This document shows positions 1 to 24,000 of a stretch of DNA of 24,000 nt, piece by piece. Location of the stretch: contig NZ_JBIBVE010000012.1 of the NCBI RefSeq assembly GCF_043080095.1, positions 73,367 through 97,366 of the forward strand, written 5' to 3'. Below the pieces are notes generated by a model. It ran no database searches, had not been told where the DNA came from, and saw only the letters and a program-made list of their open reading frames with translations. Position 1 is the first letter of the stretch. The number at the start of each line of letters is the position of its first letter. Both the position numbers and the translations under genes were made by a program. This stretch comes from Streptomyces sp. NPDC015127. GTDB taxonomy: Bacteria; Actinomycetota; Actinomycetes; Streptomycetales; Streptomycetaceae.

Positions 1-1020
1 CACATGGCCCGCGACACCCGGCGGGACGGCGAGATACGGCAGGTCGAGCTCGACCTGCCCCGCCGCGGCACCGGCCGCGGCGACGCCCTGGCCGTCTCCG
101 CCCGCGTCGCCCCGCTCGGCTCGCGCCTCGTCCTCCTGCTCGTCGAGGACCTCACCGAGGCCCGCCGCATAGAGGCGGTACGGCGCGACTTCGTCGCCAA
201 TGTCAGCCATGAGCTCAAGACCCCGGTCGGTGCGCTCTCCCTGCTCTCCGAGGCGGTCATGGACGCCTCGGACGACCCCGAGGCGGTCATGCGCTTCGCC
301 GGCCGCATGCAGATCGAGGCGACCCGGCTGACCAACCTCGTGCAGGAGCTCATCGACCTCTCCCGCGTCCAGAACGACGACCCGCTGGAGGACTCCGAGC
401 CCGTGCGCGTGGACGAGCTGGTCGCCGAGGCCATCGACCGCTCCCGGCACACCGCGTCCACCAAGCAGATCACCATGGCCTCGAATGTAGGGGCGCCCGC
501 AGGGCTCGAGCAGGGTGGCGGTGGGCGACGGGCGGGGACCGCCGACCTCAGCATCTGGGGCAACCGCGGCCAGCTCGCCGCCGCCCTCGGCAACCTCGTC
601 GAGAACGCGGTCAACTACTCACCGGCCCGTACACGCGTCGGCATCTCCGCCCGCCGGGTCGGCGCACCCGGGGGCGACCTCATCGAGATCGCCGTCACCG
701 ACCAGGGCATCGGTATCTCCGAGAAGGACCGTGAGCGGATCTTCGAGCGGTTCTACCGCGTCGACCCCGCCCGCTCCCGTGCCACCGGAGGCACCGGCCT
801 CGGACTGGCCATCGTCAAGCACGTGGCCGCCTCGCACGGCGGGGAGGTCACGGTGTGGAGCTCCGAGGGACAGGGCTCCACGTTCACCCTGCGGCTGCCC
901 GAGGCGGGCGCCGCGCGGGACCGCTCCACCACCGGCCCGGATCGCGTCGACGAGGACGACGACCGGCCTTACGACACCGATCCGAATAGCGAAATTCCTG
1001 CCCCGGAGGTCCTTCCGTGA
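1..1020 (+). CDS. phoR: Sensor histidine kinase, PhoR/SenX3-like; the 5' end is cut by the window edge
   Basis: The frame is open from base 1. It carries an H-box 'FVANVSHELKTPV', an N-box 'LVENAVNYSP', G1 'DQGIGI' and G2 'GGTGLGLAIVKHV'. Its TGA overlaps the GTG of the downstream OmpR-type regulator (GTGA at 1017-1020). The position upstream of carD/ispDF/cysS matches the Streptomyces phoRP locus as I recall it. Confidence 0.8.
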   Translation, partial: HMARDTRRDGEIRQVELDLPRRGTGRGDALAVSARVAPLGSRLVLLLVEDLTEARRIEAVRRDFVANVSHELKTPVGALSLLSEAVMDASDDPEAVMRFAGRMQIEATRLTNLVQELIDLSRVQNDDPLEDSEPVRVDELVAEAIDRSRHTASTKQITMASNVGAPAGLEQGGGGRRAGTADLSIWGNRGQLAAALGNLVENAVNYSPARTRVGISARRVGAPGGDLIEIAVTDQGIGISEKDRERIFERFYRVDPARSRATGGTGLGLAIVKHVAASHGGEVTVWSSEGQGSTFTLRLPEAGAARDRSTTGPDRVDEDDDRPYDTDPNSEIPAPEVLP

Positions 1021-1697
1021 CCCGAGTGCTCGTCGTCGAGGATGAGGAATCCTTCAGCGACGCCCTGTCCTACATGCTCCGCAAGGAGGGCTTCGAGGTC
1101 GCCGTGGCGACCACGGGTCCCGAGGGACTCGACGAGTTCGAGCGCAACGGCGCCGACCTCGTCCTCCTCGACCTGATGCTGCCCGGCCTGCCCGGTACCG
1201 AGGTCTGCCGCCAGCTGCGCGGCCGCTCGAACGTCCCGGTCATCATGGTGACCGCCAAGGACAGCGAGATCGACAAGGTCGTCGGGCTGGAAATAGGAGC
1301 CGACGACTACGTCACCAAGCCCTTCTCCTCGCGGGAGCTGGTTGCCCGCATCCGCGCGGTGCTGCGCCGCCGCGGTGAGCCGGAGGAGGTCACGCCCGCC
1401 GCCCTGGAGGCCGGCCCGGTCCGGATGGATGTGGACCGCCACGTCGTCACCGTCTCCGGCGGCAAGGTCGACCTCCCGCTCAAGGAGTTCGACCTGCTGG
1501 AGATGCTGCTGCGCAACGCGGGCCGGGTACTGACCCGGATGCAGCTCATCGACCGGGTCTGGGGCGCGGACTACGTCGGCGACACCAAGACGCTCGACGT
1601 CCACGTCAAGCGCCTGCGCGCGAAGATCGAGCCGGACCCGGGCGCCCCGCGCTACCTGGTGACGGTCCGCGGCCTGGGCTACAAGTTCGAGCCGTAG
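1017..1697 (+). CDS. phoP: OmpR-family response regulator PhoP (RegX3-like)
   Basis: Receiver domain ('VLVVEDEESF', 'DLVLLDLMLPG', 'TAKD') followed by a winged-helix output domain ('LTRMQLIDRVWG...TLDVHVKRLRAKIE...VRGLGYKF'). The GTG start is preceded by GGAGG (1005-1009) and is translationally coupled to phoR. Confidence 0.85.
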   Translation: MTRVLVVEDEESFSDALSYMLRKEGFEVAVATTGPEGLDEFERNGADLVLLDLMLPGLPGTEVCRQLRGRSNVPVIMVTAKDSEIDKVVGLEIGADDYVTKPFSSRELVARIRAVLRRRGEPEEVTPAALEAGPVRMDVDRHVVTVSGGKVDLPLKEFDLLEMLLRNAGRVLTRMQLIDRVWGADYVGDTKTLDVHVKRLRAKIEPDPGAPRYLVTVRGLGYKFEP

Positions 1698-1761
1698 GCC
1701 GAAGACGGCTGACGGCTGACGGAAGACTGCAGGCCATCCGGACGCGGGCCCCGGCGGAACA

Positions 1762-1786
1762 GGCGCCGGACCTCGCTTCCGGCGCC
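1762..1786 (+). terminator. Short hairpin downstream of phoP
   Basis: GGCGCCGGA (1762-1770) pairs with TCCGGCGCC (1778-1786) across a 7-nt loop. There is no clear U-tract. Confidence 0.35.
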
Positions 1787-1819
1787 TGCGCACGCATCGA
1801 GCGCCTCCGGTACGCATAC

Positions 1820-1857
1820 GGGAAGGGCGCCCACCGCGACCGGTGGGCGCCCTTCCC
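1820..1857. terminator. Bidirectional terminator hairpin between the convergent phoP and lipoprotein genes
   Basis: Perfect 17-bp stem: GGGAAGGGCGCCCACCG (1820-1836) and CGGTGGGCGCCCTTCCC (1841-1857), with a 4-nt loop. It lies between the two stop codons (1697 and 1873). Confidence 0.6.
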
Positions 1858-1872
1858 GTTATGCCTGGTGCG

Positions 1873-2541
1873 TCAGTGGGCCGAGCCGTGCGACGCCGAC
1901 GCCGAGTCCGACGGGGTCGCCGCCTCGCCGCCCGCGGCCTCGCGCTGCTCGTCCTCGCCGGCCGGCGTGCCCGACGGCGACTGGCCGGCCGGCTGCTCGG
2001 CGGGCTTCTCGGCCGGCGGCTTGGGCGCCGAGGACGGGCCGTAGCCCTCGTAGTAGCCGGTGGCCGGGACGACGAACGCCAGCAGCTTCACGTCGCCGGT
2101 CTCGCTGAAGCGGAAGACGACCTCCTGCGTGCCGCCGTCCTCCAACGCCTCGCGGCCGCCCGCGATCACGGCGGACGCGTTGCCCTTGCCGCCGATGATC
2201 ACCGAGCCGCCGGCGGGGACGGTGACGGGGCCCGAGCCCTTGGCCGGCTTGAGCTCGACCTTCGCGTCGGAGCCCGGCAGCGTGATCGCTTCGAGGGTCT
2301 GCTGCTGGGTGCCGTCGTTGAAGACCGTGACGCTGACGACGGCCGGGCCCTTGGCCTCGGCGTCGGCCTGCGTGATGACGGTCCCGTTCTGGAGCTTGAG
2401 GTTGTCGACGGCCGTCGCGGCGTTGTCCGGCCTGACGCCGAGGGTCTGCGCGTCGTTGCCCGCACCGCAGGCGGAGAGCGAGGCGATCGAGAAGACGATG
2501 GCAGCGCCGGCGAGGGCACCGCGTCGAAGGCTGCTGCTCAC
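1873..2541 (-). CDS. Secreted lipoprotein, possibly LpqE-like, with a Pro/Ala/Glu-rich C-terminal tail
   Basis: GTG start preceded by AGGAG. Signal peptide with lipobox 'IASLSAC|GAG'. High GC3 in this frame. Being next to carD recalls M. tuberculosis lpqE (Rv3584) beside carD; that link is from memory. Confidence 0.7.
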   Translation of the reverse strand: MSSSLRRGALAGAAIVFSIASLSACGAGNDAQTLGVRPDNAATAVDNLKLQNGTVITQADAEAKGPAVVSVTVFNDGTQQQTLEAITLPGSDAKVELKPAKGSGPVTVPAGGSVIIGGKGNASAVIAGGREALEDGGTQEVVFRFSETGDVKLLAFVVPATGYYEGYGPSSAPKPPAEKPAEQPAGQSPSGTPAGEDEQREAAGGEAATPSDSASASHGSAH

Positions 2542-3145
2542 GGCGGCGGCATCTCCTAGGACGTACGGACTGTTGGACGGCTGTCACCGGCCTGTGGCGT
2601 CAGCTCGCGCTTAGGTTACCGAGCCGCTGGTCGCGCCCCGCACCCGACCCGCCCTTTGCCCGTACGGCCCGCGGGGCGGCGACTCGCGGCGGGCGGCGGC
2701 GCCGTGGCCGGGGTGGGTTTTCGGACGTCGGACAGGTGTTCCGATCATGTCGATACGCACGCCGTTCACATAACGCGGGTGATCAATTTTCCGGACCGTC
2801 ATGCTTTCCTTGCGAATAGCCCGAGGTGATCAATTCGGGATTCGGTGTCGCCGGGGGCCGTACGGGTGACCGATCCTCGAACGGACTACACGAACTCGGC
2901 CATCGGGAACCCGGCAAATCAGGACGTTCGGGCCCTTGGAAGGGGGGTGTGCGGTGTGTAACGTGTGCGTTTCTGTGTGCCCGCGCAGCCGCTCCGACCT
3001 GCGAATACCCCCCTCCACAAGCCGCCCGCAGCACGTTCGAGTCGCTGTTGTCAAGCCCCGAGATATGCCCTGACCTGCGAAAACGCCATTCAGAAGAAGC
3101 CGTATCCGTGTTACCCTGGATAGCCACGGAAGGGGTACCTGTCAC

Positions 3146-3628
3146 ATGACGTTCAAGGTTGGCGACACCGTGGTCTATCCCCATCACGGGGCCGCGCTGA
3201 TCGAGGCCATCGAAACTCGCCAGATCAAAGGCGTGGACAAGACCTACTTGGTGCTCAAGGTCGCCCAGGGCGACCTGACGGTCCGCGTGCCGGCGGACAA
3301 TGCGGAGTTCGTGGGCGTTCGCGATGTGGTCGGTCAAGACGGGCTCGACCGGGTCTTCGAGGTTCTTCGCGCACCCTACGCGGAAGAGCCGACGAACTGG
3401 TCCCGGCGCTACAAGGCAAATCTCGAGAAGCTCGCCTCCGGCGATGTCATCAAGGTCGCCGAAGTAGTACGTGACCTGTGGCGTCGCGAGCGTGAGCGCG
3501 GGCTTTCCGCCGGTGAGAAGCGGATGCTCGCAAAGGCGCGCCAGATTCTGGTGAGCGAGCTCGCCCTCGCTGAGAACACCAACGAGGACAAGGCCGAGGC
3601 CCTGCTCGACGAGGTCCTCGCGTCCTGA
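3146..3628 (+). CDS. carD: RNA polymerase-binding transcription factor CarD
   Basis: 160 aa starting '[25 protein letters not shown]', with a Tudor-like RID N-terminus and a helical C-terminal domain containing the conserved 'W' ('[11 protein letters not shown]'). A GGAAGGGG RBS precedes the ATG. It lies upstream of ispD/ispF as in other actinobacteria. Confidence 0.92.
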
Positions 3629-3922
3629 CGCACGATTGATGCCGCGGTGCCCGCTGACATGCTGGAACATCCAGCCTGTCGCCGGGCGCTGCGGCATGTT
3701 CGTCCACGGAGTGCCCTGCCGATGGGTCCATCGAGCGCCCGCCGCTCGAAACACCGCACCGTGCGCTGTTGTGGTGTGCCGGGCCCGGGCGGCTGGCGCA
3801 GACCAGTGTCACGGAAGGGTCCGGTCAAGGCGCCGCGCCCGGCACTCCCCCAACCTACGGCCGGGGGTATCCCAGGCCATACCCATGTCGGCCGAGGAAA
3901 CAAACCTGCCGGAGTGCAACCG

Positions 3923-4660
3923 ATGCCAGACCAACCACGCCCCCACCGCACCGCGGCCGTGATCCCGGCCGCCGGCCGGGGCGTGCGCCTCGGACCGGGC
4001 GCCCCCAAGGCCCTGCGCACGCTGAACGGCACGCCCATGCTCGTCCACGCCGTCCGCGCCATGGCCGCGTCCCGCGCCGTCTCCCTCGTCGTCGTCGTGG
4101 CACCGCCCGACGGCGCCCCCGACGTCAAGCGCCTCCTCGACGCCCACGCCCTGCCCGAGCGGACGGACTACCTCGTCGTCCCCGGCGGCGACACCCGCCA
4201 GGAATCCGTACGCCTCGGCCTCGACGCGCTCCCCGAGGGCATCGACATCGTCCTCGTCCACGACGCGGCGCGCCCGCTCGTGCCCGTCGACACCGTGGAC
4301 GCCGTCATCGAGGCCGTGCGCGACGGCGCTCCCGCCGTCGTACCGGCGCTGCCGCTCGCCGACACCGTCAAGGAGATCGAGCCGGCGCCCGAGGGCGAGC
4401 CCGAGCCGGTCGTCGCCACGCCCGAGCGCGCCAGGCTGCGCGCCGTGCAGACCCCCCAGGGCTTCGACCACGACACCCTCGTGCGCGCGCACGAGACCGT
4501 CACCGGCGACGTCACCGACGACGCGAGCATGGTCGAGCAGCTCGGCCTGAAGGTCGTCGTCGTCCCCGGCCACGAAGAGGCCTTCAAGGTGACCCGGCCG
4601 CTCGACCTCGTTCTCGCCGAGGCCGTACTCGCCCGCAGGAGGGTCACCGATGGCTTCTGA
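3923..4660 (+). CDS. ispD: 2-C-methyl-D-erythritol 4-phosphate cytidylyltransferase IspD
   Basis: '[14 protein letters not shown]...PKAL' P-loop-like motif, '[11 protein letters not shown]' and 'VQTPQGF'. I chose the ATG at 3923 (GGAG 8 nt upstream) because the upstream part of the 3647 ORF is Arg/Pro-rich with no coding look. Confidence 0.85.
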
Positions 4661-5147
4661 GCCGCTGAATCTTCCCCTGGTGGGCATCGGCACCGACGTG
4701 CACGCCTTCGAGAAAGGCCGCGAACTGTGGTGCGCGGGCCTGCTCTGGGAGGACGCCGACGGGTACGGACTCGCCGGGCACTCGGACGGTGACGTCGCCG
4801 CGCACGCCGCGTGCGACGCCCTGTTCTCCGCCGCCGGCATCGGCGACCTCGGCGCCCACTTCGGTACTTCCCGGCCCGAGTGGTCCGGCGCCTCGGGCGT
4901 CAGCCTCCTAGCGGAGGCCGCCCGCATCGTGCGCGCCGAGGGGTTCGAGATCGGCAATGTCTCCGTTCAGGTGATCGGCGTACGGCCCAAGATCGGCAAG
5001 CGGCGCGACGAGGCACAGAAGGCGCTCTCGGCTGCCGCGGGCGCCCCCGTCTCCGTGTCCGGCACGACCACCGACGGGCTCGGCCTGACCGGGCGGGCCG
5101 AGGGGCTCGCCGCCATCGCGACCGCGCTGGTCGTGCGGACCACCTGA
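4650..5147 (+). CDS. ispF: 2-C-methyl-D-erythritol 2,4-cyclodiphosphate synthase IspF
   Basis: '[10 protein letters not shown]', '[16 protein letters not shown]' and 'GDLGAHF' motifs. The ATG overlaps the ispD 3' end by 11 nt, and an AGGAGGG RBS lies inside ispD. Confidence 0.92.
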
Positions 5148-5282
5148 TCCCGCTGCGAGGCATCGCCAGGCGCCGCCCGACGTGACAGGGGGACACAGGG
5201 CGACACCTGGCGATATCACGAGTTGCCCTGCGTTACCCACAGGGGGCGCGGGGCACTGTCCGGCGCCCACTACCCTTGTTGC

Positions 5283-6683
5283 GTGACTATTCGCCTGTAC
5301 GACACCAGCGCCCGGCAGATCCGTGACTTCACCCCCCTCGTGCCGGGTTGTGTCTCGATCTACCTGTGTGGCGCCACCGTGCAGGCCGCACCGCACATCG
5401 GGCACATCAGGTCCGGCCTCAACTTCGACATCCTGCGCCGCTGGTTCGAGTACCGCGGCTACGACGTGACGTTCGTCCGCAACGTCACGGACATCGACGA
5501 CAAGATCATCAAGAAGTCGGCCGAGCAGAACCGGCCGTGGTGGTCCATCGGCTACGAGAACGAGCGCGCGTTCAACGACGGCTACGAGGCACTCGGCTGC
5601 CTCCCGCCCACCTACGAACCGCGCGCCACCGGCCACGTCACCGAGATGGTCGAGATGATGCGCGGCCTCATCGAGCGCGGGCACGCGTACGAGGCCGACG
5701 GCAGCGTCTACTTCGACGTGCGCTCCTTCCCCGACTACCTGGCGCTGTCCAACCAGGACATCGACGACCTGCGCCAGCCCGCCGAGGAAGGCATCACCGG
5801 CAAGCGCGACCCGCGCGACTTCGCCATGTGGAAGGCGACCAAGCCGGGCGAGCCCGACTGGGAGACGCCGTGGGGACGCGGCCGCCCCGGCTGGCACCTG
5901 GAGTGCTCGGCCATGGCCCACAAGTACCTGGGCTCCGCGTTCGACATCCACGGCGGCGGCCTCGACCTGATCTTCCCGCACCACGAGAACGAGATCGCCC
6001 AGGCCAAGGCGTACGGAGACGACTTCGCCTCCTACTGGGTGCACAACGCCTGGGTCACCATGAGCGGCGAGAAGATGTCCAAGTCGCTCGGCAACTCGGT
6101 GCTCGTCAGCGAGATGGTCAAGAAGTGGCGCCCGATCGTCCTGCGCTACTACCTCGGCACCCCGCACTACCGCTCGATGATCGAGTACAGCGAGGAGGCG
6201 CTGCGCGAGGCCGAGTCCGCGTTCGCCCGCATCGAGGGCTTCGTGCAGCGCGTCGTGGAGAAGGCGGGGGGCGTCGTCGCGCCCGCCGACGACGTGCCGC
6301 TCGCGTTCGCCGAGGCCATGGACGACGACCTCGGCGTGCCGCAGGCGCTCGCGATCGTCCACACCACCGTCCGCCAGGGCAATTCCGCCCTGGCCGCCGA
6401 CGACAAGGAAGCCGCCGTGGCCCGCCTCGCCGAGGTCCGTGCCATGCTCGGTGTCCTCGGCCTCGACCCGCTCGACGAGCGCTGGGCGGGCGAGAGCGAC
6501 CGCGGCGACGACCTCCACGGCGTGGTCGACTCCCTGGTGCGCCTGGTGCTCGAACAGCGCGAGGCCGCCCGGTCCCGCAAGGACTGGGCCACCGCCGACG
6601 CCATCCGCGACCAGCTCGGCCAGTCCGGGCTCGTCATCGAGGACAGTCCCGACGGCCCCCGGTGGACCCTCGGAGCCCGCTGA
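5283..6683 (+). CDS. cysS: Cysteine--tRNA ligase
   Basis: Class I aaRS signatures 'HIGH' ('APHIGHIRS') and 'KMSKS' ('GEKMSKSLGN'), plus the Zn/Cys-binding 'GWHLECSAM'. The GTG at 5283 gives the usual 'MTIRLYDT...' N-terminus. The TTG at 5223 adds 20 residues that do not look conserved. Confidence 0.9.
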   Translation: MTIRLYDTSARQIRDFTPLVPGCVSIYLCGATVQAAPHIGHIRSGLNFDILRRWFEYRGYDVTFVRNVTDIDDKIIKKSAEQNRPWWSIGYENERAFNDGYEALGCLPPTYEPRATGHVTEMVEMMRGLIERGHAYEADGSVYFDVRSFPDYLALSNQDIDDLRQPAEEGITGKRDPRDFAMWKATKPGEPDWETPWGRGRPGWHLECSAMAHKYLGSAFDIHGGGLDLIFPHHENEIAQAKAYGDDFASYWVHNAWVTMSGEKMSKSLGNSVLVSEMVKKWRPIVLRYYLGTPHYRSMIEYSEEALREAESAFARIEGFVQRVVEKAGGVVAPADDVPLAFAEAMDDDLGVPQALAIVHTTVRQGNSALAADDKEAAVARLAEVRAMLGVLGLDPLDERWAGESDRGDDLHGVVDSLVRLVLEQREAARSRKDWATADAIRDQLGQSGLVIEDSPDGPRWTLGAR

Positions 6684-6777
6684 GCCGGCGGCGCGATGTG
6701 CCGCACGGACCCCCGGGCGGCACACTTCCTTACATACACACTTTTGTTTGAGCGAGCTTTACAGAAACAGGTAGGTC

Positions 6778-7725
6778 ATGGCCGGGAACAGCCAGCGCAG
6801 GAACCGCCGCACGTCCAACAAGAAGGGCGCGCAGGTCGGCAGCGGTGGCAAGCGGCGCCGCTCACTCGAGGGCAAGGGGCCGACGCCGCCCGCGTCCGCG
6901 CGCAAGGGACACGTCAAGAACCGCATCGCCAACGCCAAGGCCAAGCAGGCCCAGCGCCGTCCCGTCGCACGCCGCGGCGGCAAGGGCACCTCGGAGATGG
7001 TCGTCGGCCGCAACCCGGTCTTCGAGGCGCTGCGTGACGGCGTGCCCGCCTCCACGCTCTACGTCCAGCAGTTCATCGACAACGACGAGCGCGTCCGCGA
7101 GGCCCTCCAGCTCGCGACCGGCCGCGGCAACATTCACATCATGGAGGCGCCGCGCCCCGAGCTCGACCGCATGACGAACGGGCTCAACCACCAGGGCATG
7201 GTGCTCCAGGTCCCGCCGTACGAGTACGCGCACCCCGAGGACCTCGCGGCCGCCGCCTTCGACGACGGCGAGGACCCGCTCATCGTCGCCCTCGACGGCG
7301 TGACCGACCCTCGCAACCTGGGCGCGGTTGTCCGCTCCGTGTCCGCGTTCGGCGGCCACGGCGTCGTCGTGCCCGAGCGCCGGGCGGCCGGCATGACCGC
7401 GGGCGCCTGGAAGACCTCGGCCGGCACGGCCGCGCGGACGCCGGTGGCACGCGCCACCAACCTGACCCGCGCGCTGGAGTCGTACCAGAAGGCCGGCCTC
7501 ACCGTCGTCGGCCTCGCCGCCGACGGCGAGACCGAGGTCGGCGAGCTGGAGGCACTCGGCGGGCCCGTCGTGATCGTGGTCGGCAGCGAGGGCAAGGGCC
7601 TGTCCCGCCTGGTCGGCGAGACCTGCGACTACCTGGTCCGCATCCCGATGCCCGGCGGCGCGGAGTCGCTGAACGCGGGCGTCGCGGCGGGTGTCGTGCT
7701 CTACGAGGCGGCCAAGCGCCGCTGA
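6778..7725 (+). CDS. rlmB: SpoU/TrmH-family 23S rRNA (guanosine-2'-O)-methyltransferase RlmB with a basic N-terminal extension
   Basis: K/R-rich N-terminus, an L30e-like substrate-binding region ('GRNPVFEAL') and SpoU motifs ('[15 protein letters not shown]', '[12 protein letters not shown]', '[22 protein letters not shown]'). It lies downstream of cysS as in mycobacteria (Rv3579c/Rv3580c). Confidence 0.85.
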
Positions 7726-7728
7726 AGC

Positions 7729-7882
7729 GTTTGCCCGGGCCGTGGCGAGCCAGGGCAGGGGCCGTTGGCGGTTGCTGTGCGGGGGTGGTTTCCCCGGGGC
7801 GGGCCAGTGTGCCCGGGCCGTGGCGAGCCAGGGCAGGGGTTGTTGGCGGTGCTGTGCGGGGGTGGTTTCCCCGGGGCGGGCC
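7729..7882. repeat. Tandem direct repeat, two copies, about 78-bp period, GC-rich with internal GCCCGGGC/CCCCGGGG palindromes
   Basis: Copy 1 is 7729-7805 and copy 2 is 7807-7882. By eye they differ by two substitutions (GGCCG vs GGTTG) and one 1-nt indel. They sit in the rlmB-downstream intergenic region. Confidence 0.85.
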
Positions 7883-7891
7883 GCAGCGGTA

Positions 7892-7925
7892 CGTGCCCCG
7901 GGAACGCATGTGCTCCCGGGGCACG
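7892..7925. terminator. Near-perfect palindromic hairpin following the tandem repeat (possible rlmB terminator)
   Basis: CGTGCCCCGGGA (7892-7903) pairs with TCCCGGGGCACG (7914-7925), a 12-bp stem. The 10-nt loop (ACGCATGTGC) is itself partly self-complementary. There is no U-tract. Confidence 0.4.
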
Positions 7926-8042
7926 CGCGGATCGGGCAGACCCGGTAAAGGGCGGTCGAAAAGGCTCAAGAGGCGCGCTTGACGGGTCTCGGACAGATCG
8001 GGCCCGCCGGGGCCGTGCCCTAAACACACGTCACTCGGTTAG

Positions 8043-9641
8043 ATGAGTGTGGACACCAGAACGCCCCGGTCCGGGTTCGATGATCAGCCTGCACTGAGCA
8101 TGGTCAAGGTGGACTGCGATCCCGCGCAGGTCATCGTCAACCACGCCAGCTTCCGGGTGCAGCTCGCCCAGAGCCCGCGCCCCGCACGTGCCCTGGCGGA
8201 CACCTCACGGCTCGCCTCCGTCGGCGCGGGCACCGCGCGGCGCAGGGCGCCCGTCGTGTGGAGCGGCAGGTCCGCGCCCGGGGACTCCGGCGCCACCGGG
8301 CTCCTCCAGGCCGTGCGCAACTCCACCCTGGAGCACGACCCCTACAACACCGGCGCCACCCAGGTCATGCCGCGCATCGACCTCGGCGACGACACGGTGC
8401 AGCACCCTGCCGTCACCGACGCGCGACCTCTGCTGCCGCCCATGCGCCAGGCCGTCGGCGCCTACGACTCGTACGACTCCTACAGCCACGGGCAGGACGG
8501 CCCGGACAGCCGCGAGGGGCAGGACGGCCCGGACACGTACGGCGGCTACGGCCAGGACACCTACGACCCCGAGCCGTACGCCGAGATCGCGCCCACCGCC
8601 GCCGGTGCGCCCGCCGGCCACCGGCCCACAGGCGACCCCACCCGGCACGCCTACTACCCCGACCGCCGCCTGAACCTCGGCGTGGTGCTCCTGCCGCTGC
8701 GCCTGCTCCTCGGGCTGATCTCCGTGTACGCCGGCATGGGCAAACTCTGCGACCCCGTCTACTTCGACGGCGGCGACCGCGGGTCCATGGTCATGTGGCT
8801 GAACTCGCTCCACCCCTGGGCGCTGGCCGCTCCGCTGCGCGACTTCGCACTCGCGCACCCCGTCGGCGCCGGACTCACCGTCGCCTTCCTCCAGGTCGTC
8901 GTCGGCGTCCTCACCGTCCTCGGCCTGTGGCAGCGCGTCGCCGCCGTCATCGGCGCCCTGCTGTCCGCGGCACTGATCCTCACCGTGACCTGGCGGACCG
9001 TCCCCGTCTACGACGCGCCCGACTTCATCTTCCTCGCCGCCTGGTCCCCGCTGATCATCGCGGGCGCCCCCGTCTACTCCATCGACGGCCGCCTCGCCGG
9101 CGAGGCCTGGCGCACCCTCGGCCCGCGCTCCGAGATCTGGGACCTGCGCCGCCGTGTCCTGCGCCGCGGCGGCCTCGTCGCCGCCGTCGTCGTGGGCCTC
9201 ACCATGCTCATCGGCTCCATGCTCGGCGGCGCCGTCCGCTCCACCGAGGTCGTCACCGTGCCCGGCCCCGACCAGAACCCCAGCAACCACCTGCCCGGCG
9301 CCCCGCTCCCGCAGGAACCCGGCACGGAACGCAGCTCCTCCGGCACGCGCACGGACAAGCCCTCCCCGTCCGCCAGCCGCTCCGGCACCCCCACCTCGAA
9401 GACCTCGGCACCCGCCGAGGACACCGTCCGCGAGACCGGCCAGGTCGGCGGCACCCCCAGCGAGACCCAGGGCACCGGCCAGCAGGCCCCCACGGGCTCG
9501 CAGCCCGCACCGCCGCCGACCACCAGCTCCGGGCCCACGTCCAGCGGCGGCACCGGCTCCGGAGGCACCTCGGGCGGCTCCGGCGGGGGCTCCGGCGGCT
9601 CCTCCGAGGGCGGCGGCGTCATCGGCGGCCTGCTGGGCTGA
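8043..9641 (+). CDS. DoxX-like integral membrane protein with a long low-complexity N-terminus and a Pro/Ser/Thr/Gly-rich C-terminal tail
   Basis: The central region has about 4-5 hydrophobic helices ('LNLGVVLLPLRLLLGLISVYAGMGKL', 'GLTVAFLQVVVGVLTVLGLW', 'VIGALLSAALILTV', 'FIFLAAWSPLIIAG', 'LVAAVVVGLTMLIGSMLGG') that resemble DoxX/DUF-type membrane proteins. GC3 is high throughout. The start codon is uncertain; the ATG at 8100 is an alternative. Confidence 0.6.
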   Translation: MSVDTRTPRSGFDDQPALSMVKVDCDPAQVIVNHASFRVQLAQSPRPARALADTSRLASVGAGTARRRAPVVWSGRSAPGDSGATGLLQAVRNSTLEHDPYNTGATQVMPRIDLGDDTVQHPAVTDARPLLPPMRQAVGAYDSYDSYSHGQDGPDSREGQDGPDTYGGYGQDTYDPEPYAEIAPTAAGAPAGHRPTGDPTRHAYYPDRRLNLGVVLLPLRLLLGLISVYAGMGKLCDPVYFDGGDRGSMVMWLNSLHPWALAAPLRDFALAHPVGAGLTVAFLQVVVGVLTVLGLWQRVAAVIGALLSAALILTVTWRTVPVYDAPDFIFLAAWSPLIIAGAPVYSIDGRLAGEAWRTLGPRSEIWDLRRRVLRRGGLVAAVVVGLTMLIGSMLGGAVRSTEVVTVPGPDQNPSNHLPGAPLPQEPGTERSSSGTRTDKPSPSASRSGTPTSKTSAPAEDTVRETGQVGGTPSETQGTGQQAPTGSQPAPPPTTSSGPTSSGGTGSGGTSGGSGGGSGGSSEGGGVIGGLLG

Positions 9642-9655
9642 GGCCCTACGCGCCG

Positions 9656-9693
9656 AGAGGGCGGTCACCGGGTGCATCCGGTGACCGCCCTCT
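9656..9693. terminator. Bidirectional terminator hairpin between convergent genes
   Basis: Perfect 16-bp stem: AGAGGGCGGTCACCGG (9656-9671) and CCGGTGACCGCCCTCT (9678-9693), with loop GTGCAT. Confidence 0.6.
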
Positions 9694-9736
9694 TCCGCAT
9701 GGTCCTCGCGTACGGGCCTCGGCCCTACAGGCCGGC

Positions 9737-10459
9737 TCAGCGCACCTGCGAGGCGAGCTCCTTCGCGGCCTCGGTCAGGTCCTTGGCAGTGTCGATCGCC
9801 CGCCAGTACGCCCCCTGCGGCAGCGGGAAGCCCGCCAGACGCCGCTCACGCGCCAGCCGCGGGAACGTCGTGCGCTCGTGGTCGCCGACGTCCGGCAGCA
9901 GGCCCGTGAAGGCCGCCGAGAACACGTACACACCCGCGTTGATCAGATACGGCGACGGCGGCGACTCGATGAAGTCCGTGATGTGCCCGAATGCATCCGT
10001 CTCCACCGCCCCCCACGGAATCCGGGGGCGCGCCAGCGCCAGCGTCGCCGTCGCGTCGCGCTCCCCGTGGAACGCCGCCATCTCCCGCAGCGAGAACCGC
10101 GTCCAGATGTCACCGTTCGTCGCGTACCACGGCTGGTCCGGATGCGGCAGGCTCGCCGCCGCGTACTTCAGACCACCGCCCCGGCCCAGCGGCTCCGTCT
10201 CCACCACCGTCGTGACCCGCAGCGGCAGATCGGCGCTCTCGAGCCACTTCTGGAGCACCTCGGCCAGATGCCCGCACGAGACCACGGCGTCGGTCACGCC
10301 CTCCGCCGCGAGCCAGGCCAGCTGATGCCCGATGATCGGCATCCCCGTGCCGGGAATCTCCACCATCGGCTTCGGGCGGTCGTCGGTGTACGGGCGCAGC
10401 CGCGAGCCCTGGCCACCGGCCAGGACCACGGCCTGCGTCGGATACGTAGGCATCTGCAT
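9737..10459 (-). CDS. Sugar-phosphate nucleotidyltransferase (NDP-sugar pyrophosphorylase family)
   Basis: The N-terminal 'AVVLAGGQGSRLRPYTDDRPKPMV' signature (GxGxRL) is typical of RmlA/ManC/GlmU-type nucleotidyltransferases. I chose the ATG at 10459 because the GTG at 10489 lies inside the large upstream terminator hairpin. Confidence 0.75.
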   Translation of the reverse strand: MQMPTYPTQAVVLAGGQGSRLRPYTDDRPKPMVEIPGTGMPIIGHQLAWLAAEGVTDAVVSCGHLAEVLQKWLESADLPLRVTTVVETEPLGRGGGLKYAAASLPHPDQPWYATNGDIWTRFSLREMAAFHGERDATATLALARPRIPWGAVETDAFGHITDFIESPPSPYLINAGVYVFSAAFTGLLPDVGDHERTTFPRLARERRLAGFPLPQGAYWRAIDTAKDLTEAAKELASQVR

Positions 10460-10480
10460 GCCGTGAACGATATGCGCACC

Positions 10481-10538
10481 GCCGGACACGACACGGACCG
10501 GACCCGCGGGTGCGGGCCCGGTCCGTGTCGTGTCCGGC
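10481..10538 (-). terminator. 58-nt, nearly perfect hairpin downstream of the 141-aa gene
   Basis: 21-bp perfect outer stem: GCCGGACACGACACGGACCGG (10481-10501) and CCGGTCCGTGTCGTGTCCGGC (10518-10538). An inner CCCGC/GCGGG stem surrounds a GGGT loop. Confidence 0.55.
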
Positions 10539-10579
10539 CGTGCGGCGCCGTCGGCTGCTGGCGGCGCCGCGACGGCCCC

Positions 10580-11005
10580 TCAGTGCCCGAGCGCCTGCTG
10601 CTGGACGCCGGTGGCGAAGGAGGTGTCGCAGACGGGCCGCGAGAACCGCTGGGCGCGCGTGGGCCCGTAGCGGTCCACGGCGGCCCGGCCCAGGGCGCGG
10701 GCGATCGACATGCAGTGGTGGGCGAGCGAGGGACGCGCCTCGACCTCGCGCTGCAGATGCGTGAGCGCGACGCCCGGGTCCTTCGCCTGCAGCTCCGTGA
10801 GCAGCTTGTCGCGCAGAACGTCCTGCGGCGCACGGGACTTGGCGCGCACCGAGACATGCTCGGAGGATGCGGTGAGCATCTGCGACTCGGTGGCGGCCTG
10901 CCCGGCCCACGGGACGCTGGAGACCGCGAGGGTTCCGGAGAGCACCAGGACGACAGGCAGGACGAGGGCGAGAGTGCGGCCGATTCGGCGGGCTGTGTGG
11001 GTCAC
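10580..11005 (-). CDS. Small secreted or membrane-anchored hypothetical protein
   Basis: GTG start, an N-terminal signal/anchor 'RRIGRTLALVLPVVLVLSGTLAVSS', coding-like GC3 and two Cys residues in the mature part. I did not recognise a family. Confidence 0.55.
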   Translation of the reverse strand: MTHTARRIGRTLALVLPVVLVLSGTLAVSSVPWAGQAATESQMLTASSEHVSVRAKSRAPQDVLRDKLLTELQAKDPGVALTHLQREVEARPSLAHHCMSIARALGRAAVDRYGPTRAQRFSRPVCDTSFATGVQQQALGH

Positions 11006-11146
11006 GCGAGTGAGCGTAGCGGCCAGTGATGATTTGGCGACATTCAGTCACTCACGTGGGGGATGGTTCGAGGGCTCTTTTCGAATCGCATGTTGACGCC
11101 CGGGGGTGAAATGCCAGTGAACGCCCGGGATTTGTCCGACTGCACG

Positions 11147-11183
11147 AAAAGCCGGGCCCCGCATGTCGAGTGCGGAGCCCGGC
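11147..11183 (-). terminator. Rho-independent terminator of msiK
   Basis: On the minus strand, GCCGGGCTCCGCA...TGCGGGGCCCGGC forms a 13-bp stem with one mismatch (11151-11163 / 11171-11183), followed by TTTT (11147-11150). It lies about 45 nt after the msiK stop. Confidence 0.65.
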
Positions 11184-11226
11184 CTCTGTGCTATCGAGCC
11201 GGAGAACTGCCCGGCGCGTCAGTCGC

Positions 11227-12354
11227 TCAGTCGCTCAGGCGCTCGCCCGTCGACGTCGAGAAGACGTGGATCTCGCCCGGACGCGGCACGACGTGCAGCT
11301 CGCTGCCCTTGTCCGGCACGCTGCGGCCGCCGACACGGACGACCAGGTCCTTGTGCTCGCCGCCGACCTGGGCGGAGCCGTACACGTAGCCGTCGGCGCC
11401 GAGCTCCTCGACGACGTTCACCGACACGGCGAGACCGGCCGGGGCGTCCTTGGAGAGCGTCTTGGTCTCCGCGCCGCCGTGCTCGACGACGTCGAAGTGC
11501 TCGGGGCGGACGCCGACCGTGACGGTCGTGTCGCCCTTGTCGGCGGCGGCGGACAGGGCCTCGCGGGAGACCGGGACGACGCTGTTGCCGAACTTCACGC
11601 CGCCTTCGGTGATCGGGACCTCGACCAGGTTCATGGCCGGGGAGCCGATGAAGCCGGCGACGAAGAGATTGGCCGGGCGGTCGTACATGTTGCGCGGCGA
11701 GTCGACCTGCTGGAGCAGCCCGTCCTTGAGCACTGCCACACGGTCGCCCATGGTCATGGCCTCGACCTGGTCGTGCGTGACGTACACGGTGGTGATGCCG
11801 AGGCGGCGCTGGAGGCTCGCGATCTGCGTACGCGTCGACACACGGAGCTTGGCGTCGAGGTTCGACAGCGGCTCGTCCATGAGGAAGACCTGCGGCTCAC
11901 GCACGATGGCCCGCCCCATGGCGACACGCTGGCGCTGACCGCCGGAGAGCGCCTTGGGCTTGCGGTCCAGGTAGTCGGTGAGGTCGAGGATCTTCGCGGC
12001 CTCCTCGACCTTCTTGCGGATCTCGCTCTTGTTGACGCCGGCGATCTTGAGGGCGAAGCCCATGTTGTCGGCGACGCTCATGTGCGGGTAGAGCGCGTAG
12101 TTCTGGAACACCATGGCGATGTCCCGGTCCTTGGGCGGCAGGTGCGTGACGTCGCGGTCACCGATCCGGATGGCGCCGCCGTTGACGTCCTCGAGCCCGG
12201 CGAGCATGCGCAGGGAGGTGGACTTGCCACAGCCGGAGGGGCCGACGAGGACGAGGAACTCGCCGTCCTCGGTCTGGATGTCGAGCTGGTCGACGGCGGG
12301 CTTGTCGGAACCCGGATAGATCCGGGTCGCCTTGTCGAACGTGACAGTAGCCAT
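11227..12354 (-). CDS. msiK: Multiple-sugar ABC transporter ATP-binding protein MsiK (MalK/UgpC family)
   Basis: Walker A 'GPSGCGKST', Q-loop, signature 'LSGGQRQRVAMGRA', Walker B 'VFLMDEPLS' and H-loop 'VYVTHDQ', plus a MalK-type regulatory C-terminal domain. It is an orphan ATPase with no adjacent permease genes. An AAGGGAG RBS precedes the start. Confidence 0.9.
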   Translation of the reverse strand: MATVTFDKATRIYPGSDKPAVDQLDIQTEDGEFLVLVGPSGCGKSTSLRMLAGLEDVNGGAIRIGDRDVTHLPPKDRDIAMVFQNYALYPHMSVADNMGFALKIAGVNKSEIRKKVEEAAKILDLTDYLDRKPKALSGGQRQRVAMGRAIVREPQVFLMDEPLSNLDAKLRVSTRTQIASLQRRLGITTVYVTHDQVEAMTMGDRVAVLKDGLLQQVDSPRNMYDRPANLFVAGFIGSPAMNLVEVPITEGGVKFGNSVVPVSREALSAAADKGDTTVTVGVRPEHFDVVEHGGAETKTLSKDAPAGLAVSVNVVEELGADGYVYGSAQVGGEHKDLVVRVGGRSVPDKGSELHVVPRPGEIHVFSTSTGERLSD

Positions 12355-12408
12355 GGTGAATGGCTCCCTTCACCGGCAGGAACGTGCCGGACGATCCGTT
12401 GTAGAGGG

Positions 12409-12439
12409 AGTGGTCCAGTCCACCCCGTGGGTGGACTGG
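12409..12439. promoter_or_regulatory. DasR-box-like (dre-like) operator / palindrome in the msiK leader
   Basis: AGTGGTCCAGTCCACC (12409-12424) matches the dre consensus A(G/C)TGGTCTAGACCA(G/C)T at about 13 of 16 positions. It overlaps an 11-bp perfect inverted repeat, CCAGTCCACCC (12415-12425) / GGGTGGACTGG (12429-12439). Confidence 0.4.
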
Positions 12440-12444
12440 CGGTG

Positions 12445-12473
12445 ACGCTACCTGGCGATGTCGGATCTGTCAG
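12445..12473 (-). promoter_or_regulatory. Putative sigma-70-type msiK promoter
   Basis: On the minus strand, -35 CTGACA (12473-12468), a 17-nt spacer, then -10 TAGCGT (12450-12445). The predicted TSS falls at the edge of the dre-like palindrome, about 85 nt upstream of the msiK ATG. Confidence 0.35.
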
Positions 12474-12599
12474 CAGTCGATGGGCGACGAAATTTTCGAA
12501 CGAGGCGGTGCCTCGGCCCGAACGGTTGGCTTTTGATCTCGCCGCGCGGGTGCCAGAGCACCCGACTTTTGACCTCGCAGGCGCGCGTAAGCAGAGCAA

Positions 12600-12880
12600 C
12601 GGATTGTGAGCTTGCCGCTCCTTGCGCGCATTTGCGCCCTCACGAGCAGCGCTTCCTGCTTCGACGCCCATCGCCGACTGCGCACAGCCCTCAGGGGCCA
12701 CACCAGACCGGTCTTACGCGGGCTCCACAGGCATGACGGCCGACGGCCCGTCGGTCCGTACCTCTCTCCAGCACTCCCTACGCCGTCAGATGGACCTCCG
12801 GCAGCTCCGACGCCCTGATCACGGACGGCATCCCTCTGCCCGGCGGCAGCGCCATCGCCGCCAGCCAGTACAGCCGCATC
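12600..12880 (-). ncRNA. Candidate TnpB omega-RNA (reRNA) region overlapping the tnpB 3' end and right end
   Basis: This rests on family knowledge: omega-RNAs are encoded at the 3' end of tnpB plus the RE. The sequence shows an imperfect hairpin ACGGCCGACGG/CCGTCGGTCCGT (12736-12759) and further GC stems at 12620-12665. The boundaries are guesses. Confidence 0.25.
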
Positions 12881-14175
12881 CCCTCGTCCCGGAGATTCAC
12901 CGCCGCGTTCACGTCCCGGTCGTGCACCACACCGCACTCCTGACAGGTCCACTCCCGCGCCGACACATCGAGGCGAGGGCCCTTCGCGTGGCATGAAGAA
13001 CAACGACGCGTGGACGGGAAGAACCGGTCCACGATCACCAGCGTCCGCCCGTACCACGCGCACTTGTACCGCAGCTGCCGCAGCAGCTCACCCCATGCCG
13101 CATCGGTGATCGACTGGTTCAGTTTCGCCTTCCGTCGCCGTCCCTTGCCCGGCGCTGAGCGCAGGAGATTGGCAACGGGAAGGTCCTCCACCACGAGCAC
13201 TTGGTTCTCGCGCACGAGGCGAGTCGTCAACTGATCCAGCGCGTCCCTGCGGGCATCACTGATGAGCGCGTACAACCTGGCGATACGCTCACGGGCCTTC
13301 CCCCTGTTCTTCGACCCCTTCTCCTTGCGGTGCAGCTCCCGCTGCCGCCGCGCCAGCTCATCCGCGTACTTCCGCAACAGCCTGGGATGCTCCAGCTTCG
13401 AACCGTCGTCCATCGTGACCAACGTGGCCAGACCAAGATCCAGACCGACCGCCTTCGGCTCGCATCCACCCGGCAGAAACACGGCCGGCAGCGGTTCTAT
13501 CCGCTCTTCCACCAGCACCGACAGGAAATAGCGGCCGCCCCGATCACGGGTCACCGTCAGCTTCACCGGCACCTGACCACCGGGCAAGGGACGCGACCAC
13601 CGCACATCCAACGGCTCGCCCTGCTTTGCCAGCGTCACCGACCCCGTCCCCGGCCGCTCCGGATCCTCCACCCACCGGAACCCGGTCCGCACATACGTCG
13701 CCGAATCCCGCGACCGACGCTTCCTCTTCGGCTTCGGGTACCTCGCAGCACCCCGGAAGAACCGCGAAAACGCCCCCTCCAGATGCCGCAACGCCTGCTG
13801 CAGCACTGTCGACGACACCTCCCGCAACCACGACGTCCCCTCCGCCCGACGCCACCCCGTCAATGCCCGACACGTCTCCGCGAACCCGAGCGACACCCGA
13901 TGCTGCTCCCAGGCACGCGCCCGTAGGGCAAGCCCTTCGTTGTAGACCCAGCGGCAGGCGCCGAAGGTCCGCTCGAGCTGCTCGGCCTGGGACGCGGTCG
14001 GATAGAAGCGGAACCGGTAGACACGCTGCTGGGTGCCGGCCTCTTCGGTCCGGCTCTTCAGAGGCGTCGCGACACGGGCGTGATGCTTGCGCCGGTCGGC
14101 GATGCCGAGGTCCTCCCGCTTGACGCGCTTGGCTTCCTCGCCCACGACGCGCACAGGCTGCTCGGATGACCCCAT
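12778..14175 (-). CDS. tnpB: TnpB (OrfB) RNA-guided DNA endonuclease, IS200/IS605-IS607 superfamily; no adjacent tnpA
   Basis: N-terminal 'YRFRFYPTASQAEQL' motif. RuvC-I 'GLDLGL', RuvC-II 'VLVVEDL', RuvC-III 'HDRDVNAAVN' and the Zn finger 'CSSC...CQEC' are all intact. The ATG at 14175 is preceded by AGGGGGG; a GTG at 14178 is one codon upstream. Confidence 0.9.
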   Translation of the reverse strand: MGSSEQPVRVVGEEAKRVKREDLGIADRRKHHARVATPLKSRTEEAGTQQRVYRFRFYPTASQAEQLERTFGACRWVYNEGLALRARAWEQHRVSLGFAETCRALTGWRRAEGTSWLREVSSTVLQQALRHLEGAFSRFFRGAARYPKPKRKRRSRDSATYVRTGFRWVEDPERPGTGSVTLAKQGEPLDVRWSRPLPGGQVPVKLTVTRDRGGRYFLSVLVEERIEPLPAVFLPGGCEPKAVGLDLGLATLVTMDDGSKLEHPRLLRKYADELARRQRELHRKEKGSKNRGKARERIARLYALISDARRDALDQLTTRLVRENQVLVVEDLPVANLLRSAPGKGRRRKAKLNQSITDAAWGELLRQLRYKCAWYGRTLVIVDRFFPSTRRCSSCHAKGPRLDVSAREWTCQECGVVHDRDVNAAVNLRDEGMRLYWLAAMALPPGRGMPSVIRASELPEVHLTA

Positions 14176-14330
14176 CACACCCCCCTGCCGTCCGATAGCC
14201 GGAACAGCACTCCTGTCCGTTCAACGAACGTGTGGGCGGGTGGTTACGGTGGGCGTGAAGTTCTTCGCGGGCGGTTCGTGGTGCTGTGTAGAGTGGGGGA
14301 GCCTCGCGCGCGTGAGTGACCGCGAGCAAT

Positions 14331-14406
14331 GCCGCCTTAGCTCAGTTGGTAGAGCCACTGCCTTGTAATCAGTAGGTCGCCGGTTCGATTCCGGCAGGCG
14401 GCTCCA
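14331..14406 (+). tRNA. tRNA-Thr (anticodon UGU), CCA encoded
   Basis: The cloverleaf folds by hand. Acceptor GCCGCCT/AGGCGGC, D-arm GCTC-AGTTGGTA-GAGC, anticodon arm ACTGC-CTTGTAA-TCAGT (one C:T mismatch at 31:39), T-arm GCCGG-TTCGATT-CCGGC, then discriminator T and CCA. Confidence 0.9.
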
Positions 14407-14414
14407 CGAAACAC

Positions 14415-14456
14415 GTGTCCCGGACCTCTCAGGTCCGGGACACTTGCGTTTTGCGG
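14415..14456 (+). terminator. Rho-independent terminator of tRNA-Thr
   Basis: 12-bp perfect stem: GTGTCCCGGACC (14415-14426) and GGTCCGGGACAC (14432-14443), followed by TTGCGTTTTG. Confidence 0.7.
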
Positions 14457-14494
14457 GGGTGTGTTCGGGGTGTACCTGGGGAGGGGTGCGTCGG

Positions 14495-15754
14495 ATGGGG
14501 CGTCGTTCGGGTGGATTCATCGGAACCTGGGCGGAGGCACAACGGCAGCAGCAGCGGCAGCGCGAAGCGCAGCACTCGGCGGTTGTCCGACAGCAGAGGG
14601 AGCAGGAGCGACAGCAGCGGGCGTACGCGCGGGACATGGCGCGGATGCACCGGGAGCAGCAGGCCGCTTATCGGCGGCAGCGGGAGCAGGATGTTCTGCG
14701 GCGTACGCAGGAGCTGGATACACGGGTGGCTGCCTTGGAAGGGCTGCTCGTCGCTGGGTGTGAGGCGCCTCGGTTCCGTGTTGCGACGTTGCGGCGGACG
14801 GAGGAGGTGGAGGCCTTCGCGCCGGGGCCTTTGGCGCAGCCGGTGAGGATGCCGGATCCGGCCCATTACCAGTCGCGGGGCGGTTGGACGGCTGCTGGGC
14901 GGGCGCAGGCGGAGCAGGAGGCGCGGGCGCGTTTCGAGCGGGACTGGTATGCGGCGCAGGCGGCCGAGGAGAGGCGTCGGCAGGATCTGGCGGCGTATCG
15001 GCAGCAGTACGACGACTGGGCGCGTGCGCGGCTGGCGGAGATCCGGGAGCACAACGCCGGAATCGAGGGTATGGCCCGTGCTTTGCGTGCGAGTGAGCCG
15101 GAGACGGTGGTGGAGTACTTCTCGGCTGCTCTGTATGCGTCGACGGCTTGGCCGGAGGGGTTTCCGCGGCAGGTGTCGGCGGCGTACGACCGGGCGGCGC
15201 GGCAACTCGTGCTCGATTGGGAGCTGCCCGGCTACGAGGTTGTTCCTGAGGCGAAGGGCGTGCGTTATCTGGTCGGGACGGACCAGGAGAAGGAGATCGC
15301 CCGGCCGGCGGCCCAGCGGAGGGCACTGTACCGGGACGTTCTTGCGCAGAGTGTGTTGCTGGCGTTGCGGGAGTTGTTTGCGGCGGATGAATGCGAAGTG
15401 CTGCGTTCTGTGGCGCTGAATGGCTTCGTGGATGACGTGGATCCGGCGACGGGCCGGCCGTCGCGGGTGGTTCTGGCGTCGGTGATGGTGGATCGCGCGG
15501 AGTTCGAAGCGGTGCATTTGGAGCTGGTCGGTGCGGTGGAGTGTCTGACCGGGGGGCTTCGGGGGCAGTTGTCGGCGCGTCCTGATCAGCGGGTCGCGGT
15601 GCGGCCGGGCCGCGTTCCGGAGCAGGTGGGTTCGGGGGGGGGGGGGGGGGTTCCCGCGGGAGCGGCGGTGAACCGGACCTGCTGGCGATGGATCCGATCG
15701 AGTTCGAGGGCTTGGTGGCGGAGCTGTTCCGCGCGCGTGGGTTTCAGGCGATGA
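14495..15754 (+). CDS. N-terminal fragment of a split restriction-endonuclease-like protein (Q/R-rich coiled coil plus an uncharacterised domain); the frame is disrupted at the poly(G) tract
   Basis: ATG at 14495 with a GGGAGGGG RBS. 'AEAQRQQQRQREAQ...REQERQQRAYARD' is coiled-coil-like. Coding GC3 continues up to the G17 run at 15634-15650. After the run this frame reads Arg/Trp/Cys-rich nonsense until the stop at 15754. Confidence 0.6.
   Translation: MGRRSGGFIGTWAEAQRQQQRQREAQHSAVVRQQREQERQQRAYARDMARMHREQQAAYRRQREQDVLRRTQELDTRVAALEGLLVAGCEAPRFRVATLRRTEEVEAFAPGPLAQPVRMPDPAHYQSRGGWTAAGRAQAEQEARARFERDWYAAQAAEERRRQDLAAYRQQYDDWARARLAEIREHNAGIEGMARALRASEPETVVEYFSAALYASTAWPEGFPRQVSAAYDRAARQLVLDWELPGYEVVPEAKGVRYLVGTDQEKEIARPAAQRRALYRDVLAQSVLLALRELFAADECEVLRSVALNGFVDDVDPATGRPSRVVLASVMVDRAEFEAVHLELVGAVECLTGGLRGQLSARPDQRVAVRPGRVPEQVGSGGGGGVPAGAAVNRTCWRWIRSSSRAWWRSCSARVGFRR
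15634..15650 (+). repeat. Homopolymeric G17 tract (encodes a poly-Gly linker and is the frameshift site)
   Basis: Direct count gives 17 consecutive G at 15634-15650. I saw no other run longer than about 7 nt in this window. Confidence 0.95.
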
Positions 15755-16593
15755 CAACGCAGCGGTCGAACGACGGTGGGGTGGATGTGGATGCGGTCGA
15801 TCCTGATCCGATCAGCGGCGGGAAGATCGTTGTGCAGGTGAAGCGCTACCGTGGCACGGTTCCGGTGGCTGCGGTGCGGGAGTTGTTCGGCACTGTTCAG
15901 GCGACGGGTGCCAACAAGGGTGTTCTGGTGACTACGTCGGGTTTCGGTCCGGGTGCGTACACCTTTGCCAATGGCAAGCCTTTGACGCTCGTGTCGGGGA
16001 CGGAACTGGTTGATCTGCTGCACCGGCACGGGCTGCGTGGGCGTCTCGGTGACGGGGAGGCGGTCTCGGTTCCTGCGTCGGCTGCGGACGAGGTTCCAGG
16101 CAGTGATCACGACTACAGCGTGCTCGGGATGTCGTGGTCGGGCTCGGTGGCTCTGGATGTCTGTGCGTTGGTGTGCGCGGGGAACAGGGTGCTCGGCGAC
16201 GAGTTCTTCGTTTTCTTCAACAACGAGGCGACGCCGGACGGCTCTGTGCGCATGTTGGGTTCGTTTGCCGGGGATCGGACGGCGATTCGGGTGGCGTTCG
16301 ATGCGTTGCCGGAGGGGGCGGATCGACTGGTGCTGGTGGCGGCGGTCGATCCGGAGGTGAATCCGGATGCTGATCTCTCGACATTCGCGGATGCGTCGAT
16401 CCGGCTCCGGGATGCGTCGGGCGTGGAGCTGGACAGGTTGGTCGTGTCGGACGGTCGGGACAGTGAGACGGCGCTGGTCCTGGGATCGTTCCGGCGGCGT
16501 TCCAGCGGAGACTGGGAGTTCGTGCTGGGCGGCAAGGGCTACCGGGGTGGTTTGGAGGAGCTGGTGGGGGATTTCGGGATCGCGGTGGAGTAA
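15688..16593 (+). CDS. C-terminal fragment: Mrr_cat-type restriction endonuclease domain fused to a TerD-like domain
   Basis: Mrr_cat: 'PIEFEGLVAELFRARGF...NDGGVDVDAV...KIVVQVKRYRGTVPVAAVRELFG...GANKGVLVTTSGF' (a D...(Q)VK PD-(D/E)xK core). TerD-like: 'ALDVCALV...DEFFVFFNNEATPDGSVRM...LVLVAAV...ETALVLGSFRRRSSGDWEFVLGGKGYRGGLEELVGDFGI'. This frame is open back to the G-tract (SRGSGGEPDLLAMDP...). Confidence 0.7.
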   Translation: MDPIEFEGLVAELFRARGFQAMTTQRSNDGGVDVDAVDPDPISGGKIVVQVKRYRGTVPVAAVRELFGTVQATGANKGVLVTTSGFGPGAYTFANGKPLTLVSGTELVDLLHRHGLRGRLGDGEAVSVPASAADEVPGSDHDYSVLGMSWSGSVALDVCALVCAGNRVLGDEFFVFFNNEATPDGSVRMLGSFAGDRTAIRVAFDALPEGADRLVLVAAVDPEVNPDADLSTFADASIRLRDASGVELDRLVVSDGRDSETALVLGSFRRRSSGDWEFVLGGKGYRGGLEELVGDFGIAVE

Positions 16594-16600
16594 GCCGACT

Positions 16601-16636
16601 GCCCGGGCCGACGTGCTGTCGGCCCGGGCGCTTTTT
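16601..16636 (+). terminator. Rho-independent terminator after the Mrr_cat-TerD gene
   Basis: 12-bp perfect stem: GCCCGGGCCGAC (16601-16612) and GTCGGCCCGGGC (16618-16629), followed by GCTTTTT. Confidence 0.75.
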
Positions 16637-16639
16637 CAT

Positions 16640-16990
16640 GTCCCGGACACCTGGGGGTGCGGGCCAGGACGCCGTGGCCCCGGGTGGGGGTGTGCGGGCC
16701 GAGGGTGTGAGGGTCGAGGCTGAGTGCGGCGGCGATCTTCGGGGCGAGGTCGGACGCGACCCAGTCCCATTCGTCGTCGCCGCCGACCTCCGCGTGGCAC
16801 CGGGTCTCGAAGGGCAGCGGGTCGCCGATGGTCAGGTCGCGTCGTCGACCGCGGCGACCGCGTCCGCGAAGCCGGTCGGCTGCGGGTCGGTGAGCTCCAT
16901 CGCGTCGAGTACGGCTGTCTGGTCGCCGGTGGGGAGCGCCGGCCAGTGCAGTCGGCATGCGGTGATGGGGGCGGGGGTGTCGGTGGGCAT
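16640..16990 (-). pseudogene. Hypothetical-protein gene remnant, frameshifted at about 16835-16850 and apparently 3'-truncated
   Basis: The ATG at 16990 overlaps the stop of the upstream oxidoreductase (TGATG). The first 52 codons ('MPTDTPAPITACRLHWPALPTGDQ...AVDDAT*') have high GC3. A second frame then shows equally strong GC3 ('DLTIGDPLPFETRCHAEVGGDDEWDWVASDLAPKIAAAL...'). That frame loses its coding character near 16650 and runs through the neighbouring terminator without a native-looking end. Confidence 0.45.
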
Positions 16991-18381
16991 CAGTGGCGGC
17001 CCGAGATCTTGTCCGCGAGTCTGGCCAGGCGGTCCGTCGTGGGCGTGTGGGTGGTGGCTTCGCGGCGGTCCGCGGTGCGGTAGGCCGCGTAGAGGGTGTG
17101 GACGCCGAGCCAGCGCAGCGGTTCCGGTTCCCAGTTGCGGACTTTGTGGTTCACCCAGGGCAGGGCGGTGAGGTCGGTGGGGCCGGACTGGCCGGCGTCC
17201 TGCTGGATCAGGTCGCGGAGGGTGCGGGCGGCGAGGTTGGCGGTGGCGACGCCGGAGCCGACGTAGCCGCCTGCCCAGCCGAGGCCGGTGGAGCGGTCGA
17301 GGGTGACGGTGGCGCACCAGTCGCGGGGGACGCCGAGGACGCCGGACCAGGCGTGGGCGATGCCGGTGCCGGCGAGGCGGGGGAAGAAGCGGACGAGGAT
17401 GTCGCGCAGGGCGTCGATGGTGGTGGGCTGGGTGCGTCCGTCATTGTCGGTCCTGGAGCCGTAGCGGTAGGGGACGCCGCGGCCGCCGATGGCGATGCGG
17501 TCGTCGGCGGTGCGCTGGGCGTACATGTAGGCGTGCGCCATGTCGCCGAGGGTTTCGCGTCCGGACCAGCCGATGTCGGACCAGACGTGTTCGGGCAGCG
17601 GGTCCGTGACGATCATGGAGGAGTTCATGGGGAGCCAGGTGCGGTGGCGGCCCTTGAGGGAGGCGGTGAAGCCTTCGGTGCAGCGCAGGATGTAGGGGGC
17701 GCGGACGGTGCCGTACGGGGTGACGGCGTGCTTGGGCCTGATCTCGGTGACCGGGGTGGACTCGTGGATGGTGACGCCGAGCGCTTCGACGGCGGCGGCG
17801 AGGCCCTTGACGAGTTTGACCGGGTGGAGGCGGGCGCCGTGCGGGGTCCAGGTGGAGGCGACGGCTCCGGTGACGCGGATGCGTTCGGCGGTCTCGCGGG
17901 CGCCGAGCAGGAGGCGGTCCTTCTCGCCGAAGGCGATGTCGACGGCGTGGAAGGCTTTGAGGCGGGCGAGTTGGGCGGGGGTGTGGGCGATTTCGAGGAC
18001 GCCGCCCTTGTGGATGTCGGCGTCGATGGATTCCTCGCCGGCGACGCGGATGACTTCGTCGACGGTGTCGTTCATCGCCTGCTGGAGGCGGACGGCGGCG
18101 TCGTGGCCGTGCAGGCGGGCGTAGCGGTCGCGTCCGGCGATGCCGTTGTAGAGCCAGCCGCCGTTGCGTCCGGAGGCGCCGTATCCGCAGAACGTGGCTT
18201 CGAGGACGGTGATGTTGAGGAAGGGGACGGCCTTCTTGAGGTAGTACGCGGTCCACAGGCCGGTGTATCCGCCGCCGACGATGCAGACGTCGGCGGTGGT
18301 GTCGCCGGGCAGGGGTTCGCGGGGGGCGGGTGTGCCGTCCTGTGCGTACCAGAACGAAATGCCGCCGTTGACGGTGCTCAT
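16990..18381 (-). CDS. FAD-dependent oxidoreductase (DAO family, gamma-glutamylputrescine-oxidase-like)
   Basis: The ATG at 18381 has a GGGAAG RBS. Dinucleotide fold 'DVCIVGGGYTGLWTAYYL', 'ASGRNGG' and a C-terminal 'GGYVGSGVATANLAAR'. The 796-aa track ORF is an upstream over-extension. Confidence 0.8.
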   Translation of the reverse strand: MSTVNGGISFWYAQDGTPAPREPLPGDTTADVCIVGGGYTGLWTAYYLKKAVPFLNITVLEATFCGYGASGRNGGWLYNGIAGRDRYARLHGHDAAVRLQQAMNDTVDEVIRVAGEESIDADIHKGGVLEIAHTPAQLARLKAFHAVDIAFGEKDRLLLGARETAERIRVTGAVASTWTPHGARLHPVKLVKGLAAAVEALGVTIHESTPVTEIRPKHAVTPYGTVRAPYILRCTEGFTASLKGRHRTWLPMNSSMIVTDPLPEHVWSDIGWSGRETLGDMAHAYMYAQRTADDRIAIGGRGVPYRYGSRTDNDGRTQPTTIDALRDILVRFFPRLAGTGIAHAWSGVLGVPRDWCATVTLDRSTGLGWAGGYVGSGVATANLAARTLRDLIQQDAGQSGPTDLTALPWVNHKVRNWEPEPLRWLGVHTLYAAYRTADRREATTHTPTTDRLARLADKISGRH

Positions 18382-18468
18382 GTCGATTGCTGCTTCCCTG
18401 CCGGTGGACGCGTTCGTGTGGCGGGAATTTACTGCTCCGGGCGGGGTTTCGCGACGTACGATCGCGGC

Positions 18469-19353
18469 GTGATCGACATTCCGGACGAGCTGGTCGCCTC
18501 CTTGCTGTCGTACGGGGAGGAGTCGGGGCGGGCTCTGGTCGAGGCGTTGCCGGGGCGGGCGGAGGCTTTTCTCGACGGGTGGGGGCTGCGGCTCGACGGG
18601 CCGTCGATGTACGGCGGGGTCTCGTTGGTGCTGCCGGTGGTGTGTGCGGACGGTACGCGGGCGGTGCTGAAGCTGCAGCAGCGTGACGAGGAGACCGAGG
18701 GCGAGTGGCTGGCGTTGCGCACGTGGGCCGGTGACGGGGTGGCGCGGTTGCTGGAGTGCGACGCGCAGACGGGGACGCTGTTGCTGGAGAGGGTGGTTCC
18801 GGGGCGGCATCTGTCGACGGTGGCGGACGACCGGGCGGCGACGGAGGTGCTGGCCGGGCTGCTGGCGCGGTTGTCGTCGGTGGCGGCGCCGGTGGGGTTG
18901 CGCAGGCTGGGGGATGTCGCGGCGCGGATGCTGGTGGGGGTGCCGGCGGCGGTCCTGGGGCTGGCGTACGAGGAGGAGCGGCGTCTGCTGCGGGACTGTG
19001 CGGCGGCGGTGCGGGAGGTGGCGGGGGAGCCGGGTGACCGGCTGCTGCACTGGGATCTGCACTTCGACAACGTCCTGGCGGCGGAGCGTGAGCCGTGGCT
19101 GGCGATCGATCCGAAGCCGCTCGCGGGGGATCCGGGGTTCGAGTTGCTGCCGGCGCTGTGGAACCGGTTCGACGAGGACGCGGTGCTGTGGCGGTTCGAT
19201 CTGCTGACGGAGGTGCTGGGGCTGGACCGTGAGCGGGCGCGTGCGTGGACGCTGGGGAGGGTGCTGCAGAACGGGCTGTGGGAGGTCGAGGAGGGGGAGG
19301 ACGAGCTCGACGAGGACCAGGTGTTCATCGCTCGGACACTGCTGGCACGGTAG
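18469..19353 (+). CDS. Aminoglycoside/hydroxyurea antibiotic-resistance kinase family protein (APH(6)/streptomycin 6-kinase-like)
   Basis: Kinase catalytic loop 'LLHWDLHFDNVLA', 'LAIDPKPLAGDPGFE' and an N-lobe 'AVLKL'. The start (GTG 18469) is uncertain; a GTG at 18418 is an alternative. The first roughly 490 residues of the 786-aa track ORF are antisense to the oxidoreductase. Confidence 0.7.
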   Translation: MIDIPDELVASLLSYGEESGRALVEALPGRAEAFLDGWGLRLDGPSMYGGVSLVLPVVCADGTRAVLKLQQRDEETEGEWLALRTWAGDGVARLLECDAQTGTLLLERVVPGRHLSTVADDRAATEVLAGLLARLSSVAAPVGLRRLGDVAARMLVGVPAAVLGLAYEEERRLLRDCAAAVREVAGEPGDRLLHWDLHFDNVLAAEREPWLAIDPKPLAGDPGFELLPALWNRFDEDAVLWRFDLLTEVLGLDRERARAWTLGRVLQNGLWEVEEGEDELDEDQVFIARTLLAR

Positions 19354-19378
19354 GCGGCCGTCGGGGCAGGCTGTGCCC

Positions 19379-19849
19379 ATGATTCGTACTGCTGCGCCTG
19401 ACGACGTGCCCGTGATCCACGAGATGGTCCGGGAGCTCGCGGACTACGAGAAGGCCCTGCACGAGGTGAGGGTGACCGAGGAGCAGTTGCGTGAGGCGCT
19501 GTTCGGGGAGCGGCCCGCCGCGTTCGCGCACATCGCGGAGACGGATGCGGGGGAGGTGGCCGGGTTCGCGTTGTGGTTCCTGAACTTCTCGACGTGGCGT
19601 GGGGTGCACGGGATCTATCTGGAGGATCTGTACGTGCGGCCGCAGTTGCGGGGCGGTGGTCATGGCAAGGCGCTGCTGACGGAGTTGGCGCGGATCTGTG
19701 TGGCGCGCGGGTACGAGCGCCTGGAGTGGTCGGTGCTGGACTGGAACGCCCCGTCGATCAGTTTCTACGAGTCGCTGGGTGCGAAGCCGCAGGACGAGTG
19801 GACGGTGTACCGGCTGACGGACGGGGCGCTCGCGGCGTTGGGGTCGTAG
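19379..19849 (+). CDS. GNAT-family N-acetyltransferase (diamine/spermidine acetyltransferase-like)
   Basis: 'IRTAAPDDVPVIHEMVRELADYEK', the acetyl-CoA motif 'VRPQLRGGGHGKALL' and 'FYESLGA'. It lies 25 bp downstream of the kinase gene. Confidence 0.8.
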   Translation: MIRTAAPDDVPVIHEMVRELADYEKALHEVRVTEEQLREALFGERPAAFAHIAETDAGEVAGFALWFLNFSTWRGVHGIYLEDLYVRPQLRGGGHGKALLTELARICVARGYERLEWSVLDWNAPSISFYESLGAKPQDEWTVYRLTDGALAALGS

Positions 19850-19859
19850 GCCGAGGGCC

Positions 19860-20855
19860 TTACGGGATGAGGACGACCTTGCCGACGGTGCCGCGGGTTT
19901 CCAGGGCGCGGTGGGCGGCGGCGGCCTGGTGGAGGGGGAAGCGGGTGACGGCGGGCCGCAGTCGGCCGGCGGCGGCTTCGGTGAGGGCGCGGGTCTCCAG
20001 TGCGCGCAGGCCGCCGGCCTTTTCGAGCATGGCGGGGCCGAGGACGCCTTCGGAGGTGATGCCGCGTGCGGCGAGTTCCTCGTCGGTGAAGAGGGGGGCG
20101 GTGTCGGTCGTGATGCCCTGGCTGGACCAGCCGAAGACGATGTGCCGCCCGCCCTTGCCGAGGAGGTCGGCGGCGGTGCGGGCGGTGTCCCCGCCGACGG
20201 AGTCGTAGAGGACGGTGGCGCGGCGGTCGCCGAGGTGGGCGCGGACCGTGGCGGGCCAGTCGGGGCGCAGGTAGTCGACGGCGAGGTCGGCGCCGTTGGC
20301 GCGGACGCGGGCGGTCTTGTCGGGGCCGCCCGCGAGGCCGATGACGGTGGCGCCGGCGTTCTTGGCGTACTGGACGATCAGGGTGCCGATGCCGCCCGCG
20401 GCGGCGGGGACGATGACGGTGTCGTCGGGGCCGAGGTCGGTGAACTGGAGGATGCCGAGGGCGGTGCGGCCGGTGCCGATCATGGCGACGGCCTCGGCTT
20501 CGTCGAGGCCGTCGCAGACGGGGTGGAGGCGGTCGGCGTCGGTGACGGCGAGTTCGGCGTAGCCTCCGGGGTTCATGCCGAGGTGGGCGACGACGCGCTT
20601 GCCGAGCCAGGTCTCGTCGGTGCCGTCGCCGATGCGGTCGACGGTTCCGGCGACCTCGCGGCCGGGCACGGTGGGGAGTGCGACGGGGGCCGGGTAGGGG
20701 CCTTGGGCGCCTTGGCGCAGGGCGGCGTCGAGGAGGTGCACGCCGGCGGCGGCGACGGCGATCCGTACCTGGCCGGGGCCGGGTACGGGGTCGGCGACGC
20801 TTTCGTGGGTGAGGTTCTCGGCGGGGCCGAAGGCGTGGAGGCGGACGGCGTGCAT
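19860..20855 (-). CDS. Zinc-type/MDR-superfamily NAD(P)H quinone oxidoreductase
   Basis: 'MHAVRLHAFGPAENL', 'PGREVAGTV', the nucleotide motif 'VPAAAGGIGTLIVQYAK' and 'GKVVLIP' at the C-terminus. The ATG at 20855 is preceded by GGGAG. Confidence 0.8.
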   Translation of the reverse strand: MHAVRLHAFGPAENLTHESVADPVPGPGQVRIAVAAAGVHLLDAALRQGAQGPYPAPVALPTVPGREVAGTVDRIGDGTDETWLGKRVVAHLGMNPGGYAELAVTDADRLHPVCDGLDEAEAVAMIGTGRTALGILQFTDLGPDDTVIVPAAAGGIGTLIVQYAKNAGATVIGLAGGPDKTARVRANGADLAVDYLRPDWPATVRAHLGDRRATVLYDSVGGDTARTAADLLGKGGRHIVFGWSSQGITTDTAPLFTDEELAARGITSEGVLGPAMLEKAGGLRALETRALTEAAAGRLRPAVTRFPLHQAAAAHRALETRGTVGKVVLIP

Positions 20856-20898
20856 GGTGGGCTCCCTCGTTGTCGGTTGCGGGACCCACTGTTCGACC

Positions 20899-22098
20899 TC
20901 AACTTTGCTTGAGGTCAAGGGCCTTTCGGGTGCCGCTGTGCCGGGTGCCCGTGTACGGGGCGACGCGCAGGGCGAGCGAGGCCGCTTCCAGGCCGCTGTT
21001 GAACGCCACCTCGGACAGGAGCCCGGGGGCCGCGACCTGGTCGCCGGCGAGGTAGACCCCGTCGCCGCGGTCGATGGCGGGCCGGTCGCGCCAGGTGGTG
21101 CCGGGCACGTCCACGGCGCCGGTGCGGCCGTTGGCCAGCGCCTCGCGGCGCCATGCGGTGCGCTCGCGCCAGCCGGGGAAGCCGAGGTCGAGGAGGGCTT
21201 CGGCGTGGGCGACGCCGTCGGCCTTGGACGCCTCGGGGGCGATCGGGAGCTGGGCCTGGAGGAGCGACTGCCCCTCGGGGGCGAGCGACCGGTCCTGGGC
21301 GGTGAAGCGTTCCAGCCAGCCGGGCGCGTCGAGGTCGGAGACGACGAACGGGTCGCCGCGCCGGCTGCGCAGCGCCAGGTCGACGAGGGTGGTACGGCCG
21401 CTGGTCCAGCGCAGGCTGTCGTCGCCGAGGAGCCGGCGGGCGGCGTCGAGGGAGGTGGCGACGATCACGGGACCGTGGCGCTCGGGCAGGGCGTCGACGC
21501 GGGAGGTGGTCTCGATGCGTACGCCGAGGTCCCAGGCGCGCGCCGCCATGCGGTCGACGACCTGGCCCCAGCCACCGCGCGGGTAGTGGGCCTCGGGCGG
21601 CAGGGCGGTGGTGCGGCGGAGCCGTTCCTGGACGAAGGCGGCGGAGAGCGAGCCGGGGTCGTGGTGGAAGAGGGCGACGCCCATGAAGTGGGCGGTGGCG
21701 CGGGCTCCTTCCTCACCGGCGACGCGGGTGGCCCAGGACAGGAAGTCGGTGTCGACGGGGGCCTCCGCGGCGGGGCGGCGGGCGATCTTCAGCAGGGCGA
21801 GCGGCGGGGTCCTGCGGAGCGCGCCGCCGCGGCGGAAGCGGAACCGGGCGCCTTCGCGGGGCGGGAGCGCGGCCATGGGGCCGAGCAGGCCGCGCTGCTT
21901 GAGCCAGGTCCAGTGGGGGCCGCGGTTGTAGAGGGCGTGCGGACCGTCGTTGGTCCGGTACGGGCCCTCCGTGGTGCGGGCCCGGCCGCCGAGCGTGTGG
22001 TGAGCCTCGTACAGGGCCACGCGGGCACCGGACTCGGCGGCGGTGATGGCGGCGGTGAGGCCGGCGAAGCCGCCGCCGACGACCGTGATCTCCTGCAT
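20899..22098 (-). CDS. NAD(P)/FAD-dependent oxidoreductase (amine-oxidase/phytoene-desaturase superfamily)
   Basis: 'ITVVGGGFAGLTAAITAAESGARVALYEAHHTLGGRA' dinucleotide-binding motif and a C-terminal 'VYLAGD'. The ATG at 22098 has a GGGGAGAG RBS. It lies 43 bp upstream of the MDR gene on the same strand, so the two probably form an operon. Confidence 0.75.
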   Translation of the reverse strand: MQEITVVGGGFAGLTAAITAAESGARVALYEAHHTLGGRARTTEGPYRTNDGPHALYNRGPHWTWLKQRGLLGPMAALPPREGARFRFRRGGALRRTPPLALLKIARRPAAEAPVDTDFLSWATRVAGEEGARATAHFMGVALFHHDPGSLSAAFVQERLRRTTALPPEAHYPRGGWGQVVDRMAARAWDLGVRIETTSRVDALPERHGPVIVATSLDAARRLLGDDSLRWTSGRTTLVDLALRSRRGDPFVVSDLDAPGWLERFTAQDRSLAPEGQSLLQAQLPIAPEASKADGVAHAEALLDLGFPGWRERTAWRREALANGRTGAVDVPGTTWRDRPAIDRGDGVYLAGDQVAAPGLLSEVAFNSGLEAASLALRVAPYTGTRHSGTRKALDLKQS

Positions 22099-22224
22099 TG
22101 CTGTCTCTCCCCGGATGGCTCGGCCCGCTGTCGACTCGCGCGGTTGTCTCCGATGGGACGGATCCGGTGCCGCGATGTGTGACATCGCCGCGGCCCGAGG
22201 GCGTTGTCAGTGGCACACGTCACC

Positions 22225-22902
22225 ATGGGGACCATGGCGAAGGCGCGTGGGACGAAGGTGGCGGCGGCTCGGGTGGCGGAGGTGCGGCTGCCGCCGCTGG
22301 AGAGGTTCGGCGGCGGCGGGCTGGAGCCGGACGGGGAATACGACGGGGTGGAGTTCGCCGGGCTGGACCTCGGCGGGCAGCGGGGCGCGGGGGCGCGGTT
22401 CATCGACTGCGCGCTGCGGGAGTGCGCGCTGGACGACACGGAGCTGGTGCGGGCCCGTTTCGTGGACAGCGTGCTGGAGGGCGTACGGGGCGTGGGGACG
22501 GACCTGGCGGGGGCGTCGCTGCGGGACGTGGAGGTGAGGGACGCGCGGCTGGGCGGGGTGCAGCTGCACGGGGCGGTGCTGACGGGCGTGGCCGTGAAGG
22601 GAGGGAAGATCGACTTTCTGAATCTGCGGGAGGCGAGGCTGACGGACGTGGTGTTCGAGGGCTGTGTGCTGGTGGAGGCGGATTTCGCGGGGGCGCGGCT
22701 GGAGAGGGTCGCGTTCCGGGACTGCGCGCTGCGGCAGGTGGACTTCGGCGCGGTGCGGATGAAGGACGTCGACCTGCGGGGCGCGACGGAGCTGGACATC
22801 GCGCGGGGGGTGGAGCGGCTGGCGGGCGCGGTGATCAGCTCGGCGCAACTGCTGGACCTGGCCCCGGCGTTGGCGGCGCAGGTCGGTGTGCGGGTGGAGT
22901 GA
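22225..22902 (+). CDS. Pentapeptide-repeat protein (MfpA/Qnr-like fold)
   Basis: Tandem A(D/N)LXX-type pentapeptides, for example 'FAGLDLGGQRGAGARFIDCALRECALDDTELVRARFVDSVLEG...ADFAGARLERVAFRDCALRQVDFGAVRMKDVDLRGA'. The start is ambiguous (ATG 22225 or 22234; TTG 22204). Confidence 0.75.
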   Translation: MGTMAKARGTKVAAARVAEVRLPPLERFGGGGLEPDGEYDGVEFAGLDLGGQRGAGARFIDCALRECALDDTELVRARFVDSVLEGVRGVGTDLAGASLRDVEVRDARLGGVQLHGAVLTGVAVKGGKIDFLNLREARLTDVVFEGCVLVEADFAGARLERVAFRDCALRQVDFGAVRMKDVDLRGATELDIARGVERLAGAVISSAQLLDLAPALAAQVGVRVE

Positions 22903-22925
22903 GGGCTGTCCCGTGGCGCCGGGGG

Positions 22926-23426
22926 CTACTGGGTGCGGGGGAATCGGGACTGGAGGTCCCAGATCGCCGGGTTGTCGGCGAGACCCTCGTGCATGTCCGT
23001 CAGGTCCGCGATCAGGTCGTGGAGGAAGTCGCGGGCCTCGCGGCGCAGTTCGGAGTGGCTGAAGGTGAGGGGCGGTTCGTCGCCGGGCATCCAGTCCGCC
23101 TCGACGTCGACCCAGCCGAAGCGCCGCTCGAAGAGCATGCGGTCGGAGGACTCGGTGAAGTCGAGCTCGGCGTGCTGCGGCCGGGCGGCGCGGCTGCCGA
23201 GCGGGTCGCGGTCGAGCTGCTCGACGATGTCGCACAGCGCCCACGCGAAGTCGAGCACGGGCACCCATCCCCAGGCTGTGGACACTTCCCGGTCCGCCTT
23301 CGTGTCGGCGAGGTAGACGTCGCCGCAGAACAGGTCGTGGCGCAGCGCGTGGACGTCCGCGCGCCGGTAGTCGGTCTGCGGGGGGTCGGGGAAGCGGCGC
23401 GAGAGGGAGTAGCCGATGTCGAGCAC
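22926..23426 (-). CDS. Hypothetical protein (acidic, Trp-rich, no recognised domain)
   Basis: A 166-aa ORF with a GTG start and a consistent high-GC3 coding pattern. It converges on the pentapeptide gene. I did not recognise any motif. Confidence 0.5.
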   Translation of the reverse strand: MLDIGYSLSRRFPDPPQTDYRRADVHALRHDLFCGDVYLADTKADREVSTAWGWVPVLDFAWALCDIVEQLDRDPLGSRAARPQHAELDFTESSDRMLFERRFGWVDVEADWMPGDEPPLTFSHSELRREARDFLHDLIADLTDMHEGLADNPAIWDLQSRFPRTQ

Positions 23427-23578
23427 GTAAGTGATGGTGTCATGGACTGCAGGTCCTGCTCAGTGCGAGTCCGACCTGCCGAAATGCATCGTTCACGCGT
23501 TCGATTGAAGAGATCCGCCTTTCAGGCCGAGGCGGCGGCATACGCTGAAAGTGTCGCTCTGCGCGAAGGAGGCCTGCC

Positions 23579-24000
23579 ATGGCGCTGCCTGTACCCGAGT
23601 ACGGGACCGAGAATGACGTGTTCGAGTCCAGGAACCCGGCAATGTCGGTTGAAGAAGCCTTCGACGTGTTCAGCGCGGCCGCCCCCGACGGGTGGCGCGT
23701 GGAATTGATCGAAGGGGAGATCCACGTGACGCCTCCGGCCAATGGTGAGCACGAAGAGATCGTCTCGGAGCTCAGTGGTCAGGTGCGCGACCACCGCAAG
23801 GATCTTGCTCGGTACACGGGAATCGGACTGTTCGTGCCCGGAGCTTCGATGACCGGAAGATCGTGCCGGACCTGGTGGTCGCGCCCAAGGGCAGCTTTGC
23901 CGACCGGCAGGAATACCATGATCCCTCCGCCGTATTGCTCGTCGCGGAAGTGACCTCGGACTCGACCGCCGGTAACGATCGTGTCAAGAAGATCCGCGGC
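23579..24000 (+). pseudogene. Uma2-family (DUF820) PD-(D/E)xK endonuclease gene, frameshifted at about 23843-23848; the 3' end runs off the window
   Basis: ATG at 23579 with a GAAGGAGG RBS. The N-terminal part 'WRVELIEGEIHVTPPANGEHEEIVSEL' is typical of Uma2. After 'GLFVPGAS' the conserved continuation 'FDDRKIVPDLVVAPKGSF...VLLVAEVTSDSTAGNDRVKKIRG' is in a different frame (codon starts shift from position mod 3 = 2 to mod 3 = 1). The annotated frame stops at 23953. Confidence 0.65.

Follow-up and report, generated by a model that had tools for sequence, protein, structure and literature searches.

The window, as we call the whole 24,000-nucleotide stretch of DNA that was analysed, carries a gene in which an Mrr_cat nuclease domain is joined to a TerD-like domain. 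This architecture is real, common across Streptomyces and previously unstudied. The product is probably a solitary defence nuclease of the Mrr family (Type IV-like), with the TerD tail as a regulatory or adaptor module. An earlier reading, made from the sequence only, had known of no characterised polypeptide joining the two domains, and none was found in the searchable literature, nor was any tested member of the wider family to which it belongs, with or without TerD.

Domain architecture of the repaired protein

The features of the locus are as follows, in positions of the window.

12778-14178, minus strand: TnpB, 466 aa (HTH_OrfB_IS605, OrfB_IS605 and Cas12f-like TNB domains), context
14331-14406, plus strand: tRNA-Thr (anticodon TGT; ARAGORN, Rfam RF00005), directly upstream of the gene, context
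14415-14443, both strands: terminator-like hairpin 3' of the tRNA, 13 pairs (inverted repeat I11)
14480-14484, plus strand: GGAGG ribosome-binding site, read off the sequence, 10 nt 5' of the ATG at 14495
14495-15088, plus strand: N-terminal Q/R-rich region, aa 1-198 (AlphaFold2 pLDDT 92-98), within the match to the PADLOC model PDLC03663
15089-15633, plus strand: middle alpha/beta domain, aa 199-380, order a-bbbb-a-bb-aa (pLDDT 96)
15634-15650, plus strand: 17-G homopolymer in a disordered inter-domain linker, the source of the frameshift; in frame at 18 G or 15 G
15682-16020, plus strand, frame 1: Mrr_cat PD-(D/E)xK nuclease (Pfam PF04471), aa 397-509 of the repaired protein
16114-16593, plus strand: TerD-like beta-sandwich, aa 541-699, and the stop codon (Pfam, AlphaFold2, Foldseek)
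16600-16630, plus strand: intrinsic-terminator-like hairpin, 14 pairs (11 G-C), followed by CTTTTTC

As assembled, the gene is divided into two open reading frames, with the frameshift inside the 17-G run. ORF A (14444/14495-15754, frame 2) encodes the coiled coil and the middle domain in 419 aa, and ORF B (15688-16593, frame 1) encodes Mrr_cat and TerD in 301 aa, counted from the ATG at 15688. The sequence-only reading had proposed that one G added at 15634-15650 restores a single protein of four parts: a Q/R-rich coiled coil, an unassignable globular region, an Mrr_cat core and a TerD-like domain. With this G added, positions 14495-16593 of the plus strand do encode 699 aa without a stop, and the four-part build is confirmed by Pfam, AlphaFold2 and Foldseek. 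Removing two G is an alternative in-frame repair and gives 698 aa. AlphaFold2 models the repaired protein with a pLDDT of 91.3. Homologues begin with MGRRSGG or MSRRSGG.

The Q/R-rich coiled coil corresponds in the AlphaFold2 model to very long helices at aa 9-82 and 133-198, with a less regular segment between them. This region is predicted to form a coiled-coil hairpin and probably serves as a dimerisation or spacer arm. The globular region that follows is modelled as an alpha/beta domain, and its description as unassignable stands: Pfam, NCBIfam, PHROGs and a PDB sequence profile gave no assignment, Foldseek against PDB found no significant neighbour (best E 0.02), and Foldseek against BFVD returned one weak match, an uncharacterised phage protein (TM 0.34). 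The domain may be a diverged PD-(D/E)xK fold; it has no set of conserved acidic and lysine residues that could be catalytic, and its hhalign probabilities with the Mrr_cat and TerD profiles are below 1%. It is conserved through the wider TerD-less family, with P251, Y279, N309, G320 and C350 near-invariant.

The claimed Mrr_cat core is supported by Pfam, by its conserved catalytic residues and by Foldseek. The Pfam match has an E-value of 5.3e-33 and a score of 114 bits, against a cut-off of 21, and spans profile positions 2-115 of 115; NA-iREase1, an inactive variant, matches much more weakly (44.5 bits). In an alignment of 80 family members the catalytic residues E405, D427, D431 and Q448 do not vary, and at least 90% keep K450, where Q448-x-K450 forms the D...QxK variant of the PD-(D/E)xK motif. 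According to the AlphaFold2 model, the nuclease comprises aa 396-512 and has an a-bbb-a-b core (H401-414, E418-421, E432-436, E443-450, H458-471, E475-480). Foldseek matches this domain to the nuclease domains of MspJI and AspBHI. Among the weaker matches are Can2 and Cdn1, which are ligand-gated PD-(D/E)xK effectors.

For the C-terminal domain, the TerD-like assignment agrees with a Pfam TerD (PF02342) match over aa 550-694 (E 1.3e-22, 80.6 bits against a cut-off of 25.3) and with the TerD structures found by Foldseek, 3IBZ (E 7e-13, TM 0.72) and 2KXT. The domain retains two motifs, FVFFNN..TPDGSV and GDWEF..GGKGY. At the place of the canonical Ca2+ loop (GDNxTGEGxGDDE) it has a deletion or other residues: where 3IBZ reads 'HTGDNITGEGEGDDE', the window reads 'R-----MLGSFAGDRT', in line with the earlier observation that 'GSFAGDRTA' takes the place of the loop. 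With a five-residue deletion, GDDE changed to GDRT and DLD changed to ALD, the domain does not present the bipartite Ca2+ site, and none of the 32 aligned members of the fusion family has the loop. This loss argues that the domain is most likely regulatory or an adaptor, which would bind a ligand or a partner protein, and not a calcium sensor. Compared with TerD proteins (Klebsiella TerD 2KXT, S. coelicolor 3IBZ and SCO6318 2QZ7), it has the same beta-sandwich (TM 0.65-0.72) and shares the FxFFNN..PDGSV and C-terminal GxGY.GGL motifs, but it has neither the Ca2+ loop nor the DLD motif, is fused to a nuclease and lies outside a ter operon. Neither the window nor the syntenic loci contain other Ter genes of a terZABCDE-type cluster; in some Kitasatospora loci a separate TerD gene occurs at a distance of 3-5 kb.

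Distribution and genomic setting of the family

The fusion had been called unusual, which does not hold. Full-length Mrr_cat-TerD proteins of about 700 aa form at least 120 Streptomyces clusters (66-91% identity), all annotated 'restriction endonuclease', and S. venezuelae ATCC 10712 carries one copy; F2RFZ9 is the S. venezuelae orthologue. An intact copy is present in 47 of the 51 Streptomyces species-representative loci, and the copies in the other four (L015, L051, L076 and L078) are clearly degraded. About 25 Kitasatospora-type loci encode Mrr_cat and TerD as a 360-aa stand-alone protein, and that they are kept as a pair argues that the two domains work together.

Residues 13-512 also fit an existing PADLOC model, PDLC03663 'mREase_IV' (Type IV methyl-directed restriction enzyme), with an E-value of 1.6e-53 over profile positions 21-526 of 544, and 772 representative proteins match at E<=1e-30. 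Among the 150 matches listed of these 772, most are 500-600 aa long, cover only aa 10-515 or so, and have no TerD domain. Judged by sequence, this large family has a core of two parts, the unassigned alpha/beta domain and, C-terminal to it, an Mrr_cat PD-(D/E)xK nuclease. A long coiled coil usually comes first, and all three parts occur in many of the relatives listed. These proteins stop after the nuclease, whereas in the lineage of the window the nuclease is followed by a linker (about 30 aa) and a TerD domain (about 160 aa). The name of the family is to be read as an annotation label, and that 'Type IV' is only the name of a database model was counted against the defence reading.

In the window, the gene follows the tRNA-Thr and lies between msiK and a FAD (DAO) oxidase gene. 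The hairpin at 14415-14443 leaves about 50 nt for the promoter of the nuclease gene, and the hairpin at 16600-16630 makes the gene a monocistronic unit. The tRNA and the TnpB element that had been placed beside the gene are both there, as identified by ARAGORN and Rfam and by the TnpB domains. However, the 'typical defence-island context' proposed from them is not supported. The flanks are housekeeping or metabolic (SpoU, DoxX, NTP transferase, msiK with an RNA motif, DAO oxidase, APH, GNAT, ADH), and their synteny is common to about 22 related loci compared and to a strain labelled S. griseus. In most loci with the msiK-DAO setting the same tRNA precedes the gene by about 90-330 nt, TnpB between msiK and the tRNA is a sporadic insertion in a few related loci only, and an att-like direct repeat of the tRNA 3' end, sought downstream of the gene as a test for a mini-island, was not found.

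Against dismissing a defence island altogether, the GC3 of the gene (0.77-0.78) is the lowest in the window, compared with 0.84-0.97 for most neighbours, and family members elsewhere sit with Abi, PIN, IS, relaxase and integrase genes. The neighbourhood differs between genomes: in the window TnpB is the only mobile neighbour, and in some other genomes defence or mobile genes accompany the gene. A full-length TerD fusion is carried on a 790-kb Streptomyces plasmid between AIPR (Abi) and PIN-domain genes, and an IS630 transposase lies a few kb further on; AICE genes lie upstream of a family member in a strain labelled S. venezuelae. Some TerD-less relatives belong to plasmids or integrative elements: they adjoin relaxase or integrase genes, or sit in toxin-antitoxin/IS islands or on small plasmids. 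Across the genus, the gene is found at many different genomic sites. The foreign-like GC3, the many sites and the occasional degradation (4 of 51) are typical of accessory defence genes.

A second conserved context, among loci outside the msiK-DAO setting, was rejected, as neighbours are common to just 1-3 of 29 loci. A candidate S. coelicolor orthologue placed by synteny at SCO4241-4243 was wrong; that region holds a proteinase and a contractile-injection cluster. No DNA methyltransferase was found within about 7-14 kb, either in the window or in the loci of relatives, including the plasmid-borne ones. SpoU, in the flank, belongs to an RNA methylase family.

The fixed position in a housekeeping block and the strong purifying selection were counted against the defence reading, since both also fit a cellular role outside defence. 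The protein could then be a chromosomal nuclease for DNA damage or stress or for developmental DNA degradation, or be linked to the TerD paralogues of Streptomyces. The place between msiK and the DAO oxidase gene in the related loci and in the S. griseus-labelled strain, together with the low dN/dS, is consistent with such a role. E. coli Mrr is activated by high pressure in the absence of foreign methylation (PMC3874153), and a passage in PMC11344345, citing work on Tdd8, ties S. coelicolor TerD proteins to calcium homeostasis and development; both are in its favour. We nevertheless regard a role outside defence as quite unlikely, given the atypical GC3, the many unrelated genomic positions, the plasmid copies beside Abi, PIN and IS genes, the sporadic loss and the TerD-less relatives on mobile elements. 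A solitary defence nuclease remains the reading that we prefer.

The frameshift at the G-run

The gene has a single lesion, at the expanded 17-G run, and the rest of it looks functional as far as its sequence tells. No other homopolymer in the window reaches 8 bases. At this site the relatives read GGGGTGGTG and the window is 8 nt longer; directly 3' of the run the window encodes SRGSGG, compared with SHGGG(D/E) in the relatives. In the AlphaFold2 model the site falls in a disordered linker, aa 383-391. No G/C run of 10 or more bases occurs in any homologous gene of the related draft assemblies (1.65 Mb). Against the closest intact orthologue, dN/dS is 0.137 for the N-terminal part and 0.104 for the C-terminal part, compared with 0.106 between two intact orthologues. 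A dN/dS of about 0.1 on either side of the run means that the lesion arose recently, can revert or is a sequencing error. We conclude that it is either a very recent event or an error in the length of the homopolymer. Programmed frameshifting was set aside, because the relatives have no tract and read the protein from a single frame.

It is quite possible that the true run has 18 (or 15) bases and that the organism makes the full 699-aa protein. Sequencing platforms commonly miscount long homopolymers. The lesion is the only one, dN/dS is about 0.1 to its left and right, and a disordered linker, as modelled, would tolerate extra glycines. Further, the 1.65 Mb of related drafts contain just 12 G/C runs of at least 10 bases, most of them clustered at two loci, L050 and L054, in an artefact-like manner. 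However, the 8 additional nucleotides and the divergence just downstream indicate that the G-rich expansion itself is real and its exact length alone is doubtful. The split products were found in no other assembly, which leaves no independent copy for comparison.

The gene could also be a decaying pseudogene or a split gene, with ORF A and ORF B made separately or not at all, which we find rather doubtful. The four degraded species loci show that such decay occurs, the domain make-up of ORF B is that of the natural 360-aa Kitasatospora protein, and according to the model the break falls exactly between domains. Yet neither a second lesion nor relaxed selection is detectable. The ATG at 15688 (= M399) is a possible start for a stand-alone ORF B, but no obvious ribosome-binding site was seen 5' of it when the sequence was read by eye, and the two reading frames share 67 nt.

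A run of this kind recalls the contingency (phase-variable) restriction genes of Neisseria, Haemophilus, Helicobacter and Campylobacter, in which a G homopolymer in a restriction-type reading frame sets the frame by its length. Here too the tract lies inside a restriction-type coding region, at a linker, where gain or loss of 3 nt would be neutral and that of 1 nt would switch the nuclease off; it is the sole long homopolymer of the window, and dN/dS makes the lesion recent. Here, however, none of the relatives examined has the tract, so it is not a conserved regulatory device, and its length polymorphism cannot be shown by the one sequence at hand. We know of no homopolymer phase variation described in Streptomyces. 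A slippage-prone switch that toggles the nuclease on and off is thus very improbable.

Proposed mechanism and relation to known systems

Counted for a solitary Mrr-family defence nuclease were the domains, their folds, the catalytic residues, the PADLOC match, the missing methyltransferase, the plasmid, IS and Abi settings and the single lesion. In the mechanism that we propose, the coiled coil would pair two nuclease domains, the middle domain would pick the DNA target, possibly modified or foreign DNA, and the Mrr_cat domain, its catalytic residues intact, would cut the DNA. Members in the Streptomycetaceae have gained the C-terminal TerD-type beta-sandwich, in which the Ca2+-binding loop is lost. 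None of the recognised modified-DNA readers (Mrr_N, SRA, PUA/EVE, DUF3427, SBD) was detected; Pfam at E<=1 gives Mrr_cat, NA-iREase1 and TerD only.

EcoKMrr and ScoA3Mrr (SCO4213 of S. coelicolor) likewise have an Mrr_cat domain with the D...QxK variant and are solitary, without a methyltransferase. ScoA3Mrr restricts m6A-methylated DNA in vivo (PMC3874153, Table 1). EcoKMrr differs in its N-terminal Mrr_N winged helix, in place of which the protein of the window has the coiled coil and the middle domain, with TerD after the nuclease; for SCO4213, its location within a 3.8-kb four-gene islet suggests a smaller protein. MspJI and AspBHI (Type IIM/IV; 4F0P and 4OC8) provide the best solved-structure matches of the nuclease (Foldseek E 2.5e-7 to 5e-6) and the same overall logic of a reader domain followed by Mrr_cat, if the middle domain is indeed the reader. 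Their reader is an SRA-like base-flipping domain, whereas the middle domain has no significant similarity to that reader or to any PDB entry.

Can2 (CARF), Cap4 (SAVED) and Cdn1 combine a sensor and a restriction-fold nuclease in one chain, which the TerD fusion may resemble by analogy and not by membership, as the window has neither a CARF nor a SAVED domain and no cyclase or CRISPR locus nearby. The corresponding alternative, the one-protein sense-and-cut module of the sequence-only reading, is an abortive infection system, in which TerD would bind a small molecule, for example a nucleotide-derived or stress metabolite, or sense an infection cue and release Mrr_cat for indiscriminate DNA degradation. 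TerD domains are proposed to bind specialised nucleotide derivatives on comparative-genomic grounds, in a passage of PMC7159879 that cites Anantharaman 2012, and a 'TerD-dependent anti-phage system' has been linked to a McrBC-like system (PMC3710099). Abi-type proteins repeatedly join an Mrr-type nuclease to varied sensor-like N-terminal domains, Mrr_cat-TerD is conserved as a minimal unit in Kitasatospora, and the loss of the Ca2+ loop from an otherwise preserved fold suggests a changed ligand; the appearance of Can2 and Cdn1 among the Foldseek matches points the same way. On the other hand, ligand binding by TerD is a conjecture, and neither the window nor the related loci that were examined contain a cyclase or other signal-producing enzyme. 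As most of the listed family members do without TerD, this domain is an add-on and not the core sensor. We therefore consider such a system unlikely. Still less credence is due to the combined proposal that a TerD domain without its calcium site acts as a ligand or stress sensor gating the Mrr-type nuclease and that the module is toggled here by slippage between 18 and 17 G.

The gene of the window is an ordinary family member with a single frameshift, which may be a sequencing error. If the gated-nuclease reading were true, the family would be a widespread single-protein sense-and-cut immunity or suicide module in the Streptomycetaceae and the first setting where a TerD input reads out directly as DNA cleavage, and the G-run would be the first case in Streptomyces of a restriction-type gene switched by homopolymer phase variation. 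The family also presents a large group labelled 'Type IV restriction enzyme' in databases, whose presumed target-recognition domain has no solved-structure match (Foldseek, PDB), and it bears on the difficulty of transforming many Streptomyces strains. A TerD domain wired to a nuclease, kept in very many Streptomyces species and in a minimal Kitasatospora form, offers a biochemical handle on TerD function, with DNA cleavage switched on or off by TerD or by a bound factor as a possible read-out.

Gene structure and the 17-G run

The nuclease gene (window 14495-16593, forward strand) is called as two overlapping open reading frames in different frames, with 17 consecutive G between them, the sole homopolymer of at least eight bases in the 24 kb (G+C content 70.8%).

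14331-14406: tRNA-Thr(TGT), upstream of the nuclease gene
14415-14443: hairpin with a 13-bp stem directly after tRNA-Thr, scoring as a terminator on both strands
14444/14495-15754, forward strand: first open reading frame
15634-15650, forward strand: 17-G run
15688-16593, forward strand: second open reading frame (ORF B)
16600-16630: strong terminator-like hairpin after the stop codon

One stop-free frame from the ATG at 14495 to the TAA at 16593 is obtained when one G is added (699 codons) or two are removed (698 codons), so the repair by which the sequence-only reading had obtained a single protein across the G-tract holds. Residue numbers below refer to the protein after addition of one G, the repaired protein. 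A GGAGG is located 10 nt 5' of the ATG, and the N-terminus MGRRSGG/MSRRSGG is common to the product and its homologues. Only about 50 nt separate the upstream hairpin from the start codon, and a search of them gave no sigma-70-like promoter. Since hairpins flank it on both sides, the gene is apparently a compact, monocistronic unit.

In the nearest relatives, whose proteins are 91% and 89% identical, GGGGTGGTGTCGCA stands at the position of the run and encodes GSGVVSHGGG(D/E)EP; the repaired window encodes GSGGGGGGSRGSGGEP there. Between fixed flanks the window has 59 nt and the relatives 51, a difference of +8 nt. The expansion is thus specific to the lineage of the window. The run is one base under, or two over, an in-frame length. 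Apart from it no second lesion was found in the gene. When the nearest intact orthologue is taken for comparison, dN/dS is 0.137 for the part 5' of the run and 0.104 for the part 3' of it, compared with 0.106 between two intact orthologues. The break is therefore either recent or reversible, or it does not exist.

A sequencing miscount is the first of three explanations for the run, and we give it slightly less than an even chance. Only 12 G/C runs of at least 10 bases were counted in related assemblies totalling 1.65 Mb, most of them clustered in two loci. The homopolymer clusters (G17, C22, C16, C25 and others) of two draft assemblies, at L050 17287-17447 and at L054 1-45 and 12831-13029 (L labels denote related loci from other genomes), suggest sequencing or assembly artefacts, which bears on the trust to be placed in the 17-G run. 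True recent inactivation or a split gene is rather unlikely, although far from negligible. A real frameshift would leave ORF B (Mrr_cat and TerD, from M399), which matches in composition a short form that occurs naturally in Kitasatospora; no obvious ribosome-binding site was seen ahead of M399. A phase-variable tract is very improbable, and in the same 1.65 Mb no G/C run of at least 10 bases was found in homologous genes.

Domains, fold and catalytic residues

In the repaired protein, Pfam identifies Mrr_cat at aa 397-509 (E 5.3e-33) and TerD at aa 550-694 (E 1.3e-22), both far over the curated cut-offs, so the two similarities proposed earlier are found by profile search. The AlphaFold2 model, built from an alignment of 80 sequences, is confident (mean pLDDT 91.3) and contains the following segments.

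aa 9-82 and 133-198: two very long helices
aa 199-380: alpha/beta (middle) domain
aa 383-391: disordered linker, the exact location of the G-run
aa 396-512: nuclease domain
aa 521-537: second disordered linker
aa 541-699: beta-sandwich

The TerD fold is borne out by Foldseek (3IBZ, E 7e-13, TM 0.72; also 2KXT), which assigns the nuclease domain to the MspJI/AspBHI type. Pfam, AlphaFold2 and Foldseek together recover the four parts described from the sequence: coiled coil, middle domain, Mrr_cat and TerD.

Across 80 family members E405, D427, D431 and Q448 do not vary and K450 hardly does; the E..D..QxK motif, the catalytic set of Mrr-type enzymes (PMC3874153), is therefore intact. When aligned to TerD structures, the C-terminal domain lacks five residues of the calcium loop GDNxTGEGxGDDE and has ALD in place of DLD, and the loop is absent from every fusion-family member aligned, in agreement with the suspected loss of the canonical Ca2+ loop. 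The protein thus belongs to both the Mrr_cat nuclease family and the TerD fold family, but lacks the calcium site typical of classical TerD.

Distribution of the architecture

The architecture had been considered unusual, which is not the case. A search of 5.8 billion proteins returned at least 120 matches; those listed are all from Streptomyces, 665-756 aa long and 66-91% identical, nearly all of them along their full length. All 120 listed matches contain Mrr_cat and TerD, and nearly every one bears the name "restriction endonuclease"; they include a protein of S. venezuelae ATCC 10712, a model strain (CCA57301.1, UniProt F2RFZ9, 72% identical). The combination is thus common and annotated in databases. 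In a scan with one genome per species the frame is uninterrupted in 47 of 51 Streptomyces loci.

A short, Kitasatospora-type form of 360-390 aa, consisting of Mrr_cat and TerD alone and 45-48% identical, is present in about 25 loci (L065 9857-10939; others L054-L075, L077, L079). Its GC3 is native-like (0.95), and the metabolic genes around it are partly conserved. At many of these loci a separate TerD gene is also found, 3-5 kb upstream and on the opposite strand. Some phages, of Lysinibacillus (OP628075.1, OP628076.1; phrog_5698), encode TerD-like proteins that stand alone and share about 30% identity with the TerD domain of the window.

When 1.84 billion representatives were searched exhaustively with HMMER, 772 proteins matched at E<=1e-30. 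Of the 150 listed, most have 500-600 aa and match only aa ~10-515, a span that takes in the coiled coil, the middle domain and the nuclease but not TerD. The PADLOC model PDLC03663, "Type IV methyl-directed restriction enzyme", covers aa 13-512 (E 1.6e-53). In small plasmids of Methylobacterium, Agrobacterium, Xanthomonas and Clostridium only the middle domain and nuclease match (aa ~170-503). From these TerD-less relatives and plasmid matches, the family core is the middle domain plus Mrr_cat, usually with the coiled coil, TerD having been added in Streptomycetaceae.

Genomic setting and possible role

The gene order of the window is SpoU methylase, DoxX, nucleotidyl transferase, a small hypothetical, msiK, TnpB, tRNA-Thr, the nuclease gene, DAO-type FAD oxidase, APH, GNAT, ADH and FAD oxidoreductase.

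11227-12354, reverse strand: msiK-type ABC ATPase gene
12358-12416, reverse strand: msiK RNA motif (Rfam RF01747, 61 bits), whose position upstream of the ATPase gene confirms the latter as msiK
12778-14178, reverse strand: complete TnpB of 466 aa (HTH_OrfB_IS605, OrfB_IS605, Cas12f-like TNB), between msiK and tRNA-Thr

This order recurs in about 22 related loci, and in an S. griseus-labelled strain it continues into carD-ispDF-cysS. TnpB is sporadic, found in L002/L005, L007, L011 and L078 and as a fragment in L001; no TnpA ORF was seen adjoining it in the window, nor was an att-like repeat of the tRNA found downstream of the nuclease gene. The setting is therefore ordinary chromosomal and not the typical defence island that the first reading had assumed.

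Other observations are those of an accessory gene. No gene in the window has a lower GC3 than the nuclease gene (0.77-0.78). Orthologues occupy unrelated sites in about 29 other Streptomyces species, where any neighbour is common to only 1-3 of the 29 loci. In L082 371-4046 (S. venezuelae-labelled, GCA_038116675.1), AICE-type genes (SpdB, DUF2637, FtsK/SpoIIIE-type TraB, GntR) precede the orthologue by a few kb, on the side where other syntenic loci have msiK and tRNA-Thr; the region thus resembles a hot spot of integration. Large linear plasmids carry full-length copies. The clearest defence-island-like context among the family loci seen is the 790-kb linear plasmid of Streptomyces sp. NBC_01724 (L091 3883-5616 and 10508-11788), where the full-length fusion orthologue has an AIPR-family (Abi) gene on one side and a PIN-domain gene on the other, and IS630 and one more transposase follow at a distance of a few kb. 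TerD-less relatives adjoin a relaxase and an integrase, or occupy a toxin-antitoxin/IS91/HNH island. No methyltransferase partner was found beside the gene in the window or in the relatives' loci inspected.

Independently degraded copies are present in four of the 51 species loci, three of them at the site of the window between msiK and the DAO-type oxidase gene.

L015: frameshift near aa 150
L051: in-frame loss of about aa 317-396
L076 (S. purpureus JCM 3172): multiple frameshifts and N-terminal loss
L078 (S. ficellus AS11): large internal deletion

The low GC3, the scattered sites, the AICE, plasmid and Abi neighbours, the missing methyltransferase and the degraded copies are together consistent with a solitary nuclease of defence type whose gene was fixed next to tRNA-Thr within a single large clade of Streptomyces.

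Sequence and model establish the fold, the loss of the Ca2+ site, the conserved Mrr_cat-TerD linkage and that the catalytic residues are intact. In such a protein the coiled coil may pair two nuclease domains, the middle domain may choose the target, and DNA cleavage would act as a barrier to foreign DNA. We call this Type IV-like because no methyltransferase accompanies the gene; the protein matches a database model of Type IV enzymes but has no recognised modified-base reader, and would be a putative member of that class. Among Streptomyces enzymes studied by experiment, the closest is ScoA3Mrr (SCO4213), an enzyme that restricts m6A DNA in vivo (PMC3874153).

TerD would be a regulatory or adaptor module. 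In the literature covered, a sensor role has only indirect support: TerD has been proposed to recognise specialised nucleotide derivatives (PMC7159879), a "TerD-dependent anti-phage system" has been linked to a McrBC-like system (PMC3710099), and Mrr-type nuclease domains of Abi-like proteins are fused to many alternative N-terminal modules. The searchable literature, to which the 2012 Ter comparative-genomics paper does not belong, contains no mention of an Mrr_cat-TerD fusion. The original observation is real and was correctly described, though the architecture is common, the setting ordinary and this copy interrupted; the questions of interest are the roles of the TerD tail and of the orphan middle domain.

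Follow-up and report, generated by a model that had tools for sequence, protein, structure and literature searches.

A conserved nuclease gene of Streptomyces sp. NPDC015127 is interrupted in the deposited sequence by a run of guanines, and the question is whether this run marks a broken gene, a switch that turns the gene on and off, or a base miscounted in assembly. The DNA analysed, referred to below as the window, is a stretch of 24,000 nucleotides with a G+C content of 70.8%. The nuclease gene is located on its forward strand and comprises the following parts.

14495 to 15633, + strand: codons for residues 1-380, the N-terminal portion of the nuclease; gene calling on the Logan contig placed the start at the ATG at 14495
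15634 to 15650, + strand: poly-G tract encoding poly-Gly of the inter-domain linker; G17 in the deposited sequence and G18 in the Logan assembly, replacing the ancestral GGGGTGGTG (Gly-Val-Val)
15651 to 15754, + strand: out-of-frame tail of the G17 allele (VPAGAAVNRTCWRWIRSSSRAWWRSCSARVGFRR, then a stop), translated only at a tract length of 3n+2
15682 to 16020, + strand: Mrr_cat PD-(D/E)xK nuclease domain, residues 397-509 of the joined protein (Pfam PF04471, E=5.3e-33), in the mod-1 frame
16141 to 16575, + strand: C-terminal TerD domain, residues 550-694 (Pfam PF02342, E=1.3e-22)

The answer that we consider probable is that the tract is a strain-specific poly-G expansion within a disordered linker, that its length is probably G18, that the frameshift lies within the error of the length call, and that the run forms an ON/OFF switch by chance. 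No evidence was found that selection has shaped the tract as a contingency locus.

The tract consists of exactly 17 G, and the second-longest homopolymer of the window is 6 nt in length, so that the original prediction of a run exceptional for this DNA was correct. G10 matches the window eight times, in every case within the tract; 0.46 matches are expected from dinucleotide-preserving shuffles, none of which reached 8. Runs of at least 9 nt are encountered only eight times in 995 kb of related Streptomyces and Kitasatospora DNA, and three of the eight (C16, G17 and C22) are assembly junk in a single locus (L063). The longest run that remains after these three are dropped is 10 nt.

The reading frames on either side of the tract are also as originally described, and the G17 run does split the gene in the deposited sequence. 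The upstream frame, with codon starts at positions of mod 3 = 2, reads ...EQVGSGGGGGVPAGAAVNRT... (also given as ...PEQVGSGGGGGVPAGAAVNRT...) and ends at a stop at 15752-15754. The mod-1 frame, to which Mrr_cat and TerD had been assigned, is already open before the tract, reads ...SRGSGGEPDLLAMDPIEFEG... across it and continues to 16593, the end of the stop codon of the nuclease gene; both Pfam domains are found in this frame. The codon position of low GC content is mod 0 before the tract and mod 2 after it, indicating that the coding signal itself switches frame there. In silico, a single ORF of 697-701 amino acids results from 12, 15, 18, 21 or 24 G, in agreement with the claim that one G more or two G fewer would restore a single ORF (about 699 amino acids for 15, 18 and 21 G), while tracts of 3n+1 G give products of 390-393 amino acids and tracts of 3n+2 G products of 418-421 amino acids. 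Features that characterize an SSR contingency locus are thus found here, namely a simple sequence repeat (G17 or G18) inside a coding region and a change of repeat number that toggles, in silico, between a full-length and a truncated product.

A single full-length ORF of about 700 amino acids is the usual form of this gene, which has 1897 homologues at E<=1e-10; among the 120 matches listed, all named ones are from Streptomyces. The PADLOC mREase_IV profile PDLC03663 (Type IV methyl-directed restriction) covers residues 13-512 with E=1.6e-53. Pfam identified no domain in residues 1-390, and no model matched in the NCBIfam search. The catalytic residues D427, D431 and Q448-x-K450 are present and are invariant in 43 aligned sequences, this conserved D...QxK arrangement of Mrr_cat being characteristic of Type IV Mrr-family restriction endonucleases, and the nuclease is solitary, with no methyltransferase adjoining, as is likewise typical of Type IV. 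The TerD beta-sandwich domain matches PDB entries 3ibz and 2kxt, both by sequence (about 1e-15) and by fold (E=2e-11, Foldseek). Binding of specialised nucleotide derivatives has been proposed for TerD (PMC7159879).

A structural model was built with AlphaFold2 on 43 sequences, with a mean pLDDT of 79.5. In its N-terminal part (residues 8-378, pLDDT about 90), a putative reader or targeting module, a long hairpin of helices is joined by an alpha/beta domain. Linker residues 380-392 have pLDDT values below 50 and are flanked by well-folded domains. Foldseek aligned about 375-390 columns of the model with AspBHI (E=7e-7) and MspJI (E=4e-6), at low TM-scores of 0.14-0.26 and an rmsd of about 20 A. 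The protein thus resembles Mrr, MspJI and AspBHI in its Mrr_cat PD-(D/E)xK domain, its match to the mREase_IV profile and the lack of an adjoining methyltransferase, but these enzymes are without the N-terminal coiled-coil hairpin and the C-terminal TerD of the NPDC015127 protein. The latter is best described as a conserved Streptomyces/Kitasatospora Type IV-like nuclease, possibly ligand-regulated. The Type IV activity of this Mrr-TerD nuclease is putative, and "potentially toxic", as the original prediction had it, is a fair description of such an enzyme.

The surroundings belong to the core chromosome (a two-component system, ispD, ispF, cysS and rlmB). The neighbours of the nuclease gene are msiK, TnpB, tRNA-Thr, a DAO oxidoreductase and an APH-type gene (APH_6_hur in the gene calls on the Logan contig L083), and the following elements flank it.

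12358 to 12416: msiK Rfam leader
12778 to 14178, minus strand: IS605-type TnpB
14331 to 14406, + strand: tRNA-Thr(TGT), immediately 5' of the nuclease gene
14415 to 14443: hairpin after tRNA-Thr(TGT)
16600 to 16630, + strand: terminator-like hairpin (14-bp stem and T-run), directly 3' of the nuclease gene and before the convergent downstream gene

The last of these hairpins is also kept in the closest relative, V4I23 (L081), whose protein is 91% identical. The order msiK, (TnpB), nuclease, DAO is common to V4I23 and to 17 related loci with both flanking genes, and this conservation argues for vertical inheritance of the nuclease gene within the clade. The GC3 of the nuclease gene (0.78-0.79) is lower than that of msiK (0.95) and DAO (0.93). 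When an S. coelicolor counterpart was sought by gene number, SCO4241 beside msiK was found to be listed as a proteinase, and SCO4242 onward belong to a contractile-injection cluster. A neighbouring gene of 202 amino acids, whose start overlaps the DAO stop, carries a 253-nt deletion in NPDC015127. The idea that this gene encodes an immunity partner found no support, as nothing matched in PADLOC or NCBIfam.

Comparison with orthologues indicates that the tract is private to this strain. About 60 orthologous loci carry GGGGTGGTG at the site, with a longest G-run there of 6, and the consensus is GGx TCx GGG GTG GTG TCG CAC GGN GGN, corresponding to G-S-G-V-V-S-H-G-G-G. The seven closest orthologues read TCx GGG GTG GTG TCG CAC, with GGG ATG GTC in one of them (L015), and in the alignment with these seven the window has 8 additional bases, G16T being found instead of GGGGTGGTG. 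With G18 the excess over the orthologues is 9 nt, and six Gly replace Gly-Val-Val without a change of frame. Among 213 proteins of at least 500 amino acids, nearly all of them homologues, none possesses a long run; Gly5 is found at the same site in one, where it is encoded by the mixed codons GGC GGG GGC GGG GGA. Since GGG makes up 12% of Gly codons in the housekeeping genes of the window, the pure GGG run points to slippage rather than to codon choice or selection on the protein. The linker is low in complexity and variable in length across the family (for example in L034, L035 and L040), and in-frame expansions of such a disordered, length-variable segment should be tolerated. No second isolate of the species was found in a homologue search with the 396-aa Logan product (best match 83% identical), and scans of metagenomes with the left flank plus G9 and with G9 plus the right flank gave 0 hits. 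Retention of the repeat in orthologues, which would be a sign of selection for mutability, is thus not observed: the comparison of tract lengths, which bears directly on the proposal of an evolved contingency switch, speaks against it, as the tract is absent from every orthologue examined.

That the tract is present in the genome is clear from its occurrence in two independent assemblies and from k-mers that span the left flank, the tract and the right flank. A poly-G assembly artefact of two-colour Illumina sequencing was considered and rejected: the tract is internal to a contig of 319,742 nt, with no N and no paired poly-C, its flanks are collinear with the orthologues, and it is spanned in a Logan contig (L082). 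A real example of such an artefact is provided by another NPDC assembly, in which C16, G17 and C22 are grouped around an N-gap (L063, 13287-13447).

The length of the tract differs between the two assemblies. Over 16.1 kb, the contigs that Logan assembled from run SRR35639636 do not differ from the window except in carrying G18, which is in frame; this 100% identity, and not metadata, is the basis on which the run is taken to represent NPDC015127 reads. Contig L082, which carries the G18, agrees with the window at every position on both sides of the tract (7781 of 7781 nt on the left, 32 of 32 nt on the right), and the gene called on it (2..1189) stays in frame through the tract up to the contig end. 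Contig L083 is identical to the window over 8348 of 8348 nt. L083 begins at window position 15653 and L082 stops at 15682, so that the two overlap by exactly 30 nt, which would be k-1 of a Logan graph built with k=31. Such an overlap indicates that the graph branches at the 3' edge of the tract and that the reads are heterogeneous there. The break sits two bases beyond the tract, between TT and CCC, a position that a simple mixture of 17 and 18 G does not wholly account for and that may instead reflect Illumina miscalls after the G run.

NPDC genomes have been obtained from PCR-amplified libraries by NovaSeq 2x150 sequencing and assembly with SPAdes --careful (PMC10760148), and work on Bifidobacterium breve has demonstrated that Illumina miscalls bases beyond G tracts (PMC9187656). 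In the same work, synthetic G11 or C11 templates lost a base in about 3-5% of cases and gained one in 0.5-1%, a difference of about 5-fold. Because loss exceeds gain, the observation of both 17 and 18 suits a true length of 18 with -1 products better than a true length of 17, which makes the in-frame G18 the probable main allele; G17 could nevertheless be the majority allele, as it was the length picked by SPAdes with mismatch correction. Finding 17 and 18 G in two assemblies of one strain may reflect a length polymorphism of the strain or a technical effect, two causes that are separable only with the reads. The one-base frameshift of the deposited assembly is within the uncertainty of length calling and, with G18 in the Logan assembly, the split of the gene is not reliable. 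The earlier suggestion of a homopolymer miscall is therefore partly supported: the frameshift is not robust, and the tract itself is real. Whether a conserved gene appears intact or split thus depends on a single G by which a SPAdes and a k-mer assembly differ, and frameshift calls made from short reads at long homopolymers need inspection of the reads before they are given a biological reading.

The miscall could also be taken as the whole explanation, with a stable in-frame G18, an intact gene, no meaningful switching, and all heterogeneity produced by PCR and Illumina sequencing. This would fit the G18 of the independent assembly, the PCR-amplified libraries run on a two-colour NovaSeq, the poly-G/poly-C junk around a gap in another NPDC assembly and the purifying selection on the gene described below, and G tracts are known to give Illumina artefacts and stutter even on synthetic templates (PMC9187656). 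We regard it as rather unlikely, as length variation is already known for shorter G tracts, both in S. coelicolor pglX and within cultures of other Actinobacteria raised from single colonies, and as NucS leaves indels, so that a stable 18-nt run would be exceptional. An expanded and probably slipping tract is the reading followed here.

If G17 were instead fixed, as in the deposited sequence, the nuclease would be dead and the gene a recent pseudogene in which decay has only just begun. Exact look-up in the protein collection found none of the N-terminal products of 419 and 422 amino acids or the C-terminal product of 301 amino acids, which would fit a pseudogene call, and the neighbouring 202-aa gene has suffered its own deletion. 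The family is also sometimes inactivated: a one-base T insertion (L015), a frameshift (L048) and a large deletion (L077) are found in 3 of the 71 Streptomyces/Kitasatospora loci with the full-length gene. The sequence of the gene argues in the opposite direction. In 699 codons, no second lesion, either stop or frameshift, was found. Comparison of the window with V4I23 gave a dN/dS of 0.139 for the gene part upstream of the tract and 0.106 for the downstream part; an intact pair (V4I23 and L001) gave 0.111 and 0.096. Neither the relaxed selection nor the further lesions of a frameshifted pseudogene are thus observed, and the dead pseudogene that the original prediction had allowed for as an alternative finds no support. 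As the second assembly carries G18, and as a run of 17 nt would readily revert and leave the OFF form no stable end state, a recent pseudogene is quite unlikely. Recurrent inactivation of the family at homopolymers was considered separately and rejected, the events in L015 and L048 being ordinary single-base changes and that in L077 a large deletion, and all three being located away from homopolymers.

The expansion in the linker may be considered to have arisen from the ancestral GGGGTGGTG by T-to-G changes followed by slippage, gaining 9 nt to reach G18 or 8 nt to reach G17. The full enzyme of about 699 amino acids, with a longer Gly linker, would then be made at lengths of 3n, and an N-terminal fragment of 390-421 amino acids with a short junk tail and no nuclease at all others. 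Actinobacteria are without MutS and MutL, and their NucS pathway leaves indels uncorrected; deletion of nucS in S. ambofaciens barely altered the indel rate, and reviews say likewise of mycobacteria and Corynebacterium. With mismatch repair of this kind, a run of 17-18 G should slip often and cultures should contain ON and OFF forms. From these established mechanisms, the run would be expected to gain and lose bases at high frequency, at least at the rate of pglX, and ON and OFF cells would coexist in any culture, the gene being switched by chance mutation irrespective of selection. Of the slipped-strand switch originally proposed, the dependence of frame on length and the expectation of slippage are retained, and the evolved contingency locus is unsupported.

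Random ON/OFF expression of a Type IV-like nuclease could in principle be advantageous, as when new DNA methylation is acquired or in phage defence, and the tract would then be a selected contingency locus. The protein is of a defence type, to judge from the PADLOC mREase_IV profile and the fold matches to AspBHI and MspJI; the linker tolerates insertions, so ON alleles should work; the GGG run is pure, contrary to codon preference; and there is a precedent in the same genus in the phase variation of pglX. Against these points, none of about 60 orthologous loci and 213 homologues has the tract, the sole other Gly5 at the site being encoded by mixed codons, and the tract is known from one strain. 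Neutral slippage running away in a tolerant linker accounts for the same facts, and a selected locus is unlikely. If it were true, this would be the second SSR-driven defence switch in Streptomyces, with by far the longest tract. To our knowledge, Pgl is the only Streptomyces system known to phase-vary.

For the G tract in S. coelicolor pglX, switching frequencies of 1e-2 to 1e-4 have been measured (Sumby & Smith 2003, as cited in PMC4365076). In pglX (Pgl, BREX type 2), as in NPDC015127 of the same genus, a gene for a DNA-targeting, potentially toxic defence protein changes frame with the length of an intragenic G homopolymer. Its variation is experimental and tied to phenotype, however, whereas the NPDC015127 tract is known from two assemblies that disagree, and PglX is a methyltransferase in a four-gene system, whereas the present gene encodes a single-protein Type IV-like nuclease of one strain. 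A second parallel is the pilus switch of B. breve, in which an actinobacterial intragenic run of G10-G12 splits a gene into two annotated ORFs; single-colony cultures of strain UCC2003 contain about 37% G11 and 60% G12, and the reference genome has G11 (PMC9187656). That paper gives the same warning on database tract lengths and Illumina artefacts. The pilus tract is shared among species and strains of Bifidobacterium and was determined by error-corrected sequencing, in contrast to the strain-specific tract of NPDC015127, which is known from assemblies. The gene classes differ as well, a sortase-dependent pilin in B. breve and a nuclease here.

In the phasevarions of Haemophilus, Neisseria and Helicobacter, repeats in restriction-modification genes toggle expression by slipped-strand mispairing. 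The likeness to the NPDC015127 tract lies in the homopolymer or short repeat inside a gene of a restriction system. Phasevarion repeats, however, recur across strains, are enriched genome-wide in small genomes of host-adapted bacteria, and are located mostly in mod or hsdS rather than in Type IV genes; genomes of Streptomyces almost never have such runs, as judged from the 995 kb checked. The tract may thus be classed as a putative homopolymer-driven mutational switch in a restriction/defence gene, of a kind already known and with a hypothetical adaptive role. Should it switch in vivo, a putative modification-dependent nuclease of Streptomyces would be under natural random ON/OFF control. Restriction of methylated DNA is a practical obstacle to genetic manipulation in this genus.

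It may also be asked what the G17 allele would produce. In one explanation, recoding by RNA polymerase slippage or -1 ribosomal slippage still yields the full-length protein from G17, so that expression is low rather than OFF. The run exceeds the RNA-DNA hybrid, and a slipped transcript would stay fully paired; a shift of -1 would suffice to bring the mod-2 frame into mod-1, and GGG is a minority codon. Neither a stimulatory structure nor conservation was found, however, documented cases of productive transcriptional slippage are mostly on A or T runs, and a tract unique to one strain would suggest incidental leakiness rather than a programmed mechanism. Recoding as the explanation is very improbable, and leakiness by either kind of slippage on GGG GGG is possible but unsupported. 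The chance switch of the preferred reading would be expected to leave the OFF cells with the N-terminal fragment.

A further proposal is a selected switch whose OFF state consists of a free N-terminal reader and perhaps of Mrr_cat-TerD re-initiated at the ATG at 15688, so that tract length would choose between a fused and a split enzyme. We consider this improbable. No evident ribosome-binding site is located in front of this ATG. Short stand-alone paralogues composed of Mrr_cat-TerD are found in Kitasatospora (L073), and with these domains occurring alone the split form of the enzyme is not absurd.

Runs of C16, G17 and C22 flank a 10-N gap in the related locus from Streptomyces sp. NPDC058257 (L063, positions 13287-13447), and both the gap and the homopolymers are internal to a 240-kb scaffold. 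These runs are typical poly-G/poly-C junk of two-colour chemistry, and the case shows that such artefacts do persist in NPDC assemblies. Three nuclease orthologues from related DNA, listed here by locus, are broken by ordinary mutations:

L015, about 6453: one-base T insertion
L048, about 6275-6309: frameshift
L077, 6001-6569: loss by deletion of roughly residues 97-594

The nuclease gene has thus been lost occasionally within the clade. Kitasatospora loci (L073, 5722-6933; also L072 and L074-L076) carry a second, short nuclease paralogue, in which a leader of about 50 aa precedes the Mrr_cat and TerD domains without the large N-terminal domain, so that a stand-alone nuclease-TerD module is possible.

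The region ahead of the nuclease gene contains two features:

14331-14406, + strand: tRNA-Thr(TGT)
14415-14443: 13-bp hairpin, 3' of the tRNA

The nuclease start codon lies only about 50 nt downstream of the tRNA and its hairpin, a spacing that leaves scant room for a promoter; the gene may be expressed by read-through from the tRNA promoter or may have a very short leader.

Two further features lie upstream of the tRNA:

12358-12416, - strand: msiK RNA leader (Rfam RF01747, 61 bits)
12778-14178, - strand: intact IS605-family TnpB gene (465 aa; HTH_OrfB, OrfB_IS605 and Cas12f1-like TNB domains)

The RNA leader is located upstream of the ABC-transporter ATPase gene, and its family confirms that gene as msiK. 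The TnpB gene is positioned between msiK and tRNA-Thr, an interval in which no TnpA accompanies it. Copies at the identical syntenic position are found in seven related species, with 67-84% amino acid identity, the copy in L003 being partial, while the closest relative, V4I23 (L081), has there a 356-aa gene with an HTH domain only. This distribution suggests vertical retention rather than recent transposition, and the TnpB of the window may therefore be a domesticated one.

Downstream, the nuclease gene faces a convergent gene that carries an internal deletion:

About 16640-17000, - strand: convergent gene with a 253-nt internal deletion (junction 16838/16839)

Its intact counterpart in V4I23 (L081, 10133-10741) encodes 202 aa, and its start overlaps the stop of the DAO oxidoreductase gene; this 202-aa product has no match in PADLOC or NCBIfam. 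Because the deletion is out of frame, the NPDC015127 copy is a pseudogene.

Third-position G+C is clearly lower in the nuclease gene (14495-16593; 0.78-0.79) and TnpB (0.84) than in the core genes on either side, msiK at 0.95 and DAO at 0.93, despite the synteny of the locus in many species.
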